Below, one piece after another: positions 1 to 64,000 of a stretch of DNA of 64,000 bases. The notes beneath the pieces were generated by a model. That model was given only the letters and a program-made list of their open reading frames with translations. It searched no databases and was not told where the DNA came from. The DNA comes from a virus. The stretch covers positions 1 to 64,000 of IMG/VR virus record IMGVR_UViG_3300007609_000005. One strand, given 5' to 3'. A program made the translations under genes and the position numbers. Within the stretch, counting starts at the first letter, position 1. Each line of letters opens with the position of its first letter.

Positions 1-83
1 TTATAGATGACTATGAATATGGTATTAAAAATACTGATGGAACATATACCGTCATATCAGAAAAAAATATCATCAAACAATAA
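1..83 (+). CDS. 3' end of a hypothetical protein (partial)
   Basis: Open frame from position 3 (IDDYEYGIKNTDGTYTVISEKNIIKQ) ending TAA at 81-83. Confidence 0.5.
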   Translation, partial: IDDYEYGIKNTDGTYTVISEKNIIKQ

Positions 84-110
84 ATATACAGGAAATTCAT
101 TTTTTATTAT

Positions 111-118
111 TACCTTTG
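111..118 (+). promoter_or_regulatory. Bacteroidota-type -7 promoter box TAnnTTTG (representative copy)
   Basis: TACCTTTG 4 nt before ATG 123. The same box precedes starts at 2531, 2867, 4502, 24058, 35338, 36757, 41037, 53283, 55459, 56907, 60570 (+) and 10257, 17516, 18461, 21947 (-). Confidence 0.75.
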
Positions 119-122
119 TTAT

Positions 123-320
123 ATGGAAAATCCTAACAAAGACACATCCGACAAAACAGAAAAACTTTTAAATAGAGGTTTATATGAAATGAGAAGATTG
201 ATGAAAGTGACCAAGGATGCAGATAATGAATATGAACAAGGTGTGTATCTTGGTGCAAAAAGAGGCAGAGATACTATTAAAGAAATAATGGATGAACTTA
301 ATTTAGACTACCCCAAATAA
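123..320 (+). CDS. hypothetical protein
   Basis: 65 aa ORF directly after a TAnnTTTG box. Confidence 0.65.
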   Translation: MENPNKDTSDKTEKLLNRGLYEMRRLMKVTKDADNEYEQGVYLGAKRGRDTIKEIMDELNLDYPK

Positions 321-376
321 TTTAATATTTACCACATTTGTATAAACAAATGATCATAATATCAATATATAAGAAT

Positions 377-436
377 ATGAGCCAGACCCAGACTCACATA
401 CAACAATTGCAACAACAATTCGACACGAAAGGTTGA
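377..436 (+). CDS. Gln-rich attenuator leader peptide MSQTQTHIQQLQQQFDTKG
   Basis: 7 of 19 codons are Gln; lies upstream of the HAD-glnS operon and is followed by a terminator. Confidence 0.85.
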   Translation: MSQTQTHIQQLQQQFDTKG

Positions 437-461
437 ATGAAATGGGTATTGTTGTATATCC

Positions 462-495
462 AACCCATTCGACCTAACAGTTGAATGGGTTTTTT
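462..495 (+). terminator. attenuator terminator upstream of HAD/glnS
   Basis: AACCCATTCGAC-ctaaca-GTTGAATGGGTT hairpin followed by a T run; AATGGGT (441-447) is an alternative partner for ACCCATT (463-469). Confidence 0.85.
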
Positions 496-511
496 AGTCT
501 CATGAAATATA

Positions 512-961
512 ATGAAAGTGAAAACAGTACTACTTGATTTTGATGGTGTTATGGTTAAAAACCAACCTTGGAAAGTTATCCAAAGAGAAAGTGATGGGTT
601 TTACAGTTTTGACAAGAGTGCATTAAAACACCTTAAGCAAATACTAAATGAAACCAGAGCAATGATAACACTGATAACAACACACAAAACCAAATATACT
701 GATGAACAATGGGAAGAGATATTTAGAAGACGAGGAATTCAATGTAGAATAAAAAAGGCAAAAGAATTCGATTCAAGAATCGATGAAGTCGAAAATTGGT
801 ATAAAACAAGACCAACCGATCAATTTGTGATATTGGATGATGATAAGTCATTGAATGACCTAAGAAGTGAAATAAAAGAAAGGTTTGTTCTGATTGAATC
901 AGGAATCGGATTAACAAAAGAAAAAACAGAATTAGCAATAAAAATATTAAACGAAAAATGA
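512..961 (+). CDS. HAD-family phosphatase (RNA-repair-associated type)
   Basis: N-terminal LLDFDGV (DxDG) and FVILDDD motifs. Confidence 0.8.
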   Translation: MKVKTVLLDFDGVMVKNQPWKVIQRESDGFYSFDKSALKHLKQILNETRAMITLITTHKTKYTDEQWEEIFRRRGIQCRIKKAKEFDSRIDEVENWYKTRPTDQFVILDDDKSLNDLRSEIKERFVLIESGIGLTKEKTELAIKILNEK

Positions 962-2526
962 ATTTTATAGAAGAAAAAATAATTAACAAAAACAGAACGG
1001 AAAATATGGTACTTCGTTTTCCACCCGAACCAAATGGACACCTACACTTGGGTCATGCAAAATCACTATGTCTAAACTTTGGACTTGCAGAGAAATATGG
1101 TGGAAAGTGCATTTTGAGGTTTGACGATACCAACCCTGCAAAAGAATCAAATGAATATGTAAATTCAATGATCGAGGATGTTGAGTGGTTGGGTTTCACG
1201 CCTGACAAGATATCATACACATCCGATTACTTTGATGAGATATACGAATGTGCCTTAACATTGATAAGTAAAGGATTAGCATATGTCGACCACTCAACTT
1301 CTGAAGAAATTGCTGAGATGAAGGGAACACCAACAACACCAGGTAAGAACTCACCATATCGTAACAATTCCATAGATGAAAACACATATCTTTTCAAAAA
1401 GATGAGAAATGGGGGATACGGTGATAAAAAAGTTGTTCTCCGTGCAAAAATTGATATGGAAAGTCCCAATATGATATTGAGAGACCCCATCCTATACCGA
1501 ATGATCAATAAACCACATCATCGAACAGGAAATTATTGGTGTATCTACCCAATGTATGATATGGCACATCCCTTATGTGATTATTTCGAAGGTATTACAG
1601 ATTCCCTTTGTACATTGGAATTTGAAGTACATAGACCATTATATAATTGGATATTGAACAATTCAGACCTCGTGGGTAACTTACCAGAGGAAACTGAGTT
1701 TTCCCGATTGAATGTCAATGGACATGTTATGAGCAAAAGGATATTCAATGGTCTGATCGATGAAAATAAAGTAGAAGGATGGAATGACCCAAGGTTATTA
1801 ACTATCAAGGGCTTGAAGAAAAGGGGATTCACACCTGAATCCATAAAGGATTTCTGTGATCGGGTGGGTGTTTCAAAACGTGAGGCATCCATTGATGTAG
1901 AATTATTGGAAGAGTGTCTTAGAATTGAATTAAACAAGTCCTCTGACCGTGTTATGGGTGTATTCGACCCGATCAAACTAACCATTTCCAATTGGGAAAG
2001 TGGTACTGAAATGGTAACCATCGAAAATAACCCCGGAGACGAAACAAAGGGTACAAGAGAAGTTCCATTCTCAGGAAATATATTCATTGAACGAGATGAT
2101 TTCAGAGAAGAAGCCAACCGAAAATACCACAGACTTAAACTTGGACACGAAGTTAGGTTAAAGGGTGCATACATAATTAAGGCAGAGTCTGTTATCAAAG
2201 ATAAAAATGGCGATGTCACTGAGGTCATATGCACATATGACCCAGAAACTCGTTCAGGGAACTGCGATAGAAAAATCAAGGGAACCATCCATTGGGTTTC
2301 AAGTGATGACTGTATAAAAATTCCTACATATTCATACGGAACCCCATTCATTGATAATGAATTCAATGAGGATTCCGAATTGATAAACAACAACTCAGTA
2401 TTTGAACCAAGAGTTCTTGAAATAGAAAATGGAGTAAGTGTTCAAATGATGAGGAAGGGTTATTATGTCAAAGATAATGATCGATTTATAAAGACTGTGG
2501 ATCTGAGATCATCATTCAAAATATAA
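958..2526 (+). CDS. glnS: glutaminyl-tRNA synthetase
   Basis: RFPPEPNGHLHLGHAKS (HIGH), LRFDDTNP, WCIYPMYD, LCTLEF, VMSKR (KMSKS equivalent), KGTIHWVS. Confidence 0.96.
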   Translation: MNFIEEKIINKNRTENMVLRFPPEPNGHLHLGHAKSLCLNFGLAEKYGGKCILRFDDTNPAKESNEYVNSMIEDVEWLGFTPDKISYTSDYFDEIYECALTLISKGLAYVDHSTSEEIAEMKGTPTTPGKNSPYRNNSIDENTYLFKKMRNGGYGDKKVVLRAKIDMESPNMILRDPILYRMINKPHHRTGNYWCIYPMYDMAHPLCDYFEGITDSLCTLEFEVHRPLYNWILNNSDLVGNLPEETEFSRLNVNGHVMSKRIFNGLIDENKVEGWNDPRLLTIKGLKKRGFTPESIKDFCDRVGVSKREASIDVELLEECLRIELNKSSDRVMGVFDPIKLTISNWESGTEMVTIENNPGDETKGTREVPFSGNIFIERDDFREEANRKYHRLKLGHEVRLKGAYIIKAESVIKDKNGDVTEVICTYDPETRSGNCDRKIKGTIHWVSSDDCIKIPTYSYGTPFIDNEFNEDSELINNNSVFEPRVLEIENGVSVQMMRKGYYVKDNDRFIKTVDLRSSFKI

Positions 2527-2540
2527 ATCGTATATTTGTG

Positions 2541-2747
2541 AATGAGAGGTGGAAGAGATGGTATCGCTGGCAACAGAGGAACTTCATGACTGCCAAACCT
2601 AACGTGGGAGATTTAACCAATCGTTTGTACCACGGAAGCAGCAACTAAAACAGACCTAGTGTGTCGGTTTCACTATGATGGTCAGGTATAGGCAAAGATA
2701 AATGATACCTTAAAACAGAATCATGGGTAAGCTCACCACCTCTCATT
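2541..2747 (+). ncRNA. rnpB: minimal RNase P RNA
   Basis: P1 AATGAGAGGTGG/CCACCTCTCATT; P2 GGTATC/GATACC; P3 CTG-GCAA-CAG; GAGGAA-ACT[T]CATGA pairs with TCATGGGT after AAACAGAA (P4 with bulged U); AGATAAATGA segment; TAnnTTTG box at 2531. Confidence 0.85.
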
Positions 2748-2857
2748 TAACTAAATATAAAATTAGGAAATATAAGCAAACCTATCACTCAGACACAATT
2801 AAGAAAGAAATTCTTAAAGAAATAAGGAAAATGAAACTAAACAACCTCCTAAACTAA
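2723..2857 (+). CDS. possible 44-aa basic peptide or gene remnant with the C-terminal RxxKLxxLL tag
   Basis: MGKLTT...KEIRKMKLNNLLN; its ATG lies inside the RNase P P4 3' strand. Confidence 0.35.
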   Translation: MGKLTTSHLTKYKIRKYKQTYHSDTIKKEILKEIRKMKLNNLLN

Positions 2858-2878
2858 ATAAAATAGTATATTTGTATT

Positions 2879-3583
2879 ATGAAAATAGAAGAAATAGATC
2901 TATCATATATTTTTGATTATGTTTCATGGAGTAATGATTGCACTTGTGGTGATGATTATTGTCGGTGTCAAGAAATATTAGACCCAGAGATAACCAATTA
3001 TGAAAATTCTAAATTGGTCAATATCATCATATCAGATATATATAACCCAAATACACCACAAGGTCAAAGGAATAACAAATTATCAAAGATTCTGAACAAT
3101 CAAATAATAGTAGAGTATGCTATTCACCGAATTGTTAGTTTGGGAAATATTAAAAATGGGGATGATGATTGGGATTTTAATATTGAATGGGGGTATTATG
3201 GACAAGAAATGACATCAATTAATCTTTGTCCCAGTGTTGCTCGACCACTATCCGAAAAAATTGACAAAATATTATCACTGAAAACCACTAAAGAAATAAT
3301 AGATTATTCTATGGAACTCGAATATGGAAGTTTATCCAAAGATTCAATGAGATGCAAAGATTATAAGGTCATCAAAATATCACATAGTGAATTAGACAAT
3401 AAAAGTATCAACGAAAACCACCTCAATAAAATCGAAAGAGGACTTTATTCTGATTATCCAAAAAATCTACCAAGGGGTATTGTGAAAAAGAATTCACGTG
3501 GATATGTTATCGTAGATGGCTACCATAGAATATTCGATGTCCCTAGTAACAAAGAGTTTATGGTTTATTCAATGAAATTTTAA
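2879..3583 (+). CDS. hypothetical protein with C-terminal ParB/Srx-like motif
   Basis: YVIVDGYHR motif; Cys-rich N-terminus. Confidence 0.6.
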   Translation: MKIEEIDLSYIFDYVSWSNDCTCGDDYCRCQEILDPEITNYENSKLVNIIISDIYNPNTPQGQRNNKLSKILNNQIIVEYAIHRIVSLGNIKNGDDDWDFNIEWGYYGQEMTSINLCPSVARPLSEKIDKILSLKTTKEIIDYSMELEYGSLSKDSMRCKDYKVIKISHSELDNKSINENHLNKIERGLYSDYPKNLPRGIVKKNSRGYVIVDGYHRIFDVPSNKEFMVYSMKF

Positions 3584-3963
3584 TGGATATTATCTACATC
3601 ATATTTTTCATCTATATGGTAACTGAACTGTCATCGGTTTTCATATTAAACACAACATGGTACGAAAAATTTAAATTCATGGCACTGTGTAAAGAATTCC
3701 TAGATGAAAATTTGGATCAGGTATTCACATATAAACTCAATTTTCTTTTCGTTGAATCTAATGGCATATTTGGAACACATTATCAAAATGAACTGAGTAT
3801 TCACCTCAAAGGACATGAACCACTCTATATTACTATAGTTGTAGAAGATGGACAAGTAAATAATAAAAAAAAGATATTGGATTCCATAAAAGAACATTTC
3901 AACAAATCAAAAATAATTAAAGAGAATAGAAATATCACATTAAAAAACATATTAAATGATTGA
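3583..3963 (+). CDS. hypothetical membrane-anchored protein (C-tag)
   Basis: Hydrophobic N-terminus; ends RNITLKNILND. Confidence 0.65.
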   Translation: MDIIYIIFFIYMVTELSSVFILNTTWYEKFKFMALCKEFLDENLDQVFTYKLNFLFVESNGIFGTHYQNELSIHLKGHEPLYITIVVEDGQVNNKKKILDSIKEHFNKSKIIKENRNITLKNILND

Positions 3964-4477
3964 AAAAAGAGAAAATGTATATGAAGGATTTCTTACCGTT
4001 GAAGCACTGGATGTGAAAACTGAATCAGGTGCAACGGTTAGGAGAGAAGTTATGAAAAGACCTGATGCAGTGGCGGCACTCGTATATGACAGAACCAAGG
4101 AGAAATTCATATTTGTTGAACAATTCAGACCTGGTGTGGGTGATAAAATCACAGAAATTGTTGCAGGGACACTCGATAAACCCAACGAAGACCCAAAAAA
4201 AGCCATCAATAGAGAAATTCTCGAAGAAATAGGATATGGAGAAGGTATTATCACTGAGATAGGCAATTATTATGTATCACCTGGTGCTAACACCGAACAA
4301 GTAAGGATATATTGCATTGAAGTTTCTGATAAAATAGAGGCAGGTGGTGGTCTTCCAGAAGAACACGAGGAAATCAATATAATTGAAATGGATACGTATG
4401 AAATGACCAATTATGAATTCAAAGATATGAAGACTGTAGTTGCCGTAGAGTGGTATATTCAAAACAAACTATTATAA
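3956..4477 (+). CDS. NUDIX hydrolase (ADP-ribose pyrophosphatase-like)
   Basis: QFRP and Nudix box AGTLDKPNEDPKKAINREILEEIGY; SPG; EHEEI. Confidence 0.9.
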   Translation: MIEKRENVYEGFLTVEALDVKTESGATVRREVMKRPDAVAALVYDRTKEKFIFVEQFRPGVGDKITEIVAGTLDKPNEDPKKAINREILEEIGYGEGIITEIGNYYVSPGANTEQVRIYCIEVSDKIEAGGGLPEEHEEINIIEMDTYEMTNYEFKDMKTVVAVEWYIQNKLL

Positions 4478-4516
4478 ATCTCATATATAAAATAAAATTT
4501 GTAACTTTGTGGTATT

Positions 4517-5038
4517 ATGAACACACGAAGAATCATAAAATTATTGGAAGGTCTTGACAAACCTTGGGTAATGGTGTTGATCGGACCTCCATTAAGTGGG
4601 AAAACTACATTCATAAAAAATGTATTGACTGAACAAGAATTCACCCATGTATCATATGATAATATGATTATGGAATTGGACCCTATCCAAGATGGTGATT
4701 ATGAACGTGCATGGAAACAGACCAATTGGAAAATGGTCAACAAAGCATGTAAAAGCCTTATGAGAAAATGCAACGAGAACCGTGAAAATGCTGTTATTGA
4801 TTACACTAACATGAATTCTAAAAGACGACAGTCCAATCTTAGTTTTTTTGACAAAGAATATTATAAGATTGCAGTAAAGTTTCCTATTCTCGAAATGGAA
4901 GAATATAGAGAACGTAATAGAATTCGTATGAGAACCGAATCTAAGATAATATCAGATGATACTATCGAGTTTTTCCTAAAACAGTACAATCCCATCAACC
5001 CAAAGATGGAGAAGTTTGATAAAGTGATAGAACTTTAA
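4517..5038 (+). CDS. P-loop kinase (AAA_33 / polynucleotide kinase-like)
   Basis: GPPLSGKTT Walker A; VIDYTNMNSKRR. Confidence 0.8.
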   Translation: MNTRRIIKLLEGLDKPWVMVLIGPPLSGKTTFIKNVLTEQEFTHVSYDNMIMELDPIQDGDYERAWKQTNWKMVNKACKSLMRKCNENRENAVIDYTNMNSKRRQSNLSFFDKEYYKIAVKFPILEMEEYRERNRIRMRTESKIISDDTIEFFLKQYNPINPKMEKFDKVIEL

Positions 5039-5049
5039 ATCACAAGAAA

Positions 5050-5373
5050 ATGACAAATAAATTAAGTAAGACACTATATATCTTCATAGATAAAAAAAGA
5101 GAAACGGTTGATAGGTTTGAAACCGACCAACCACTGAACATAAATGAGAATGGCTATATCTATATCGATATGGAAAGGATTCTTATTATCAATAAAGAAA
5201 GACCAAAAATATTTATATTCAAAAATATAAATACCATTGTATATGAATATGATGTTAGTGACATTCTTCAGCCGGGAGATATCGAAAAAATGAATCCCGA
5301 TATAACCAAAGAAGTAGATGACCTCATACGAGCAGATAAATTGGCTTCCATTCTACATGAAGAGATAGGTTGA
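5050..5373 (+). CDS. hypothetical protein (C-tag)
   Basis: Ends IRADKLASILHEEIG. Confidence 0.65.
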   Translation: MTNKLSKTLYIFIDKKRETVDRFETDQPLNINENGYIYIDMERILIINKERPKIFIFKNINTIVYEYDVSDILQPGDIEKMNPDITKEVDDLIRADKLASILHEEIG

Positions 5374-5401
5374 TTTAAAATATTTTTTGTAACTTTATAC
5401 T

Positions 5402-5665
5402 ATGGAAAACATATTCAACAAATTATGGAAAGTGGGATTGGTAATTATCGTATTGACAATTGCCTTCGGTGGAATAGTGTTGATCACAATTTCTACACTT
5501 TCAGCATTCATAGTCCTTGGAACATATGGTTATTCACTAATGACCAACCAAGATTATGAAATGGTGTGTCATCATTCGAATTTCATATGGAATATGAACC
5601 AGTGGGGTAAAGCAACATTACTAATATGTAGTGTGGTTCTCTTAATTGGTTTTGCCATAGTTTGA
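5402..5665 (+). CDS. hypothetical membrane protein
   Basis: Two hydrophobic segments. Confidence 0.6.
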   Translation: MENIFNKLWKVGLVIIVLTIAFGGIVLITISTLSAFIVLGTYGYSLMTNQDYEMVCHHSNFIWNMNQWGKATLLICSVVLLIGFAIV

Positions 5666-5666
5666 T

Positions 5667-6014
5667 ATGTTCAAAAAACCGAAAATAGAGGTTTATGGAT
5701 TTGAATATAATTGTGTTACAGACATTATCGATCCTCTATGTAGGAAAGATATATCCACATGCCGCCAAGCAATCCAAAGAAGACTCACCACACACAATGC
5801 ATATGCATTGATACTCAAAAGCAGAGTTATTGTTTGGGTAAAAACAAAATATATTCAACAACTATTCAACTCACCAGAAACGTTATACACCTACAATGAC
5901 CATTTTAATATGGATTCTGATGAAGAACACAAATTAATATGGAGTGCCATATGTAAAGGTCTTAGAAAAGAACACAGGTCAAATATAATATCTAAACTAT
6001 TGAACAATGAATAA
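5667..6014 (+). CDS. hypothetical protein (C-tag)
   Basis: Ends RSNIISKLLNNE. Confidence 0.6.
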   Translation: MFKKPKIEVYGFEYNCVTDIIDPLCRKDISTCRQAIQRRLTTHNAYALILKSRVIVWVKTKYIQQLFNSPETLYTYNDHFNMDSDEEHKLIWSAICKGLRKEHRSNIISKLLNNE

Positions 6015-6615
6015 TACCAAAGAACCACTACACTTTATAAAATACTTTATTATAGAGAATAAAGGCAGATTTATTATTGGAATCATCCTATCAATAATAT
6101 TCTGTGGTCTACTAAAATCAGAATTTAAAACACACCCACACGAACTCATCTATCAATATGAACACAATGATAAAAAAATGGTTCATTATTACGATGTGGT
6201 ATGGGAAACATACGAAACAGTAAAATACCCTAGCAAAACAATGGGTTGGGTGGATGAAGATAATAACACATTTCATTATTTCACACTAACCAAACCACAA
6301 TTTATATTCAGTATTATTGGGGTTTTTCTTCTCATATTTTGGGCAATGTCCTTATTCTTAGAAGACTGGGATATCAGAAAATGTCGTATTGATGCAGGTA
6401 TTAAACATGTTAAGACATTTGAAGAAGATGGTACTATCTATTACCGTTACAAAGGGAAATTATTACACACAACCAGTTACATTATGAACCCATATGAGGT
6501 GAGGGATTTAATAGGTAATTTCTATGATTCTTCACCAAATATGTACCCGGATTTCGAAATGCCTAAACGAAAATTGAGAAACCACCGACTTGGTGAGATA
6601 TTAGATGAAAAATGA
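6007..6615 (+). CDS. hypothetical membrane protein (C-tag)
   Basis: Two TM-like stretches; ends RNHRLGEILDEK. Confidence 0.65.
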   Translation: MNNTKEPLHFIKYFIIENKGRFIIGIILSIIFCGLLKSEFKTHPHELIYQYEHNDKKMVHYYDVVWETYETVKYPSKTMGWVDEDNNTFHYFTLTKPQFIFSIIGVFLLIFWAMSLFLEDWDIRKCRIDAGIKHVKTFEEDGTIYYRYKGKLLHTTSYIMNPYEVRDLIGNFYDSSPNMYPDFEMPKRKLRNHRLGEILDEK

Positions 6616-6627
6616 CATATGATGTCT

Positions 6628-6636
6628 TAATATATA
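6628..6636 (+). promoter_or_regulatory. putative phage late promoter TAATATATA (representative copy)
   Basis: Recurs shortly before starts at 6628, 10929, 12720, 48514 and near-match 18493 (+), and as TATATATTA at 17387, 19909, 24028, 33894, 40973, 44687, 48457, 52742, 60524, 62714 (-); resembles the T4 late promoter TATAAATA. Confidence 0.65.
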
Positions 6637-6640
6637 AACT

Positions 6641-8944
6641 ATGATACGTAATTATTCACAGTTTATAAAAGAGAGTCAATCTAAAAAAATAAGTAAATAT
6701 GTCGATTTTTCCACTTTTTTAAAGTGGTATAATGAAAACCGCAAAAAGATTGCAAACATATTGGAAGTTGATTCATCAGAACTGGCGACAGAAGATGAAA
6801 TCCTAAAACAATCATCTGACCTTATTGAGAAAATAATAAACAGACAAAGTTCTGGAAATTATGGAAGAGAGGGCACAAAAGGAGATTTGGATGGGTTCAA
6901 TGCATTCGAACCACTCACAAACCACATTGCCCACGACATCTTACACAACATCTATAATGTAACTAAGAAGAACTTTGATAATTACGATGAATATGACTTC
7001 AATGAAAGTGAAAATATCGAAGAAATAGAAGTCCTTGCAATTGAAGAATCTCTTATGAAGTATTTTAAGATGGATTATGTTAAATCCGACTTTGTACACC
7101 AAAACATAAATAGGCTTGTTGGATTCCTTATGATGACCATTATCCAAAATGATCCCCAAAGGATTTTAGACATACTAGATGGGAAAATAGAACCATATGT
7201 AGAAGTATATGATGAAAAATATCCAATAAAGGGAACTCCGTTTGAAAATCTTTATGAAATAATTCATCAAATACCAATTGATCCTGTAAGAAAACCAGAC
7301 ACAATTAAAAATGGCCAAGATTTCAAAGATTGGCTTGGGTATATGAAACTCTATAGTGATGCCATTGATTACGAAGAGAATTCTGATAGGGCAAACTTCC
7401 CATATTCAGACTTTTTGGGAGCAAAACAAATGCACGAATTGACAGATGAAGAATTTGAAGAATTTGTAGGCTATGATCATACCACATATGACGAAGATCA
7501 CTTCGAGGGTGCAGACTTTGGATATGACCTAGTTATCCGTGATATGGTAATATCAGAATGGCCTGATTTACCCGGGAGTATATCAGATGTTTTTGATTTA
7601 CAGAAAAAAGTTGAAACAGATGATATACCCAAAAAACTGAAAGATGAAATCGATGTTCTTAAAAATGATAGATACTCTAATTGGACCAGATTCGAATTTC
7701 AACAAGCATATAAAGTCGATGCAGATGATGATGATCATAATCTATTCTCGGACAATTCTGAGTGGTTATTGATATTCGAAGATTCAGACGACACTTTATA
7801 TAAAACATATGACGGTGATTTCAATGAATTAGATACAAAAGTAGGCATATATGACGATGTTACTATGACCGATCTCTGCATAACTGATATGTCATTAGAA
7901 GAAAGTTATTGGGAGGTTCAATGGGATTATATAAAGGATATCGAGGAAGAAATTGATTTTGACCATCACACCGATGATATTGAAACAAATACCGGAAGTA
8001 TGAAGTACACAGATACCTTACGTGCATTGACAAGAAGATATTTCAGATATAATGATGTCCTTGTAAACAATACCAAAATAAAACAAAAGGGTGGGAATTA
8101 CACATTCATCAAAGATTCTTTGTTTGATAATTATAAATCATTAAGTAAAAACCCACTTACAGAAAACGCCAAAAGGTTGATAAGAATTTTCAATGAATTC
8201 AGAGGTTGGACAATTAAAAACTTTGACATGTTGAAGAAAACCCACAAAAAAGTAAAATCTGTATTCAGTAAAGAAGACCTTGAATTAATCGCACAATACG
8301 AAACAAATATTAGAATTATAAAATTCAACATATACAACAACCTAGACAAAATAGAGAAATATACTAATGCTAAAGTTGAGGCAAAATTGAGTGAAGTTGC
8401 CAGCCTTTTCAGTAAAAGTTCAAATGTCAAGGGCACAATTGATACATTTAAAAAATACCAAAAATTATTCAATCAATTTGACAGTGAAATTATATTCAAT
8501 TATCTTAAGAGAGTTCCAAACTTAAATATAGAAAATGTCAAAAAAGATATACATAGATTTGATGATATGTTTGTCCAAAAATTCATCGAAGATTACGAAA
8601 AATGTTATGACAAGTTCATTAACATATCAGATATCGAAGAACACCGTGACGAACTTTTCAAAAAACTTATGGAATTCACAAAAGAGTTTGGTAACCAAAA
8701 TATTGGTCATATCCGTTTTTATACGAAACTCCGAGAGCTTAACATCAAAAAAGAAAATTTCAATGATTTAATAGATATGTATGAATCATTTATAAAAAAC
8801 AAATGTCCGAATTTGGATATTGAAATAGAACGAAGTAGAATAGAACCCATATACAAGGATGAAATACTAGAGGCTATAAATACGGGTGATAATGTATTTT
8901 ACAGTGTCGAATGCTACAAAAGTTTCATTTACATAATCAAATAA
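6641..8944 (+). CDS. large acidic hypothetical protein (N-tag), possible virion internal protein
   Basis: 767 aa; starts MIRNYSQFIKES; HDILH...EVLAIEE could be a zincin-like site. Confidence 0.7.
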   Translation: MIRNYSQFIKESQSKKISKYVDFSTFLKWYNENRKKIANILEVDSSELATEDEILKQSSDLIEKIINRQSSGNYGREGTKGDLDGFNAFEPLTNHIAHDILHNIYNVTKKNFDNYDEYDFNESENIEEIEVLAIEESLMKYFKMDYVKSDFVHQNINRLVGFLMMTIIQNDPQRILDILDGKIEPYVEVYDEKYPIKGTPFENLYEIIHQIPIDPVRKPDTIKNGQDFKDWLGYMKLYSDAIDYEENSDRANFPYSDFLGAKQMHELTDEEFEEFVGYDHTTYDEDHFEGADFGYDLVIRDMVISEWPDLPGSISDVFDLQKKVETDDIPKKLKDEIDVLKNDRYSNWTRFEFQQAYKVDADDDDHNLFSDNSEWLLIFEDSDDTLYKTYDGDFNELDTKVGIYDDVTMTDLCITDMSLEESYWEVQWDYIKDIEEEIDFDHHTDDIETNTGSMKYTDTLRALTRRYFRYNDVLVNNTKIKQKGGNYTFIKDSLFDNYKSLSKNPLTENAKRLIRIFNEFRGWTIKNFDMLKKTHKKVKSVFSKEDLELIAQYETNIRIIKFNIYNNLDKIEKYTNAKVEAKLSEVASLFSKSSNVKGTIDTFKKYQKLFNQFDSEIIFNYLKRVPNLNIENVKKDIHRFDDMFVQKFIEDYEKCYDKFINISDIEEHRDELFKKLMEFTKEFGNQNIGHIRFYTKLRELNIKKENFNDLIDMYESFIKNKCPNLDIEIERSRIEPIYKDEILEAINTGDNVFYSVECYKSFIYIIK

Positions 8945-8950
8945 AGAGAC

Positions 8951-10117
8951 TTAAAAACTAACCGGAAACGGAATAACATCATGAACTTTCGGTGCTTTTG
9001 TTATAAACATCAACAACCTCTCAAAGCCCAATCCGAATCCAGAATGCGGGACTGATCCCCATCTACGTGTTTCAGTGTACCATTTCATCTTATCCATGTC
9101 CATGCCTTCCATTGAATCTAATAACTTTTCATAATCTTCTTCTCTTTGCGAACCTCCAATCAACTCACCAACTTCCGGAAAGATAAGGTCAAAACAAAGA
9201 GCATACCTATCATCTTTCTTCATATAGAATGGTTTCAACTCTTTTGGATAATGAGTAATGAAAGTTGGTCCCCATTTTTCTGTTATTGATTTTTCAACTT
9301 CTGAGGATATATCCTCACCCCATTTGAAGCCGAACTCTTCTTGAATTTCATCATACTTTTTAATAACCCAAGGTTTTGATGTGTCAATAATATCATCGAG
9401 GTGTGAAGTGTCTTTTAATTCCTTCATAGAACCTCTTATAATAGACTTAACAAAGTCTTCAGCGAACCCAATTGTATCATCGAGGGCATACCAAGCAAAT
9501 TCCGGTTCAACCATCCAGAATTCAGATAAATGCTTTCTAGTGGCTGATTTTTCTGCTCTGAACGTTGGTCCAAATGTATAGATTTGCCCAAGTGCCATCA
9601 TCCCTACTTCACCATGTAATTGACCCGAAACAGTTAATTGTTCTTCCATCCAATCAGATGAAACTTTAAAAGTTTCACCAGCACCTTCGCAATCAGCATG
9701 TGTAATTATAGGTGTATGGTATTGATAAACACCCATTTCATCCATATATCGGTGAATTGCCTGTGTAAGATGGTGACGTGTTCTTAAAATTTCTTGAAAT
9801 TGTCTGGCTCTACCACGAAGATGTGGAATAGAACGGAAGAACTCATCTGAATGTTTTTTAGGTTGTAGTGGATATTCATCATCAGCATCACCAATGATTG
9901 TTACTTTGCTTGCAACAATTTCCGGAAATCCTCTTGGTGTAACTCCTTCTTCACCTTCAACTATTACAGATGCTCCTATTTTCAATTCCCCTTTAACATC
10001 ACAAAGCTCTTCTTTGATTGTTATTTGATGATCTTCTGTTCCATCTGTTACGGGAACGAACTTGATTGATTTTGATCTACGGATACTTTTTATCCATCCT
10101 TTTACTTCTCTTTTCAT
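8951..10117 (-). CDS. asnS: asparaginyl-tRNA synthetase
   Basis: LTVSGQLHGE, FGPTFRAEKS..RKHLSEFWMVEPE (motif 2), GELIGGSQRE, PHSGFGLGFER (motif 3). Confidence 0.95.
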   Translation of the reverse strand: MKREVKGWIKSIRRSKSIKFVPVTDGTEDHQITIKEELCDVKGELKIGASVIVEGEEGVTPRGFPEIVASKVTIIGDADDEYPLQPKKHSDEFFRSIPHLRGRARQFQEILRTRHHLTQAIHRYMDEMGVYQYHTPIITHADCEGAGETFKVSSDWMEEQLTVSGQLHGEVGMMALGQIYTFGPTFRAEKSATRKHLSEFWMVEPEFAWYALDDTIGFAEDFVKSIIRGSMKELKDTSHLDDIIDTSKPWVIKKYDEIQEEFGFKWGEDISSEVEKSITEKWGPTFITHYPKELKPFYMKKDDRYALCFDLIFPEVGELIGGSQREEDYEKLLDSMEGMDMDKMKWYTETRRWGSVPHSGFGLGFERLLMFITKAPKVHDVIPFPVSF

Positions 10118-10144
10118 AATTTCTCTCTTTTAATTTTTGTTAAC

Positions 10145-10176
10145 AAAAAAACCCTGTCAGTTTCCTGACAGGGTTT
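10145..10176 (-). terminator. attenuator terminator upstream of asnS
   Basis: Minus strand AAACCCTGTCAG-GAAA-CTGACAGGGTTT followed by a T run. Confidence 0.9.
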
Positions 10177-10204
10177 GCTTAATTTTTAGGCAATAATAAT
10201 CCAG

Positions 10205-10252
10205 TCAGGGTTTCCTGTTATGATTATTATTATTTATTGATAATGATTTCAT
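10205..10252 (-). CDS. Asn-rich attenuator leader peptide MKSLSINNNNHNRKP
   Basis: Four consecutive AAT plus one AAC; lies between a TAnnTTTG box (10257-10264) and the terminator before asnS. Confidence 0.85.
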   Translation of the reverse strand: MKSLSINNNNHNRKP

Positions 10253-10275
10253 TTTACAAATATAATAAAAATTTA

Positions 10276-10731
10276 TTAAGTAAATAAGTCTTTAATTAAA
10301 TTAAGTGCTTCGATATTTTCTCTGATTCTCATCCTCTTCTTAACATCAAAGTTTTCACCCTTTTCCTTTAAATCTTTTTCAAATGATTGTATAGCACTGT
10401 TACAATCATCCTCAATATTACCATTATACATGTCGTTAAATAATGCTGACATATCACCATTATAGTTACGTTTTGCTTCATCGAAAAGTCTATCATGATT
10501 ATCATCATTTTCGAAAAGGCTTCTATTATCAATGAAAAAAGACACTATACGCTTATACTTACTGTGATTCTCATCTGAAATATTTTCCCAAGCACCTTTG
10601 AAATCTCCTTTAAGTATCTTTTTAGCAGCACCCCAAAGTTTTGACATATCAACAACACCTCTAAATAATGCTGATTTAGTTCCTTCATTTGTTATGTTTT
10701 GAAAGTTTTCAAATGATTTTAAATGTTCCAT
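10276..10731 (-). CDS. hypothetical protein (N-tag)
   Basis: Starts MEHLKSFENFQNITNE. Confidence 0.7.
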   Translation of the reverse strand: MEHLKSFENFQNITNEGTKSALFRGVVDMSKLWGAAKKILKGDFKGAWENISDENHSKYKRIVSFFIDNRSLFENDDNHDRLFDEAKRNYNGDMSALFNDMYNGNIEDDCNSAIQSFEKDLKEKGENFDVKKRMRIRENIEALNLIKDLFT

Positions 10732-10947
10732 AATAATAATAATATATATTTTATTATATATAAAATTTTCACAATGGTTAATTTATTTCAGTTCATCTTC
10801 TATCACCTTACTAATGAGCCTAAGTAATGCTTTTACTTATACCACTGCGAGTGATGGGTTTAATAATAAAAGCTGTTCAAAATACCCATAATCACCCAAC
10901 ACCCAAAGTTTATTCCCAACCACACTTTTAATATATATATTGGGTAA

Positions 10948-12615
10948 ATGAAATTTCTACACACATATAATAAATTCATAACATCTTTGAATGAGAATAA
11001 AAAACAAGCAATATCTATTCTCAAAAAGAAGAGTGTGTCACCAAAGAATAAAGATTTCAAGAAGTTGGTCAAGTTATTAGAAGACAAATTCAATAACCTA
11101 AACTTAATAGGGCTACTCACGAAATTCCGATTCCAACAAGATACATCAATAACTGAATTGGAAGACCTCGTTAAATGGCTACACGATAACAATGGTGCAA
11201 AATTATTGAAAAACCCCATACTACAATATAAAACATATGAAAGCCTAAAAGATGAGATAATACAGATCGACATATCAAGAAAAATAAGAATGGTAATGAA
11301 TGAACTACCAAATGAACAAAAACAATTGGTGAACGAGGCAGATATACCACATAAGAAGGAATTTGAGGGGTGGTGTGTGAAATTACACGATATAAAGTAT
11401 AAGAAACCCCTTTTCAAAAAGATATCAAGTTGCAAGACAATTGAGGAGTTATTGGAACGTGTATCCGACTTTGTTCGAACAAATTCTGATATCAAAAATT
11501 ACGATGATAAGTTAAGAGAGATCAAAGAAATGGAAAATGTAGAGATAACACTGGAAGACCCGGATAAGGGAGTTATCATTACAAGAATACTGAATTATAA
11601 CACATCAAATGCATTGGGATCAAGTGCATGGTGTATATCGACAAGTCAAGGTCAATGGATGCACTATGTTTATAAAAATATGGGATATCAGTATTTCATA
11701 TGGGATTACTCAAAATCTGTTGTCGACCCATTACACCAAATAGGAGTAACTATCGGACCACACGATAAGGTAACTCATTGCCATGATATGAATGACAAGG
11801 GAATTATGAATAATCTACCTGAAGTTGTAACAGACAACATAGGGAAAGCATTAAGGGGGATGGACACAGAAGAAGTTGAAAAATTCAAAGGGAACTATAG
11901 AGAAGAAAAAAGGGGAATGGCAAAGCAAATATATGAGAATGAGGATGGTCTGGAAAAACTAGCACAAGCACTCATTACATTCTTAAAAAACCAAGGGATT
12001 TGGTCAGATGAAATGGTATTATATGATATTTTACCACAAGATGATTATAACGGCCTACCCCTATTCGAAGTGAATATAATGGGAGATAAAGAAATTAGTT
12101 ATGCCATAGAAACTGAAGATGTAGTAGACGAAAAATATAAAGAACGTGAAGGAAGTTTAATTGATGATATTGGATATTTCGGATACAATGAATGGTTTTG
12201 GCAAGATTCTATTGATATGTATTCATTAGAAAAATGGGTCAGTGAATGGTTAGAAGAATCTGCACCACACTACATAGAAATGGAAGATGGTGAAACAGAA
12301 GAAGAACATCAACACAATATGGATACGTGGAAAGAAAATGAACTGGATGAATTCATAGATGATCCAATAGAATGGCTTTATCACAAAGACCTATTATACA
12401 AAAAAACACAATCAAATGGGTTTGTGGGTGATTACACAACATGGGAATACTCAAACGACTCTTTAATAGATGCAATGTTTGACAAAGATGACTTCATACA
12501 AAGATCAATAGATGTAAGTGGTAGATTGTCCTTTATAAATGACACCATAGATGAAACTGAACACGAACTTCACTACGATAATGAAAATTACCTAATATAC
12601 ATTTTATACGAATGA
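10948..12615 (+). CDS. hypothetical protein (N-tag) with PcfJ-like GxxxWCI motif
   Basis: Starts MKFLHTYNKFITSLNE; SNALGSSAWCIS motif; acidic C-terminal half. Confidence 0.65.
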   Translation: MKFLHTYNKFITSLNENKKQAISILKKKSVSPKNKDFKKLVKLLEDKFNNLNLIGLLTKFRFQQDTSITELEDLVKWLHDNNGAKLLKNPILQYKTYESLKDEIIQIDISRKIRMVMNELPNEQKQLVNEADIPHKKEFEGWCVKLHDIKYKKPLFKKISSCKTIEELLERVSDFVRTNSDIKNYDDKLREIKEMENVEITLEDPDKGVIITRILNYNTSNALGSSAWCISTSQGQWMHYVYKNMGYQYFIWDYSKSVVDPLHQIGVTIGPHDKVTHCHDMNDKGIMNNLPEVVTDNIGKALRGMDTEEVEKFKGNYREEKRGMAKQIYENEDGLEKLAQALITFLKNQGIWSDEMVLYDILPQDDYNGLPLFEVNIMGDKEISYAIETEDVVDEKYKEREGSLIDDIGYFGYNEWFWQDSIDMYSLEKWVSEWLEESAPHYIEMEDGETEEEHQHNMDTWKENELDEFIDDPIEWLYHKDLLYKKTQSNGFVGDYTTWEYSNDSLIDAMFDKDDFIQRSIDVSGRLSFINDTIDETEHELHYDNENYLIYILYE

Positions 12616-12671
12616 AACACTTAAAATTATTTTTAGAATATAACGAATGGGGGAAAATTGACCAAAAATGA
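12612..12671 (+). CDS. short N-tag peptide or truncated gene MKHLKLFLEYNEWGKIDQK
   Basis: ATGA overlap with the upstream stop; near-perfect N-tag, then a stop after an A5 run. Confidence 0.45.
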   Translation: MKHLKLFLEYNEWGKIDQK

Positions 12672-12734
12672 TTTCGGAGAACATCAGAGAAGTTGATAGA
12701 AAACAAAAACAACAATAATTAATATATACACATT

Positions 12735-13289
12735 ATGAGTATAAAGAAATTTACAAGTATGATAAATGAAATCCGTAAAAACGAGTACGGTTGTTCAATG
12801 GTATATTTTGATTTACCTTTTATTGATATGATACATGAATACATTGACGAAAAAGATATATACGAAGACCCAAATGATCCATCATATGGACTCGAAGATG
12901 AACCACACGTTACACTTCTTTTCGGATTACACGACAATGTTGATGATGAAGACGTATTCGACCTTTCAACACCCAAAGAAATAACACCAATAACATTAAA
13001 AAACATTGGGTGCTTTGAATCCCAAAATGGATATAATGTTCTTAAATTCGAAGCAGAAGCAGATTGGTTGGGGGAATGTAATGAGAAACTTACCGAACTG
13101 CCACACACATCAAATTTCCAGGATTACAAACCACATTGCACCATCTCATATATGATAAATGGAAAGTGTGATAAATATATCGATATCCTAAAGGGAGTTG
13201 AAATAAAAGTAGAACCCAAGGAATTGGTGTATTCAAAACCATCAGGTCAAAAAATCAAACGATCAATCAAGGATATCACCAAGGACTGA
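12735..13289 (+). CDS. 2H phosphoesterase, Acb1/T4 57B-like (N-tag)
   Basis: Two HxT motifs: PHVTLLFG and YKPHCTISY. Confidence 0.8.
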   Translation: MSIKKFTSMINEIRKNEYGCSMVYFDLPFIDMIHEYIDEKDIYEDPNDPSYGLEDEPHVTLLFGLHDNVDDEDVFDLSTPKEITPITLKNIGCFESQNGYNVLKFEAEADWLGECNEKLTELPHTSNFQDYKPHCTISYMINGKCDKYIDILKGVEIKVEPKELVYSKPSGQKIKRSIKDITKD

Positions 13290-13649
13290 TTTCCTCCTTA
13301 TTTTTTTCAGTGTAGGGATATGACCACCATACGTTTTGAATATAAAATCTTTAATATCTTCAATTTCAAGACTGAAATCCTCAAATTCCTGCTCAGTGGC
13401 ACGTGCCATAAGTGATGTCAAGTATGTCATGTATCTAATCTTAACATCTAACTCTTGTATTTCATGTTTGTAATCCGAATATTCATCAAAGAACTCAGAA
13501 ACCCGATCATGGGTGGTATTGGTTCGTTTAATTATCTCATAGGTATTTTTAATCGAATATACCATCGAAACCGAAAATATAATAATGACAACCGCAATTA
13601 CAGTAATAAATATGATATCAATCATCTCCATTTCCCAAAACTTTATCAA
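13263..13649 (-). CDS. hypothetical membrane-anchored protein (C-tag)
   Basis: N-terminal TM segment; ends RKSVLGDILD. Confidence 0.6.
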   Translation of the reverse strand: MIKFWEMEMIDIIFITVIAVVIIIFSVSMVYSIKNTYEIIKRTNTTHDRVSEFFDEYSDYKHEIQELDVKIRYMTYLTSLMARATEQEFEDFSLEIEDIKDFIFKTYGGHIPTLKKIRRKSVLGDILD

Positions 13650-14061
13650 TTGTTGTATTTCTCGTCTCCATCACCCCATCATATTCATCGAACATCTCAT
13701 CAAATTTTTTATTCTGAATTTTTTCAAATCTGACATCTAATGCACATTTTATTTTGTTCATAAACTTTCTATTAGAAGAATTATTATCTATCACAATGCC
13801 TTTATCATTTCGTCTAACAATCACCATATCTATATTACCATGCACCATAAACACATTCACAGTAATTCTAGTAGTATAACTCGATCTCTGAACTAATTTA
13901 TATTTCCTATCATTTTGCTTTCCCGACAAAGAAATAGAAAATCCCCCATTCTTTATAATAGAATGCACTAGGTTGAGTAGCCACCTTTTTCTGGATTCAT
14001 CTAACATATTACAAATATAAGGAAAAATCGGATCACTTACCGATTTTTTCCAAAATCCCAT
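13618..14061 (-). CDS. hypothetical protein (C-tag)
   Basis: Ends RNTTIDKVLGNGDD. Confidence 0.6.
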   Translation of the reverse strand: MGFWKKSVSDPIFPYICNMLDESRKRWLLNLVHSIIKNGGFSISLSGKQNDRKYKLVQRSSYTTRITVNVFMVHGNIDMVIVRRNDKGIVIDNNSSNRKFMNKIKCALDVRFEKIQNKKFDEMFDEYDGVMETRNTTIDKVLGNGDD

Positions 14062-14365
14062 TTACTTCCTCCACCACATATTTATTCTGACGAACGGAAA
14101 CCCATTTACGACCAAAAGGTTGAAGGAATATACGATGTGATATCACACACTTGGCATTCTCACCATAAAATTTAACAGTTCTTTTATGATAAATATCTTC
14201 AAGAACATAATCTTTCATATGTGCCGACCACGATAATATTTTATACTCACCATCGACTTTTATAACTTTTTTGTACCGGTCTTTATAATGACCATCCATT
14301 CCTTTGAAGGTGTGGTTACTTACTTTATCTAAATAATCTTCTACTTGTTTTTGGTAATTTTTCAT
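14033..14365 (-). CDS. hypothetical protein
   Basis: 110 aa ORF in a minus-strand operon. Confidence 0.6.
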   Translation of the reverse strand: MKNYQKQVEDYLDKVSNHTFKGMDGHYKDRYKKVIKVDGEYKILSWSAHMKDYVLEDIYHKRTVKFYGENAKCVISHRIFLQPFGRKWVSVRQNKYVVEEVNGILEKIGK

Positions 14366-14370
14366 AATTT

Positions 14371-14796
14371 TTATTTTTCATTTTTTATCAATTTATCGAT
14401 TTTCACTCTTCTCACTTCTGCATTTGGTAAATGGTAAATTGGTACTATACGATACTCACGATTCGGATTATCACCATACCTATTATACTGAACCATCGCC
14501 TCAACTGCAGTGGTCTGACTCATATAGATTTTATTCTTCCAATTATTCCACCAATTACTCCACTCACCACCCCTTTCCAAAACTCGTTGCTGTATAACCC
14601 AACCATAAGGTTCATAATCACTTTGTATCGATTGTCGGTCTATACTCATAACATTCTCACAGACTATATCATCACCCATTACGGTATTGACATCAAGATA
14701 TCCTTTCCTACACGTAGGACACTCAACTCTTTTTGGACACTCATCTATGATTTCTTGAATCTCCTTTTTAAATATTCTTCTTAATAATTCTTTCAT
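14371..14796 (-). CDS. hypothetical protein (C-tag)
   Basis: CPTC motif; ends RRVKIDKLIK. Confidence 0.6.
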   Translation of the reverse strand: MKELLRRIFKKEIQEIIDECPKRVECPTCRKGYLDVNTVMGDDIVCENVMSIDRQSIQSDYEPYGWVIQQRVLERGGEWSNWWNNWKNKIYMSQTTAVEAMVQYNRYGDNPNREYRIVPIYHLPNAEVRRVKIDKLIKNEK

Positions 14797-14807
14797 AATA
14801 TTAAAAT

Positions 14808-15683
14808 CTATTTATTCATCGTGGCCAAAAATTCACTATTATCCTTGGTATTGACCATCCTATCAAGGATAAATTCTATTGACTCAATTGGTGTCATATC
14901 ACATAAATGATTTCTTAAAATATTCAGTTTTGGTAACACCATATCACTATGTAATAGATCATCCCTACGTGTTCCTGAGGAAGAGATATCTATGGCAGGG
15001 AATATCCTCTTATTCGAAATTGACCTATCCAATTTAACTTCTTGATTACCGGTTCCCTTAAATTCTTCAAATATGACCTCATCCATCTTTGAACCGGTAT
15101 CAACAAGTGCAGTGGCAATTATTGTCAATGAACCACCACCTTCAATATTCCTTGCTGAACCAAAGAATTTTTTAGGCTTATGCAATGAACCCACACCTAT
15201 ACCACCCGAAAGAGTTCTTCCAGAACCAGGCTCTACCTCATTATATGCCCTTGCTAAGCGAGTTATAGAATCCATGAGAATAACTACATCCTCACCATCC
15301 TCTACCATCTTCCTTGATTTATTCAAGACATAATTAGCAGATTTTATATGATCATGTGCCCTTCTATCAAAAGTTGAATACACCACTTCTGCATCTGGAA
15401 CACTCCTTGTTATATCAGTTACCTCCTCAGGTCTCTCATCAATCAACAAGAATATCACTTTTACTCCTTTATGATTTTTTATTATTGACCGTGCCACTGA
15501 TTTGAGTATTGTAGTCTTACCTGTTTTTGGTTGAGCCACTATAAGTGATCTCTGACCCTTTCCTATTGGTGCAAACATATCAATAACACGACATGTCATA
15601 TCTTGATCCAAATTAAATTTCTCATCTGGGAATACTGGAGTTAATTTGTTAAATTTTTTACTTTTCATTTCGTTCTTTTTCAT
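14808..15683 (-). CDS. rho: transcription termination factor Rho, ATPase domain only
   Basis: [72 protein letters not shown]; 291 aa with no N-terminal RNA-binding domain. Confidence 0.93.
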
Positions 15684-16266
15684 TTCTTTCTTTTATTTTT
15701 TTGATTATTGCCTTACCCCTCTGTCGGATAGATTTATACTTTATCTTAAATGATGTACTTTCCATCCCACCGAACATTTCACTATTTGAATGTATTTCGG
15801 CAAGACCCGTTAATAACAAAGTCAAGGAGTATGGATTCTTACTGAACTCTTCCACACCATCTGCCTTCAACAGATGAATATCCATATCGTGTAAAATAAG
15901 TTGGGCTGCATTTGGATTATCGAATATCCTATTGAAGTATTCATAAGACACTTCTGCGTGATGGGCGAAGTGCCTTCTTCCATCATTATCTATTTCCAAA
16001 CAAAAAGGCTTACCAATATCGTGGTATGTGGTATATAGCCGTAGAGTTTCATCATTTGGTAATGATGATAAGAACAGTTCTTTATTCCCCATCAACCATT
16101 CCGGCAACTTCCATTCATATTTCAATGGAATACCATCACGTAAATGGTCAATAAGGTCGAACAAGTGATCTCTTACTGATTCACCGTGTTCAAGAACAGA
16201 CATTCCTTGAGTCTGCTCACATTCCTTCATTTTTTGAAGGATCTCTTCTTTTGTAATCTATTTCAT
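15658..16266 (-). CDS. HD-domain phosphohydrolase; probable true start ATG AAA TAG at 16266 (in-frame amber), otherwise 16230
   Basis: [28 protein letters not shown] motifs; upstream in-frame [11 protein letters not shown]. Confidence 0.8.
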
Positions 16267-16587
16267 ATCGGTTATTATTTTTTCTAATTTAACTTTACGG
16301 GTTTCTTTTTTCACATCGATAACCTCTTCCTCGATGATAGTTCTTCTCATTATGCGTCCATCCAACTTTACAACATATCCGTTCCCATACCACCTGAAGA
16401 ATTTATCCCATTTTTCACTGTAGTCATCTGATGGTCCAATAGTATTATTACCCAACAACTGTGTGGCAAACTTCTGAAATTCAATAAGGTCTTCAATGTT
16501 ATCACTCAAATACTCCTCTTTGGAGTGTCCTATGCCTTCATACCCATACCAACTGAACTTTGAAAAATATTCTATTCTTGTTTTCAT
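16258..16587 (-). CDS. hypothetical protein (C-tag)
   Basis: Ends [16 protein letters not shown], in frame with the downstream HD gene. Confidence 0.65.
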   Translation of the reverse strand: MKTRIEYFSKFSWYGYEGIGHSKEEYLSDNIEDLIEFQKFATQLLGNNTIGPSDDYSEKWDKFFRWYGNGYVVKLDGRIMRRTIIEEEVIDVKKETRKVKLEKIITDMK

Positions 16588-16600
16588 TCTCCTAATTCTT

Positions 16601-17005
16601 TTACTCAGTTAATATTTTATTCAATTTGTTTATCCGGTCATACTTTTTATAATCACATGTTGTATATTTTCCATCACCAGACACACTATCAATTACTTTC
16701 AAATATATTGGATCAGATATTTCTTGGTCTGCATCAACCGAATAACCGGTAAAATTTCCTTCTATCACTTGATACCCATAAATACCACCTTCAAAAAAAT
16801 CATAGGATTCTTTCAATTTTTTGGAATCTTTTACGGATTTCTTAACCAAAGTCAAAAGACCACATAATGTTTCAAAAAAGTATTCTTGATTCTCTAAACT
16901 ATCACCGTGTACTTTGGCATCTGTTTTATTAGAACTCATTGTCCAAAAAGTATCACACTTGTAATATCGCCTTCCATTTGTTTCTATAAAATATACTACT
17001 TTCAT
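16601..17005 (-). CDS. hypothetical protein (C-tag)
   Basis: Ends RINKLNKILTE. Confidence 0.65.
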   Translation of the reverse strand: MKVVYFIETNGRRYYKCDTFWTMSSNKTDAKVHGDSLENQEYFFETLCGLLTLVKKSVKDSKKLKESYDFFEGGIYGYQVIEGNFTGYSVDADQEISDPIYLKVIDSVSGDGKYTTCDYKKYDRINKLNKILTE

Positions 17006-17364
17006 ACTACTGGCTCTTTTTTTGGTTTCAATAATGGTAAGTGTGAAAGTTTTCTACGAACTTCCGGAGTACCCAATAAACAAATAGAAGTACATTCATC
17101 AACATCTGGCTCAAAGAACTTGATGATAGGTGTTATTTCTGAAAATTTATTATATAGGTTCTCTAATTCTTGTTCTGACTTACACCCAAGACATATAACT
17201 GAGTTTGATGTCTTTTTCCAATGGTTGAATTCATTAGGGAATTCGTAAGCAAAGTCTGCCACAGAATGAACAGTCTGTGGAACTGTATACCCAAAGTTTT
17301 TAAAGTCATTTCGGGTAATCATGACTAATTTAGTTTCGTTAAATTTTGAAGTAATCTATTTCAT
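17002..17364 (-). CDS. Pth2-like peptidyl-tRNA hydrolase; probable true start ATG AAA TAG at 17364 (in-frame amber)
   Basis: KLVMITRNDF..GY..PQTVH, W...SNSVICL, FFEPD...TSICL, KLSHLPLL match the Pth2 pattern; KLV lies upstream of the ORF-track Met at 17322. Confidence 0.75.
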
Positions 17365-17410
17365 CTCTTTTCTTATTTTTATGGTTTATATATTAATTTA
17401 CTCTTCTCTG

Positions 17411-17497
17411 TGCGGGGAGGGGGACTCGAACCCCGTGACACCGGGTTAGAATCCGGTCAACGTCTGGCCAATAAAATCTTATTAAGTCTCAACCCGC
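17411..17497 (-). tRNA. atypical tRNA-like RNA, anticodon loop AUUCUAAC (CUA/UCUA, amber-suppressor-like)
   Basis: GCGGG/CCCGC acceptor ends, T-arm GGGG-TTCGAGT-CCCC, anticodon stem ACCGG/CCGGT with 8-nt loop, enlarged D region; own TAnnTTTG box at 17516-17523; no encoded CCA. Confidence 0.6.
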
Positions 17498-17549
17498 ATT
17501 TTTATTTATACCTTACAAAAGTAGTAAAGTTTTTCAACTCCACCAAATT

Positions 17550-18320
17550 TTATTTATTTTTATCGTAATTAACTACGATCTTATTCTTTCTTGTATGATG
17601 CTCTCTACTTTGAAGTACATATATAATGGCTTCTTTTTCCAAACAATCACCATTTATATTATTCCAATTTTTATTTTTTTGTTTAATAAGCCTTTCTGTT
17701 GACATCTTCTTATAACGAACAACATATTCCAAAAAAAATTTTCGATCTGTTGGATTTTTAGGAATTTCAATTTGTGGACGAACTTTACGTGGTTCTATAT
17801 CACTTCCAGAAACAAAACGATGTTCGGCATCATCTTGCATCTTAACAGTGTATTTAACCACACCCTCCTTGTTCTTACCCCCAACAAATGTAATTTTTCC
17901 CGGCATCTTACCAAACCAAACCGAATCACCTTTTTTGAAAGAATTCTGCTTATCCAATAGATATTGCTTCTCGGTTCTTAAATTATTTTCATATTCACGG
18001 TTTTTTCGCAATTTTTCCAACTTCTCCCTCTGCTCATCAGAGTAAATAAGATTCTCGACACTATCAGAGGCATCATCATCAAAAAGACTTTCAATGACAA
18101 CATTCCTATTTACTGTTCTGAAATCATCCTTATTGATACTATAATTTGTTGTGTGCTCAATATCTGAACTATCCTTATACACAAAATATCCGTGGATAGT
18201 ATCACCACTAACTATTGCCATATCTATACCCTTAATCATTTTGATATCAACACCCTTAATAGTGTTGTATAAGTATTTCTCTATCGCCTTGTTTAATTCT
18301 TCTTTATTTGTCTTAGCCAT
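17550..18320 (-). CDS. hypothetical protein
   Basis: 256 aa ORF with a KOW/SH3-like FKKGDSVWF segment. Confidence 0.65.
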   Translation of the reverse strand: MAKTNKEELNKAIEKYLYNTIKGVDIKMIKGIDMAIVSGDTIHGYFVYKDSSDIEHTTNYSINKDDFRTVNRNVVIESLFDDDASDSVENLIYSDEQREKLEKLRKNREYENNLRTEKQYLLDKQNSFKKGDSVWFGKMPGKITFVGGKNKEGVVKYTVKMQDDAEHRFVSGSDIEPRKVRPQIEIPKNPTDRKFFLEYVVRYKKMSTERLIKQKNKNWNNINGDCLEKEAIIYVLQSREHHTRKNKIVVNYDKNK

Positions 18321-18353
18321 CTACTCTTTCTATTTTGAGATTTCCAATATGAT

Positions 18354-18430
18354 TGGTGGGCCCAGCAGGGTTCGAACCTGCGACCTACGCTTTATGAGAA
18401 CGGTGCTCTAACCAACTGAGCTATGGGCCC
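18354..18430 (-). tRNA. tRNA with CAT anticodon (Ile2-like or Met)
   Basis: GGGCCCATAGCTCAGTTGGTTAGAGCA...CTCATAA...GGTTCGAACCC...GGGCCCACCA; canonical cloverleaf with encoded CCA. Confidence 0.92.
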
Positions 18431-18506
18431 AAAATTAACTTTTTTATCAATCTTGTTATACAAAGATAAACAAAAAGTTTAGAATAAAAAATAAATATAT
18501 AGAATA

Positions 18507-18983
18507 ATGAAATATATTAAAAAATATAACGAATCCACAGACAATTCAGATGAAGAATCTCTACTGAAGAGATTTGACGAACCCGTTAAAAAACTATATT
18601 ACAAACTATGTGAAGTTGATGAACTTAAGGATATTTTAACAGGTCGTGGATTGGTAAATATTCTCAGAGTGGTACAACATGAGATGGATGAGATGGATGG
18701 AGAACTACCAAAGGTCTATGGGACATGGTACGAAGAAACGCAAAGGAATTATATTGACCCAAATGAAACCCCAAATGATTACCCATATAGCGAACTTTAC
18801 GAAGCATTTGGACCAACACATGCACGTATATTATGGACACTACATTATGAACAAGATAGCATAATATTAGATACCGAAGAATACCACGTTCGAGAAGTTA
18901 ATGAAGAAGAACGCGCAAAATGGATAGAAGATTGTAAAAAAACATTGGAAATGATAAATAACCCACACGAATTGATATTATGA
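18507..18983 (+). CDS. hypothetical protein (N-tag)
   Basis: Starts MKYIKKYNES. Confidence 0.7.
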   Translation: MKYIKKYNESTDNSDEESLLKRFDEPVKKLYYKLCEVDELKDILTGRGLVNILRVVQHEMDEMDGELPKVYGTWYEETQRNYIDPNETPNDYPYSELYEAFGPTHARILWTLHYEQDSIILDTEEYHVREVNEEERAKWIEDCKKTLEMINNPHELIL

Positions 18984-19904
18984 GAATTTCTTATACGATA
19001 AAAACTTTTCGCTTTCCAATTTTCTCCTTTTAACAAGTCCCGGGAACTTCTTTCGATTCTTCAATCTCCAATTTTCTATTTTACGCCCCGCTTTTTCAAG
19101 ATCACCATTCTTTATATGCCTAATCACACTTGATCGATTCAAAGCACCAACACCACTATTATATGCAAGAGAAACCAAAACATCAAATTGATCCTGTGAT
19201 AATTTCACATCAATCCCTTTATCTTCAAATCTTTTCAAAATACGCCTAACGCCATTCGCAGAAACAGTAAGGTCTTGCTTCAAATACTCATATGCTTGAT
19301 CATATGTTATCTTATCACCGACTTTAATATTTGATTTTTTTGTTTTTTCGGCATGTCCCCAACCAATGGTAACCATACCATCACCAATACTATATGCTGT
19401 CAATACTGGTTTCCCTTTCTGTTTTATTGATCCTTCCTCATATTTAATATAATCCCAACCCTTCTGTGATAGTCTCATATTCTTTGGGTTTTTTTGCAAT
19501 TCCCAGGGTCTATCACTATAATCTATGGGTATTTCTTTCTTTTTGGGAATCTCATCAACACCACTAAATTCTTCACCGGATTCAACGGAAGTAACATCTT
19601 TTGTTGGAATTTTTTCCAATTCTTTCTCAACCAATTCAGTTACATTTGCATCATATGCCAATTCCTTTAACTCAACATCATTTGCAAATAGTTCAGACAC
19701 TTCTGAAATACTCGCCATCGTTATCAATGATGCCAGTCCATAGACCAATATCTTTCTTCGATACTTATAACCTTTTCTTAGTACCAATTTCAATAATTTC
19801 AAAAACTTGTCCCTAAGTGTGGTCTTAGATTCCAATAATAGCATATCTACCTCTTTTATATAGGTTTCAATTATAAATTCATCATATTTAGTGGATAGAT
19901 GCAT
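18978..19904 (-). CDS. GH24 phage-lysozyme domain protein with long N-terminal extension
   Basis: IKYEEG...AY..GDGMVTIGWGH, QDQFDVLVSLAYNSG, PGLVKRRKLE. Confidence 0.88.
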   Translation of the reverse strand: MHLSTKYDEFIIETYIKEVDMLLLESKTTLRDKFLKLLKLVLRKGYKYRRKILVYGLASLITMASISEVSELFANDVELKELAYDANVTELVEKELEKIPTKDVTSVESGEEFSGVDEIPKKKEIPIDYSDRPWELQKNPKNMRLSQKGWDYIKYEEGSIKQKGKPVLTAYSIGDGMVTIGWGHAEKTKKSNIKVGDKITYDQAYEYLKQDLTVSANGVRRILKRFEDKGIDVKLSQDQFDVLVSLAYNSGVGALNRSSVIRHIKNGDLEKAGRKIENWRLKNRKKFPGLVKRRKLESEKFLSYKKFS

Positions 19905-19932
19905 ACCCTATATATTAGGGACATGATCTTAT

Positions 19933-20400
19933 TTAGAATCCCTCCCAGAAGTCAGTACCCTCTTCATGGGGGATTATGTTAGAAGATTCATAATCCGAAT
20001 AACTCCCTTTGATGAATCTTTTGGTTTTCAAACTTATCGATTCAGCCTTATTAGCAGCATCTAAATTACCACCAAATTCAATAACTTCACCATCCTCATA
20101 AATAATATCTATCCTCCCATTTCGGAAAATGTCACGTGAGTTATCACCATCCTTCACGGATAATACCTCTTCCAATTTTCGATTTCGTACCATTGATTCA
20201 GAACCATATTCTTTCCAGAATTTATCTATATCAAGTATCTTACTAGGCAAACCAAGACGGGTCATTGCACCACCGAGACTCGAATATTTTTTAGCCTCTA
20301 ATGGAATGGTTGACCATTTATCTGATATTTTATCCTTATACCCACAATAATATGCCTCACCTCTCCATACTATGTACCAAAACTTTCTATTATTCTTCAT
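19933..20400 (-). CDS. hypothetical protein
   Basis: 155 aa; internal RNRKLEEVL. Confidence 0.6.
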   Translation of the reverse strand: MKNNRKFWYIVWRGEAYYCGYKDKISDKWSTIPLEAKKYSSLGGAMTRLGLPSKILDIDKFWKEYGSESMVRNRKLEEVLSVKDGDNSRDIFRNGRIDIIYEDGEVIEFGGNLDAANKAESISLKTKRFIKGSYSDYESSNIIPHEEGTDFWEGF

Positions 20401-20761
20401 TTAATAAATTTTCAATTTTTAATTTACGTTGATATTGATCATTAACATTCTTAAACATTTTTGAGTTAACCTCAACAAAATACCGATTAAGAAAAGTAGG
20501 ACTTACCAATTTTTCATCACCATACATAATATAATGTAGTTGATGTTCTATTCCAAACCATTCAACTATTATAGATGCCATCCCAAAACAATCACCTTCA
20601 AAAACGTCATAATCCTCATAATTCTTCCCATTATCCGGGTCTTGTAATGGAATTGTAAAACGTCCACTAATACCCAAATCAACACATTTGAACCATACAT
20701 ATTTATGTGGATCAAATCTATCGTCTTTATGCAACAATTTGAAAAATTCCTCACCCATCAT
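20390..20761 (-). CDS. hypothetical protein (C-tag)
   Basis: Ends RKLKIENLLNEE. Confidence 0.6.
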   Translation of the reverse strand: MMGEEFFKLLHKDDRFDPHKYVWFKCVDLGISGRFTIPLQDPDNGKNYEDYDVFEGDCFGMASIIVEWFGIEHQLHYIMYGDEKLVSPTFLNRYFVEVNSKMFKNVNDQYQRKLKIENLLNEE

Positions 20762-21935
20762 ATTCCATTTTTGCTTGTTCTAACCACTTCTGTGCATCCA
20801 TAAGTCTACGGGTCTGCTTCTCATATAATACTTTTATCATATCTACGAGATCTTTATCATTTATAACACCGATTGCAAGAGAGAATAGTTTATGTTTTGA
20901 ATGTTTCAAAGAAAAATCTTTCTTATCACCATCATATTCACTATCAAGAAAATCCATAACTTCCTTATATAACTTCTTTATCTTGAAATTCAATAATTCA
21001 TTTATTTCATTTACTGTCATTTTAACATAAACAGAAGTTTCATCCTCACCCAGTAAAGCAAGTGCATCGTCTATGGTTTCCTCAAATATCATCTTGAATA
21101 TGAGATTTTCCCTATTCAATTCCTCAGTGAAAAGGCCGTGTAAGTCGATATACCATTTTGTTTTCAACTTCACCATTTTTCCGTTCTCGAATTGAATAAC
21201 CCATCCTTCTTTATCTTCAAGGATATCTTTCAATTCAATCAATTTATCCAAAGTGTTATCCTCTGTCACAACGACAGAAACACCATTCAATATGTCTTGA
21301 AAATCATCTATATCAAGATATTCCCCTGTTCGGTTATCTCTTAACTGAAGTAATATAAGGTCAGTGTTCGAATAAGGAACGACAATCTTATTATCAGGTG
21401 ATACATATTCAAATACCGGGACTATATTTTTGGAAAGGAAGTAATCAACAACCCTTCTTATATTATCGTCTGTATCATATACTCTTTGAGAACCAATTGC
21501 CTGATCACTTATGAATGATGCCTTACTCTTTGCCCGAACACTACCATCCGGTAATTTGACAAAAGATGCAATTGAACCATCTTCTTTATTGAATATTCGT
21601 TCGATCTTTAAATCTTTAATAACTGAGTATAATGAACAAGGTGTTTGGTCTATATTGAAGAACTTATTCAATAACAGATACCTATCGTATAGAGTTCCAT
21701 CGTTATTGAACACATATGTAAGTCCTCTTAATTCATAAGCCTTTACACCACTATCATCACCCAATGGGTTTTCAAAATCCTTCCACTGTGCTAATCGGTA
21801 ATTGAATATAGATACATCAAACCCATTGACCACATGTTTGGTTTCATTGAATATAAGGTTATCATTTGCATCACACATTGCCCTACACTCATCATAGGTC
21901 GGTAAATAATATGTATGTGTTTGTCGATTCTCCAT
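20751..21935 (-). CDS. T4 Rnl1-like RNA ligase
   Basis: ELRGL, KFFN, KEDGS (motif I), FEYVSPDNKIVV, EGWV, KLKTKWY. Confidence 0.9.
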   Translation of the reverse strand: MENRQTHTYYLPTYDECRAMCDANDNLIFNETKHVVNGFDVSIFNYRLAQWKDFENPLGDDSGVKAYELRGLTYVFNNDGTLYDRYLLLNKFFNIDQTPCSLYSVIKDLKIERIFNKEDGSIASFVKLPDGSVRAKSKASFISDQAIGSQRVYDTDDNIRRVVDYFLSKNIVPVFEYVSPDNKIVVPYSNTDLILLQLRDNRTGEYLDIDDFQDILNGVSVVVTEDNTLDKLIELKDILEDKEGWVIQFENGKMVKLKTKWYIDLHGLFTEELNRENLIFKMIFEETIDDALALLGEDETSVYVKMTVNEINELLNFKIKKLYKEVMDFLDSEYDGDKKDFSLKHSKHKLFSLAIGVINDKDLVDMIKVLYEKQTRRLMDAQKWLEQAKMEYDG

Positions 21936-21971
21936 TTTAATATATACAAAGATAAGAAGTTTTTCTGAATT

Positions 21972-22223
21972 ATGAACACAACAGACATAAAATATAAGAT
22001 AAAATCACTTATTATATTAATAGGAATAACATACAATGAAATAGTCATTGATGTTCGAATAGGCAATTATCATTTCGACACCATAGAATGGGATAAAGAC
22101 GTAGATGATGTATTCTTACACACATTTGACGAAAACCTAAGTATCGAATTCACATTTGACCACTTAGAGGAAGACGTTAAAGAAGGTATATACAACCACC
22201 TAATGAAATTAGCAATATTATGA
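21972..22223 (+). CDS. hypothetical protein
   Basis: 83 aa ORF overlapping the next gene by ATGA. Confidence 0.55.
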   Translation: MNTTDIKYKIKSLIILIGITYNEIVIDVRIGNYHFDTIEWDKDVDDVFLHTFDENLSIEFTFDHLEEDVKEGIYNHLMKLAIL

Positions 22224-22903
22224 TAGAACCAAGTAAAAAATTGAAAAAAAGAATAATCGAATTCATTGAAGAAAATGATCTGGATTACAAAGTTATTGAC
22301 AATAAAATAACAAGATTCCAATTGGAATCATATGACGGTATTACTTTTTATATACAAGACACTGATGATAAATGTTATCTGGTAAAAGATTTCGTTGATG
22401 ATAACAATAACCAAAAATTCGAGTATTATGAAATGGAAAGTGTTACAAAATTATTAGAAACGTTATCCAATTACGATAAATCATTACATAAAACATATTG
22501 GCAGATGATACCAAGTACAGGTGAATATGGTGTCAAAATTGAAAAATATATTGATGACTGGTATTCAGATATAATAAATGAAAAATCCAAAATAGGTGAA
22601 ATGGAAAATGGGTTCTCATGTGTTGTTTTCGAAGATGATAGTTATAAGCCGGTCATCCGATCACCATTCAATACACTACACGAAGTCAGTGAACTAAATA
22701 ATATTGAACACACAACAGTTGAAAAACTTTATTTTGAAATACACCCAGTCGATTGCATGAATGAAAAATACATACTTAAATTACTGATAAATAATGAAGA
22801 GGTATTCAAAGAATACAATAATTTTTACGTATTCAGCAAAAAAGGACTGAAATTATTAATTGAAACCATTTTCACTGAAATGGAACAGTTCAAATTATCA
22901 TAA
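22220..22903 (+). CDS. hypothetical protein
   Basis: 227 aa ORF. Confidence 0.65.
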   Translation: MIEPSKKLKKRIIEFIEENDLDYKVIDNKITRFQLESYDGITFYIQDTDDKCYLVKDFVDDNNNQKFEYYEMESVTKLLETLSNYDKSLHKTYWQMIPSTGEYGVKIEKYIDDWYSDIINEKSKIGEMENGFSCVVFEDDSYKPVIRSPFNTLHEVSELNNIEHTTVEKLYFEIHPVDCMNEKYILKLLINNEEVFKEYNNFYVFSKKGLKLLIETIFTEMEQFKLS

Positions 22904-23392
22904 TTGACCCCTCTTACTTTTCATATATGCCTCTAAATCATCATAGGTTATTTGACCCGGATTGCTGAATACCTTATTTGGATCACTGACCTTCTGTGCC
23001 TTTTCAATTCTTTCCTGTTCCGCCTTCTTTGCCTTTTTATCTAATTTTGTTTCAATTTCCTTCAATAAGTAGCCGAGGTAGAAATTAATCCCCTTCTCAT
23101 TTACCAAAGCCTCGTCAAAATCAAATATAAATTCTTCCGAATCTTTATAAAATGCAATTTGGTCTTTTCGGATATAATGATCAACATAGAACATTATGTT
23201 TCCAATATTACCTTGTCCATAAATGGTAGTTTTATATCTAGTATTATAAAAATACGAGAATTTATCCTTCTCATTATAAACACGGTTTCCATTCTTTTCA
23301 ACTGTATTGACCAATCCAAGATTTGTTTGGAAATTAGGACTCTTCTTAACATACCCAATAACCTTCATATTTGTAACTATATTATAACTCAT
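22898..23392 (-). CDS. hypothetical protein
   Basis: 164 aa ORF. Confidence 0.65.
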   Translation of the reverse strand: MSYNIVTNMKVIGYVKKSPNFQTNLGLVNTVEKNGNRVYNEKDKFSYFYNTRYKTTIYGQGNIGNIMFYVDHYIRKDQIAFYKDSEEFIFDFDEALVNEKGINFYLGYLLKEIETKLDKKAKKAEQERIEKAQKVSDPNKVFSNPGQITYDDLEAYMKSKRGQL

Positions 23393-23423
23393 ATTTTATA
23401 TATGATGTAATACAATTCCCCTA

Positions 23424-24023
23424 TTATGTTTCAATCTCGAATTCTTCTTCACTTGAACCATACTCATCATCCAATTCTATCTTCAATTTAACTATGAGGT
23501 CTTCATCAATATCAGATATTTTAACGGTTCTTGGACCCAATTGACCAACTATTTGATCAACATCATTATACTTCTTGAACTTAATGGAACATTCCTTAAT
23601 ATCATCATCAGAGAAATCGGACTCACCATCCTCCGGTCTTGCAGATTTCAAAGGTATCGCAACGTATAAATTATACCAACTCTCCGGGTCAGAAAATTTA
23701 AAAGTAACATTATCCATAGTAGATGAATAATTACTCAGTTCAGATGATTCAAGTCTAAGTCCCATATCGGTTAAAGATATACTCGAATTTTTCTTTTCCT
23801 TCTCCTTCCCTTTTTCAATTGCTTGGTTCAATGTTAGAATATTATCTCCTTCTTCTCCTTCTTCTTCACCTTCTCCTTCTTCTGATTTTGAATATGGTTC
23901 TTCTACTTGCTCCTCAAATAAGGAATCCACACGTTTCTTTATCTTCATAAGAGCATTCTTAATATACTCCTCCGGTGTGTCCTGGTGATTTTCGTTAAAT
24001 TGACTATATTTTAAAATGTTCAT
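23424..24023 (-). CDS. acidic hypothetical protein (N-tag)
   Basis: Starts MNILKYSQFNE after TAATATATA. Confidence 0.7.
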   Translation of the reverse strand: MNILKYSQFNENHQDTPEEYIKNALMKIKKRVDSLFEEQVEEPYSKSEEGEGEEEGEEGDNILTLNQAIEKGKEKEKKNSSISLTDMGLRLESSELSNYSSTMDNVTFKFSDPESWYNLYVAIPLKSARPEDGESDFSDDDIKECSIKFKKYNDVDQIVGQLGPRTVKISDIDEDLIVKLKIELDDEYGSSEEEFEIET

Positions 24024-24069
24024 AAACTATATATTAAATACATTCAATGGAAATTATTATATTTGTAAA

Positions 24070-24603
24070 ATGAGAAACCTTATATTACATTATATATCAA
24101 GTCTAATCTTTCTTTTCGGTAACCTATTTTGGATAATACCCAAATTGAATCCAGATGACATAATTACGTGGATATTAGCCGTTATAGTGTGGGTTCTTAC
24201 AACTCTTGTCACATCATTCTTAATGTTTTGCATAATATCATTTATCATTAGTGAAGAGTCCCTGCCGATAATATTCTCACCATTCATATATCTTTCTTTA
24301 AGATTTCCCAAAGTTAAACCACTCAATGGCAACACATTAAAAAATGTATATCTCTTCTACAGTGATAGAGAGTTGTGGGTATTTGAATTGAATCTATTCT
24401 ATATAATAGACATAAAATCACCCATTGAATATAATAAAGAGAGTAATATCCAAGAATTACTCAATGAAGAGTTAGAGGATTATATAAATAAACGTTTGGA
24501 TAAAATAGATCAAATGAAAAACGTTTCTGAATGGGATGGGTTTTTACTTGATAAGGACAGGCGTAACAACACAATTAAATCGATCATTGATAAAAAGAAG
24601 TGA
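24070..24603 (+). CDS. hypothetical membrane protein (C-tag)
   Basis: Start reassigned to the ATG after the TATATTTG box; TM segments; ends RNNTIKSII. Confidence 0.65.
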   Translation: MRNLILHYISSLIFLFGNLFWIIPKLNPDDIITWILAVIVWVLTTLVTSFLMFCIISFIISEESLPIIFSPFIYLSLRFPKVKPLNGNTLKNVYLFYSDRELWVFELNLFYIIDIKSPIEYNKESNIQELLNEELEDYINKRLDKIDQMKNVSEWDGFLLDKDRRNNTIKSIIDKKK

Positions 24604-24607
24604 CCAA

Positions 24608-25309
24608 TTATAACAACATCTCCTTTATAAATGCCCTTATCTTCATATAAATGGATTGATTCTTTGGGAATTTCATAGCCCTCATGGACATTATTGACTG
24701 CAAGTGTTTTAAATAAACACCACTTTCTGTTTTATTTATACCACTCACCAATTCCATCATATACTTTATACAAGCATCATCCCCCTTCTCTTCATATACA
24801 CCAACTATATCATCACAATCAATACTTGCCTTATCAAATATATCAATAGATGTCAATGATTCCTTCTGTGCCTCTGATTCTAACTCCTCAGGCGTTAATA
24901 TGGCTCTATTATAACCTTCCATCCTCAATCGATATCTTACTTTAACTCTATCAGAGATCTTACAAGGAGTACCCTCTTCGTTTATCTTAACAAACACAAC
25001 CTTTGTATCACAAACACAAAATTGATCACCATTCTCTACATTATGCTTCCTTGCTTCCAAATGTATAGTTATTGAAGTTTCTCCGAATTTAACAACTTCC
25101 CCATAAATCTTTATCAAATTACCAACCTTTACTGGCATATTGAATATTACCTCTTCGAATTTTACAGTCACTAACCTTGGGGAGTCTGTTAATTGGGCAG
25201 CATATGCTGCTCCTGCAAGGTCTAACCAACTTAACATAACTCCACCGAACAAATTATTACTGACACCCATATCAGATGCTAGTGCCGTTTTAGTTGTTAT
25301 TAATTCCAT
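24608..25309 (-). CDS. hotdog-fold acyl-CoA thioesterase with C-terminal extension
   Basis: DMGVSNNLFGGVMLSWLDLAG...LVTV...F..PVKVG...G.TSI. Confidence 0.85.
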   Translation of the reverse strand: MELITTKTALASDMGVSNNLFGGVMLSWLDLAGAAYAAQLTDSPRLVTVKFEEVIFNMPVKVGNLIKIYGEVVKFGETSITIHLEARKHNVENGDQFCVCDTKVVFVKINEEGTPCKISDRVKVRYRLRMEGYNRAILTPEELESEAQKESLTSIDIFDKASIDCDDIVGVYEEKGDDACIKYMMELVSGINKTESGVYLKHLQSIMSMRAMKFPKNQSIYMKIRAFIKEMLL

Positions 25310-25319
25310 TTCTCTATTT

Positions 25320-26078
25320 TCATTTTTTATATGTTATTGACCAATTCTTTGGTAAATGGCCACAACTATTGTTTTCTAAGAAGTGTTTTCGCCACATCTC
25401 AACGAACTCTTGATAGTCATCTATATTCTCACAAACAATCTCACCATGGTTCTTAATATTCTTTGTAATTAGTTGATTACTCAGATAAACCAACCTTCTA
25501 TTTGTGATACGTTCCCAACCAAAATTTTCCCTTAAAATATTTTTCATTTCTTCAATACGTTCTTTCGGTACTTTTTCTTGATATAAGAGACAATGTGCAA
25601 TTCTCTTCATTTTAGAAGCAGTCTTATCAAAATCTGTTATTCCGGAAATAGGTGCATCATACATATCACCCAATTCCTTCTTAACTATATCTGCCTTCCT
25701 CTCATATGATTCATGACATTCAGGACACATTACAAGCACATCGTGGAAATTATGACTCTTCAACTCAATAGGGAAATATTTACGATAACAATAAGGTATG
25801 ACATGATGCCGAGTCAAGAACTCATCCGACCCACAATTAACACACTTGTTCTCCATCTTAACAAGTCCCCATTCACTATTATGATATCCCTTCCCCTTTG
25901 GTTCAAAATTCAGTCTTATAACCATTGGGTCATCTGAAATAATATCAGCCAATCCCTTCTTCAAATACCAATTGGTCTTTCTTTCACCACAACGGAACAT
26001 AAGAGTCCCATCAGGAGATTGAACTTGACAATTTCCATATACCTTCCGGTCTTTATCAACTGTCTTTCTAAGACCCAT
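25320..26078 (-). CDS. HNH-like protein resembling the EXD2 C-terminal domain
   Basis: YGNC...SPDG..MFRC..RK.NWYLKKG, ENKCVNCG...HHVIP..YRKYFP...KSHNFHDV..MC..CH. Confidence 0.7.
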   Translation of the reverse strand: MGLRKTVDKDRKVYGNCQVQSPDGTLMFRCGERKTNWYLKKGLADIISDDPMVIRLNFEPKGKGYHNSEWGLVKMENKCVNCGSDEFLTRHHVIPYCYRKYFPIELKSHNFHDVLVMCPECHESYERKADIVKKELGDMYDAPISGITDFDKTASKMKRIAHCLLYQEKVPKERIEEMKNILRENFGWERITNRRLVYLSNQLITKNIKNHGEIVCENIDDYQEFVEMWRKHFLENNSCGHLPKNWSITYKK

Positions 26079-26620
26079 TAGATTTTCTCTACCTGTCCAA
26101 AGGTAAGTTCCATATCGGTAACTCTATTGAAAATAGATACTTGCATCTTCAATTTCTGACGATCATTATCAACATCAGTAATAGTTCCCTTGAAAGTTGC
26201 AAATGGACCATCAGTTACTTTAACCTCTTCACCTACAGCATAAAGATTACTAACATCAAGTTCTTGTTCTTCTTTATGATCACTGAACAGTTTATCAACT
26301 TCTCTTTGTCGCATAGGCGTTATTGAACCATCTCTTCCCTTTACAAAACCACCCGCACCATTTATATTTCTCAATATCTGATTTACCTCACCGGTTGCAG
26401 ATGTTTCTATGAAAATGTATCCAGGCATCATAACCTTCTCTTTGATAATTTTCTTACCATCTTTTATGGATAATGATTTTTCAATCGGAATTATAGAATC
26501 ACCTAATATATTACTCATTCCATCGGATTCTAATTCACTCTTAAGCCTTTCCATAACTTTCTTTTCTCTATTTGCCTGTGTTTTTACCACATACCACTTC
26601 ATATTCTTATTTTTTTCCAT
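26078..26620 (-). CDS. nusG: transcription termination/antitermination factor NusG
   Basis: KWYVV...[47 protein letters not shown]. Confidence 0.93.
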
Positions 26621-26657
26621 TTATTTAATTGTTTATTTATTTAGTTATTATATCTTG

Positions 26658-27011
26658 TTATCTTATTTGTTGTAGTAATGTTTCTAATTTATAATCTCTT
26701 GACCGCTTAATGAATGGCTGTGCCCTTGAACCAAAATATTCATCTTTCTCAACAAAATCATATATTTTAGATGACCTCAACACAGTACATAATTCATCTT
26801 TACCTTCTACATACATTCTAAATATACTTTCTCCAACATCAACATTACAAGCCTTTAAATCTTGAACCATTTCTATTGAAATGTTAGCTGACTTTAAAAA
26901 ACAACCGGTCTTCTCATCAAAAAGTACTAAGAAACAAATAAAATTTTCTGGTACGGTATACATACCAACACACGAAAGACCATTTATTATTTCTGTTGGG
27001 TACTTATACAT
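26658..27011 (-). CDS. hypothetical protein (C-tag)
   Basis: Ends RDYKLETLL. Confidence 0.6.
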   Translation of the reverse strand: MYKYPTEIINGLSCVGMYTVPENFICFLVLFDEKTGCFLKSANISIEMVQDLKACNVDVGESIFRMYVEGKDELCTVLRSSKIYDFVEKDEYFGSRAQPFIKRSRDYKLETLLQQIR

Positions 27012-27205
27012 CTTTCAATTTCTTCATTTATTTTAATACCATAATCATTCAGTTCGTCCAAATTATTACACGAACACACCATTAATTCATTACGAATTGA
27101 AACCAATTCAGTACTCTTGAATTTACCCAACCATTCAGTTATACTATCAACCAAATAATTCCTATATTCATATCTAAATACTAGGTGTGTGATTTCTTCA
27201 GCCAT
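26987..27205 (-). CDS. hypothetical protein
   Basis: 72 aa ORF overlapping its neighbours. Confidence 0.5.
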   Translation of the reverse strand: MAEEITHLVFRYEYRNYLVDSITEWLGKFKSTELVSIRNELMVCSCNNLDELNDYGIKINEEIERCISTQQK

Positions 27206-27570
27206 TTCAATTCTTCTTTAACCATATTCGGATATTTTTTGAATAATATGTCCAAGTCTTCCATCTTATCCAATTGTAAATTTGTCATTAGAATCATTCT
27301 ATCATCCTTATGAATAATATCTTTGGGTTTACTTGACTTGGACCAAAAATCTTCTGGATATGACTTATCCGCCATAAAATAATACCATATATTCAACATA
27401 CTCACGGGATCTTGACCCTTCAGATTCAATAGGGCAGAATGATATGGAAACATCTTCGACAAAAACCTATTCATTATAAAGGCGTTCTTCTCCTTTTCCT
27501 CATCCGTAATCGTATGCCAATCACCTCTGTTTTTAAACATCGCATTAGAAACTTCCAACAAACTACTCAT
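27181..27570 (-). CDS. hypothetical protein, possibly clamp-loader small subunit (T4 gp62-like)
   Basis: FIMNRFLS motif and size; weak resemblance only. Confidence 0.4.
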   Translation of the reverse strand: MSSLLEVSNAMFKNRGDWHTITDEEKEKNAFIMNRFLSKMFPYHSALLNLKGQDPVSMLNIWYYFMADKSYPEDFWSKSSKPKDIIHKDDRMILMTNLQLDKMEDLDILFKKYPNMVKEELKWLKKSHT

Positions 27571-27928
27571 CCTTTAAAATTTTTCTAAGTGTCACATTAC
27601 GTACAATACTTGGATCATAATAATTCAAGTATTCTATTGGGAATATATCCAAAAGTTGTTCATATGTTATAAATGAATCCCAGTTAGTATTTTTGGTGTG
27701 TTCTAATAATTCACCATCCCAATCAATACCATCCTTCTTGATCTCATCAAACTTTTCATTTAGTTCCAATAATATTTCCTTTGAGGAATCATCTTCCCAA
27801 TTGATATAATCAGAACAAATTCTCATCAGTTCCACATTACTCATATCATAAGAACTTTCAAGTATGGAAGACCAATCCCATTGCCAATCAACATATTTTT
27901 TATTGTCATAATTCCCCACAAATCTCAT
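27563..27928 (-). CDS. hypothetical protein (C-tag)
   Basis: Likely start MRFVG at 27928; ends RNVTLRKIL. Confidence 0.6.
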   Translation of the reverse strand: MRFVGNYDNKKYVDWQWDWSSILESSYDMSNVELMRICSDYINWEDDSSKEILLELNEKFDEIKKDGIDWDGELLEHTKNTNWDSFITYEQLLDIFPIEYLNYYDPSIVRNVTLRKILKDE

Positions 27929-28889
27929 TCCATTTTTCTTCAAGAGATTTCTTGATATCAGTTGGGAAAAATTCAGTTTCCAATTGTACCATTTTCCTAT
28001 TCTCTTGTACCCTATTTGAAATTGACTCAATTTTATCCTTTCCCAATTTCTTCTTTTCACAGATGAGATCACCTATATTCTCTGCTAGGTCAGGATCATC
28101 AATATCCAAAGGTCCGAATTCCTTTATATAATTATTTAAAATGGTCTTTGCACCTTTAACCCCAATTCCTCTCAATTTACCGGTTGTTGTTCTACCCAAA
28201 TAAACAGACTTTATATTATCTGATGCATCACCGGAAATTATCTTAGATATTAAGGATTCTGTCCAATCTATCTCAGTGGTCTTATGACTTGTGGTCAATG
28301 TCTCACATAAGTTCAGAAATTCAGAATTATCATTCATATTGAAGATATCATCATTAGGTTTATCCCCTATCTTATTTAAGAACATCTTGTAATTCATTGG
28401 CATGAACACACTCTTGTTGTTATACATTTCATTGGAAATGAAATTTATCCATTCGTCTTCAAGATCCATCCTTACCAACTGTTTTATATCGTGGTCATTC
28501 GTTACTATAAGGTTGGATTCCCCAACACTATTTGTTTTTTCACATATAAGTGCAATCCAATCATCACCCTCAATACGTGGATATTCAAGTACTTTTATAA
28601 AACTTCTTCTTTCCTTAAATTCATTATATGTGTTATAAACAAAGTCCCAATCAATATCATTGTCCTTTTTTCTATTCGATTTGTATTTTTTACTCAATTC
28701 CTTTCTCCAAGAACGTTCCTTGGAATCACTCACCAAATAAATTGTGTGGAATGGGTATAATTTACGATAGTTGCTCAGTGTATTTTCCAATGCCTGGTCA
28801 AGTGCCCCATATAAAAGGTTATTTTTGTGTAATGTGAAAACTAATTTTGATAAAATATAATTTCCATCCAATATAAGATTAAGTAACAT
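27906..28889 (-). CDS. T4 RNase H-like 5'-3' exonuclease (FEN family)
   Basis: LDGN, SWRK...YKSNR, EGDD, NDHDIKQL, GDASDNI, GIG.K. Confidence 0.88.
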   Translation of the reverse strand: MLLNLILDGNYILSKLVFTLHKNNLLYGALDQALENTLSNYRKLYPFHTIYLVSDSKERSWRKELSKKYKSNRKKDNDIDWDFVYNTYNEFKERRSFIKVLEYPRIEGDDWIALICEKTNSVGESNLIVTNDHDIKQLVRMDLEDEWINFISNEMYNNKSVFMPMNYKMFLNKIGDKPNDDIFNMNDNSEFLNLCETLTTSHKTTEIDWTESLISKIISGDASDNIKSVYLGRTTTGKLRGIGVKGAKTILNNYIKEFGPLDIDDPDLAENIGDLICEKKKLGKDKIESISNRVQENRKMVQLETEFFPTDIKKSLEEKWNEICGEL

Positions 28890-28925
28890 AATATGTTATG
28901 TTTTATTATTATAACATATTGTAAA

Positions 28926-29840
28926 TCATTTGTTTAGAAGATGACCAATCTTTTTTACACGTTCTAATTTTGTTTCATCCATACAACACATATACTCAAC
29001 CAAGAAATCATAATCACTTATACTGGACCGAACATAATCCAACCATTTCTCAGATACATTCAAAACATCAATAGTATATGTATGTCTATTGAATATATAA
29101 TTATCAGACAGATATAAAGTATTGAAAAATGATTCCCTTCTAGGAGTTGAAAAAATAAAAACCTTTTCAGAAAAATTAGCAGGTACAAATGGTCCTCTTG
29201 GTATATGCATATCAAATAACCTTTTGAAATTATCATTGAATGCCACTTTGTCAAAAATAAGTACATCATGCCCACCTTTTCTACCAACATCAACACCGAA
29301 ACGAACACTGCACCCATTATCAAATATGATATGATCCTTCCCTAAATGTGAAACAACCGGTTGTAAAAAATATGGCAATGAACTTAACATATCCACTAAT
29401 ATTCTAAGTTGTTCTTCACAATCAGATTTATCCGGTAAAACAACCGTAACATTTCCACCTTTACTAATTGCCATCCACATACAAAACACACGTATCATCG
29501 TAGATATTCCAATCTGTCGAGAAACCCTGAAAATATCAAATCCTTTTGATTCATTCATCACAGTTAAAATGTTTTTCTGATAATCCCTAATACCTATCTG
29601 CATTTTATTAACAAAAATTCCTCTGTGTAAAAAATATTCAAAATCAGTCTTCATTCGAAGAGATTCATTTATCTCTCTTTCCGTATATTCAAAATCATTA
29701 ACTATCCTTAATTTGGTATCTTTATAATAAGGTCTTCCTTTTGGGTAACCATGATCACCCAGTATCTCGGAAATCATAATTGCACGTTTCTCCTTAATAT
29801 CACCATTCCATAGATCAATGAATTTAGATGTCCATTTCAT
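28926..29840 (-). CDS. degenerate terminase large subunit ATPase-domain paralog (C-tag)
   Basis: RDYQ, SRQIGIST (Walker A Lys lost), FDKVAF (Walker B Glu lost), FSTP, EYMC; no nuclease domain. Confidence 0.7.
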   Translation of the reverse strand: MKWTSKFIDLWNGDIKEKRAIMISEILGDHGYPKGRPYYKDTKLRIVNDFEYTEREINESLRMKTDFEYFLHRGIFVNKMQIGIRDYQKNILTVMNESKGFDIFRVSRQIGISTMIRVFCMWMAISKGGNVTVVLPDKSDCEEQLRILVDMLSSLPYFLQPVVSHLGKDHIIFDNGCSVRFGVDVGRKGGHDVLIFDKVAFNDNFKRLFDMHIPRGPFVPANFSEKVFIFSTPRRESFFNTLYLSDNYIFNRHTYTIDVLNVSEKWLDYVRSSISDYDFLVEYMCCMDETKLERVKKIGHLLNK

Positions 29841-30379
29841 GTCAATAATTGTGTTAATTTTATATCTCTTCTAAGAGAATTAAAAGCATCTCTTACCCTC
29901 TCTGGTGATTCATAATAAAATGATTTTGGTGTAACCCAATTATAACTTTTCTTATTAATTCTCACTAACAATTCTTCATACTCTTCATCAAATATCACCA
30001 TTGAATCCGTTTGGTTAATATATTTAACCAATAATTCAACAAAACTCAATTCATTACATTCGAAAAAATTAAAGAATGGCTCATAAATCCAATTATGTAA
30101 CATATTACGTATATTCTCTCGTATTATAATATCTTCACGATTACGTCTGTATTTTGGGTCAAAAAGTACAGGTGATATCAACATAATATCCAAATTCTGT
30201 TTGTTGAAATATTTTAATGTTCTCTTAATTTGGTTAACTGTTCTACGATCAAAAGATATATGTACCTGATCAGTGGAAAATTTAAACAAAGGCAATTCCA
30301 CCATACTTGTTTTAACATACACTATATCACCCTTTATAGTATATTGTTGTCCCCTTTCGTACCTCTCGATGCATATCAT
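29837..30379 (-). CDS. hypothetical protein (C-tag)
   Basis: Ends RRDIKLTQLLT. Confidence 0.6.
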   Translation of the reverse strand: MICIERYERGQQYTIKGDIVYVKTSMVELPLFKFSTDQVHISFDRRTVNQIKRTLKYFNKQNLDIMLISPVLFDPKYRRNREDIIIRENIRNMLHNWIYEPFFNFFECNELSFVELLVKYINQTDSMVIFDEEYEELLVRINKKSYNWVTPKSFYYESPERVRDAFNSLRRDIKLTQLLT

Positions 30380-30698
30380 ATATTTCGTCCTCTATAAATT
30401 TATCTACAAGCTTTTTATCACCTTCTCTTGTTTTAGTTGACAAACCATTCGAAGAAGGCTTCTTGGTTCTATATTTTCCAAATGAATTTGGACTGTATTT
30501 AGAAGCATAGATATTTCTATAACTCATAAATATATCCTTATCTCCTATCAAATATATCCATCTCGAAGTCCCAGCAGGAAATCCATTCACATCCAAGGTT
30601 GGCCAAAACCACCGAGACCTACTGATCCTCGCAATTTTATACTTACGTCTTTTATACTTTTCCTTTTGAAATCTACGCCATTCTCTCCCACGTTCCAT
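30327..30698 (-). CDS. basic hypothetical protein
   Basis: Arg/Lys-rich 123 aa ORF. Confidence 0.55.
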   Translation of the reverse strand: MERGREWRRFQKEKYKRRKYKIARISRSRWFWPTLDVNGFPAGTSRWIYLIGDKDIFMSYRNIYASKYSPNSFGKYRTKKPSSNGLSTKTREGDKKLVDKFIEDEIYDMHREVRKGTTIYYKG

Positions 30699-30708
30699 AA
30701 AAATCTAT

Positions 30709-31161
30709 TTAAATAATACTACTTAATTTGTGATCCCTTATTAATTTAAACCTATCCAATTCACAATCCTTATCAATTAATTCAGTACTTAATATTCGAA
30801 ATGAGGTGTTGAAATAAACCAAGTCTTTACCATCACCGTAAAAATCCATATCAAAAGAATTGAATTCAACACTCATCACTTCTTTATGCAATACTTCACC
30901 ATCCTCATTATATACAGTAAATACACCAATAACAACTTCCTTAAAAATATCCATAATTGAACATTTATCTAAATAACGATCGGTAACAGAATACCTTAAT
31001 GATATAAAATCACCATCTTTATTCGATGATAACCGAACCCGATCAGGAAACAATAACCGAATCATTTCATCATCTTTCAAACTAATGGCTGTGAAATCAT
31101 ACGCATTCTCCTTTATAGGATGCACTATATTAAAATGTTTACCAAAATGTGGCAATGGCAT
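30709..31161 (-). CDS. hypothetical protein (C-tag), possibly tail-tube-like fold
   Basis: MPLPHF start, beta-rich pattern; ends RDHKLSSII. Confidence 0.55.
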   Translation of the reverse strand: MPLPHFGKHFNIVHPIKENAYDFTAISLKDDEMIRLLFPDRVRLSSNKDGDFISLRYSVTDRYLDKCSIMDIFKEVVIGVFTVYNEDGEVLHKEVMSVEFNSFDMDFYGDGKDLVYFNTSFRILSTELIDKDCELDRFKLIRDHKLSSII

Positions 31162-31595
31162 TATTCAAGTATTTCTTTTAATTTTCTATCTCTCCTTAAT
31201 TTAAATCCAAATTGTTCAATTTCACTCTGACTGACCAATGATGTTCGAGATTCACATCCCAATATTCTTAACTTCAAATCTAATTTTGGAGGAGTTCCAA
31301 AATTATTAGCAGCCAACCACCTATCTATACTTAAAGAAATCAAATTTACCCTATATATATCTGCTGTTCCGGCAGTTTCACTGGTTGAATCAAGTGATAT
31401 ATTTTCGTTGTTAATAACAACGAACATTCCATCACGGTCATTTCCTCCTCGGAAATTATCTGATACACCATTTATACTCAGAATATCTTCATCTATAACA
31501 TAAGAGGCATATAAAATTTGATAAGTCACATCACAATTAACCACATGAATTTCTTGGGCGGAATACGAACTATTACCAAAATTCATTGAAATCAT
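31161..31595 (-). CDS. hypothetical protein (C-tag)
   Basis: Ends RDRKLKEILE. Confidence 0.6.
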   Translation of the reverse strand: MISMNFGNSSYSAQEIHVVNCDVTYQILYASYVIDEDILSINGVSDNFRGGNDRDGMFVVINNENISLDSTSETAGTADIYRVNLISLSIDRWLAANNFGTPPKLDLKLRILGCESRTSLVSQSEIEQFGFKLRRDRKLKEILE

Positions 31596-33442
31596 TTCAT
31601 CATCTCTTTTTTTCTATGTGATGAATCTTTACCGAACCATACATCCAATGACTTTTTAGAAGAATTAGTTGCTTCAATTTTAACCAATTTTGGATTATTT
31701 ATGATTTCATTATATTCATCATCCACCAATGCAGCCAAACCCTTTTTATACTTTATTTCCCAATTACCAGGTTTTACCTTTTTCAACCAAGACTGATATT
31801 GTTCCTGAGTATAAAACAAAGTCTTATCCTTTCTCCCCTTTCGTTTTGCAACGACAATAGGTGTTTCTACTTTGTATACCATATTCATCTCAAATAGTTT
31901 AGGCCAATATCGATAGAAGAAATTTATCAGTTGGGCGGCAATGGAGTTACCATCCACATCTGCATCGACATATAATAATATCCTTCCATATCTAAGATCT
32001 TTTAAATTAGGTTCGTGACCCAATTTAAGACCAATAGCAGCCATAAGATTGACCACCTCCTTATTTGATACAAACTTATCATTTGATATATCAGTAACAT
32101 TCATAAATTTACCCTTCAATGGAAATGCACCCATTAATTCAGGTGTTCTGTATTTTCGGAAAGCACTAGTGGCTGAATCACCCTCAAATATTCCCAATTG
32201 ACACTTCCACCGGGTCTTTCCTTTGGCATCGATCAACTTATCAACTTTTTTACTCGATAAAGACTTATTCAATTTTCTTTTTTTCCTCATCTCATCGGCA
32301 AGTTCTTTCTGTTTTACCCAATCAAGTATAGAACTTACAATCTCAGACTTAAGTACTTGTTGAATGAATTTTTTAGATACTGTGTGAGTTGTTTTAAACT
32401 CCTTCTGTTCAGTTATCAATTTATCCTTTGTCTGTGATTGGAAAAATGGATTAATGACCGTACAGTTAAGGTAAAGTGCCATATGATTCTTTATATTGGA
32501 AGGTTTCACATCAACCTTGTGTTTTTTCTGAAAATATTCCCTCAATTCCTTCACAACTTGGTCTATTATGAAATCAACATGTGTTCCACCATCACTTGTT
32601 TCAGTAGTATTCACAAAACTTATATGTTCAAACCCATTTTCGGATGGTGATAATGCAATTGTCCAATCTTTTGATGACTCACTTATATAATCTGTTGTAA
32701 ACATCTCTATATAATCTTCAAATTTCTTGAAATCTATTTTCTTGCCATTGAAAGTAACATTCAATTTAGGATTACATGCTGCCACCTCATAACATCTCTT
32801 CTCAATCATTGCAAAATGGTTGAGATCTATTTTTCTCATACCAAATTGTTTAAAATCCGGTACGTATGATATCTCAGTATGCTTCCTTGTGAATTTTGTT
32901 ATTTTCGCCTTTGTTCTTTTCTTCATATTACTATTGAAAGTTTGAACAAATTTCTTTTTACCATCACTACTCGATACTTTGAATTCTGTTGAAAATATGT
33001 TAGTTAATTTTGCACCTAACCCATTCAATCCAGCAACATCCCTATCCTCTGCATCATCATAATTTGAACCAGAACGTAGAGAGCCGAATATCATCTCAGG
33101 TACATACTTCTTCTCAACCTTATGCATCACAATAGGTATCCCACCATTATCTTTAATGGTTATACGCCCAGTATCTCTATCTACCTTCACATCCAACTTA
33201 TTCAACCTCCCATTCCTCTTATGTTCATCTACCGAATTGGTTATTACCTCATCAAATATCTTTAAGAAAGATGGTATATAAGTAATATCCCTTTTGGACA
33301 TTTTATTGCCATTTTTAACCAACCATTTGGTTTCTGTATGTTTCTTGTTTGAACCCACATATGTCTGTGGCCTTTTCAATACGTGGTCGATCTCATCCAG
33401 TGATTGAAATTCTTCTTCGATTGTCTTCTTTCTCCTTGCCAT
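31592..33442 (-). CDS. type IIA DNA topoisomerase, ATPase/TOPRIM subunit (T4 gp39+60-like)
   Basis: HVLKRP..YVGS, EVITNSVDE, DNGGIP, GLNGLGAKL, EGDSA, PLKGK, DADVDG, KGL; likely start MARRKK. Confidence 0.94.
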   Translation of the reverse strand: MARRKKTIEEEFQSLDEIDHVLKRPQTYVGSNKKHTETKWLVKNGNKMSKRDITYIPSFLKIFDEVITNSVDEHKRNGRLNKLDVKVDRDTGRITIKDNGGIPIVMHKVEKKYVPEMIFGSLRSGSNYDDAEDRDVAGLNGLGAKLTNIFSTEFKVSSSDGKKKFVQTFNSNMKKRTKAKITKFTRKHTEISYVPDFKQFGMRKIDLNHFAMIEKRCYEVAACNPKLNVTFNGKKIDFKKFEDYIEMFTTDYISESSKDWTIALSPSENGFEHISFVNTTETSDGGTHVDFIIDQVVKELREYFQKKHKVDVKPSNIKNHMALYLNCTVINPFFQSQTKDKLITEQKEFKTTHTVSKKFIQQVLKSEIVSSILDWVKQKELADEMRKKRKLNKSLSSKKVDKLIDAKGKTRWKCQLGIFEGDSATSAFRKYRTPELMGAFPLKGKFMNVTDISNDKFVSNKEVVNLMAAIGLKLGHEPNLKDLRYGRILLYVDADVDGNSIAAQLINFFYRYWPKLFEMNMVYKVETPIVVAKRKGRKDKTLFYTQEQYQSWLKKVKPGNWEIKYKKGLAALVDDEYNEIINNPKLVKIEATNSSKKSLDVWFGKDSSHRKKEMMK

Positions 33443-33521
33443 CCATATTAACTTGATTTGATTTATATATACAATCAATGAGTCTTTCACGAATTATTAG
33501 GAATTCAAAATCAATATAATA

Positions 33522-33889
33522 TCAATTGTACTTTTCTTTATACATTGATTTCAGTTTATCTAAACGGGCTTCAAGTCTTTTAAATTTCGGTTCTTCTGCA
33601 GCCTGCTCCATTTCATCATCAGAATCATCATATTTATATAACAGGTCTTCTAATTTTTTTCCAATCGTTCAATTTCACCCTTATCTTTGATCTGTTGTTC
33701 AGTCATCTTATTTGATGATGATATATTCTTTAGACTACTTTCTAATTTAGATATGTCAGTATATGTTCCAGTTTTTGTACTTGGTTTCATTTTATCCAAT
33801 AATGATTCAAGTAATGATTTCATCATATTATATGCCTCATTACCATCATACTTATTGTTCTCGTTAAATTCTATCCAATTATCAATAAT
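33522..33889 (-). pseudogene. split N-tag gene (non-ATG start; -1 frameshift at A7 run)
   Basis: IIDNWIEFNEN...IERLEKN-TAG; the -1 frame continues KLEDLLYKYDDSDDEMEQAAEEPK...YKEKYN; TAATATATA upstream. Confidence 0.55.
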
Positions 33890-33975
33890 ATACTATATAT
33901 TAATATAAATAAGATGCAAAGTACTATGTTATATATAACAAAAAACATAGATAATGTTTCACAATAGATAATATA

Positions 33976-35322
33976 ATGCATATGGAAAAGAAAAATATCG
34001 AAAACTTCCTCAATGAAGAATATAAAGAATTTGCAATGTATTCCCTGGAATCAAGGGCAATTGCATCAATGATCGATGGATTTAAACCGGTTCAAAGAAA
34101 AATCATCCACATATCATCCAATATATGGAAAACTGGAAATGAAAAAACACTTAGAGTGTTTCAATTGTCCGGTAAAGTTGCAAGTGATTCATTCTACCAC
34201 CATGGAGATAAATCACTGAATGATGCCATTATCAATATGGCACAAAGTTTTAAGAACAATGCACCATTATTGGACGAAGATGGACAATTTGGATCACTTA
34301 GATCCCCCGAATCAGGTGCACCACGATATATAGGGACTCGTTTAAATTCGAGTTTTAGAAAAATATACAAAGATTTCAACTTACTTGAAAATCAAATAGA
34401 AGAAGGAGAAATGATAGAACCTAAATTCCTTCTACCTATAATCCCAATGCTACTTATAAATGGTGGCGGTGGTATTGCAGTAGGATTCCGATCCGAAATA
34501 CTCAATAGAGATGTTAAAACAGTAGCAAGGGAATGTCTCAGATTCTTAAAATCCAATAGGGTCAATAAAATACCACCCCACTTAAATGGATTCAAAGGAA
34601 CTTATAGACAAGATGATGACAATCCCAATAAGTGGTGGGTAAAGGGTGTTTTCGAACGTGTTAATACGACAACAGTTAAAATAACAGAACTCCCACCATC
34701 TATAACATATCAGAATTATGAAGACCACCTCGAAAAATTGATTGAAAACGATGCAATAAAATCATATGAAGATAATTGCCGAGATGATGTTAATTATGTT
34801 ATCAAAATGAGTAGAAAAGACCTGAAAGAAATAACTGATGATAAATTGGTAAAGTTACTGAAGTTGGAAGAAACTCAATATGAATATCTAAATGTTTTGG
34901 ATGAAAATGGGAAACTGAAAACATTCACAGATGTTAAAGATATACTCAAATATTTTGTGAAATTCAGATTGAAATGGTATGATATCCGTAAGAAAACAAT
35001 CCTTGAAAATATGGAGAAAGACCTTAAGGTAATGACCAATAAGGCCAAATTCATATCCCTCATAATAAAAGGCGATATACTTATAAATAACATCAAAAAG
35101 ACAGACATTGAAAAATCAATTGCCAAATATAAATTAGATAAGGTATTGGGTTCTTACAATTACCTTTTTAAGATACCAATCCATAACCTCACCAAAGAAA
35201 ACTATGAAAAGATACAGAATGATATGAAAGCATCCAAGAAAGACATATCATATCTCAAAAAGGTGAAACCCAAGGATATGTATATCGATGAATTGGAAGA
35301 TTTTATAAAGAAATGGAAATAA
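33976..35322 (+). CDS. type IIA DNA topoisomerase, breakage-reunion subunit (T4 gp52-like)
   Basis: RAI...IDGFKPVQRK, YHHGD.SL, GQFGS, APRYI (catalytic Tyr), LLINGGGGIAVGF. Confidence 0.94.
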   Translation: MHMEKKNIENFLNEEYKEFAMYSLESRAIASMIDGFKPVQRKIIHISSNIWKTGNEKTLRVFQLSGKVASDSFYHHGDKSLNDAIINMAQSFKNNAPLLDEDGQFGSLRSPESGAPRYIGTRLNSSFRKIYKDFNLLENQIEEGEMIEPKFLLPIIPMLLINGGGGIAVGFRSEILNRDVKTVARECLRFLKSNRVNKIPPHLNGFKGTYRQDDDNPNKWWVKGVFERVNTTTVKITELPPSITYQNYEDHLEKLIENDAIKSYEDNCRDDVNYVIKMSRKDLKEITDDKLVKLLKLEETQYEYLNVLDENGKLKTFTDVKDILKYFVKFRLKWYDIRKKTILENMEKDLKVMTNKAKFISLIIKGDILINNIKKTDIEKSIAKYKLDKVLGSYNYLFKIPIHNLTKENYEKIQNDMKASKKDISYLKKVKPKDMYIDELEDFIKKWK

Positions 35323-35362
35323 TACGAAAATAATTATTACCTTTGTTCAAAATACTATAAAT

Positions 35363-35938
35363 ATGTTCATAGGTACTTATTTTGTAAAACGACTATTCTA
35401 TTTTAATATATTCATATCACTCTTAACATTCTTCACACCACTTGGTGAATATTTGTTAATGGGGTTTGGATTAATTGACTTTTGGAACCCGATTCAATTG
35501 ATAGGATACCTATTTCTTCATGGAAATTTTAATCATCTATTTGGAAATATGATTGGATTAATTGTTTTTGGACCTATTGTAGAACAATATACAGGTGCTA
35601 AAAAATTCATTTTATATTACTTAATAATGGGAATAGTTGCCGGTATATCTCAATTGTTATTAGGTTCATCCAATGCTATGTTAATTGGTGCATCCGGTTC
35701 AATATTCGGATTGATAACATTTGCATTCTTATTGAACCCAAATATGAAATTCTTGTTTGGAATACCATTTAAATTGGTATTCTATGCAATTATTGGATTT
35801 GAAATATTTGCACTGTTCGGTCCACTCGATAATATCGGACACATCGCCCATTTATTCGGTGCATTGACCGGACTTCTTCTATTCATTTACGAATGTGGTT
35901 TCAATCCACAGAAATGGAAAAAATTATACTTGTTTTGA
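35363..35938 (+). CDS. rhomboid intramembrane serine protease
   Basis: FLHG.FNHLFGNM, GASG, HIAHLFGALTG. Confidence 0.9.
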   Translation: MFIGTYFVKRLFYFNIFISLLTFFTPLGEYLLMGFGLIDFWNPIQLIGYLFLHGNFNHLFGNMIGLIVFGPIVEQYTGAKKFILYYLIMGIVAGISQLLLGSSNAMLIGASGSIFGLITFAFLLNPNMKFLFGIPFKLVFYAIIGFEIFALFGPLDNIGHIAHLFGALTGLLLFIYECGFNPQKWKKLYLF

Positions 35939-36387
35939 TAAAAGAAAAAATTTCAAATACATATAGGTACTTACTAATATGTTCCCCCTCTATGGGTGAA
36001 TATCATACGGTAGATTACATGGAAGAAAAATATAATTCCCTAATAGGAATCCATAATAAAGATCTATCAGAAAAGTATAAGCCTTTACTTCGCCTATCCG
36101 AAGAATTCTATAATTGGATGGATGTATTCCAAGTATCCGATGAAGAAGTTGAACGTATGGGGTATAATGTCTTATATTGGACATTGAAATTAAAACATTT
36201 TCCACCATTTAATGAACATATGAAAATTTTCAGAGAGATAATAGGTGACCCAAATGACATCAACCTAGATAATAATTGTTCAATACACCCACTCATTAAT
36301 GAAAGAATAGAAACTATAATACTCTCGCAGCCACAAATTAAAAGAAATATTAAAATATATGAGATATTAAATTATATTATATCATGA
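35893..36387 (+). CDS. hypothetical protein (C-tag)
   Basis: Ends RNIKIYEIL. Confidence 0.6.
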   Translation: MWFQSTEMEKIILVLIKEKISNTYRYLLICSPSMGEYHTVDYMEEKYNSLIGIHNKDLSEKYKPLLRLSEEFYNWMDVFQVSDEEVERMGYNVLYWTLKLKHFPPFNEHMKIFREIIGDPNDINLDNNCSIHPLINERIETIILSQPQIKRNIKIYEILNYIIS

Positions 36388-36752
36388 TGTTGCACAATTT
36401 TCACGAAAAAATAGATAACTTACTAGAAAACCATATTGAATATTACCGTAATTGGTGTATTGATGTCATACAAGACCTAGATGAAAAAATGACCCAGAGT
36501 GAATTAGCATTCTTTCTTTGTGTCTGTATATCTAAATATGGAACATATGATAAAATAAATGAAGTTACTCGCCTAAATTTCAAACACTATGCTGAACATT
36601 TGTCAAACATATTACACGATGATGAAGATTTAAAAAAACAATTTAATACATTTTTAACAGACCCAGACTTACATAAAAAAATCCCGGATACATATACGAA
36701 TCAAGAAATCCGTGAAATAAAATTAAAAAGATTATTGTCGGAAGAGAAATAA
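36384..36752 (+). CDS. hypothetical protein (C-tag)
   Basis: Ends REIKLKRLLSEEK. Confidence 0.65.
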   Translation: MMLHNFHEKIDNLLENHIEYYRNWCIDVIQDLDEKMTQSELAFFLCVCISKYGTYDKINEVTRLNFKHYAEHLSNILHDDEDLKKQFNTFLTDPDLHKKIPDTYTNQEIREIKLKRLLSEEK

Positions 36753-36802
36753 TTTGTACATTTGTAATTCCAAATACGAAACATTAATAAAAACAAAAAG
36801 AA

Positions 36803-38602
36803 ATGCCAGAGAAAATTCAACTAAACCAATCAGAAGAAAACGAGATGAAAGAACCTAAAATTGGTAAATTTCGTCCAAAGAAATTGATGAAAACATTCCT
36901 TATGGTAAAAGGTAGAGGAAGAGTTCATACAGAAACTGCATTCCTTTCAGGAAAGGCACTAAGTGGCATGTTAGAACACGTTACTTTTAAATTGACAATT
37001 TGTGACGAAGGCACGGTCGATTTCGAAGAAGTTGATACCAACGAATGTGATGAAAATATGATGAAACGCCTTCTTGATGATATTACAGAACGTAATGTTG
37101 TATTGTATGCCGAAAAAACGGTTATCCCATCATTGAAGTTCAGTGCCGGTGAAGAATTCCAAAACCAATTGGTCTATTTGGAAATCGAAGAAGAAGCCAA
37201 ACCATTCAACAAACTACAAGGAATTTTCAACGAAAAACCAGAAGTTTCGAATAAAGCCAATGATTTCCTTGGAGATTTACTTGGGATTGACCCATCTGAA
37301 TCAAATTCCGAATCAAATGAAGAAGAAACTGAGGAAGAACAGGAAGAAGAAGTAACAGACACCACAGAAAAGCCCGAAGTGGTCGAAGAAGAAACTTCTG
37401 AAGGCTCTATGTATAAAGAGATGATGAAAGAAGCACTGGCAGAAGCAAATGCTAAGAAGAAAGCAGAACTTCAAAAAAGAATTGACCAATGTTTGGATGA
37501 TAAAAAGAAGCAAACATTTGCTCTCCAAACTGCTGAACAGCAACTTGATAAAATTGAAGAAGATCTAAAGATCTTGAATACTCGAAAAGAGTCAATGCAA
37601 CCACAACTCGACCCCAATGGATATGTTTTCTATGTAGCACCCGGTGAGAATTCCGGTGTTGATCCAACTGATACAACAACCATCGAAGTAATTGAGAAAT
37701 TAGCACCGTTGATGAAGTTGAATGTTCCGGCAGTACTCGATGTACTCGGACAAACAACATATGAGATCAGAATTGATCGTAAAGGGGTGTATGAAGACAC
37801 TGAAATTGCAGAAGATGAAATTAATGAACTTGTTATGAACTTTGACATTTTGGGACAAACAACAATGACAAATAAAAATGTTTTCTCATACCAAGGTGAA
37901 TTGACATGGCACCAGATTGTTGATAAACTTTTGAAACTTGGTTTTGAACAAGATTCAGAGTATGACAAACTGTGTGGATCTCCTTCTTACCAAAGTACTA
38001 CTGATAATTATGACACATCAAGTGTTGATGCGGAATCAGATGAAAATCCTACACCGGAAACTCCTGTGGGCGAAAAAAGTGAAAACTTCAAATCAAGAAA
38101 ACTTCGTTCATTCAAAGAACAGACAATCGTTATTCTTGATGCAAACGGTAGTGATGTAGCACCTTCGGTAGATGTTGAAATTAATGATGACGAAGAATAC
38201 CTTGACCTATATGTTGATGGTGCGAAACTTGATGTGAATGTAAGAACACAAGGATTCGCCAACATTATGACCAAAGAACAATTTGATAGAGTAATGGAGG
38301 AAGACGGTGAATTATTAAGTAGTTGCGATGGGTGGTTCAATGGTGTAGTTATTCCTAACTTCACAGGTGATATTGAAATCACAGGACATGATTACTCAAC
38401 CGGTGAATTCAAAACTGATTTTGATGAATCAAGTTTCATTAACCACCAAGAAGGTTTTGAAACTATTAATGTTGGTCTTAACTTCCCAGTAGGAACAGAA
38501 GTATATGAATTAAACAAAGATTTTTCATATCCAATGAATGTTTTGAGAGATGCAATGAACACAGGCGTTCTTGATGAAGACTCTGACAATTCAGAGGATT
38601 AA
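36803..38602 (+). CDS. large acidic coiled-coil hypothetical protein
   Basis: 599 aa; own TAnnTTTG box and terminator. Confidence 0.75.
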   Translation: MPEKIQLNQSEENEMKEPKIGKFRPKKLMKTFLMVKGRGRVHTETAFLSGKALSGMLEHVTFKLTICDEGTVDFEEVDTNECDENMMKRLLDDITERNVVLYAEKTVIPSLKFSAGEEFQNQLVYLEIEEEAKPFNKLQGIFNEKPEVSNKANDFLGDLLGIDPSESNSESNEEETEEEQEEEVTDTTEKPEVVEEETSEGSMYKEMMKEALAEANAKKKAELQKRIDQCLDDKKKQTFALQTAEQQLDKIEEDLKILNTRKESMQPQLDPNGYVFYVAPGENSGVDPTDTTTIEVIEKLAPLMKLNVPAVLDVLGQTTYEIRIDRKGVYEDTEIAEDEINELVMNFDILGQTTMTNKNVFSYQGELTWHQIVDKLLKLGFEQDSEYDKLCGSPSYQSTTDNYDTSSVDAESDENPTPETPVGEKSENFKSRKLRSFKEQTIVILDANGSDVAPSVDVEINDDEEYLDLYVDGAKLDVNVRTQGFANIMTKEQFDRVMEEDGELLSSCDGWFNGVVIPNFTGDIEITGHDYSTGEFKTDFDESSFINHQEGFETINVGLNFPVGTEVYELNKDFSYPMNVLRDAMNTGVLDEDSDNSED

Positions 38603-38620
38603 GAATGAAATCATATAAAC

Positions 38621-38653
38621 AAAAAAGGGATTCTATTCGAATCCCTTTTTTTT
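38621..38653. terminator. bidirectional intrinsic terminator
   Basis: AAAAAAGGGATTC-tattc-GAATCCCTTTTTTTT between convergent genes. Confidence 0.85.
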
Positions 38654-38665
38654 ATTCAATACATA

Positions 38666-39187
38666 TTATACTTTTGGTTCTTCACCATCAATATCACTCT
38701 TAGGTTCTTCAATAACCTCTTCTTCACCACTTGTAAGTTCAACCGGTTCATTATATACTTCATCAATATCTGAACGAGAATTATTTACCGTACTATCTTC
38801 TTTCATAGTTACTTCCATATCATCACCATATATCATTTCTTGGTCTGAATATTCCTTTTCTTGATAAGCACCATCATTGATAATCTCCTCTTTATATTCC
38901 ATATATGAACTATCATCCATATATTCTCCAGATGAGTATGTGCCATCTTCATAATCTTCTTCGTGTGTATCAGAAAGTGAATCACTTTCTTGACCATTAC
39001 AACAACCAGATGTACAACCACATGATACATTAGCACAGATTTCCTTTGCCCTTTTTGTTACCATCATATCAATTGCCTCACCAAATAAGTTTTTTTCCTC
39101 TTCGGTCATTGTACTGAAAAATGCACCTTCAGCAAATAACACAGATGTAATTTCATTAAGCCTTTGTTCGAAATAATTATCTTCCAT
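38666..39187 (-). CDS. acidic hypothetical protein
   Basis: 173 aa with a Cys cluster (CANVSCGCTSGCC). Confidence 0.6.
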   Translation of the reverse strand: MEDNYFEQRLNEITSVLFAEGAFFSTMTEEEKNLFGEAIDMMVTKRAKEICANVSCGCTSGCCNGQESDSLSDTHEEDYEDGTYSSGEYMDDSSYMEYKEEIINDGAYQEKEYSDQEMIYGDDMEVTMKEDSTVNNSRSDIDEVYNEPVELTSGEEEVIEEPKSDIDGEEPKV

Positions 39188-39288
39188 AATTTTGTTTGTT
39201 TTTAATATATATCAAGAACAAATACAATGATATTTCACAGAGGATTCTCTTTATTTTTATCCATTATGAATGAATCGAATAAATAAAT

Positions 39289-40968
39289 CTATACACACAA
39301 ATTATATTTTAACTTACCACAATCCCATATACGTTCAATTTTATTACTTTGCATATATGATTTTTCAGATTCTTTTTCGGAAATACTCTCTAATTTATCC
39401 CTTTGAAAACTTCTTTTATTGACCCTACTACCATTAACAATATATTTATAGTCCGGACCACTACTTTTCACCCTCTCAAATCCAAGTTTTTCATATAGAT
39501 TGCCTTCACTCCAACACCTATCTGCATAACTGATTATACGGGTTGCATTATATTCCCTTATAAACCATTTCAACAATTTCCCGGCACCACCAATAACATT
39601 CGTGTTCAATTTGTTACAGAACCTCGAAAGATTCCATTCACCATCATCCATCTTCACCCTCCCCTCGAATTTATTGAATGTCATTACTGCCACAAGTTCA
39701 TCATTGTATAAAAGACCAATATAAACAGAACTTCTATCATTCCCTTGTATATGATTTTCCTTTAAAAACTCAGAACACCGTCTAGTACTTAATTTAACAA
39801 CTTCACATTTCCGTGCCCCTATTTTCGTATCACTTATAGATAATATACTTGATATCTGACTCTTTATGATTGAACCTCTTTCAACCCAATCATCTTCCCA
39901 TATATGTATGATACGTATACCTTTATCATTGAAATATGATGTTTTATCAATGTGGTAGTTTTTATACTTATATTTCTCAGAATGCCAATAAAGCCCATTG
40001 AATTCAAAGCCTATTTTCAACTCCGGTAAGTAAATATCAATTTCCAAACCATCTCGATAAGACCTCACCACTTCACCATTATATATTGAATTGATGTATT
40101 CATATAACTCACCCTCCTTAATAGAAGTGGAATCCGATATTGGATTACAAACAGTACATAGGTTTACATTTGATTTTTTCCGATTATAGTACATATATGA
40201 TGATATCTCAAAATTATGATCACAACCTTTATCACAATTGAATTCTGAAATATTGTCACCAACATATCCAATGTAATTTTCATCATTTGATAAATGGACA
40301 CTATGACCTCTTATAGATTCAGAAGAATATGGCGAAGTTGAACCATATCTATCTAACATTGTTTTCTTAATTTTTTCTCTAACACCTGGGTCAGATAAAC
40401 TGGACCAATATCCCGTCTTATCATAATATGTTTTGGATATCCTATCATATATTTCTGGAACCTTTGATGGGTGATCCACCCCATACTTCTCCAAAAATGA
40501 ATTTCTTATCATTTCTTTATCATGGAATGGATTTTTAAATCCAAACTTCTCCATATTGGTTTTGGACTTACGTTCTTTATATTCATCCGTTTTAGAATAA
40601 TGATCCACCCCATATCTATCTAAGTTGGTTTCCTTAACTCGGTCTTTATATTGATTGGTCTTCGAATAATGATCCACCCCATATTTTTGAGAATTAGTTA
40701 CTTTATTCTTAACACTAGAACATTTAACACAAGTGTAAATAGGCAGTTCCTCACAAGAATTCACATTCTTGTTATAAGACTGATATGTTATGATATTCTC
40801 AGAAAAACAAACATCACAAGACACTTTAACCTTTTTATTACTCTTTTTCTGAAGATGTATAATATCAATATCTATCACATCGCCACATTCTATACCAACA
40901 TAATATTCACTGAAATGATCAATATTCCTCTTACTTATCTTAACCTTTATTGATTTATCTACTAACAT
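39289..40968 (-). CDS. homing-endonuclease-like protein (zinc ribbons, KYGVDH repeats, PD-(D/E)xK/Vsr-like domain)
   Basis: CDVC/CVKC, repeated YGVDH(Y/P)SK, LEIDIYLPELKIGFEFNGLYWH, IHIWEDDW, C-terminal GARKC...SRFC...SYAD domain. Confidence 0.75.
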   Translation of the reverse strand: MLVDKSIKVKISKRNIDHFSEYYVGIECGDVIDIDIIHLQKKSNKKVKVSCDVCFSENIITYQSYNKNVNSCEELPIYTCVKCSSVKNKVTNSQKYGVDHYSKTNQYKDRVKETNLDRYGVDHYSKTDEYKERKSKTNMEKFGFKNPFHDKEMIRNSFLEKYGVDHPSKVPEIYDRISKTYYDKTGYWSSLSDPGVREKIKKTMLDRYGSTSPYSSESIRGHSVHLSNDENYIGYVGDNISEFNCDKGCDHNFEISSYMYYNRKKSNVNLCTVCNPISDSTSIKEGELYEYINSIYNGEVVRSYRDGLEIDIYLPELKIGFEFNGLYWHSEKYKYKNYHIDKTSYFNDKGIRIIHIWEDDWVERGSIIKSQISSILSISDTKIGARKCEVVKLSTRRCSEFLKENHIQGNDRSSVYIGLLYNDELVAVMTFNKFEGRVKMDDGEWNLSRFCNKLNTNVIGGAGKLLKWFIREYNATRIISYADRCWSEGNLYEKLGFERVKSSGPDYKYIVNGSRVNKRSFQRDKLESISEKESEKSYMQSNKIERIWDCGKLKYNLCV

Positions 40969-41077
40969 AACCTATATATTACAATTAAATTCTTCTTATT
41001 ATGGTAATTTTTTGTTGTTTGTTTAAAAAAAAGCATTATCTTTGTAAAACAAATCTTAAACATATAATAAAATTAAC

Positions 41078-42652
41078 ATGATTATAAACAAGAACATACA
41101 CGAAAAACTCCTTACGTCAATCCAAGAAATGTTGATCGATACGAAAGTTAATCTACCATACTATGGTGAATTTAACTTATTGGTGAACTTTCACGAGTCC
41201 AATAACCTTCCAACATGTGGTGTAAATGTTACATCAAAGGGGATGAACTTCTACTACAATCCGAAGTTCCTACAACACATGTCCCAAAAAGAAGTGAACT
41301 TCGTAACACTACACGAAGATTTCCACTTACTTTTCAATCACCCACGTAGAACAATCACGGGTCAATATAATCACAAATTGTCGAATATTGCACAAGATAT
41401 GATTATCAACTACATCATTTGGGACGATATCTCTCACAATTTTGTAGAAATTCCAAAGGATGAGAATGGTAAGAATATGGCACTGTTCCCACCAAAGGAA
41501 TACAAAGGTAAATTGATCTATGAAGAAGTCTATACTTGGTTGAAAGACGAAAAAGAAAAGTGGGACGAAGAACAGAAGAAAAACTCCGGTGATGGTGATT
41601 GCCAAACATGTAACGGCTCTGGTCAAAAACAAGACCAAAATGATCAAGGTCAAAGTGATGGTCAAGGTCAAGACCAAGGCCAAGGTCAAGGTGATGGTCA
41701 AGGTGATGGTCAAGGTGATGGAGAAGGTCAAGACCAAGGTCAAGGTCAAGGTGATGGTCAAGGTGATGGAGAAGGTCAAGGTCAAGGTGATGGTCAAGGT
41801 GATGGACACAATCACGGTCAATCAGGCGAACCTTGCCCAGATTGTAATGGCACGGGTAACCAAAATGGTATGGATTCATCTGGTAAGCCATCTTATGGTC
41901 CATATGGACAAAACCCATCCGGAGATGGTTCTATTGATACATGGTCAAAAGAACAGATCTTTAAGGACATGGATCAGAATGATGGACAATATATGGATTC
42001 CCACATCACCGATGATGTTCCTGAGGACATGAGAGAAACAATGGTACGAGATGCCATGGAAAGATTGGCTGCACGAGGACTTGCATCAGGTAATATTGAA
42101 ACAACTCTGAATAAACTTCAGAAGAAACGAAAAGATTACTTGAAAGAAATCAAACGTTCAATCTCAAATGAGATCTTCGGTACTAAAAAACAAAAGACTA
42201 TTACTCGAATCAATCGTAGAGGTATCAAAGGTCTTAAAGGTAACCGAAAGACCAAGACAACAATCAACGTTATTCTTGATACATCCGGTTCTATGGGTGG
42301 TCAAGGGACATTTGAAAGAGTTCTGTCGTATGTTTATAGGAACGACATTGAAATAAACTTCATCCAAGGTGATACTGATGTGAAGTGGGTTGAGAAGTTC
42401 AAGAAGAAACGTCAATTGGAAACAATGAAAATCCGAGGTCTTGGTGGCACTGTGCTCCAACCTAGCGTGGATTACTGTGTCGAACACTATAATGAGTACA
42501 ATACTTGTATACTTACGGATGGTTACACAGATACTCTTGACCTCTCTAAGTTGAATGGACGAGTTCTAATGATTTCTGTTGGTGTTGAAGTACCAACTAG
42601 CCGACCACCAAAGAAAGGTGTGAAGCAAATCGTACTTGAAGAAACTCACTAA
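41078..42652 (+). CDS. DUF2201-type metallopeptidase + VWA domain protein
   Basis: HEDFH (HExxH), NIAQDMIIN, MIDAS DTSGSM, GGT, LTDG. Confidence 0.85.
   Translation: MIINKNIHEKLLTSIQEMLIDTKVNLPYYGEFNLLVNFHESNNLPTCGVNVTSKGMNFYYNPKFLQHMSQKEVNFVTLHEDFHLLFNHPRRTITGQYNHKLSNIAQDMIINYIIWDDISHNFVEIPKDENGKNMALFPPKEYKGKLIYEEVYTWLKDEKEKWDEEQKKNSGDGDCQTCNGSGQKQDQNDQGQSDGQGQDQGQGQGDGQGDGQGDGEGQDQGQGQGDGQGDGEGQGQGDGQGDGHNHGQSGEPCPDCNGTGNQNGMDSSGKPSYGPYGQNPSGDGSIDTWSKEQIFKDMDQNDGQYMDSHITDDVPEDMRETMVRDAMERLAARGLASGNIETTLNKLQKKRKDYLKEIKRSISNEIFGTKKQKTITRINRRGIKGLKGNRKTKTTINVILDTSGSMGGQGTFERVLSYVYRNDIEINFIQGDTDVKWVEKFKKKRQLETMKIRGLGGTVLQPSVDYCVEHYNEYNTCILTDGYTDTLDLSKLNGRVLMISVGVEVPTSRPPKKGVKQIVLEETH
41641..41806 (+). 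repeat. intragenic GQGQ/GDGQ low-complexity tandem repeat
   Basis: Multiple GGTCAA and GGTGATGGTCAA units. Confidence 0.9.
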
Positions 42653-42682
42653 GAGTTTAACAAGTTGTGTATGTTTGTTTGT

Positions 42683-42714
42683 GAGTGGGGTTGAATTTCA
42701 ACCCCACTCTTTTT
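42683..42714 (+). terminator. intrinsic terminator
   Basis: GAGTGGGGTTGA-att-TCAACCCCACTC followed by TTTTT. Confidence 0.88.
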
Positions 42715-42735
42715 AACTGAAAAAAGAAAAATAAC

Positions 42736-43875
42736 ATGAAAAGTATATTAACAGTAATATTTATCTTAATTTCCCAACTTTTATATGCTGGATGTGGTCC
42801 ATACGAAATTGTAGATGTTTATCCTGAGGTTGGGTCAATAGAAGTGCCAATAAATTTAACTTCAATAAAATTCATACCTGATAACCTACTATCATGTAGC
42901 ACTGCTGCAAAATTTAGAGATGGGTACTTACGAATATTTGAATCTACAACAAATCAGTTAGTTGATAGTATTGATGTAAATGATTATTACCCATATGGTT
43001 ATGAAGCACCATTTGGCGAAGAACTTATTTTTCCACTTAATACAACGTTACAATATTGTACTAATTATTATGTAACAATGGATATAGGTACTGTATATAA
43101 CCCGTGCTGTTCAAGTGGTGGGGATTTTGGGATGTATGGTCAAATTGATCCAAATACAGGGGATGGTTACTTTTGGGGAGAATGGGTAACAACACCTCAA
43201 CCACATTGGGAAGGATTTACTTGGGAATTTACAACAATAACACCGGAAATACAATTAGATGTCACCGATGCTTCTTGTTACAATTCCTGTGATGGTTCTA
43301 TCGAAATATATTCACCTTTAACCAATCAAGGACAAATTTATAATAATCATTGTCCAAATACATACTTCTTTGACCTGTCTGCAATAACATATGGATGTAT
43401 TGACAATTTTGAAGTTACTATAGATTCCCCAGATTCAATAGTTATTTATGAAACTGTTACGAATTCAAGTATTAATTTGTCTGTAAATGGAGGAATACCA
43501 CCATACCAATTTAATTGGACTGGACCAAATGGGTTTATATCAAATCAACCATATAACATAAACAATTTACAGGGCGGTATATACACATATACTATTACTG
43601 ATAATAATGGGTGTCAATCATCAAACGAAATATCTATTAGTATCATGTCCATTGAAGATATCACCCACATAAAAAATTCGGAACACATTTTATTTCCAAA
43701 TCCTTCGAAGATACAAATTAATATCAAACCAAATACTAATTATAGAATAATTGATATTTCTGGCAGAACAATATCAAAAAATTTTACAGAGAATGGGACA
43801 ATAAATGTATCACATTTGAATGGGGTGTATTATTTATTTGATAATAACCAAATTCATAAATTCATAGTTGAATAG
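42736..43875 (+). CDS. secreted protein with Ig-like/SprB-like segments and a T9SS type-A C-terminal sorting domain
   Basis: Signal peptide; VTDASC..CDGSI and GG.PPY.F.W.GPNG...G.YTYTITD.NGC; C-terminal FPNPS...IIDISGR...INVSHL.GVYYL...KFIVE. Confidence 0.8.
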   Translation: MKSILTVIFILISQLLYAGCGPYEIVDVYPEVGSIEVPINLTSIKFIPDNLLSCSTAAKFRDGYLRIFESTTNQLVDSIDVNDYYPYGYEAPFGEELIFPLNTTLQYCTNYYVTMDIGTVYNPCCSSGGDFGMYGQIDPNTGDGYFWGEWVTTPQPHWEGFTWEFTTITPEIQLDVTDASCYNSCDGSIEIYSPLTNQGQIYNNHCPNTYFFDLSAITYGCIDNFEVTIDSPDSIVIYETVTNSSINLSVNGGIPPYQFNWTGPNGFISNQPYNINNLQGGIYTYTITDNNGCQSSNEISISIMSIEDITHIKNSEHILFPNPSKIQINIKPNTNYRIIDISGRTISKNFTENGTINVSHLNGVYYLFDNNQIHKFIVE

Positions 43876-44681
43876 CTTTCCTCAGTAAGAAAAGATTTAG
43901 ATGAATTGTGTCTCTTCTTTGTCATACATAAGTTTGACAGAGAAGAGATTTCTTCTTCAGATATATTGTTTTGAAACCCGTGAATAATACTCACTTTATG
44001 ATCCAACGTTGGATATTCTCTATCAGTGTGTTTGTATGAAAAGTTATTGGCAATATATTCACCATCATAATAATCATTACCATCCCAATTCTCCATCAAT
44101 ATCTTTCGGTTCCTTTCAGTGAGTTTCCTAACCCTTTTCCGGTAAATATCCCATTCAGTCAATTGTTCATCAGGAATTATTAAACCTCTTTCCATTTTGG
44201 TTATTAAACCTTTCTCAATTATCTTTGAATTAAATTCTTCTAATTTCATATAGTGACCACCATACCTTTCATTTAAAGTTCCCTTTAATTGTTCTTTGTG
44301 TTGATCAGAATCAACATAATATTCTGACCCATATTTCTCCAAGCAAGTTTTTTTCCTTTTCTCAACAACTTCTTCACACTTACTTGGATTATCAACACCA
44401 TATTTATCCAACATGGTCTTTTTGGCTGTGATGTTATTACACGATTTACAATTATAAGTCCCACTTCTATCTTTATTCTTTGAATACTTCAACATAGATA
44501 AATTTTTAGTGATAGAACCACAACTATCACATTGAGCATCAATCTTATACTTACAATACTTCATTAAATATTTGACCGGCATCATAACTTTCTTACCATA
44601 TTCAACTTCAATACCTTGTTCTCGGAAGTGCTTCATATTCTTAGGATTAAATGTTATCTCCACTTCTTTTGTCAGTATCAT
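43854..44681 (-). CDS. HNH-like homing endonuclease with KYG repeats
   Basis: CDSC/CKSC, KYGVDNPSK, TLDHKVSI...SNLCM..K.HNSSK; likely start MILTK. Confidence 0.7.
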   Translation of the reverse strand: MILTKEVEITFNPKNMKHFREQGIEVEYGKKVMMPVKYLMKYCKYKIDAQCDSCGSITKNLSMLKYSKNKDRSGTYNCKSCNNITAKKTMLDKYGVDNPSKCEEVVEKRKKTCLEKYGSEYYVDSDQHKEQLKGTLNERYGGHYMKLEEFNSKIIEKGLITKMERGLIIPDEQLTEWDIYRKRVRKLTERNRKILMENWDGNDYYDGEYIANNFSYKHTDREYPTLDHKVSIIHGFQNNISEEEISSLSNLCMTKKRHNSSKSFLTEESYSTMNL

Positions 44682-45092
44682 AAGTCTATATATTATCTTT
44701 ACAAAATCCAAAAACTCATCGTTTTTATCACATAATGCTACTACTTGAGAAAATTTACGAACATTTTCAATAAATTAATAATTACTAATAGAGATAGGTA
44801 CTAAAACCTAATAAAAATAGAATTGATAAATTATGGAATTTTTAATGGAAATAATTAAAGAATTAATAATTGAAATTATCAAACGAATGTTGGATAAGTA
44901 TTGTGCAAAAAGTGAACTAATACCATACTTAAAGAAGTGTGATCATTCATAAACACCGATGGTGAATTGATTAAACTGTGTAGTGGCTTATATCATTGTG
45001 ATATGGATATATGATTGTGGTAAGATAAAGTTCGAAAAATTGATATAAATTACCGTTCTATTTTATATATAGAAGAAACAACCAAATCACCA

Positions 45093-45773
45093 ATGAGTAA
45101 ACTCATAACGAGTCTATCAGAATACATCAAAGAAGAAACCACCAATGGTATTTGGTATCACGGAACACCGGATAGTAGAGGAATCGAAAAAAATGGATTC
45201 GATAAAAGAACTAAGAGTATAACATATCTAAAAGATATTGAAAAATACAAGGAAGCCCAATCAAAATTGAAATCTGCACGAGAAAATGATGATATGGATT
45301 TATATCATAGGATATTGGATACGATATCTTATTTCAAGTCTGATATGACATATAATTCTCCTATATTCTTAACTGATAACTACTCGGTTGCTAGAACATA
45401 TGCTGACCCAATGAGGGCATTTGATTACCAAGGGGCGATTGAAAAAGTTTATAAGGTAAGGGTCAATAACTGTAATAGGGTAGTTCGGATAAATGCAACT
45501 GGTGATAGGTTTCGTTTCATATCAGTTGATAAGGTTAAAAGAGGATTTATGGCATTTGGTATAACCGAGGAGGAAATAACTGACCTTATAAACAAATTCA
45601 ATTTTTATGTTCAGAATAACAAAGGTGTGCAAACTGATGTTATTGCAGCCATTGGTAATTGTCTCAAAATAGATTGTATTGATGTAATTGGTGTATATGA
45701 TTCATATAATGGGGGCAAAATAAAATCCACCGTTAGAATGGTATTAGACCCATCAAACATAGAGATAGTATAG
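45093..45773 (+). CDS. putative ADP-ribosyltransferase-fold protein (N-tag)
   Basis: WYHGT and IFLTDN...A.TYA motifs; starts MSKLITSLSEYIKEE. Confidence 0.55.
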   Translation: MSKLITSLSEYIKEETTNGIWYHGTPDSRGIEKNGFDKRTKSITYLKDIEKYKEAQSKLKSARENDDMDLYHRILDTISYFKSDMTYNSPIFLTDNYSVARTYADPMRAFDYQGAIEKVYKVRVNNCNRVVRINATGDRFRFISVDKVKRGFMAFGITEEEITDLINKFNFYVQNNKGVQTDVIAAIGNCLKIDCIDVIGVYDSYNGGKIKSTVRMVLDPSNIEIV

Positions 45774-45826
45774 TGATGAATTAAAACAAGTATCAACTAT
45801 TCACATTATTTTACATAGAATAATGT

Positions 45827-46291
45827 ATGAATAGACATATTAAGAAATTTCAAGATAAGAATAACAATGAAATAAAATCAACTATATTGTTATCTGCCTT
45901 TCCGGGTACAGGTAAATCACACCTCTTTAAGAATAACAAAAACCTTAAAATTTTGGATAGTGACAGTAGTACATTCGATAAAAAAGATTTTCCGGAAAAT
46001 TATATAAAACACATCAAAGAAAATATTGGTGTTGTAGATATCATATGCATAAGTAGTCATGAAGAGGTAAGGAAGGCATTAGTTGATAACGGACTCATGT
46101 TCTTACTTGTATATCCTAATATAGAACTCAAAGATGAGTATATTGAGAGATATGAAACCAGAGGGAACGACAAAGGATTCATCGAATTATTGACAGATAA
46201 ATGGGATGAATGGATAACAGATGTTTCTGAACAGAAAAATTGCATAAGAATTGAATTGGGTAAAAATGAATTCATAGGAGATAAATTATGA
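45827..46291 (+). CDS. P-loop nucleotide kinase-like protein (N-tag)
   Basis: AFPGTGKS, DSDSS, RY..RGN. Confidence 0.7.
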   Translation: MNRHIKKFQDKNNNEIKSTILLSAFPGTGKSHLFKNNKNLKILDSDSSTFDKKDFPENYIKHIKENIGVVDIICISSHEEVRKALVDNGLMFLLVYPNIELKDEYIERYETRGNDKGFIELLTDKWDEWITDVSEQKNCIRIELGKNEFIGDKL

Positions 46292-46482
46292 CAAGTATAT
46301 TACAAACAGGTCTAATACCAACCGTAGGATATTCATCAACACCGATCAAAACCATAATCGGTTATGAGGATGTTAAGGGACTAGGAACTATAGAACATTC
46401 TGTATTGAGTGGAAGGTCATTAACACTGGAAGAGATAAAGGAAGAAAAAGCCAAATTAAAGAAAAGATTAGATAAGGAATGA
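46288..46482 (+). CDS. hypothetical protein
   Basis: 64 aa; ATGA overlaps on both sides. Confidence 0.55.
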   Translation: MTSILQTGLIPTVGYSSTPIKTIIGYEDVKGLGTIEHSVLSGRSLTLEEIKEEKAKLKKRLDKE

Positions 46483-47426
46483 ACGTATTAAGTCTATTTG
46501 ATGGTATGAGTTGTGGTCAAATTGCCCTCAATCGTCAAGGAATAAAATATAAGAATTATTATGCAAGTGAGATTGATAAACATGCAATCCAAGTAACTGA
46601 GAAAAACTATCCAAAAACCATACAACTCGGTGACGTAAAGGATATTACCAAAGAAACATTCGGTGATGAGAAGATAGATCTTTTGATAGGTGGTTCGCCT
46701 TGTCAGGGATTCTCCAAGGCAGGGAAGGGATTGAACTTCGAAGACCCAAGGTCAAAGTTATTTTTCGAATATGTACGTTTACTGAAAGAACTCAAACCAA
46801 AATATTTTCTTTTGGAAAATGTTAAAATGAAGAAGGAACACGAGGAAATAATAACCGATTTTCTTGGGGTATATCCAATGAAAATAGATTCACTGCACCT
46901 TACACCACAAACACGTAAAAGGTTATATTGGACAAATATTCCCGGTGGGGTCAATGTTATTCAGAATGATAGAAAAGAACTCAGAGATATTATCGAAAAG
47001 AATCACCCAATAACAGATAAAGAAATAAAGTATCTCGAAAAGTTCCCACTATTGGAACGAGTTGGTGATAAATTAATACATCCTGAGGCAACTAAGAAAG
47101 GTTATGCAGAGGCAAGTATTTATGAAGGACTTGATCTATCATTCCCCAATTCCCAAACAAGAAGAGGTCGGTCAATGAAAGATTATTCCAATTGTTTAAC
47201 TGCATCAGGTCATGACCTTGGTATAGTGGTAAAACATAATGATAAATTGATTTGGAGAAGATTCACACCAGTGGAATGTGAAAGATTACAAACAGTTCCT
47301 GATAATTACACATCAGTAAAAGATGAAGAAGGGAATGAATTAATATCCGATACACAAAGGTATAAAATGTTGGGCAATGGATGGACAGTTGATATTATTG
47401 GAAATATTTTGAAAAATATGGAATGA
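46479..47426 (+). CDS. C5 DNA cytosine methyltransferase
   Basis: LSLFDG, GGSPCQGFS, LENV, Q.RKRLYW, ECERLQ, LGNGW. Confidence 0.93.
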   Translation: MNVLSLFDGMSCGQIALNRQGIKYKNYYASEIDKHAIQVTEKNYPKTIQLGDVKDITKETFGDEKIDLLIGGSPCQGFSKAGKGLNFEDPRSKLFFEYVRLLKELKPKYFLLENVKMKKEHEEIITDFLGVYPMKIDSLHLTPQTRKRLYWTNIPGGVNVIQNDRKELRDIIEKNHPITDKEIKYLEKFPLLERVGDKLIHPEATKKGYAEASIYEGLDLSFPNSQTRRGRSMKDYSNCLTASGHDLGIVVKHNDKLIWRRFTPVECERLQTVPDNYTSVKDEEGNELISDTQRYKMLGNGWTVDIIGNILKNME

Positions 47427-47813
47427 TCATCTTTGGTAATTATTCTGTACTGCATATATGATTGACTTGAACCGGGTTTCAATTTCTTCATCTTGTGCCT
47501 TTTTTAATTCACCAAGATTTCTAACTATTCCTTTCAGAGCCTTTATATGTTCAAATTTTAAAAACATCAAATAAGGGAAGTATCTTATAGGCTTTTTGTC
47601 CTTATTCCATCGACCATACAATGCCGCCTTGAAATTTTTCTTAGTAATTTCCACTATATCATATTCATAATTAATGACATACATTTTAAGACCATATCCA
47701 AGCACAATATCATAATCATCTAACTTTAAAAGGCTTAGATCACTTATATGATAAAAATTCCTATCTTTAACATGTATCTCATATTCCTCATTGAATTTTT
47801 TAAGATGTTTCAT
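47423..47813 (-). CDS. hypothetical protein (N-tag)
   Basis: Starts MKHLKKFNEE; ORF track gives 47427-47813. Confidence 0.65.
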
Positions 47814-48207
47814 TTATACCACCTCCCTTTCTAGCCAATACTTTGACATATTCAAACATAGTCTTCATTTTTTTGTTGTATATTTTTTCCACCTCTGATA
47901 ATTTATCCAATAACTCTTGTACATCATCAAGTTGTTCACCTTTCAAGAATAAAAAGTACTTAAAAACATCAGGTGTATCAAATGTACTTTTATTATAATA
48001 AGCAGTCTTGGTCTTTACCTCCCAAAATCTTTTAATTTTTTCTAATTTATAATCCTTATTTACGAAATAAACCTCTTTACCCATTTTATTTAATTTTTTG
48101 AAATCCTCTGAATTCAACATATCCATTTTTTCAATAGGGAAAATGGAACTTGATAATATACTATCTCCAACAGATTTCTTTTCATTATAATTTTTAATAT
48201 GCTGCAT
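47800..48207 (-). CDS. hypothetical protein (N-tag), probable paralog of the neighbouring gene
   Basis: Likely start MQHIKNYNE; shares Y(V/F)(I/V)N..Y and F.Y..FLK patterns with 47427-47813. Confidence 0.65.
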   Translation of the reverse strand: MQHIKNYNEKKSVGDSILSSSIFPIEKMDMLNSEDFKKLNKMGKEVYFVNKDYKLEKIKRFWEVKTKTAYYNKSTFDTPDVFKYFLFLKGEQLDDVQELLDKLSEVEKIYNKKMKTMFEYVKVLARKGGGINETS

Positions 48208-48211
48208 GATT

Positions 48212-48451
48212 TTAATATTCAATTTTATCAACACTGTGTAAATAAACCTCATGTTCCTCATTATCATATAAAACAGTAATAAGACCATCATTATCAATAC
48301 TTACAGGGACGAGAGATTTATCTGGATCTGCATCAGGAAAATCTTTAACGGTTGATGCATATAACCTTCCTTGATTCTTTATGGTTTCTACAACATCATC
48401 ATGTTCGATATTATTCACCTTAAACCCCTCATATGTTTTAATGTGTTTCAT
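48212..48451 (-). CDS. hypothetical protein (N-tag)
   Basis: Likely start MKHIKTYEGF after TAATATATA. Confidence 0.65.
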   Translation of the reverse strand: MKHIKTYEGFKVNNIEHDDVVETIKNQGRLYASTVKDFPDADPDKSLVPVSIDNDGLITVLYDNEEHEVYLHSVDKIEY

Positions 48452-48541
48452 TATAATATATATTAAAACCAATTCCTATCATTAATACAATTTTTAAAAC
48501 CACATGAGTCATTTAATATATAACAAAAACCAAGTATCAAT

Positions 48542-49360
48542 ATGTCATTTATAAAGAAGTATAACGAACTGAATAGTGATAAATATAAATTGGCAGGAGA
48601 AGAATTAACTAAACTAGGTCACTCTGGCCGCGGGAAAAAACTTATTGAATGGGGAGAACATAAACGATATTCGGAAATATCGGAAAAGGCAGAATATGCT
48701 AGAAATATTTATTCCAAATACGGAAAATTGCGAATTTATGTGGAGGGATTTCATGACACCAGGGATAAACAACTTTGGGGAGATTTAATTCCGGATGAGT
48801 TTGATTATTTTATACATTTTTCGAATGATGTTACAGTAGAAGAGTTTGGAACTGTTGATGATGGAAATGATTCGGAGATACTACACTTCAATCTTTATAT
48901 TATTCCAACCCAAGAAATGATAGACCGACTTTTCAACGCTGATCACAAAACAACTGACAAACAACTTATAACTTTTTACAAAGACGAACTTAGCATTGAT
49001 GATTTTTCATCTTACTTCTTTTTATGCACTTTTACAATCGAATTTAAGAAAGATCTCGAAAATCAAAAATTGAATTTATCAGATATAAGTATTTGCCCGG
49101 TTGAAATGGACTTTGGTAAAATAACATTAAAAACAAAAAGGGATGCAGCCAAATTCAGAGAGCTATTGTATTCAATATTCAATAAAGACATAGACTACCC
49201 AACATATCCGAATAATACACTTTCAAAAAAACCAATGTATGATGAAATTCAAGAAACATTGGTAGAACTTGATGTACTTACGAATTACGGACTTGAAATT
49301 GAAGATATTGCAGAACAGATAAAAATATTTTCAACAAATAAATTGTATAAAGAGATATGA
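48542..49360 (+). CDS. hypothetical protein (N-tag), tandem paralog 1
   Basis: MSFIKKYNEL; similar to the next ORF (LT..GH..RG.KL, DYP, KP.Y.E..E.L.E.DVL..YGL..EDIAE). Confidence 0.75.
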   Translation: MSFIKKYNELNSDKYKLAGEELTKLGHSGRGKKLIEWGEHKRYSEISEKAEYARNIYSKYGKLRIYVEGFHDTRDKQLWGDLIPDEFDYFIHFSNDVTVEEFGTVDDGNDSEILHFNLYIIPTQEMIDRLFNADHKTTDKQLITFYKDELSIDDFSSYFFLCTFTIEFKKDLENQKLNLSDISICPVEMDFGKITLKTKRDAAKFRELLYSIFNKDIDYPTYPNNTLSKKPMYDEIQETLVELDVLTNYGLEIEDIAEQIKIFSTNKLYKEI

Positions 49361-50109
49361 AAAAACATTTAAGAAAGTATAACGAATTACACTCAAGTGT
49401 GTATAAGAAAGTCGGTAAAAAACTAACAGATATGGGACATATTAATCGTGGCGAAAAATTATCTGATTATGCAGAACACAAAAAACATTCAGAAATCCAT
49501 GAAAGAGCAACCGAAACAAGAGAACTTTATTCAAAATATCCCCAATTCAAACCAACAATAACATTTTACGATGGATGGGGTATGGAAGAACCCGAATACA
49601 CAACATTTATAACATTCAGCACACATGAGATATCGAATCTGTTTCATGGTATTGGAGACAATAAGAAATATTTAGAATTTGGACTATATATGGTACCATC
49701 TAAACAAATGATCGATTATATTTTTGAATTGCAAAAAGAAATGAAAATCTATAAATTCATATACACACCATACATTATATTAGGTTTGGTTAATATGGAG
49801 TTTCATGCAGATGCTGCAAAAATGACACTATCAAGATTATATTATGATGACGAACGATCCGATATATCCTCAGAATTTACAAGCCGCAGAGAAGCAGTTA
49901 GCCTGAAAAAACTAATATATGATATATTAAATAAAGAAACAGATTACCCAGTTGGTCCATGGAACGAAAACACAAAATCAAAACCACAATACCAAGAGTT
50001 CGAGGAAGCACTGTCTGAAGTTGATGTCCTTGGTGAATATGGACTTGATATGGAAGATATTGCAGAAATGGTCAAAAACCATACAGTAAATGAATTATAT
50101 AAGAATTAA
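49357..50109 (+). CDS. hypothetical protein (N-tag), tandem paralog 2
   Basis: MKKHLRKYNEL; paralogous to 48542-49360. Confidence 0.75.
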   Translation: MKKHLRKYNELHSSVYKKVGKKLTDMGHINRGEKLSDYAEHKKHSEIHERATETRELYSKYPQFKPTITFYDGWGMEEPEYTTFITFSTHEISNLFHGIGDNKKYLEFGLYMVPSKQMIDYIFELQKEMKIYKFIYTPYIILGLVNMEFHADAAKMTLSRLYYDDERSDISSEFTSRREAVSLKKLIYDILNKETDYPVGPWNENTKSKPQYQEFEEALSEVDVLGEYGLDMEDIAEMVKNHTVNELYKN

Positions 50110-51330
50110 ATGATACATAATTTTAAAAAATACAATGAAGCCCAAGAAGATACAGTTGGGAAACTTCCCTTGGAGGCAGAAGGTCTATATGATATGATGC
50201 CCGATTCCATAAAGGAGATATCCAAAGTATTCAGTGAATCAGGGAAAAGCCTTTACCTTGTGGGTGGTGCAATCAGAGATTATATCAAAGGTCAAGAACC
50301 AAAAGATTATGATGTTGCAACTGATGCAATGCCAGATGAAGTATTGGATATCCTTAAAGGGTATAAGACACAACTACAAGGAGAAGCTTTTGGAATCGTA
50401 GTGGTTTACACAGATGATCAACCAGAAGGAATGGAAATTGCCACCTTCCGCCAAGATATAAGCAAAGGCAGAAACCCAAAGGTAAAACTTGGTGTAACGA
50501 TTGAAGAAGATGTGGAAAGGCGTGACCTAACCTATAATGCAATGTTCTATCACATTGAGAAAAAGGAGATATATGACCTTGTTGGTGGTATGAAGGACTT
50601 AGAAGATGGCATAACACGAATGGTTGGAGATCCTTTCGAAAGAATAGAAGAAGATTCCCTTAGAATTTTGAGGGCTTTCCGGTTTGCATCCAGATACAAT
50701 CACATATTGGATGAACGTTCAATCGAGGCATTTGAAAAGAGAAATAATTTAGAGAACATCGATCCAGATACAGGGGAATTGAAAAGAATATCTTCCGAAC
50801 GTATTTATGAAGAAATGCAAAAGGCATGGAAACAATCACCTGACTATAACTATTATTTACAATTCTTCAATGAATTCAATATGTGGTCAGAGGTCTTTCC
50901 AGGTGCAAATATAAATGAGAATTTGATTGAAACCGATAGTTTCAGAGTATGCCTCGCCAATCTTTTCAGAAATGAGAATCCAAATGGATTGGCGAATAAA
51001 CTGATAAGTAAATATAAGATAGATGGTGGTACAGCCGACACCATCGAATTTTTAATTGAATTCAACAATATGACTGAAGAAAATGCCATTGAAGTTCAGA
51101 AAAAATTGAAAAAGAAAAATCTTGATGTGGAAAATATCAAGGAATCGGATATACTTGAATGGATACGAGTTGAAAATCTTGGTAACCTACATAAGAAATT
51201 TCTTCAATATAAACCAAAGAATTGGAGTGACGAATTGAAGAAACAAGGGTTTAAACCCGGTCCGGAATTCGGAAAAGAGATAAGAAAACGTAGTATAGAC
51301 GATTTTAAGACTTTCATTTCTAATAAATAA
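50110..51330 (+). CDS. cca: class II CCA tRNA nucleotidyltransferase (N-tag)
   Basis: LVGGAIRD, KDYDVAT, EIATFR, RRDLTYNA, EDSLRILRAFRF, SSERI..E. Confidence 0.88.
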   Translation: MIHNFKKYNEAQEDTVGKLPLEAEGLYDMMPDSIKEISKVFSESGKSLYLVGGAIRDYIKGQEPKDYDVATDAMPDEVLDILKGYKTQLQGEAFGIVVVYTDDQPEGMEIATFRQDISKGRNPKVKLGVTIEEDVERRDLTYNAMFYHIEKKEIYDLVGGMKDLEDGITRMVGDPFERIEEDSLRILRAFRFASRYNHILDERSIEAFEKRNNLENIDPDTGELKRISSERIYEEMQKAWKQSPDYNYYLQFFNEFNMWSEVFPGANINENLIETDSFRVCLANLFRNENPNGLANKLISKYKIDGGTADTIEFLIEFNNMTEENAIEVQKKLKKKNLDVENIKESDILEWIRVENLGNLHKKFLQYKPKNWSDELKKQGFKPGPEFGKEIRKRSIDDFKTFISNK

Positions 51331-51334
51331 CTAT

Positions 51335-52084
51335 ATGATACACTATTTAACACACGTAAAAGATGTTATTGGACAGAACTATATTGGTATTAAGTTCAAT
51401 AAAACGCAATTGACACCATTCCTTGATCAATTAAAGGAACACCTTGGGGATGATTATGAGGAATATGTTAAAAATCAACAGAATCGTGATAGAGGAGGTC
51501 ATCATATGACCGTTATAAATGTCCGAGATTATAATAAACTCACAAAAGAAATCGGTATGGACGAATTTACAAAACAAGTAAGTGAGTTATTCAAATATCC
51601 AATAAATGACCTTAAACTCATGGGAGTTGGTACGGGGACAAATGGAACAAACACTACATACTTCGTTGTAGGTAAATCAGATAAATTAGATGCCATCCGA
51701 AAAAGATATGACCTCAAAGAACATGATTTCCACATAACCATCGGTTTTAAACACAAAGATGTTTTCGGTATTCGAAAAAATGAGGTTATGAAGAAGAAAA
51801 GCAAATTTGTTGATGTTTTCAGAGAAAAATTCATGGAAAGGGAGAATTTTCACTTTTTAAAACAAATAGATAATTGGAAGGAGAATCCCGATAAAGATAT
51901 AATACCTATATCAATATCAGACGAAGATCTAATTGTTAAGGTTGATGATACTGTATTGAGAATAAGTCTTGTTGATCTGGGAAAGGGTGATGTTCTATGG
52001 GTTACCAATCGTTATAAAGATGAAAAAAACCTAAAACGAATGCCACTTACAGATGTTATCGGTTTCCTGAAAGAAAAAAATTGA
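51335..52084 (+). CDS. 2H phosphoesterase (RNA-repair type)
   Basis: HHMTV and DFHITIGF...DV motifs. Confidence 0.8.
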   Translation: MIHYLTHVKDVIGQNYIGIKFNKTQLTPFLDQLKEHLGDDYEEYVKNQQNRDRGGHHMTVINVRDYNKLTKEIGMDEFTKQVSELFKYPINDLKLMGVGTGTNGTNTTYFVVGKSDKLDAIRKRYDLKEHDFHITIGFKHKDVFGIRKNEVMKKKSKFVDVFREKFMERENFHFLKQIDNWKENPDKDIIPISISDEDLIVKVDDTVLRISLVDLGKGDVLWVTNRYKDEKNLKRMPLTDVIGFLKEKN

Positions 52085-52088
52085 TGAA

Positions 52089-52343
52089 ATGAAATTATAC
52101 CGATATTATTCATTTGTCGAATGTTCAGATGAAAGTGAAGTAACAGATTACCTTGAAGATCTAAGGTACGAGGGGAAAATACAATGGGAAATGATCGATC
52201 AATGGTCATTCCATATTGAGGATTCTGACCTATCAGAATTTGATGAAAGATTACTTATCGAATATTTAGATGAAAAGAATGTTTTACCATCATCAGATTT
52301 TGAAGATGGAGATGAAATGGGCGGATACTATTATGATTATTGA
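52089..52343 (+). CDS. acidic hypothetical protein
   Basis: 84 aa ORF. Confidence 0.55.
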   Translation: MKLYRYYSFVECSDESEVTDYLEDLRYEGKIQWEMIDQWSFHIEDSDLSEFDERLLIEYLDEKNVLPSSDFEDGDEMGGYYYDY

Positions 52344-52347
52344 TTCT

Positions 52348-52737
52348 TTACTTGAAATTTGAAAACTTTACAATATCAAAATTGTTATCAACACTATCCA
52401 TTATTTTATCCATCACCTTAGGTTTAGATAATGGTAATAAATTCTTCAATGCCTGTTGAATTCTATTCTTTTGGTCAAGTGCAAGTTCAACAACTTCACC
52501 ATCTTTCTTAACAACAAGGTCTTTGGCTTTAATAATTTCAATAGGGGCTTCTATATCAACCCGTCCAGATAAAACTTCAATGGTTATTTTCATGACATTT
52601 TCATCACGATAGACATCCGGTTTTACATCATGGAGCATTGAAGTTATTTCATTCACCAGATCCTTATTCTTATTGGCACTTCTTCCAATGCCGAACATTT
52701 CCTCATTTACTTGGTCGAAAGTTTTAATATTATTCAT
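52348..52737 (-). CDS. hypothetical protein (N-tag)
   Basis: Starts MNNIKTFDQVNEE after TAATATATA. Confidence 0.65.
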   Translation of the reverse strand: MNNIKTFDQVNEEMFGIGRSANKNKDLVNEITSMLHDVKPDVYRDENVMKITIEVLSGRVDIEAPIEIIKAKDLVVKKDGEVVELALDQKNRIQQALKNLLPLSKPKVMDKIMDSVDNNFDIVKFSNFK

Positions 52738-52803
52738 ACACTATATATTATTATATGAATCCCTTTTTTCAAACTTACCAATCCATATTACATATATAAA
52801 TGT

Positions 52804-53190
52804 ATGTATAAAGTGAGATTCAATTTAGGAAGAGGTTCTAACTTTCGGAAATGGCAAGTACGGGATAAAGACAACAAACCAACCCACTTCGATCCAATGG
52901 AAGTAACATTGGTAATGTCTAAATGCCAACTCAAAAATAATAAAAATACAGCCAATAAGATATTCGAGGGCTCACATAAAACAGTTTGTGCATGGATAGA
53001 ATGCGAATCTGTTAATGTTATTCGAAAAAATCACCCAATGGATATGGAAACAATGGAATTGAAATATAACCCAAGAAAAAATCCATATTGGACAATTGGA
53101 GACAGTAACGAGGATATAGACAATGAAAAGTATGATCTTATATATTCTGGTAACACACATTTATACACTCCAAAATTATTTTTTGACTAA
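52804..53190 (+). CDS. phage hypothetical protein
   Basis: 128 aa; KVRFNLGRG...KTVCAW...YNPRKNP.W. Confidence 0.65.
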   Translation: MYKVRFNLGRGSNFRKWQVRDKDNKPTHFDPMEVTLVMSKCQLKNNKNTANKIFEGSHKTVCAWIECESVNVIRKNHPMDMETMELKYNPRKNPYWTIGDSNEDIDNEKYDLIYSGNTHLYTPKLFFD

Positions 53191-53328
53191 ATAAATACCA
53201 CATTTGAACTTAAATTGGAATAAATTTCAAAAAATTTCAAAAAAAGTTCACACAATATTTGTTTGTATCAAAAAGAAATGCATATCTTTGTAATCGTAAA
53301 TCAATTATTAATCATAAACAACAGTAAA

Positions 53329-54498
53329 ATGTCAGAAGAAAAAGAAAAAAATGTGCAACGGATTAAAGACCGAGAGGCAAAATCCGAAAGTGGAATGATC
53401 TCTAACCAAGAGTTCTCTCCACGAATGAAAAACCTCACAAAGAAAGAGGAAGCCTACTTCCGTTCAATGTGGCCAAAGTATGGTGTTCTCTTCATCACAG
53501 CAAAACCAGGTGTTGCTAAATCAGCAATTGCCCGTTCCATTGCTGAGAAGATGGGATTCCGTTACATGGACCTTCGCCTTTCAATGGTTGATGAGACTGA
53601 TGTCGGTCTTTTCCCAAATGTGAGTGAAGTTGATGGTTCTAAAGTTCTTGATCACGTTGTTCCACGTTGGGCAGTTGAATCCAACAAGCAACCAACCATC
53701 ATCCACTTCGAGGAGTTGAACCGTGCAACCCAACAGGTTCGTAATGCAGCACTTCAAATCCTTCTTGAAAGAGAAATCGGTACGAATTTCAAATTCAATG
53801 ACAATGTATTGATGATGGCTTCAGGTAACCTTGGTGACGAAGATGGTACTGATGTCGAGGAATTTGACTCAGCATTGAACGGTCGTCTTATCCACGTTCA
53901 ACACACATTGAGTGTAGATGAGTGGATGGAAAACTTCGCAAAGGAGAATGTTCACCCAACAATCGTTGGATATCTGAACTCTCACCCGGAGAAACTTTAT
54001 GTTGATCCAAACCAGGATGACAAATTCAATGCATACGCATCACCACGTTCATGGACAATGATGAGTGAGTTTATTGTGAAGAACTACGGCATCAATGCAA
54101 CTGCGAAGGATTTCCTTCCTGCATTGAAACAACAAGCCGGTTCTTATATCGGTGCAACTGCGGTGAAGTACATCCAATACTGTGAGGATATGTTGCGTAT
54201 CAGCATCATGGATGTATTGAACAACTACAAGAAAGTTAAAAACGATCTTGAGCAGTACAACCGTGACAAGAAGTCTGAACTAATTCAATCTCTTAAAGAG
54301 ATGGAGGTAACAGAACTTACTGATAAGCAGATGAAAAACTGCGTAGCTTTCTTGAAGACTGTGGATGATGATGAATTGACTGCATACCTTCTTCACCTAG
54401 TAGATACCAATTACGAAGTGACAAGTGATAAACTGAAGAAATTTCTTTTGAATTTCAGAGATACACTTCAGACAATCCACAGTATTAACAACAAATAA
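53329..54498 (+). CDS. MoxR-like AAA+ ATPase
   Basis: KPGVAKS Walker A, FEELNRA..QVRNAALQ, ASGN, ALNGR, SPRSW; likely start MSEEK after the TATCTTTG box. Confidence 0.88.
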   Translation: MSEEKEKNVQRIKDREAKSESGMISNQEFSPRMKNLTKKEEAYFRSMWPKYGVLFITAKPGVAKSAIARSIAEKMGFRYMDLRLSMVDETDVGLFPNVSEVDGSKVLDHVVPRWAVESNKQPTIIHFEELNRATQQVRNAALQILLEREIGTNFKFNDNVLMMASGNLGDEDGTDVEEFDSALNGRLIHVQHTLSVDEWMENFAKENVHPTIVGYLNSHPEKLYVDPNQDDKFNAYASPRSWTMMSEFIVKNYGINATAKDFLPALKQQAGSYIGATAVKYIQYCEDMLRISIMDVLNNYKKVKNDLEQYNRDKKSELIQSLKEMEVTELTDKQMKNCVAFLKTVDDDELTAYLLHLVDTNYEVTSDKLKKFLLNFRDTLQTIHSINNK

Positions 54499-54537
54499 GT
54501 GTATGTTGTATAGACATATAATACTGTGATACTGTTG

Positions 54538-54572
54538 AGAGGGGCTTTGGTAAAACAAAGCCCCTCTTTTTT
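54538..54572 (+). terminator. intrinsic terminator
   Basis: AGAGGGGCTTTG-gtaaaa-CAAAGCCCCTCT followed by TTTTT. Confidence 0.88.
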
Positions 54573-54584
54573 CGTATAAAGATA

Positions 54585-54797
54585 ATGAGAATCAGAATTC
54601 GTGTCATATCAGAACTTGGGGAATTCATAGGTGATACCTTAGAAGTAACACCCGATGAATATAAAGGACTTTGTGAAATATCTAAAGACTATTATAACCA
54701 AAATGGATTCGAAATGATAACGGAAGATGGTGGTTTGGTAATAATACCACCAAATATAATAACTGATTCCATATTAAAAATAGATGTTATGAAATGA
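54585..54797 (+). CDS. hypothetical protein
   Basis: 70 aa ORF with ATGA overlap. Confidence 0.55.
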   Translation: MRIRIRVISELGEFIGDTLEVTPDEYKGLCEISKDYYNQNGFEMITEDGGLVIIPPNIITDSILKIDVMK

Positions 54798-55453
54798 GTA
54801 GGTTTAAAAATATGTTTAAGAAATTCGGAGGTGAAAAAATCCCGGACATTATAGAGTATTTAAGAGAACGGATAGATGAAAACCCCAATCTCACAATTAC
54901 TGTTGGATGTGATTCCATACAAAAACGTAGAAAAACCATTTACGCATGTACAATAATGTTCTATGATATGGATATCCGTAGAGGGGCACACGTTGTCTTT
55001 TTCCGTGAAAAGGTAGATAAGGTAAGGGATGACCTTGAAAGACTTTATAAGGAGTCTGTATATGCATATGAGATTGCAGAGTACTTGGATTCTGAGTTAT
55101 CATCTTTCTATGTTCGAAAAGACATAACAGATTATGAAAGAAAGAGATATAAATACCACCTACAGGAATGTGACGGTAACAATTCTTGGATAAAAGACCA
55201 CCATGTTGAGAAATACATCGATAACATGGTGCTTTCTGACCAAGAAAAATCTATGGAATATAAAATGGTTGATATACACTTGGATTATAACCCAAAGAAA
55301 TATACATTGAACCGAGGCAGGAAGCAAGTAAATATATCCAATGAATCTTTTTTAAGTTACGTTCCATGGTTGAAAGGACTTAATTACAGAGTGTTCTGTA
55401 AAAAGGATAGCCATGCTGCAACTTCTGCTGCTGACTTGTTATTGAAAGATTAA
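54794..55453 (+). CDS. RNase H-fold YkuK (DUF458)-like protein
   Basis: VGCDS, RL..E...A, IHLDYN, SHAATSAAD. Confidence 0.75.
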   Translation: MSRFKNMFKKFGGEKIPDIIEYLRERIDENPNLTITVGCDSIQKRRKTIYACTIMFYDMDIRRGAHVVFFREKVDKVRDDLERLYKESVYAYEIAEYLDSELSSFYVRKDITDYERKRYKYHLQECDGNNSWIKDHHVEKYIDNMVLSDQEKSMEYKMVDIHLDYNPKKYTLNRGRKQVNISNESFLSYVPWLKGLNYRVFCKKDSHAATSAADLLLKD

Positions 55454-55509
55454 ATCCTTATATTTGTAATCAATCATTAAACAAAATCATAAAATAAGAT
55501 ATAAGTAAT

Positions 55510-56076
55510 ATGAATAGAGAAGTAAGTGTACATGGATTACATTATTCACAAAGTCAAGTTGGTACATATGTATGCCTTTTATCAGAAGATATTGGCACAC
55601 GCAAATTACCCATCATTGTAAATTCTGCAGATGCACAAGTAATAGCATTGAAAGTTGAGAATATGAAATCTCCAAGACCTTTGATGGCAGATGTTGTCGA
55701 TAATGTTATTGATGCATTCGGTGGATTTTGTAGAGAAGTTGTGATATATAACATTCTTGAAGGTGTTTTTTATGCAAAAATCGTAGTTAGCAATCATGTT
55801 GATACATTTGATATTGAATGTACTGCCGGTGCTGCCATTACATTATCAAAGGTATTTAATTGCCCTCTTTTCGTTGATGAAAAGGTTCTTGATAGTACTG
55901 GGATTGAAATTGGGGATGATGGAGAACCGGTTGAAGAAGAACATCAACCAAGTGAAAGTGTTGTTCGGATTGAAGACCTTGAACGAATGTTAGAAGATGC
56001 ACTCGATTCCGAGGATTATATGTTGGCTGCTGAATTACGTGATAAGATCCAAGACCGAAAGGAACAAGAGCAGTAA
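55510..56076 (+). CDS. bifunctional nuclease (DUF151) with C-terminal UVR domain
   Basis: RKLPI...AQVIA...PRPL..D, EGVFYAKI; C-terminal LEDAL..EDY.LAAELRD. Confidence 0.85.
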   Translation: MNREVSVHGLHYSQSQVGTYVCLLSEDIGTRKLPIIVNSADAQVIALKVENMKSPRPLMADVVDNVIDAFGGFCREVVIYNILEGVFYAKIVVSNHVDTFDIECTAGAAITLSKVFNCPLFVDEKVLDSTGIEIGDDGEPVEEEHQPSESVVRIEDLERMLEDALDSEDYMLAAELRDKIQDRKEQEQ

Positions 56077-56147
56077 TAAAGGTTTATTCTGCCTTATTGC
56101 AATCACACGGTTCTTTCATCAGGTGAACACTTAAAGGATATATTTTA

Positions 56148-56504
56148 ATGCCAGAATACACCAATATAAGTAAAGAAGTAAGGGGAACATTGATGGATAC
56201 AACATCAACCGAATTAATCGCAAATTGGCTAAAGCCGTATTTCCCAGAAATAACATATGAAAATATAGATATATCAAAAACACCATTTAATAATTTAACG
56301 CTAAATTATAAAGATATCCCAATACTGTTTGAGAGGGATTTTGTTTTAACCATAAACCCTGTAAAAGATAAACATGGTAATTACCAAACTACCGAATTCA
56401 AACGATGGATAATTGAGGATCTTCCGGCATTAACAATTAAACACAAAAGGAGAAAACTTCTTGATACAATAATGAATGAGAAAAGGAGCACAAACATTCA
56501 ATGA
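56148..56504 (+). CDS. hypothetical protein (C-tag)
   Basis: RRKLLDTIM near the C-terminus. Confidence 0.55.
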   Translation: MPEYTNISKEVRGTLMDTTSTELIANWLKPYFPEITYENIDISKTPFNNLTLNYKDIPILFERDFVLTINPVKDKHGNYQTTEFKRWIIEDLPALTIKHKRRKLLDTIMNEKRSTNIQ

Positions 56505-56872
56505 AGATCAAACTCAAAAAAGCAAAAATACAACTCCGCCACAGGATAAAGATATTTAAACATTTTTACCTCAAAAGATATTTTATCATAAATGGTATTA
56601 TTCTAATTATTGCGATACACAACTATGTAATGCATGGTGACTTAACAGGATTCATTTGTTTTGGTTCAACATTGGCAATATTCCTATTACTTTTTTTATC
56701 AGTTGATATTCAGGCAAGATCAGATAATAATTTCAATCACCCAATCGATAAACTTCTCCAAAGAGAAATAGGTAATGACCAAGAATATAAATCAATACTC
56801 GAAGAAGAGAAATTTACAAAGAACAAAAAAGAACGTGAAAAGAAACTTAAGAAAATATTAAATGATAATTGA
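56501..56872 (+). CDS. hypothetical membrane protein (C-tag)
   Basis: Two TM segments; ends REKKLKKILNDN. Confidence 0.6.
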   Translation: MKIKLKKAKIQLRHRIKIFKHFYLKRYFIINGIILIIAIHNYVMHGDLTGFICFGSTLAIFLLLFLSVDIQARSDNNFNHPIDKLLQREIGNDQEYKSILEEEKFTKNKKEREKKLKKILNDN

Positions 56873-56918
56873 CATATGGAACACTTGCCATTCCATTTAA
56901 AATCTGTATATTTGTATT

Positions 56919-57641
56919 ATGGATATTACAAAACCATTTTATATATTCGGGTCAGAAAACTCACAAGATTATGATGTGTTGGTCTCCGTTGATGAAATAC
57001 CACAGGAAATTGATAAAGCACATAAAATCTGTAAGTTTTGGAATCAAAGATTATCTCTTATTCTAACAGACAAACCATTAAACTGTAACATCGGTGTTTT
57101 TAATGATGGTGATCTGGTTTCTTGTTTTAAAGGAACTGTTGACGAATTATCAAATGTGTTGTATTATACATATGATAACCACACACAATATTTCCCCAAC
57201 CCCATTAAAAATCCAGTTGAACGGGACTTGGATGAAAAATTGGTAAGAGTTGCAAGATTCATCATTTCCTTTTATTCACGTACAGAACTCAGAAGTGATA
57301 TTAAGAAGGCACTACGTGGAAACATATCGGATAGAACCAATGTCATTAAAAAGATAGATTTTACCAAAATGACCGAATTCCCCGGTAAAAAAGAAAAGAA
57401 AGAAGACATATACAAAGTACTTGCTTTCCAATTTGGACAAGTATTCTCTATGGTGGATGATAAAGAATCTGAATCTTATACCAAAACCGAGATAATGAAA
57501 AACTATCCCGATCTGGGAAATATGTTAGTTAGGGGAGAAACCAAACAAACCGACCTGGAAACTCTCAATGAGTACCGTGATCGGTTTGTCGATTATGTGG
57601 AGAAAAACTTGGATAGTAAGTTAGTAGAGACTCTTATTTAA
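56919..57641 (+). CDS. pol-beta-family nucleotidyltransferase-like protein
   Basis: YIFGS...QDYDVLV (GS...DxD). Confidence 0.6.
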   Translation: MDITKPFYIFGSENSQDYDVLVSVDEIPQEIDKAHKICKFWNQRLSLILTDKPLNCNIGVFNDGDLVSCFKGTVDELSNVLYYTYDNHTQYFPNPIKNPVERDLDEKLVRVARFIISFYSRTELRSDIKKALRGNISDRTNVIKKIDFTKMTEFPGKKEKKEDIYKVLAFQFGQVFSMVDDKESESYTKTEIMKNYPDLGNMLVRGETKQTDLETLNEYRDRFVDYVEKNLDSKLVETLI

Positions 57642-57798
57642 GAAGCCTCTCTGCCTTTATCTTTTTCCACTTCTCTATATCATTCTCCATAAGCTTTCGG
57701 ATTCTCTTAGACATAGTAAAACTATTTTCTTCACAGAAATCTTTATAATCTTTATGTAATTTCTTAGGGATTCGGATATTCATTAACTTATCGTGCAT
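57634..57798 (-). CDS. ribbon-helix-helix DNA-binding protein (54 aa, absent from ORF track)
   Basis: MHDKLMNIRIPKKLHKDYKDFCEENSFTMSKRIRKLME: RHH beta-alpha-alpha pattern. Confidence 0.7.
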   Translation of the reverse strand: MHDKLMNIRIPKKLHKDYKDFCEENSFTMSKRIRKLMENDIEKWKKIKAERLLK

Positions 57799-57878
57799 AA
57801 TTCAGACTTTTATTTACTTGTATATATATGTATTTCTCCTCTCCCTAAACCATTTATTAAATTTATCATATAAAACAC

Positions 57879-58118
57879 ATGTGCAATTCACGAATATATG
57901 ACGAAAAGATATTTAAGGATAAAATTGAGAAACTTAGAACGGAGTATTACTATTGCCCTCACTGCTTTGCGAATAATTTAACATCCATAACAAGTGGTGG
58001 TGCTATATTAATACATGATTACCTATGCATCAATTGCAATGAAACATTCGATATTATTTTAGCATTGACCAAGACGGAAATTAGGGAATTGAAACTCAAT
58101 AAACTACTTTCTAATTGA
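57879..58118 (+). CDS. zinc-ribbon protein (C-tag)
   Basis: CPHC...CINC; ends RELKLNKLL. Confidence 0.65.
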   Translation: MCNSRIYDEKIFKDKIEKLRTEYYYCPHCFANNLTSITSGGAILIHDYLCINCNETFDIILALTKTEIRELKLNKLLSN

Positions 58119-58472
58119 CTTTCTATGTTGAATTACCCTATGACAACGATAACCTACATATAATTGAACAAAACATGGATAAACATTCACAAATAGGTTA
58201 AATAACCACCACATTGGAGGTATGTGCCCAATTATAGATAAGGGTATAATTATATAAGTAAGAAAACCAATAATATGTATAGTGAATATTCGTACTGCAC
58301 TCGCCTTTCTAATTTTAACACTTTTTAAAGCCGATAACCCACTTGCAATAAAACGTATGATAGGGTTCTTTGATTGCCCATTTGTCACAAGTAACCAGTT
58401 CATATAGAATTTAGTACCGGTAACAATTGCTAACACCTCAACAACATCTCTGATCTTATCTGAATCATACAT
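58104..58472 (-). CDS. membrane protein, weak CrtO-acyltransferase-like pattern
   Basis: H..G...N...NVYP..VQ.Y...R. Confidence 0.45.
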   Translation of the reverse strand: MYDSDKIRDVVEVLAIVTGTKFYMNWLLVTNGQSKNPIIRFIASGLSALKSVKIRKASAVRIFTIHIIGFLTYIIIPLSIIGHIPPMWWLFNLFVNVYPCFVQLYVGYRCHRVIQHRKSIRK

Positions 58473-58511
58473 ATGATGTAAATATACAACAAAAAATTTA
58501 ATATATGTAAT

Positions 58512-58862
58512 ATGAAGTTAGATTTTCAATTACTTAGACACAACTATATCAAACGACTTGTTATATTTTCTCTATTTCTATATAAGAACCAAAGAAAAAA
58601 TGAAGTGACATATTCCAACTTAGTCCGTTCGTTCATTGACAAAAGACTTAATATAAACATAGAATTGGATATTGATGTTGGTCCAAAAATGCCAAAGGTC
58701 GATGTGAGAAATGTTCTATTAGATGACATACTTGGTGATTCAGATATGGATGTGGGAGTAATGAATCTTGTCATTGTTAATTTCAAAACAGGACACAAAG
58801 AGGAAACACTACAAATAAATTTGAACGATGAAGAAAAATACGAACTATTTTTAGAATCTTAG
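58512..58862 (+). CDS. hypothetical protein
   Basis: 116 aa; internal RNVLLDDIL. Confidence 0.55.
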   Translation: MKLDFQLLRHNYIKRLVIFSLFLYKNQRKNEVTYSNLVRSFIDKRLNINIELDIDVGPKMPKVDVRNVLLDDILGDSDMDVGVMNLVIVNFKTGHKEETLQINLNDEEKYELFLES

Positions 58863-59500
58863 TTCGAAACTGGAACATATTTATCAACTTTCCTTTTGTG
58901 CAGCCGGTTGCTGCGTAATTTAAAATATTTCCACTTACGTCTCATGTTCATTGCAACATAATATGCATCAGGTTTCAATAGATCATTGAATATTTTCATA
59001 TTATGAAATTGTCTTTTATAAACCATCTCAATGAATCCATCATCTACATTATGACCACCTTTTTCCGAACGTTCTTTATTTTGTTTTTTCGCAGTTTCGA
59101 GATCAACAATAATATGTACAAACATTAGTTTATATCCATATTTCTTAGATTCCTCCTTCACCCTCAAAAGTACTCTATCATTGGTTGCTGTTGTATCATA
59201 TACAAAGTTTTGTCCAGACTCCATAAAGGCAAATAATCTTTTAATATTCAATTCAGACGAACCCGAAACATATTCCTCACTCGAACCACCTAATAAAGTA
59301 CGTGAAACATCATCTGTTGAAAAAATTTTAACATTTTTCATCTTTCTCTTTATCTCATTCATAGCAAATGTTGATTTCCCAGCACCGGGTGCTCCGGTCA
59401 ATATTATTCCCAATTTAGAATTTTCTCTGAATTCTGGAATTGGGTCATTCTTGGAATACTCTTCATTTATATGTTCTTTATACTTTAAAATTTCCATCAC
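58859..59500 (-). CDS. P-loop kinase (zeta-toxin/AAA_33-like) (N-tag)
   Basis: GAPGAGKST, YDTT, R...GGH.V; starts MMEILKYKEHINEE. Confidence 0.75.
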   Translation of the reverse strand: MMEILKYKEHINEEYSKNDPIPEFRENSKLGIILTGAPGAGKSTFAMNEIKRKMKNVKIFSTDDVSRTLLGGSSEEYVSGSSELNIKRLFAFMESGQNFVYDTTATNDRVLLRVKEESKKYGYKLMFVHIIVDLETAKKQNKERSEKGGHNVDDGFIEMVYKRQFHNMKIFNDLLKPDAYYVAMNMRRKWKYFKLRSNRLHKRKVDKYVPVSN

Positions 59501-60504
59501 CCATCATGCCTTATTGTTATATCCACACTATTATATGCTGAATTAGATATCCATATATCATATGGTACTTGGTAAGAAAAATCATTTGAAAATGTATAAC
59601 CATCCTTTATCTTGGTGAAATCATTTGAAAACATGTTACCAACATAGAATCCATCATTTGGTAGGTTACCATAAACACTTGGGTGAGCATATACGAAATA
59701 AGAACCAGTCCCAAAACTCATATGAGTCTCAAAATCAAACCCGTTCTGTAATGAACTTACCGTAAGACCCTTTATACGTGTATCTGTTATATATGCTCTT
59801 GTAGTAGTAACTGATGATGGAAGACTTGGTGTATATCCCCCAATAGGTGTGAGGTCAATCGGACCATAATAAACCTTGTGTTTATAAATAGCAGAGGATG
59901 TTGCACTAAAAGTCATACCATCACCAGTAACAACACTCATTGTAAATATATTCAATTCTGTAACTGCTGGAGTTGATGAGAATGTAGGCGAAATACCACT
60001 TTGAGTACCTACTTCCGGGTAACTACCGGTCGGTACCACTGTACCTAACAATCCGGTAGGACCATTGAATGATATGGAAAATAATGGAGAGTACCCGGGT
60101 GTTATCTGATATGATAAAGATTGTATAGGTGCTAATTGACCAAATTGATACTCATCAATAACAGCATCAAACCCATCTATCAATGGTTCTCTGTATGATT
60201 CTAACATTTGACCAAACAGTTGATATGGTGTCAAATCGGATAATGTTATTCCCCTTGGAACACCACCAACCTCATACGTTGTCCTTCTCAATGAAGAAAA
60301 AGTTACACCACTTGCAGTTGCAACAGACTGTGATCCTATTTCAAGAACACGGTTATGTAATGTCCATGCCATATCACGAACATCTTTTGCATCAATTAAA
60401 TTACCGGTGTTATCTTGTAACCTTTGTAATAACTGAGTAAAATCGTCCTCATATTCCGAGTACCAATTCGATCCTGTTCCAGTTGATGGTGTTCCTAATG
60501 ACAT
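59497..60504 (-). CDS. putative virion structural protein
   Basis: Gly/Ser/Thr-rich beta-type composition; TAATATATA upstream; L.DNT..LI.A.DVRD motif. Confidence 0.55.
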   Translation of the reverse strand: MSLGTPSTGTGSNWYSEYEDDFTQLLQRLQDNTGNLIDAKDVRDMAWTLHNRVLEIGSQSVATASGVTFSSLRRTTYEVGGVPRGITLSDLTPYQLFGQMLESYREPLIDGFDAVIDEYQFGQLAPIQSLSYQITPGYSPLFSISFNGPTGLLGTVVPTGSYPEVGTQSGISPTFSSTPAVTELNIFTMSVVTGDGMTFSATSSAIYKHKVYYGPIDLTPIGGYTPSLPSSVTTTRAYITDTRIKGLTVSSLQNGFDFETHMSFGTGSYFVYAHPSVYGNLPNDGFYVGNMFSNDFTKIKDGYTFSNDFSYQVPYDIWISNSAYNSVDITIRHDG

Positions 60505-60547
60505 TCAATGAAATTCTTTTATCTATATATTATTTTGAAAAAGCCTA

Positions 60548-61492
60548 TTGTTAATCCAAAAGTTATATGTATCTTTGTACAACAAATCAAAAACACACAC
60601 AAAATTGAGTTATTACAGAAGAACACCAAATTTCCAACCTTACAACAAACAAAATCTTCTTGATCGAATCAACAAGATTGAAATTATCCGTGAGGAAAAC
60701 CAAGTCATTACTAAATATGACGGAAGAGTAACTGCAATTTCAGATGTTTCCAATAAGTATGAGGTCTTTGATATCAAGAAGTATATCCAAGAAAAACTTG
60801 ACCTTATTGAGAAAAACTTTGAAATCAAAGAGTTTTATTTTAGTGTAACAAAAGGAATCCAACAATTGAAACTGATCAGTGATACTATCGAGATCAATGG
60901 TATGGAATTCCACAAAACGTTTTTCATCATCAACTCATCTGATCGTTCAAGAAGACTTCAATTCAATTCAGGACTTTACTCAAAAGGAAGTAACTTCTAC
61001 ATGGTGAGTACAACACAAAACCTCGGACTCTCCAAAAAGCATTACCGAGGAATCACAGATGCAGCCGAGGAAGCAACAAAAGACATCAATGTTGAAACAT
61101 TTGACGAGCAGATTGAAGCAATTCAGAAATTAGTGGGACACAAGGTTGCATTCTCAAAACTACGTAAGGTCATGGTCGGTGATGGTAGTGTAAAAACAAA
61201 TCACCTTAAATTTGATAAACTCAAAGAACATCTTCTGTGGGCACTCCGAGAGGATAAATCTGTAACAATGACCGGTGAAAATTATTCACTCCTCAGAAAA
61301 CGGTCACAATATGCAGGAGATGTCGACCCAAATAAAGATTTCTATATGGATGCATTCATGGTATTCCAAGTTTATATGAAATTGTATTCACACTTGGACT
61401 CACACATTGTTAAAACAGAAACAGAAAGAATTCTTGGAATTACACAGTGGGCTGTGAGAAATGAATTATTGGGTGATCTTTTAGCAGTATAA
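60548..61492 (+). CDS. hypothetical protein, DUF932-like (C-tag)
   Basis: VSNKYEVFD...IINSSDRS...KKHY; probable start TTG 60605; ends RNELLGDLL. Confidence 0.55.
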   Translation: MLIQKLYVSLYNKSKTHTKLSYYRRTPNFQPYNKQNLLDRINKIEIIREENQVITKYDGRVTAISDVSNKYEVFDIKKYIQEKLDLIEKNFEIKEFYFSVTKGIQQLKLISDTIEINGMEFHKTFFIINSSDRSRRLQFNSGLYSKGSNFYMVSTTQNLGLSKKHYRGITDAAEEATKDINVETFDEQIEAIQKLVGHKVAFSKLRKVMVGDGSVKTNHLKFDKLKEHLLWALREDKSVTMTGENYSLLRKRSQYAGDVDPNKDFYMDAFMVFQVYMKLYSHLDSHIVKTETERILGITQWAVRNELLGDLLAV

Positions 61493-61497
61493 GTATT

Positions 61498-61713
61498 GTG
61501 GAAATAATACACCAAATAATAGCAGAAAGTGTCAGTGGCGGGGTTTTCAACTTCATTGGATATTGGTTAATGATAACGATATTCATTGGAGTTCCCGCCA
61601 AATTAATAGGATTTATAATAAATAGGATTCTAAGACACTGGACAATCAGAAAACATGGATACCCACCACCACATTGTGATGCAGATGGGGATTTTAAAGA
61701 AAAGGATAATTGA
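61498..61713 (+). CDS. small membrane protein
   Basis: TM segment; HGYPPPHCDADGD tail. Confidence 0.55.
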   Translation: MEIIHQIIAESVSGGVFNFIGYWLMITIFIGVPAKLIGFIINRILRHWTIRKHGYPPPHCDADGDFKEKDN

Positions 61714-61728
61714 CATGATAGTTTGCAA

Positions 61729-62403
61729 TTAATCTCCCATAGCATCCCAATATCCCCAAAGGTATTTCTTAAATCGTTTCATTTGTTTGGCATTAAGAAC
61801 TTTCTTATAAACATCCCAAACCCAAGATTTTATATCCTTGGGATTATTCAATAACTGTAAAATATCATCCTTACTTTTACCTTGCTCAACTAACTGATCA
61901 ATCAATGATTGTGCATAGGCCATCAATTCCTTTTTATCATTCCAATATTTTTTAGGATTATGCGTTGGTGATGAATCTAACAAATATAAATCTGAATTAC
62001 CCATTCTACTAACTTGTTGTAGATGTATAGATTCATGTCTAAGAACCTCATTTAAAAAGGTGCATATATTTCTAACCATTTCTTTATCAGATAATGATTT
62101 TATGAACTTGTCTTCAATAACAACAATCATTATCATATCTTTATACTTATTATAAAGTGCGAATTTTATTCCAGCAAACAATTCTAACTCACGTGGTGCC
62201 ATTTCTTTCTCAATTTCAGTACCAAGGGAATCATGAAACGTGTCAAAATCAGCAAATTCTACTTTATACTCCCTTGACATTTTATTTAACGAAGAAATGC
62301 CATCAAACTTCTCATTTTTCAAACTCTGTAAAAGTTTATCGAAATTAAGTGGTTTTATTACACCTTCACTGAACGATATATAATTATCAAGATATTTCAT
62401 CAC
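61729..62403 (-). CDS. HExxH metallopeptidase-like protein (N-tag)
   Basis: RHESIHLQQ...E..AYA; starts MKYLDNYISFSE. Confidence 0.65.
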   Translation of the reverse strand: MMKYLDNYISFSEGVIKPLNFDKLLQSLKNEKFDGISSLNKMSREYKVEFADFDTFHDSLGTEIEKEMAPRELELFAGIKFALYNKYKDMIMIVVIEDKFIKSLSDKEMVRNICTFLNEVLRHESIHLQQVSRMGNSDLYLLDSSPTHNPKKYWNDKKELMAYAQSLIDQLVEQGKSKDDILQLLNNPKDIKSWVWDVYKKVLNAKQMKRFKKYLWGYWDAMGD

Positions 62404-62708
62404 ATACCCAATGCACTATTATCTTTATCCTCATAATATTCTTGTTCAGCCTTAACCTCATCAATAACTGATTGATCAACATTATTTGCTTCAAGTATAT
62501 TAACCACATTCTGATAAACATCCCTTTGTGCAGTTTTGCATATTGTAGTTGCATCACTCCGTTCTATAAACTTTTTCTTACGGAAATCTTCACCATATAA
62601 CTCTTCCCAATACCTTCCACTTCCTAACTGTTTCTTGAAAATATGTTCCCACATTTCACTTCTTATTTTGTCATCAGATGACTCATTGAATTTCTTTAAA
62701 TGTTTCAT
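62400..62708 (-). CDS. hypothetical protein (N-tag)
   Basis: Likely start MKHLKKFNES after TAATATATA. Confidence 0.7.
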   Translation of the reverse strand: MKHLKKFNESSDDKIRSEMWEHIFKKQLGSGRYWEELYGEDFRKKKFIERSDATTICKTAQRDVYQNVVNILEANNVDQSVIDEVKAEQEYYEDKDNSALGM

Positions 62709-62753
62709 ATGGTTATATATTAAACATTCCACCTGAAAAAATGTATAAAAATT

Positions 62754-63494
62754 ATGAACATTGACGAAGTAAAAAAGAAATTAGAGGTATTCAATGACCC
62801 ACAATTCACATTTAATGAGGAGAAACATATGTATCACTACAAAGGTGAGAGGTATATATCAGCAACTCAATTCCTTGAAAAATTCCATAAACCATTCGAT
62901 CAAAATTATTGGTCGAAAAGGAAAGCAGATGAACGTGGTGTTGAGCAACAAGTAGTACTTGATGAATGGCAAGAACTGAATGACTATGCAAATATAGTAG
63001 GATCTGCTACACATGAATGGATAGAGAATTACTTTAACCGAGTATATCAAGAACTACCAACCAATTTAGATATAATCGACCGAATCAACAAATTCAATAA
63101 GATATACCCAACACACCTTTCCAAATTAGAACCGATAAAAATGGAAACCCGGGTATTTTCCAAGAAATACCCAATTGCAGGAACTATTGATTCACTGTTT
63201 CTCTACAAGGGGAAAATTGTCATTGTTGATTATAAGACCAATAAAAAATTTACAACGGATGAAGATAATAGATGGAATATGTTGTTACCTCCATTTGATG
63301 ATCACTATGAGAATCATCACAATGAATATTCCATACAAGTATCATTATATGCATACATTTTGAAAGAGTGGGGATTTGATGTTGCTGGCGGCTATCTACT
63401 ATACATTGGACCTAATGATGATGCAAAATTTTACAAATCACACAACTTTATTGATAGACTTGGTGAATATTTACCACAACATAAGTTTGAATAA
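62754..63494 (+). CDS. PD-(D/E)xK exonuclease (RecB/Cas4-like)
   Basis: F.EE.H.Y, GS..H..IE, AGTID, VDYKT, Y..Q...Y. Confidence 0.85.
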   Translation: MNIDEVKKKLEVFNDPQFTFNEEKHMYHYKGERYISATQFLEKFHKPFDQNYWSKRKADERGVEQQVVLDEWQELNDYANIVGSATHEWIENYFNRVYQELPTNLDIIDRINKFNKIYPTHLSKLEPIKMETRVFSKKYPIAGTIDSLFLYKGKIVIVDYKTNKKFTTDEDNRWNMLLPPFDDHYENHHNEYSIQVSLYAYILKEWGFDVAGGYLLYIGPNDDAKFYKSHNFIDRLGEYLPQHKFE

Positions 63495-63527
63495 TTAGTA
63501 TAACAATTATAAAAAAGATATAAAATT

Positions 63528-63983
63528 ATGGATTTTAGAATAGTAAACACCGAAACACTTCTTAAAAACTTCAAACCATATCACGAGTCTATGGATTTGA
63601 TCAATGAGGAGAAAAAGAAATTCACTGATAGAGTTGATAGTATCAGAAATGAAATGGAAGGACTTGTCAAATCATCACAATTGATATTAGACGACAAGAG
63701 TACTCAGTCAAAAAAGGAAAGATTCAATGAATTGCAAACAGAGGCAGTTGAACTAGAAAACGAATTCAGACAGATGATATCTAAAATGCAAAACGAAGAG
63801 TTGGATAAGAACTTCAAAGATATTACTGACATCACACAAGAATGGGCAGTTAATAATGATGTAAAACACGTATTCAATGCACTTCAAATGGCATATACTG
63901 ATGGTACTGCAGATTGTACAGATGAAATCATTGAACTTATCAAAGAAAGAAACTTATATAAAGAATTTACTGAGGAAACCTAA
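63528..63983 (+). CDS. OmpH/Skp-like chaperone lacking a signal peptide
   Basis: VNTETLL..F...coiled coil...A......VF....AY.D...D.TDEII. Confidence 0.6.
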   Translation: MDFRIVNTETLLKNFKPYHESMDLINEEKKKFTDRVDSIRNEMEGLVKSSQLILDDKSTQSKKERFNELQTEAVELENEFRQMISKMQNEELDKNFKDITDITQEWAVNNDVKHVFNALQMAYTDGTADCTDEIIELIKERNLYKEFTEET

Positions 63984-64000
63984 AACCAATGATTGATTAT

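What the first reader, a model, noticed from the sequence alone, without database searches (positions are those of the whole stretch)
8951..10264. Second, independent attenuator: Asn-rich leader upstream of AsnRS
Seen on the minus strand: a TATATTTG promoter box and a nearly leaderless ORF MKSLSINNNNHNRKP (10252-10205). The 1:2 helix is AATAATAATC/GATTATTATT over the Asn codons. The antiterminator is CCTGAC (at the leader stop) with GTCAGG. A 12-bp terminator with a GAAA loop and U tract precedes asnS. The leader amino acid matches the downstream synthetase, as it does for glnS, so chance is unlikely. Inference: paired sensors for both amide amino acids give the phage a read-out of nitrogen status or tRNA charging.
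Basis: partly seen in the sequence, partly recalled or inferred. Interest (0 to 1): 0.86.

Follow-up and report, generated by a model that had tools for sequence, protein, structure and literature searches.

The report
Asparagine-sensing switch before phage synthetase
A phage places a tiny asparagine-rich test gene and a switchable transcription stop in front of its own asparagine tRNA-charging enzyme, which itself contains no asparagine, so the enzyme is probably made exactly when charged asparagine tRNA runs short.

Summary
A 15-codon ORF (10252-10205, minus strand) holds four consecutive Asn codons plus a fifth. It starts 4 nt after a TATATTTG box. A 12-bp GAAA-loop terminator with a U tract follows, then asnS, a true AsnRS by TIGR00457. 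Folds with the ribosome placed at different points reproduce classical attenuator logic.

The device is not a pair of amide sensors. A blind scan of the 132-kb genome finds exactly four such units, before glnS, asnS, ileS and a ValRS-like gene, each with cognate codons. The LeuRS-like gene has none.

The regulated enzymes lack their own amino acid: 0 Asn in 388 residues, 0 Ile in 738, 0 Val in 442 and 1 Gln in 522.

Related huge phages carry the same design. For asnS the leader appears in 5 of 12 close loci. It was found at 0 of 28 Bacteroidia host asnS loci.

My reading is a per-amino-acid charged-tRNA feedback, not nitrogen sensing. There is no RNA or experimental evidence.

This scan has reported the same kind of device on other phage DNA. 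My searches found no paper describing it.

The parts
10257..10264 (-). TATATTTG box, matching the TAnnTTTG -7 element recalled for Bacteroidota promoters, 4 nt upstream of the leader ATG
   Evidence: Sequence. An ATG lies 3-4 nt after 27 of the 215 TAnnTTTG boxes in the genome, the modal spacing. Promoter function is inferred; no transcription start site data exist.
10205..10252 (-). Leader ORF of 15 codons plus TGA. Asn codons are at positions 7-10 (AAT x4, 10234-10223) and 12 (AAC, 10219-10217).
   Evidence: It is the only ORF of 8-30 aa in the genome with a run of four Asn (1 of 2486).
10191..10232 (-). 1:2 (anti-antiterminator) hairpin. The outer stem pairs 10232-10222 (Asn/His codons) with 10201-10191. 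The inner stem pairs 10217-10214 with 10209-10206.
   Evidence: This is the minimum-energy structure of the free RNA, at -14.0 kcal/mol before the terminator 3' arm is made.
10201..10209 (-). Antiterminator 5' strand: CCTGAC (10209-10204, overlapping stop codon 10207-10205) plus GG (10202-10201)
   Evidence: With a ribosome held on Asn codons 8-10, this strand pairs with 10169-10164 and 10172-10171 of the terminator 5' arm. The structure has -10.7 to -11.9 kcal/mol and pairs 9 of the 12 arm bases. With a ribosome at the stop codon the strand is masked.
10149..10176 (-). Intrinsic terminator hairpin: 12-bp stem, GAAA loop. The T run continues to about 10142.
   Evidence: 12 pairs, 6 G-C. -20.6 kcal/mol. 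No TAnnTTTG box lies between it and asnS.
8951..10117 (-). asnS: asparagine--tRNA ligase, 388 aa, with no Asn residue
   Evidence: TIGR00457 scores 392.6 bits against a cut-off of 342.6. Pfam tRNA-synt_2 and the OB anticodon domain are present. The best solved relatives are AsnRS. Asn count is 0 of 388 against a proteome mean of 6.5%. In-frame AAT/AAC is 0 of 389 codons, against 21 and 28 in the other two frames.
377..491 (+). Sister unit: a Gln-rich 19-codon leader (377-436) and a 12-bp terminator (462-491). It lies ahead of a HAD RNA-repair-type gene (512-961) and glnS (958-2526).
   Evidence: GlnRS has 1 Gln in 522 residues. The same design is found in 8 of 10 usable IMG/VR glnS relatives.

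Best explanation
This is a ribosome-mediated (leader-peptide) transcription attenuator that sets expression of the phage's own asparaginyl-tRNA synthetase according to how fast Asn codons are decoded.

Proposed steps (the sequence features are shown; the dynamics are inferred):
1. Transcription starts at or just before the leader ATG, and a ribosome loads on the near-leaderless RNA.
2. If Asn-tRNA(Asn) is plentiful, the ribosome runs to the stop codon. There it covers CCTGAC and the bases after it, so the 12-bp terminator forms and transcription stops before asnS.
3. If no ribosome loads, the Asn codons pair with the segment after the stop codon (1:2 hairpin). This also leaves the terminator free to form.
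4. If the ribosome stalls on the four AAT codons, the 1:2 hairpin cannot form. CCTGAC stays exposed and pairs with the top of the terminator 5' arm before the 3' arm is transcribed. RNA polymerase then reads through into asnS.
5. Because the AsnRS contains no Asn codon, it can be translated even when Asn-tRNA is exhausted. Its activity then restores charging and closes the loop.

The unit is one of four such sensors in this phage (Gln, Asn, Ile, Val).
For: Anatomy is confirmed.

Folds of the RNA exposed before the terminator 3' arm emerges, as terminator 5'-arm bases paired upstream:
- no ribosome: 1:2 hairpin, 0 of 12
- ribosome on Asn codons: antiterminator, 9 of 12
- ribosome at the stop codon: 2 of 12
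- 3 of 100 shuffles of the intervening segment reach 9

Across 18 such units from this and related phages:
- mean paired bases: 8.7 stalled, 2.4 at the stop, 4.9 shuffled
- stalled exceeds stop in 16 of 18
- stop-to-terminator spacing is 21-31 nt in all 18

Cognate matching:
- 4 of the 5 aaRS-type genes in this genome carry leaders with runs of their own amino acid
- these are the only 4 hits of a blind genome scan
- 4 more units in two related phage records match the best-scoring family of the enzyme downstream
- 8 of 10 usable glnS relatives have poly-Gln leaders plus terminators
- Asn leaders plus terminators occur in two further asnS lineages

No TAnnTTTG box lies between terminator and gene in 18 of 18 units.

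Cognate-free enzymes:
- 0 Asn in 388, 0 Ile in 738, 0 Val in 442 and 1 Gln in 522 residues
- the leaderless LeuRS-like gene has 23 Leu in 426
- 31 of 48 AsnRS of this family have 0 Asn
- host AsnRS average 4.9% Asn

Leader-peptide control of aaRS genes is an established mechanism (pheM-pheST and trpS2; passages read in 10.64898/2026.09.09.750475).
Against: - There is no expression or termination data.
- At equilibrium the terminator is the minimum-energy structure in every ribosome state. It has -20.6 kcal/mol against about -11 for the antiterminator. The switch must therefore be kinetic, which is not shown.
- The antiterminator is short: 6 bp plus 2 bp.
- In the shuffle test, several of the 18 units are individually unremarkable, with up to 51 of 100 shuffles as good.
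- In 9 of 18 units the antiterminator also forms with no ribosome.
- In the L119 asnS unit the stalled and stop states do not differ (6 against 6). In the W01 ileS unit they are reversed (7 against 8).
- The Asn leader is absent from 7 of the 12 close asnS loci.
- The transcription start, leaderless initiation, a polymerase pause and transcription-translation coupling in the unknown host are all inferred.
- Only about 100 nt separate the start from the decision point.
Confidence: 0.8

Rival explanations
1. Same device, different input. The leader senses loss, cleavage or undermodification of host tRNA(Asn), for example by a tRNA-targeting defence or by phage-induced host shut-off, rather than asparagine supply. 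The module would then be a counter-defence or rescue circuit.
For: A leader reads decoding speed, which cannot distinguish low amino acid, low tRNA or damaged tRNA. An enzyme wholly free of its own amino acid suits near-total loss of a charged tRNA. The genome carries tRNA-repair-type genes: a T4-type RNA ligase and a CCA-adding or poly(A) polymerase head domain, and a HAD RNA-repair domain gene inside the Gln-controlled operon.
Against: More AsnRS cannot replace a destroyed tRNA. The phage encodes only one tRNA, for Met. No defence or toxin link was tested.
Confidence: 0.3
2. One reading: the Asn and Gln leaders are a matched pair that reports nitrogen status through the two amide amino acids.
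For: Both amide-amino-acid synthetases carry cognate leaders.
Against: The same design precedes ileS and a ValRS-like gene in the same genome. In relatives it precedes ileS, ValRS-like and LeuRS-like genes. Each regulated enzyme avoids only its own amino acid.
Confidence: 0.05
3. The hairpin does not terminate transcription. The leader acts on translation or RNA stability of asnS instead, for example by ribosome-dependent unmasking or processing.
For: The sister unit before the ValRS-like gene has a poor U tract.
Against: The asnS hairpin is a textbook intrinsic terminator: 12 bp, a G+C-rich base and seven T. It ends 32 nt before the asnS ATG and does not cover the start region.
Confidence: 0.08
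4. Chance. The hairpin is an ordinary terminator of the upstream gene (10731-10276), and the micro-ORF is an accident of AT-rich DNA.
For: AAT-rich strings are common at 33% G+C.
Against: Only 1 of 2486 short ORFs has a run of four Asn. The blind scan returns only the four aaRS leaders. A promoter-type box lies between the upstream gene and the leader. The design recurs in relatives with different sequences.
Confidence: 0.02

Closest known systems
pheM-pheST (and trpS2) leader-peptide attenuators of E. coli and Salmonella
   Same: A short leader ORF rich in the cognate codon, followed by an intrinsic terminator, controls an aminoacyl-tRNA synthetase gene by ribosome stalling. I read passages on pheM and trpS2 in 10.64898/2026.09.09.750475; the remaining detail is recalled textbook knowledge.
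   Different: This unit is phage-encoded and senses Asn, for which I know of no described leader. The start sits 4 nt after a Bacteroidota-type box with no Shine-Dalgarno leader. The regulated enzyme lacks the sensed amino acid. There is no sequence or Rfam relationship.
Amino-acid operon leaders (trpL, hisL, leuL, thrL, ilvL, pheL)
   Same: The logic uses the 1:2, 2:3 and 3:4 alternative pairings, with regulatory codons inside strand 1. Energies are similar in scale to those recalled for trp (about -11 for the antiterminator, about -20 for the terminator).
   Different: Those leaders control biosynthetic operons of bacteria. Here the antiterminator strand overlaps the stop codon. Rfam His_leader scores only 22.7 bits against a gathering score of 49.
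T-box riboswitches
   Same: Functional analogue: feedback from tRNA charging to aaRS transcription through a terminator/antiterminator choice.
   Different: T-boxes bind uncharged tRNA directly and need no translation. No T-box match was found.
Predicted classical attenuators before bacterial aaRS genes (Lopatovskaya, Seliverstov and Lyubetsky 2010, Mol Biol 44:128)
   Same: By its title, a comparative-genomic prediction of attenuation for aminoacyl-tRNA biosynthesis operons.
   Different: The paper is not held. I saw it only in the reference list of PMC4833913, so I cannot say whether asnS or Bacteroidota cases are in it. It concerns bacteria, not phages.
Earlier findings of this scan on other phage DNA (for example e1-5617988, e1-5693249, e1-5771873)
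   Same: Cognate leader-peptide attenuators before phage tRNA blocks and synthetase genes. One note also says the synthetases avoid their own amino acid.
   Different: Those are AI notes on other genomes, which I did not re-check. Here the design is shown for asnS, with host controls and quantified cognate avoidance.

Membership tests
Leader-peptide (ribosome-mediated) transcription attenuator | Short translatable ORF with clustered codons of the regulating amino acid | tested here: met
   15-codon ORF with AAT x4 plus AAC. It is unique among 2486 short ORFs.
Leader-peptide (ribosome-mediated) transcription attenuator | Intrinsic terminator between the leader ORF and the regulated gene | tested here: met
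   12-bp stem, GAAA loop and T run at 10176-10142, 32 nt before asnS.
Leader-peptide (ribosome-mediated) transcription attenuator | An antiterminator that uses the terminator 5' arm and forms only when the ribosome stalls at the regulatory codons | tested here: met
   This is a prediction only. 9 of 12 arm bases are paired when stalled, against 0 with no ribosome and 2 at the stop. 3 of 100 shuffles do as well. At equilibrium the terminator always wins.
Leader-peptide (ribosome-mediated) transcription attenuator | A 1:2 pairing that involves the regulatory codons | tested here: met
   Outer 11-bp stem plus inner 4-bp stem, -14.0 kcal/mol.
Leader-peptide (ribosome-mediated) transcription attenuator | No independent promoter between terminator and gene | tested here: inconclusive
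   No TAnnTTTG box is present there. Other promoter types, such as the ATATATAA-type box seen before the sister leaders, were not ruled out by experiment.
Leader-peptide (ribosome-mediated) transcription attenuator | Amino-acid-dependent read-through in vivo or in vitro | not testable with these tools
   No RNA data are available.
Rfam leader or T-box families (His_leader RF00514 and others) | Score at or above the family's gathering threshold | tested here: not met
   No family reaches its gathering score in the window except a tRNA. The best weak hits are PyrR at 30.4 against 54 and His_leader at 22.7 against 49.
Asparagine--tRNA ligase (TIGR00457 asnS) | Score above the curated cut-off, with the class IIb catalytic and OB anticodon domains | tested here: met
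   392.6 bits against 342.6. NF003037 scores 410.9, just under its cut-off of 414. Pfam PF00152 and PF01336 are present. Enzyme activity was not tested.

The most novel reading that the evidence does not exclude
The attenuator and the Asn-free AsnRS form one bootstrap rescue module. The sensor detects collapse of one charged tRNA species during infection, from starvation, host shut-off or a defence that attacks tRNA charging. The enzyme it releases is built to be translatable without that very aminoacyl-tRNA. The phage carries four such modules (Gln, Asn, Ile, Val), apparently built on one template with only the sensed codons exchanged. The template has a similar leader prefix, the run starting at about codon 6-10, an antiterminator at the stop codon and a terminator 21-31 nt later. 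The design is shared by a wide family of huge phages but was not found at host asnS or bacterial glnS genes.
Probability: 0.45. Interest if true: 0.9.

Novelty: new variant of a known kind. Interest (0 to 1): 0.8.

Why it matters
Phage-encoded aminoacyl-tRNA synthetases are usually listed as gene content, with no account of when or why they are used. Here the control logic can be read from the sequence. Each enzyme is gated by a sensor of its own charged tRNA, and each is written without its own amino acid. This predicts that these phages repair specific translation bottlenecks on demand rather than boosting translation in general.

The work offers three things:
- a compact, testable Asn-responsive switch for Bacteroidota-type expression systems;
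- a clear case of selection removing one amino acid from an enzyme, including positions where 80% or more of host enzymes keep Asn;
- a handle on what limits translation in infected cells.

Tried and rejected
- **Equilibrium switch rejected.** With the full terminator present, it is the minimum-energy structure in every ribosome state. Only a kinetic, co-transcriptional reading is tenable.
- **Nitrogen-status reading rejected** (see rival explanations).
- **Host origin of the leader not found.**
  - Bacteroidia asnS: 31 loci were fetched and 2 had too little upstream sequence. Of the 29 scanned, 0 had an Asn-rich ORF plus a terminator. Dropping L166, which comes from unpublished genome G104, gives 0 of 28. 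Two loci had ORFs with 3 Asn in 8 residues but no terminator.
  - Metagenome asnS: of 76 scanned loci (80 fetched, at most 43% identity), 0 had 4 or more Asn in 8 residues.
  - Bacterial glnS: of 22 scanned loci (24 fetched), 0 had a Gln-rich leader.
- **Known RNA families.** None reached threshold.
- **Other scans.** The viral-contig scan with IleRS found nothing.
- **RNA evidence.** No RNA holder was listed.
- **Literature.** Nine searches were made. By their listings, none returned a paper on leader-peptide control of phage synthetases or on synthetases lacking their cognate amino acid. I read passages of only two papers. Lopatovskaya et al. 2010 is not held.
Full report
**The observation**

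All features lie on the minus strand.
- The upstream gene ends at 10276.
- A TATATTTG box lies at 10264-10257.
- Four bases later an ATG (10252) opens a 15-codon ORF that ends with TGA at 10207-10205.
- Codons 7-10 are AAT x4 and codon 12 is AAC.
- A 12-bp hairpin with a GAAA loop (10176-10149) is followed by a T run.
- The asnS ATG lies 32 nt further on (10117).

The 158-nt intergenic RNA folds at -39.1 kcal/mol, against -19.1 +/- 3.2 for 200 shuffles (z = -6.2). The fold contains both the terminator and a two-part hairpin. In that hairpin the Asn/His codons pair with the bases just after the stop codon.

The downstream gene is a true AsnRS.
- TIGR00457 scores 392.6 bits against a cut-off of 342.6.
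- The class II catalytic domain and the OB anticodon domain are present.
- The best solved relatives are AsnRS.

**Is it chance?**

The window belongs to a 132,459-bp single-contig virus record.
- Of 2486 ATG ORFs of 8-30 aa on both strands, one has a run of four Asn, and it is this leader.
- I then scanned the whole genome blind. The target was any ORF of 6-40 aa with a triple run of any amino acid, ending 5 nt inside to 70 nt before a hairpin of 9 bp or more. Of 79 such hairpins, exactly four qualify.
- All four lie directly upstream of aminoacyl-tRNA synthetase genes.

**The genome-wide picture**

The genome has five synthetase-type genes.

| Gene | Position (genome) | Length | Family call |
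|---|---|---|---|
| glnS | 958-2526 | 522 aa | TIGR00440, 612 bits |
| asnS | 10117-8951 | 388 aa | TIGR00457, 392.6 bits |
| ValRS-like | 68038-69366 | 442 aa | best models valS, below cut-offs |
| LeuRS-like | 73443-74723 | 426 aa | leuS_bact, 417.6 bits, below cut-off |
| ileS | 97271-95055 | 738 aa | TIGR00392, 690.6 bits against 621.4 |

- Four of the five are preceded by a leader whose run matches the enzyme: Gln, Asn, Ile and Val.
- The LeuRS-like gene has no leader. A TATATTTG box sits 4 nt before its ATG.
- The device is therefore not specific to the two amide amino acids.

**Enzymes without their own amino acid**

I tested this here, against 122 ORFs of 150 aa or more.

| Enzyme | Own amino acid | Proteome mean |
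|---|---|---|
| AsnRS | 0 Asn in 388 | 6.5% |
| IleRS | 0 Ile in 738 | 8.0% |
| ValRS-like | 0 Val in 442 | 5.5% |
| GlnRS | 1 Gln in 522 | 2.6% |
| LeuRS-like (no leader) | 23 Leu in 426 | 7.8% |

- In asnS, AAT/AAC occurs 0 times in 389 in-frame codons, but 21 and 28 times in the other two frames.
- Zero Asn in 388 draws at the proteome mean would have a probability of about 5 x 10^-12 (my arithmetic).
- At the five alignment columns where at least 80% of 28 host AsnRS have Asn, the phage enzyme has T, R, K, A and K.
- Host Bacteroidia AsnRS average 4.9% Asn, range 3.1-6.5%.
- Of 48 aligned members of the roughly 390-aa phage-type AsnRS family, 31 have no Asn and the maximum is 5.
- In relatives, an IleRS has 0 Ile in 735 residues. 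Two ValRS-like enzymes have 0 Val in 443 and 450. Eleven GlnRS have 1-4 Gln.

**Relatives**

*asnS*. Of 24 viral loci, 23 had enough upstream sequence.
- Five carry an Asn-rich leader plus a terminator: L001 (LR745206.1, a 635-kb uncultured phage) and L119-L122 (four contigs with one shared leader peptide).
- All five are among the 12 loci with at least 51% identity.
- The leader is absent from L112, L116, L117, L118, L123, L124 and L125, and from all 11 loci at 42% identity or less.
- In all three leader lineages the Asn run begins at codon 7. The AsnRS has exactly 0 Asn in each.

*glnS*. Eight of 10 usable IMG/VR relatives have a poly-Gln leader followed 20-30 nt later by a 12-15-bp terminator.

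*Class I enzymes in four related records*. Four of 9 usable loci have a leader plus terminator.
- In each case the run (Ile, Val, Val, Leu) matches the best-scoring family of the enzyme.
- The ValRS-like and LeuRS-like scores are below the curated cut-offs.
- Five loci have no leader.

**Hosts**

No such leader was found at:
- 28 Bacteroidia asnS loci (one locus dropped);
- 76 metagenomic asnS loci at 43% identity or less;
- 22 bacterial glnS loci.

These are samples. The correct statement is "not found in those searched".

**Mechanism**

I folded the RNA that is exposed before the terminator 3' arm is made, masking a 28-nt ribosome footprint.
- **No ribosome.** The 1:2 hairpin forms (-14.0 kcal/mol). 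None of the 12 bases of the terminator 5' arm is engaged.
- **A site on Asn codons 8-10.** The minimum-energy structure is the antiterminator: CCTGAC with GTCAGG, GG with CC, and a small inner hairpin. It has -10.7 to -11.9 kcal/mol and engages 9 of 12 arm bases.
- **Ribosome at the stop codon.** The antiterminator strand is covered, and 2 of 12 bases are engaged.
- **Control.** Three of 100 shuffles of the intervening segment reach 9.

Across the 18 units:
- The means are 8.7 (stalled), 2.4 (stop), 5.4 (no ribosome) and 4.9 (shuffled).
- Stalled exceeds stop in 16 of 18, with one tie (L119 asnS) and one reversal (W01 ileS).
- The distance from stop codon to terminator is 21-31 nt in all 18.
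- No TAnnTTTG box lies between terminator and gene in any of them.

Caveats:
- At equilibrium the terminator (-20.6 kcal/mol) wins in every state, so the switch must be kinetic.
- The transcription start, leaderless initiation, a polymerase pause and coupling are inferred.
- An ATG 3-4 nt after a TAnnTTTG box is the modal arrangement in this genome: 27 of 215 boxes.

**What it senses**

A leader reads the speed of decoding Asn codons. That speed combines amino-acid supply, tRNA(Asn) abundance, charging and modification.
- The phage has only one tRNA gene, for Met, so it relies on host tRNA(Asn).
- An AsnRS with no Asn codon can still be made when Asn-tRNA is exhausted. This fits a rescue role.
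- The genome also encodes a T4-type RNA ligase and a CCA-adding or poly(A) polymerase head domain.
- A HAD domain of RNA-repair proteins lies inside the Gln-controlled operon.
- This makes a response to tRNA damage conceivable, but it was not tested.

**Comparison with what is known**

- It works like the classical leader-peptide attenuators. It is closest to pheM-pheST and trpS2, which control synthetase genes (passages read).
- It matches no Rfam family and is not a T-box.
- Nine literature searches were made. By their listings, none returned a paper on such control of phage synthetases or on synthetases free of their cognate amino acid.
- A 2010 comparative paper on attenuation of aminoacyl-tRNA operons in bacteria could not be read.
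- This scan has already reported the same kind of device on other phage DNA: 20 notes in at least 18 genomes. First-reader notes on this genome flag the ileS and valS units.

**Verdict**

- The attenuator interpretation is supported at about 0.8 confidence.
- The nitrogen-status inference is not supported.
- It is a new variant of a known kind. Its most striking aspect is the pairing of a cognate sensor with a cognate-free enzyme.

Noticed in passing
window 340-376; genome 97440-97428 and 67870-67886 (outside the window); loci L195, L196, L197, L102, L108: Most sister leaders are preceded not by TAnnTTTG but by an ATATATAA-type box 5-9 nt before the leader ATG. This may be a phage-specific promoter class. 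The asnS leader is the one in this genome with a host-type TATATTTG box, so it may belong to a different temporal class.
   Followed up: partly
genome 73443-74723 (outside the window); L197: The 426-aa LeuRS-like gene has no leader and ordinary Leu content, 23 of 426. Its relative in LR745206.1 has a leader with a triple Leu run plus a terminator, yet still has 18 Leu in 422 residues. Leader and cognate avoidance are therefore not always coupled.
   Followed up: partly
L116 1150-1230: In a 508-kb phage whose AsnRS is 65% identical there is no terminator. An Asn-rich ORF in another frame overlaps the asnS start codon. This could be a different, translational form of Asn sensing, or chance.
   Followed up: no
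L001 1238-1311; L116 968-1041: A tRNA-Arg(CCT) gene lies just upstream of asnS in two related phages. The asnS leaders of the window and of L001 both contain an AGG codon directly after an AAC codon.
   Followed up: no
L211 (G008:C1, around 83567): A 484-aa class I synthetase-like ORF has only 2 Met, counting the start. It may be a Met-avoiding MetRS-like enzyme. No leader was seen upstream, and its family was not determined.
   Followed up: no
L101 and L105, about 800-1200 nt upstream of glnS: A second conserved leader-like ORF of 32 codons, followed by a 12-13-bp terminator, lies upstream of the poly-Gln unit. Its regulatory amino acid and its target are unclear.
   Followed up: no
leaders of the 18 units: Leaders that sense different amino acids share a similar start: Met, then Lys or Thr, then small or hydrophobic residues. 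The run begins at codon 6-10. The terminators often share AAACCC...GGGTTT ends. This suggests one template diversified by exchanging the sensed codons.
   Followed up: partly
window 958-2526 and L101-L111: GlnRS keeps exactly one Gln in this phage and in 8 of 11 relatives. That residue is probably indispensable. Its position was not mapped.
   Followed up: no
window 42736-43875: A protein carries a type IX secretion C-terminal sorting domain and an SprB repeat. Together with the TAnnTTTG boxes, this points to a Bacteroidota host.
   Followed up: no

What the first reader, a model, noticed from the sequence alone, without database searches (positions are those of the whole stretch)
15658..17523. 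Amber-gated operon: CUA-type tRNA-like RNA upstream of two genes that both start ATG AAA TAG ATT AC
Seen: the identical 14-mer ATGAAATAGATTAC occurs at 17364 and 16266 (minus strand). Each copy is exactly in frame with a downstream enzyme: Pth2 (42 nt upstream of its annotated Met) and the HD hydrolase (36 nt upstream). Reading through UAG gives MK*ITSKFNETKLVMITR, which restores the conserved first Pth2 strand KLV, and [15 protein letters not shown]. Directly upstream, with its own TAnnTTTG promoter box, is a tRNA-shaped RNA whose anticodon loop contains CUA. The rest of the window reads normally in code 11, with TAG as a stop. Inference: this is a local stop-codon switch rather than genome-wide recoding. 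Pth2 and HD expression would depend on amber suppression or on release-factor status, possibly as Gln since the phage carries GlnRS. A peptidyl-tRNA hydrolase gated by a Met-Lys minigene stop is a coherent feedback design, because minigenes are a known source of peptidyl-tRNA drop-off. The same TAG also ends ORF 16258-16587, so readthrough would fuse that ORF to the HD protein. rho ends in a similar AAA TAG ATT context.
Basis: partly seen in the sequence, partly recalled or inferred. Interest (0 to 1): 0.92.

Follow-up and report, generated by a model that had tools for sequence, protein, structure and literature searches.

The report
Amber-gated tRNA-end enzyme genes, phage
A large soil phage that otherwise uses the normal genetic code keeps a UAG stop at codon 3 of two genes for enzymes predicted to act on tRNA ends, next to an odd-shaped UAG-reading tRNA, so the enzymes are probably made only when that tRNA overrides the stop, which may explain why normal-code phages carry "orphan" suppressor tRNAs.

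Summary
ATGAAATAGATTAC occurs exactly twice, at 17351-17364 and 16253-16266 (minus strand). Each copy is in frame with a gene: one Pth2-like, one HD-domain.

The TAG is not an error or a chance match. An in-frame ATG, 1-6 further codons, then TAG directly precedes the conserved N-terminal peptide in 38 of 40 related Pth2-like loci and 13 of 14 HD loci from IMG/VR. The same holds in 9 of 9 GenBank phage records inspected, eight of them cultured. Many homologs have no other start codon. In phages of Shine-Dalgarno-using hosts, the Shine-Dalgarno motif sits before the short-ORF ATG. The codon after TAG is often not a start codon.

The contig fits code 11, and TAG ends about 20 ordinary ORFs.

The upstream "tRNA-like" RNA (17411-17497) is missed by ARAGORN and Rfam. 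It belongs to a covariation-supported family of 8/4 tRNAs with a CUA anticodon. The window's copy is atypical, with an 8-nt anticodon loop and an insertion in the D region.

Best reading: a suppressor-tRNA-dependent translational gate. Why it gates these enzymes, and which amino acid is inserted, are unknown.

I found no description in print. The XacN1 paper states that no targets of its suppressor tRNAs could be identified. This scan reached the same reading earlier on other genomes (e1-6043418, e1-5692342, e1-5784499).

The parts
17516..17523 (-). TACTTTTG box (TAnnTTTG type), 18 nt upstream of the tRNA-like 5' end; candidate own promoter of the tRNA gene
   Evidence: Sequence. The same motif lies 18-28 nt upstream of the tRNA-like gene in 11 of 17 relatives and in the window, against 66 of 2313 background 45-nt windows. 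The promoter role is inferred; the Bacteroidota -7 consensus is recalled.
17411..17497 (-). Noncanonical tRNA(CUA)-like gene: 8-bp acceptor stem, 4-bp T stem, conserved ACTTAAT linker, anticodon stem ACCGG/CCGGT with 8-nt loop AUUCUAAC
   Evidence: Not called by ARAGORN or Rfam. Scores 60.6 bits with family model R1, though it is one of the seed sequences. Family structure: 13 of 17 pairs have compensatory changes. 95.8% of cells are paired against 72.4% in shuffles. Covariation is 0.760 against 0.278, with 0 of 500 shuffles as high; slid controls give 0.10-0.17. Atypical points of this copy: U.C and U.U at acceptor pairs 6 and 7, a 6-nt insertion in the D region, and a loop 1 nt shorter than the family's. 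Folded alone, the MFE is not a cloverleaf and z = -1.61.
17387..17395 (-). TAATATATA motif about 22 nt upstream of the Pth2 short-ORF ATG; candidate phage promoter
   Evidence: Sequence. Similar ATATATAA strings stand before the short ORFs of relatives (printed contexts) and before MKHLKKFNE-type genes of this contig. Function is inferred.
17351..17364 (-). Gate 1: ATG AAA TAG ATT AC (ATG 17362-17364, TAG 17356-17358)
   Evidence: ATG-(1-6 further codons)-TAG is conserved before the Pth2-like gene in 38 of 40 IMG/VR loci and in 9 of 9 GenBank records inspected.
17002..17364 (-). Pth2-like gene read from the upstream ATG through UAG (120 codons plus stop)
   Evidence: Pfam PTH2 21.3 bits (cut-off 23), with the match starting at KLV, upstream of the table-11 Met. 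The family profile's top PDB hits are Pth2 proteins: 2zv3 5.8e-4, 24bt, 1wn2. Relatives pass the Pfam cut-off: pT24 32 bits, XacN1 25.3 bits.
16601..17005 (-). 134-aa ORF of unknown function between the two gated genes
   Evidence: No Pfam or PHROG match. Not part of the conserved pair: Pth2 and HD are adjacent or fused in several relatives.
16258..16587 (-). 109-aa ORF of unknown function whose stop codon is the gating TAG of the HD gene
   Evidence: No family match.
16253..16266 (-). Gate 2: ATG AAA TAG ATT AC (ATG 16264-16266, TAG 16258-16260)
   Evidence: Conserved before the HD gene in 13 of 14 IMG/VR loci.
15658..16266 (-). HD-domain gene read from the upstream ATG through UAG (202 codons plus stop)
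   Evidence: Pfam HD 21 bits (cut-off 22). phrog_14850 8.7e-62. Model pLDDT 93.3, with residues 3-12 (the part upstream of the table-11 Met) forming a confident helix. Best fold matches are Aquifex tRNA nucleotidyltransferase entries 3wfo/3wfr/3wfq (E 7.8e-3, probability 1.00, TM 0.53-0.58).

Best explanation
Both genes are translated from the ATG of the 14-mer. Their third codon, UAG, must be decoded by an amber-suppressor tRNA(CUA). In this phage the candidate is the 8/4-type tRNA gene directly upstream (17411-17497), which has its own promoter box.

Without suppression the ribosome releases Met-Lys and no enzyme is made. With suppression the full-length proteins are made: a Pth2-like peptidyl/aminoacyl-tRNA hydrolase, and an HD phosphohydrolase that resembles the C-terminal tRNA-binding half of CCA/A-adding enzymes. 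The tRNA therefore works as a translational licence (an AND gate, or a timer) for a pair of enzymes that act on tRNA 3' ends, in a genome that otherwise uses TAG as a stop.

What is shown:
- The gate is conserved across related phages.
- The coding frame runs across the TAG.
- CUA tRNAs occur in or near many of these loci.

What is inferred:
- That read-through actually happens.
- That this particular tRNA copy does the reading.
- The enzymes' substrates.
- The purpose of the gate. Candidates are leak-free timing, feedback on the suppression level, or matching rescue capacity to read-through load.
For: (1) Conservation.
- ATG-(1-6 further codons)-TAG directly precedes the conserved N-terminal peptide in 38 of 40 Pth2-like IMG/VR loci. 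The script found 37; L026 was seen in that call's printed context and confirmed. About 30 of these contexts are distinct.
- The same holds in 13 of 14 HD loci, 12 of them distinct.
- Background in the same loci, ATG within 7 codons upstream of the 5'-bounding stop of frames of 100 or more codons: TAA 7 of 188, TGA 9 of 74, TAG 60 of 107.

(2) The peptide after TAG is conserved with synonymous changes. Most Pth2 homologs have no ATG/GTG/TTG near that N-terminus. The Pth2 profile alignment starts at KLV, upstream of the window's table-11 Met. The HD model folds residues 3-12 as a confident helix.

(3) GenBank phages. The Pth2-like part is gated in 9 of 9 records inspected: LR745206, RsoM2USA, pT24, XacN1, RAS14, ME3, Arash, GAP32, fHe-Yen9-03. 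HD is gated at the N-terminus in 5, carries an internal in-frame TAG in GAP32 and fHe-Yen9-03, and is ungated in ME3 and Arash.

(4) GAGGA- or AAGGAG-type motifs lie 5-8 nt before the short-ORF ATG in 7 of 10 N-terminal gate contexts printed: Yen9-03, Arash, RsoM2USA (two genes), XacN1, RAS14 and L068. GAP32 (GGGG) and ME3 (GAGA) are weak. pT24, a phage of a Bacteroidota host, has none.

(5) The codon after TAG is AAC, ACC, ATA, ATC or GTA in several lineages, which are poor or non-start codons. The base after TAG is A in nearly all cases. Among 20 ordinary TAG stops of this contig it is T 9, A 6, G 3, C 2.

(6) CUA tRNAs.
- ARAGORN calls them in 9 of the 54 fetched loci, from 8 contigs.
- The noncanonical 8/4 CUA family is found at 58 bits or more in 24 loci plus the window, about 18 distinct contigs. 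These include non-seed hits L042, L051, L064 and L017.
- CUA tRNAs are also present in GAP32 and ME3 (annotated) and in XacN1, RAS14 and pT24.

(7) Only these two genes in the 132-kb contig show the pattern, and code 11 fits the contig.

(8) Pth2 and HD are fused in either order in several lineages and share phrog_14850. This argues for a joint function.
Against: - There are no expression or protein data. No RNA run is listed, which is not evidence either way.
- The window's tRNA copy is atypical: an 8-nt anticodon loop, an insertion in the D region, and U.C plus U.U mismatches in the acceptor stem. Folded alone its MFE is not the cloverleaf, with z = -1.61. It could be weak or inactive.
- The contig is only about 52% complete by CheckV, so another CUA tRNA may lie in the missing half.
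- 24 of 60 sources searched have no tRNA-like match within the few kilobases fetched, and I did not search their whole contigs.
- I did not find a CUA tRNA in fHe-Yen9-03 among the best model hits, nor in the RsoM2USA stretch I fetched. For RsoM2USA the paper reports one.
- ATT, a possible weak start codon, is the commonest codon after TAG, which leaves some room for re-initiation.
- The Pth2 and HD assignments of the window proteins fall just under the Pfam cut-offs, and the Pth2 model is of low confidence (pLDDT 62.3).
Confidence: 0.72

Rival explanations
1. The gate is real, but the adjacent tRNA-like gene of this phage is decayed or has another role. The UAG would be read by a canonical CUA tRNA in the unsequenced half of the genome, by a co-infecting phage's suppressor, or by near-cognate read-through when RF1 is limiting.
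For: The window copy departs from its family in the anticodon loop, D region and acceptor stem. CheckV completeness is 52%. Many relatives use ordinary 7/5 CUA tRNAs.
Against: The window copy and its nearest look-alike (L016) differ by compensatory changes in the acceptor and anticodon stems, and both keep the shortened YCUAAC loop. This suggests continued selection. The window copy keeps the promoter box found in 11 of 17 relatives and the position directly upstream of the Pth2-like gene.
Confidence: 0.15
2. Stop-start coupling. The 2-8-codon ORF is translated and terminates at UAG. The ribosome then re-initiates at the next codon (AUU), so no suppressor is needed.
For: ATT follows TAG in most Bacteroidota-type loci. 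AUU is a known weak bacterial start codon (recalled: infC). A short ORF always precedes the TAG.
Against: The next codon is AAC, ACC, ATA, ATC or GTA in several lineages. The stop is always TAG and never TAA or TGA, although TAG is the rarest stop here (20 of 193). GAP32 and fHe-Yen9-03 HD genes carry the TAG internally, about codon 46-47, after a normal ATG. CUA tRNAs co-occur with the gated genes.
Confidence: 0.07
3. Ordinary genes that start at the downstream Met (17322, 16230). The upstream ATG AAA TAG would be chance or a promoter-region motif, or the genes would be pseudogenes.
For: Both window genes do have an in-frame ATG 12-14 codons downstream. The exact 14-mer identity is not significant by itself.
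Against: Most Pth2 homologs and some HD homologs (L007/L063) have no start codon at that place, while the peptide between TAG and that position is conserved. The ORFs are intact across about 30 distinct lineages.
Confidence: 0.03
4. Genome-wide TAG reassignment (code 15).
For: A CUA tRNA and a GlnRS are present.
Against: Coverage does not rise when TAG is read as sense (92.3% against 91.5%). TAG ends 20 of 193 greedy ORFs. No other gene shows the gate pattern, and no convincing internally TAG-split gene was seen.
Confidence: 0.02

Closest known systems
Stop-codon recoding in phages with phage suppressor tRNAs (TAG read as Gln, 'code 15'). Borges et al. preprint 10.1101/2021.08.26.457843: passages read. 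Peters et al. PMC9523058: abstract seen in the listing.
   Same: A phage-encoded CUA tRNA is present, and in-frame TAG is proposed as a post-transcriptional switch on phage genes.
   Different: Here the genome uses the standard code. Only two genes carry a TAG, always within the first 2-8 codons, and they encode tRNA-end enzymes, not late or lysis proteins. The word 'hydrolase' does not occur in that preprint.
'Orphan' suppressor tRNAs of standard-code jumbo phages (XacN1, PMC5852040; RsoM2USA, PMC8504454; passages read).
   Same: These are the same phages and the same CUA tRNAs.
   Different: [quoted passage not shown] The gated ORF364 (MK#TIKAMKL, an HD-Pth2 fusion) is not mentioned in the main text (0 occurrences of ORF364). 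Supplements could not be opened.
8/4 tRNAs and allo-tRNAs (Mukai et al., PMC5389517; passages read).
   Same: A 12-bp acceptor branch split 8/4. Such tRNAs occur in phages, work in E. coli translation, and can be nonsense suppressors. Phage 8/4 tRNAHis has A73 and no G-1.
   Different: This family has a 4-5-nt variable region (allo-tRNAs have a long V-arm), a conserved 7-9-nt single-stranded linker (ACTTAAT) between the acceptor and D stems, a CUA anticodon, and often a mismatched 31-39 pair. The window copy has an 8-nt loop.
prfB (RF2) autoregulation by an early in-frame UGA (recalled, not from a call).
   Same: An early in-frame stop codon in a translation-related gene makes its output depend on how that stop is decoded.
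   Different: prfB uses a +1 frameshift and senses its own product. Here the frame is kept and a tRNA is the proposed reader.
Synthetic suppressor-tRNA feed-forward gate (PMC7969014; title and abstract seen in the listing).
   Same: An amber codon in the target gene plus a co-regulated suppressor tRNA acts as an AND gate that removes leaky expression.
   Different: That system is engineered. This would be a natural counterpart, and its purpose is unproven.
Lambda bar minigenes and host Pth (recalled).
   Same: A two-codon ORF (Met-Lys-stop) is a likely source of peptidyl-tRNA drop-off, placed in front of a peptidyl-tRNA hydrolase gene.
   Different: The short ORF varies from 2 to 8 codons across relatives and is in frame with the enzyme. 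No toxicity or Pth link was tested.

Membership tests
Pth2 (PF01981 / TIGR00283) | Family model score above the curated cut-off | tested here: not met
   The window protein scores 21.3 bits against 23 (Pfam) and 16.6 against 82 (TIGR00283). Homologs pass Pfam: pT24 fusion 32 bits, XacN1 ORF364 25.3 bits.
Pth2 (PF01981 / TIGR00283) | Sequence-profile similarity to solved Pth2 proteins | tested here: met
   With the A1 profile the three best PDB hits are Pth2 proteins: 2zv3 5.8e-4, 24bt 3.9e-3, 1wn2 7.3e-3. The similarity is weak but specific.
Pth2 (PF01981 / TIGR00283) | Pth2 alpha/beta fold | tested here: inconclusive
   Model pLDDT is 62.3. Foldseek finds no match at E<=0.001. Pth2 entries appear at ranks 2, 10, 15 and 32, with E 0.06-1.3.
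Pth2 (PF01981 / TIGR00283) | Peptidyl-tRNA hydrolase activity and catalytic residues | not testable with these tools
   Needs an enzyme assay. Catalytic residues were not mapped.
HD phosphohydrolase superfamily (PF01966) | Family model score above cut-off, and the H...HD...D metal motif | tested here: inconclusive
   Pfam HD scores 21 bits against 22. H79-D80 and several other His/Asp residues are invariant in 7 of 7 aligned homologs.
Class II CCA/A-adding tRNA nucleotidyltransferase | C-terminal tRNA-binding/HD-like half | tested here: met
   Model pLDDT 93.3. The top 11 Foldseek rows are all Aquifex 3wfo-3wfs, with probability 1.00, TM 0.53-0.58 and E 7.8e-3 to 4.9e-2. The sequence profile hits 3wfp at 0.004.
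Class II CCA/A-adding tRNA nucleotidyltransferase | N-terminal nucleotidyltransferase head domain | tested here: not met
   The protein has only about 200 residues, all of them covered by the C-terminal-half match. It is therefore not a CCA-adding enzyme.
Canonical tRNA (Rfam RF00005 / ARAGORN) | Detection by general tRNA models; 7/5 acceptor branch; 7-nt anticodon loop | tested here: not met
   No RF00005 match at E<=10. ARAGORN finds nothing at default settings. The branch is 8/4. The window copy has an 8-nt loop.
8/4 tRNA class (Mukai et al.) | 8-bp acceptor stem plus 4-bp T stem, supported by covariation | tested here: met
   7 of 8 acceptor pairs and 2 of 4 T pairs show changes on both sides. 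95.8% of cells are paired. 0 of 500 shuffles reach the covariation score.
allo-tRNA (subset of the 8/4 and 9/3 tRNAs) | Long variable arm, tRNASec-like D arm | tested here: not met
   The variable region is 4-5 nt, and the D hairpin has a 5-6-bp stem with a 4-7-nt loop, preceded by a 7-9-nt linker.
Amber suppressor tRNA (functional) | Processing, CCA end, aminoacylation, decoding of UAG | not testable with these tools
   Only the CUA anticodon triplet, the conserved fold and the linkage to TAG-bearing genes are shown.
Genome-wide TAG recoding (code 15) | Many genes with in-frame TAG; low coding density under code 11 | tested here: not met
Termination-reinitiation (stop-start coupling) | A usable start codon at or next to the stop | tested here: inconclusive
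   ATT follows TAG in the window and in most loci, but AAC, ACC, ATA, ATC and GTA follow it in others.

The most novel reading that the evidence does not exclude
The CUA tRNA is not a general suppressor. It is a dedicated translational regulator: an 8/4 tRNA with an enlarged anticodon loop, tuned to UAG-A at codons 2-8. It licenses a tRNA 3'-end 'reset' enzyme pair (a Pth2-like deacylase plus a CCA-enzyme-like HD phosphoesterase). That pair in turn acts on the suppressor and on the cell's tRNA pool. Together they form a closed feedback circuit that sets the level of UAG read-through. This circuit would be the ancestral function of 'orphan' suppressor tRNAs in standard-code jumbo phages, and the seed from which full TAG recoding evolves.
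Probability: 0.2. Interest if true: 0.92.

Novelty: new variant of a known kind. Interest (0 to 1): 0.85.

Why it matters
Many standard-code phages carry CUA suppressor tRNAs with no known target. The XacN1 authors say so explicitly.

A conserved amber codon in the first few codons of a Pth2-like/HD gene pair gives these tRNAs concrete target genes. The pair is adjacent or fused in many lineages. The pattern is present in cultured phages of Cronobacter, Yersinia, Salmonella, Acinetobacter, Ralstonia, Xanthomonas, Stenotrophomonas and Tenacibaculum. It can be tested directly with reporters and proteomics.

It would be a natural example of tRNA-licensed gene expression. It could be an intermediate on the path to stop-codon reassignment. 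It also points to a family of 8/4 tRNAs that standard tRNA finders miss. On the practical side, annotation pipelines truncate or split these genes. Examples are Arash gp84c, a 50-aa 'peptidyl-tRNA hydrolase', and GAP32_397-399.

Tried and rejected
- Relaxed ARAGORN settings on 17301-17650 gave only forced models with introns. I discarded them.
- Quadruplet (UAGA) decoding by the 8-nt loop was considered. I rejected it because the conserved protein frame is the zero frame relative to both ATG and TAG.
- Initiation at UAG itself by an initiator-like CUA tRNA was considered. I set it aside because an in-frame ATG precedes the TAG in every gated locus, and Shine-Dalgarno motifs are spaced for that ATG.
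- +1 or -1 frameshifting was rejected for the same frame reason.
- I tried to infer the inserted amino acid from the nearest paralogous tRNA within XacN1, RAS14, pT24, L066 and L068. Best identities were only 0.57-0.74, to Lys, Ile, Thr or Arg, so this is inconclusive. In the RsoM2USA stretch I fetched, 0 of 14 tRNAs had a CUA anticodon.
- The resemblance of MK#ITSKFNE to the contig's MKHLKKFNE-type N-termini, together with the A73 8/4 architecture reported for phage tRNAHis, suggests His as a lead. The register is off by one residue in the window, and nothing tests the idea.
- Local code tests on the 6-8-kb loci of relatives showed only the few-percent gain expected from recovering the two genes. 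Whole-contig code status of relatives was not tested.
- tblastn with the TAG-gated RF-1-domain protein of L054 found mainly mycobacteriophage genes annotated without interruption. I did not follow this up.
- The look-up of sequencing runs: no RNA holder is listed. The one DNA run may be the source sample.
- Literature searches that found no description of an amber-gated Pth2/HD pair. One search was a search on allo-tRNA.
- Complex prediction and the large protein searches (search for homologous proteins, the search of protein representatives) were not used.

Full report
**What is in the window**

On the minus strand the order is as follows:
- a TACTTTTG box (17516-17523);
- an 87-nt tRNA-shaped gene (17411-17497);
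- a TAATATATA string;
- ATG AAA TAG ATT AC (17351-17364), in frame with a Pth2-like ORF that ends at 17002;
- two small ORFs of unknown function (16601-17005 and 16258-16587);
- a second, identical ATG AAA TAG ATT AC (16253-16266), in frame with an HD-domain ORF that ends at 15658;
- a Rho-like ATPase gene.

The 14-mer identity alone is not statistically remarkable.

The window is the first 64 kb of a 132,459-bp IMG/VR record of 32.8% G+C. CheckV rates the record about 52% complete. The only sequencing run listed as holding the stretch is labelled a soil metagenome and may be the source sample.

Code 11 fits the contig. Greedy ORFs cover 92.3%, against 91.5% when TAG is read as sense. Stops are TAA 106, TGA 67 and TAG 20. 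No other gene in the contig has an ATG within 8 codons upstream of a TAG-ATT that opens a long frame.

**The TAG is conserved**

Profile-guided scans of IMG/VR gave 40 loci with a Pth2-like gene and 14 with the HD gene. Several contigs appear in both sets, and several are near-identical duplicates.

- Pth2-like gene: an in-frame ATG, then 1-6 further codons, then TAG directly precedes the conserved N-terminal peptide in 38 of 40 loci. The script found 37. L026 was visible in that call's printed context and was confirmed. About 30 of these contexts are distinct.
- The two misses are L053 (a fragment matching only residues 60-109) and L054 (33% identity, preceded by TAA).
- HD gene: 13 of 14 loci, 12 of them distinct. 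The miss is L066.
- Further HD copies inside the Pth2 loci are also gated.
- Background in the same loci: an ATG lies within 7 codons upstream of the 5'-bounding stop of frames of 100 or more codons in 7 of 188 TAA cases and 9 of 74 TGA cases, against 60 of 107 TAG cases.

The peptide after the TAG is conserved with synonymous changes, for example I-x-S-K-F-x-E-T-K-L-V and I-T-K-Q-E-L-I-x-K-M. Most Pth2 homologs, and L007/L063 for HD, have no ATG, GTG or TTG near that N-terminus. Coding therefore runs from the codon after TAG at the latest.

Three results place the region upstream of the table-11 Met inside the proteins:
- The Pfam PTH2 match starts at KLV, upstream of the window's table-11 Met.
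- The alignment to M. jannaschii Pth2 starts at the same place.
- The high-confidence HD model (pLDDT 93.3) folds residues 3-12 as a helix.

**Cultured phages show the same pattern**

tblastn with the HD protein found 29 GenBank phage records. I inspected nine.

| Phage | Pth2-like part | HD part |
|---|---|---|
| LR745206 (uncultured) | gated; ATG 3 codons before TAG | gated; ATG 3 codons before TAG |
| RsoM2USA | ML#ISDK | MKS#ISKEEL |
| ME3 | MT#IHEN | starts at a plain ATG, no TAG |
| Arash | ML#NKHW | starts at a plain ATG, no TAG |
| GAP32 | MAQ#NEKT | normal start; internal in-frame TAG (ISELDTG#GD) |
| fHe-Yen9-03 | MSH#IDKT | normal start; internal in-frame TAG at the same site |
| pT24 | Pth2-HD fusion, MK#ITKN | part of the same fusion |
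| XacN1 | HD-Pth2 fusion, MK#TIKA | part of the same fusion |
| RAS14 | HD-Pth2 fusion, MK#TLNK | part of the same fusion |

The Pth2-like part is gated in 9 of 9.

In phages of hosts that use Shine-Dalgarno sites, a GAGGA- or AAGGAG-type motif lies 5-8 nt before the short-ORF ATG in 7 of the 10 N-terminal contexts printed. That places initiation at the ATG.

The codon after TAG is AAC, ACC, ATA, ATC or GTA in several lineages. This argues against re-initiation at that codon. The base after TAG is almost always A. That is the context recalled to favour amber suppression. Ordinary TAG stops of this contig are followed by T 9, A 6, G 3 and C 2.

**The tRNA**

ARAGORN finds ordinary CUA tRNAs in 9 of the 54 IMG/VR loci, from 8 contigs, often right next to the gated genes. 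Other loci, and the window, carry an RNA that ARAGORN and Rfam miss.

Fourteen such sequences align to a common fold:
- an 8-bp acceptor stem;
- a conserved single-stranded linker of 7-9 nt (A-ACTTAAT or GTTTAAA);
- a D-like hairpin;
- an anticodon stem, often with a mismatched closing pair, and a loop carrying CUA;
- a 4-5-nt variable region;
- a 4-bp T stem with a UUCGA-type loop.

Support for this fold:
- 13 of 17 pairs show compensatory changes.
- 95.8% of cells are paired, against 72.4% in shuffles.
- The covariation score is 0.760, against 0.278 in shuffles (0 of 500 as high) and 0.10-0.17 for slid partners.
- A covariance model of the family finds four further members that were not in the seed, at 58-61 bits, and ordinary CUA tRNAs at 24-44 bits.
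- A TAnnTTTG box lies 18-28 nt upstream in 11 of 17 relatives and in the window, against 66 of 2313 background windows.

8/4 tRNAs are a known class. They occur in phages and work in E. coli translation (Mukai et al., passages read). This family differs from them by its short variable region and its long linker.

The window's copy is atypical:
- U.C and U.U at acceptor pairs 6 and 7 (U.U at pair 7 is shared with two other members);
- a 6-nt insertion in the D region;
- an 8-nt loop, AUUCUAAC, one nucleotide shorter than the family's.

Folded alone, its MFE is not the cloverleaf, and z = -1.61. Its closest look-alike, L016, shares the shortened loop and differs by compensatory stem changes. This speaks for continued selection, but function is not shown.

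CUA tRNAs are also present in GAP32 and ME3 (annotated) and in XacN1, RAS14 and pT24. By my reading of its loop, Arash's annotated 'tRNA-Phe' is one as well. I did not find one in fHe-Yen9-03 among the best hits.

**The enzymes**

- Pth2-like protein. It falls just under the Pfam cut-off (21.3 against 23 bits), but its family profile hits solved Pth2 proteins first. Fused homologs pass the cut-off. The structural model is weak.
- HD protein. It is under the cut-off by one bit. It has invariant His and Asp residues. Its confident model matches the C-terminal half of Aquifex tRNA nucleotidyltransferase, with probability 1.00 and TM 0.53-0.58. It lacks the catalytic head domain.
- The two are fused in either order in several lineages and share phrog_14850.

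From these results I infer a joint action on tRNA 3' ends: removal of a peptidyl or aminoacyl group, and removal of a phosphate. Substrates are untested.

**Mechanism**

The best-supported reading is translation from the ATG, with the UAG read by a CUA tRNA. Both enzymes are then made only when a functional suppressor is present.

The purpose of the gate is inference. The options are:
- a leak-free AND gate or timer tied to expression of the phage tRNAs;
- negative or positive feedback, if the enzymes act on the suppressor itself;
- scaling of peptidyl-tRNA clean-up to the amount of stop-codon read-through.

One observation fits the third option. A 138-aa RF-1/GGQ-domain (ArfB-like) gene in L054 also starts ATG TAG AAC.

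The inserted amino acid is unknown. A glnS-type GlnRS is encoded at 958-2526, and CUA tRNAs are prone to GlnRS charging (recalled), but nothing links the two here.

**Literature and earlier scan notes**

Seven full-text searches found no description of this gate.
- The XacN1 paper says no target of its two CUA tRNAs could be identified.
- The RsoM2USA paper names none.
- The recoding preprint does not mention hydrolases.
- Supplements were closed.

This scan had already reached the same reading on other genomes (e1-6043418, e1-5692342, e1-5784499). I re-derived it independently here. What this window adds is a standard-code phage whose suppressor copy has an 8-nt anticodon loop, and an HD gate that doubles as the stop codon of an upstream ORF.

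Noticed in passing
L021:2854-2960, L022:2823-2975, L027:2838-2960, L045:2856-2960: In place of the tRNA-like gene, these relatives have a short leader starting ATG ATG TAG ATT just upstream of the Pth2 gate. Read through, it ends ...(R/K)PP-TAA in three of the four. The stop lies inside the ACCUCCUUAA arm of a long hairpin whose other arm is GGAGG-like and is followed by a U run. This may be an attenuator that senses amber read-through.
   Followed up: partly
L054:5344-5766: A 138-aa RF-1/GGQ-domain (ArfB-like) gene starts ATG TAG AAC (PF00472, 2.4e-16). It is a second kind of peptidyl-tRNA hydrolase with an early amber codon. tblastn relatives in mycobacteriophages are annotated without interruption, and I did not inspect them.
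   Followed up: partly
L031:2024-2968, L017:2035-2994, L049:2026-: A 311-322-aa zinc-ribbon/DUF723 endonuclease-like gene sits between the 8/4 tRNA and the Pth2 gate. It also starts ATG (ATG) TAG ATT/GTT, as if a mobile gene had copied or captured the gate.
   Followed up: partly
L052:3336-3593: An 82-aa ORF with no Pfam match, directly after the Pth2-like gene, starts ATG AAA TAG ATA. This is a further gated gene.
   Followed up: no
window 14808-15683 (-): A Rho homolog that covers only positions 127-413 of the Rho model (NF006886, 1.8e-136), so it lacks the N-terminal RNA-binding part. It ends ATG AAT AAA TAG ATT. Read-through would add ILIL before a TGA.
   Followed up: partly
window 18507, 47813, 48207, 48542, 62708 and G000 64909-73390: Eleven ORFs match a strict pattern for an MKHLKKFNE-type N-terminus, most of them behind a TAATATATA string. 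The read-through Pth2 N-terminus MK#ITSKFNE resembles it, with TAG at the His/Tyr position but one residue out of register.
   Followed up: partly
L090 (XacN1 36047-36202): The two CUA tRNAs of XacN1 have identical D, anticodon and T arms but different acceptor stems and discriminators (A and G). They might be charged differently.
   Followed up: no
L074:2479-2550 (Salmonella phage Arash 49176-49247): A gene annotated tRNA-Phe has the anticodon loop CUCUAAA, that is CUA. It lies about 0.5 kb downstream of the HD gene. Arash gp84c, annotated 'peptidyl-tRNA hydrolase', is only 50 aa and covers just the 3' part of the TAG-gated Pth2-like frame.
   Followed up: partly
G000:C1:71684-73414 (-), beyond the window: The 460-aa ORF 72008-73390 ends in TAG, and the same frame stays open for 108 further codons. 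This could be a read-through extension or chance.
   Followed up: no
L032:2699-2765, L040, L044, L049 (about 270 nt upstream of the Pth2 gate): A shorter RNA of about 65 nt with a CUCUAAA or UUCUAAA loop, a normal T arm and a 7-bp acceptor stem, but no recognisable D arm. It scores only 21 bits with model R1. It may be a third shape of CUA tRNA.
   Followed up: no
window 958-2526 (+): A full-length glnS-type glutamine-tRNA ligase (TIGR00440, 612 bits). Earlier notes on this genome also list AsnRS, IleRS, ValRS and a CCA enzyme. ARAGORN finds only one canonical tRNA (Met, 18354-18430) in the 132 kb.
   Followed up: partly
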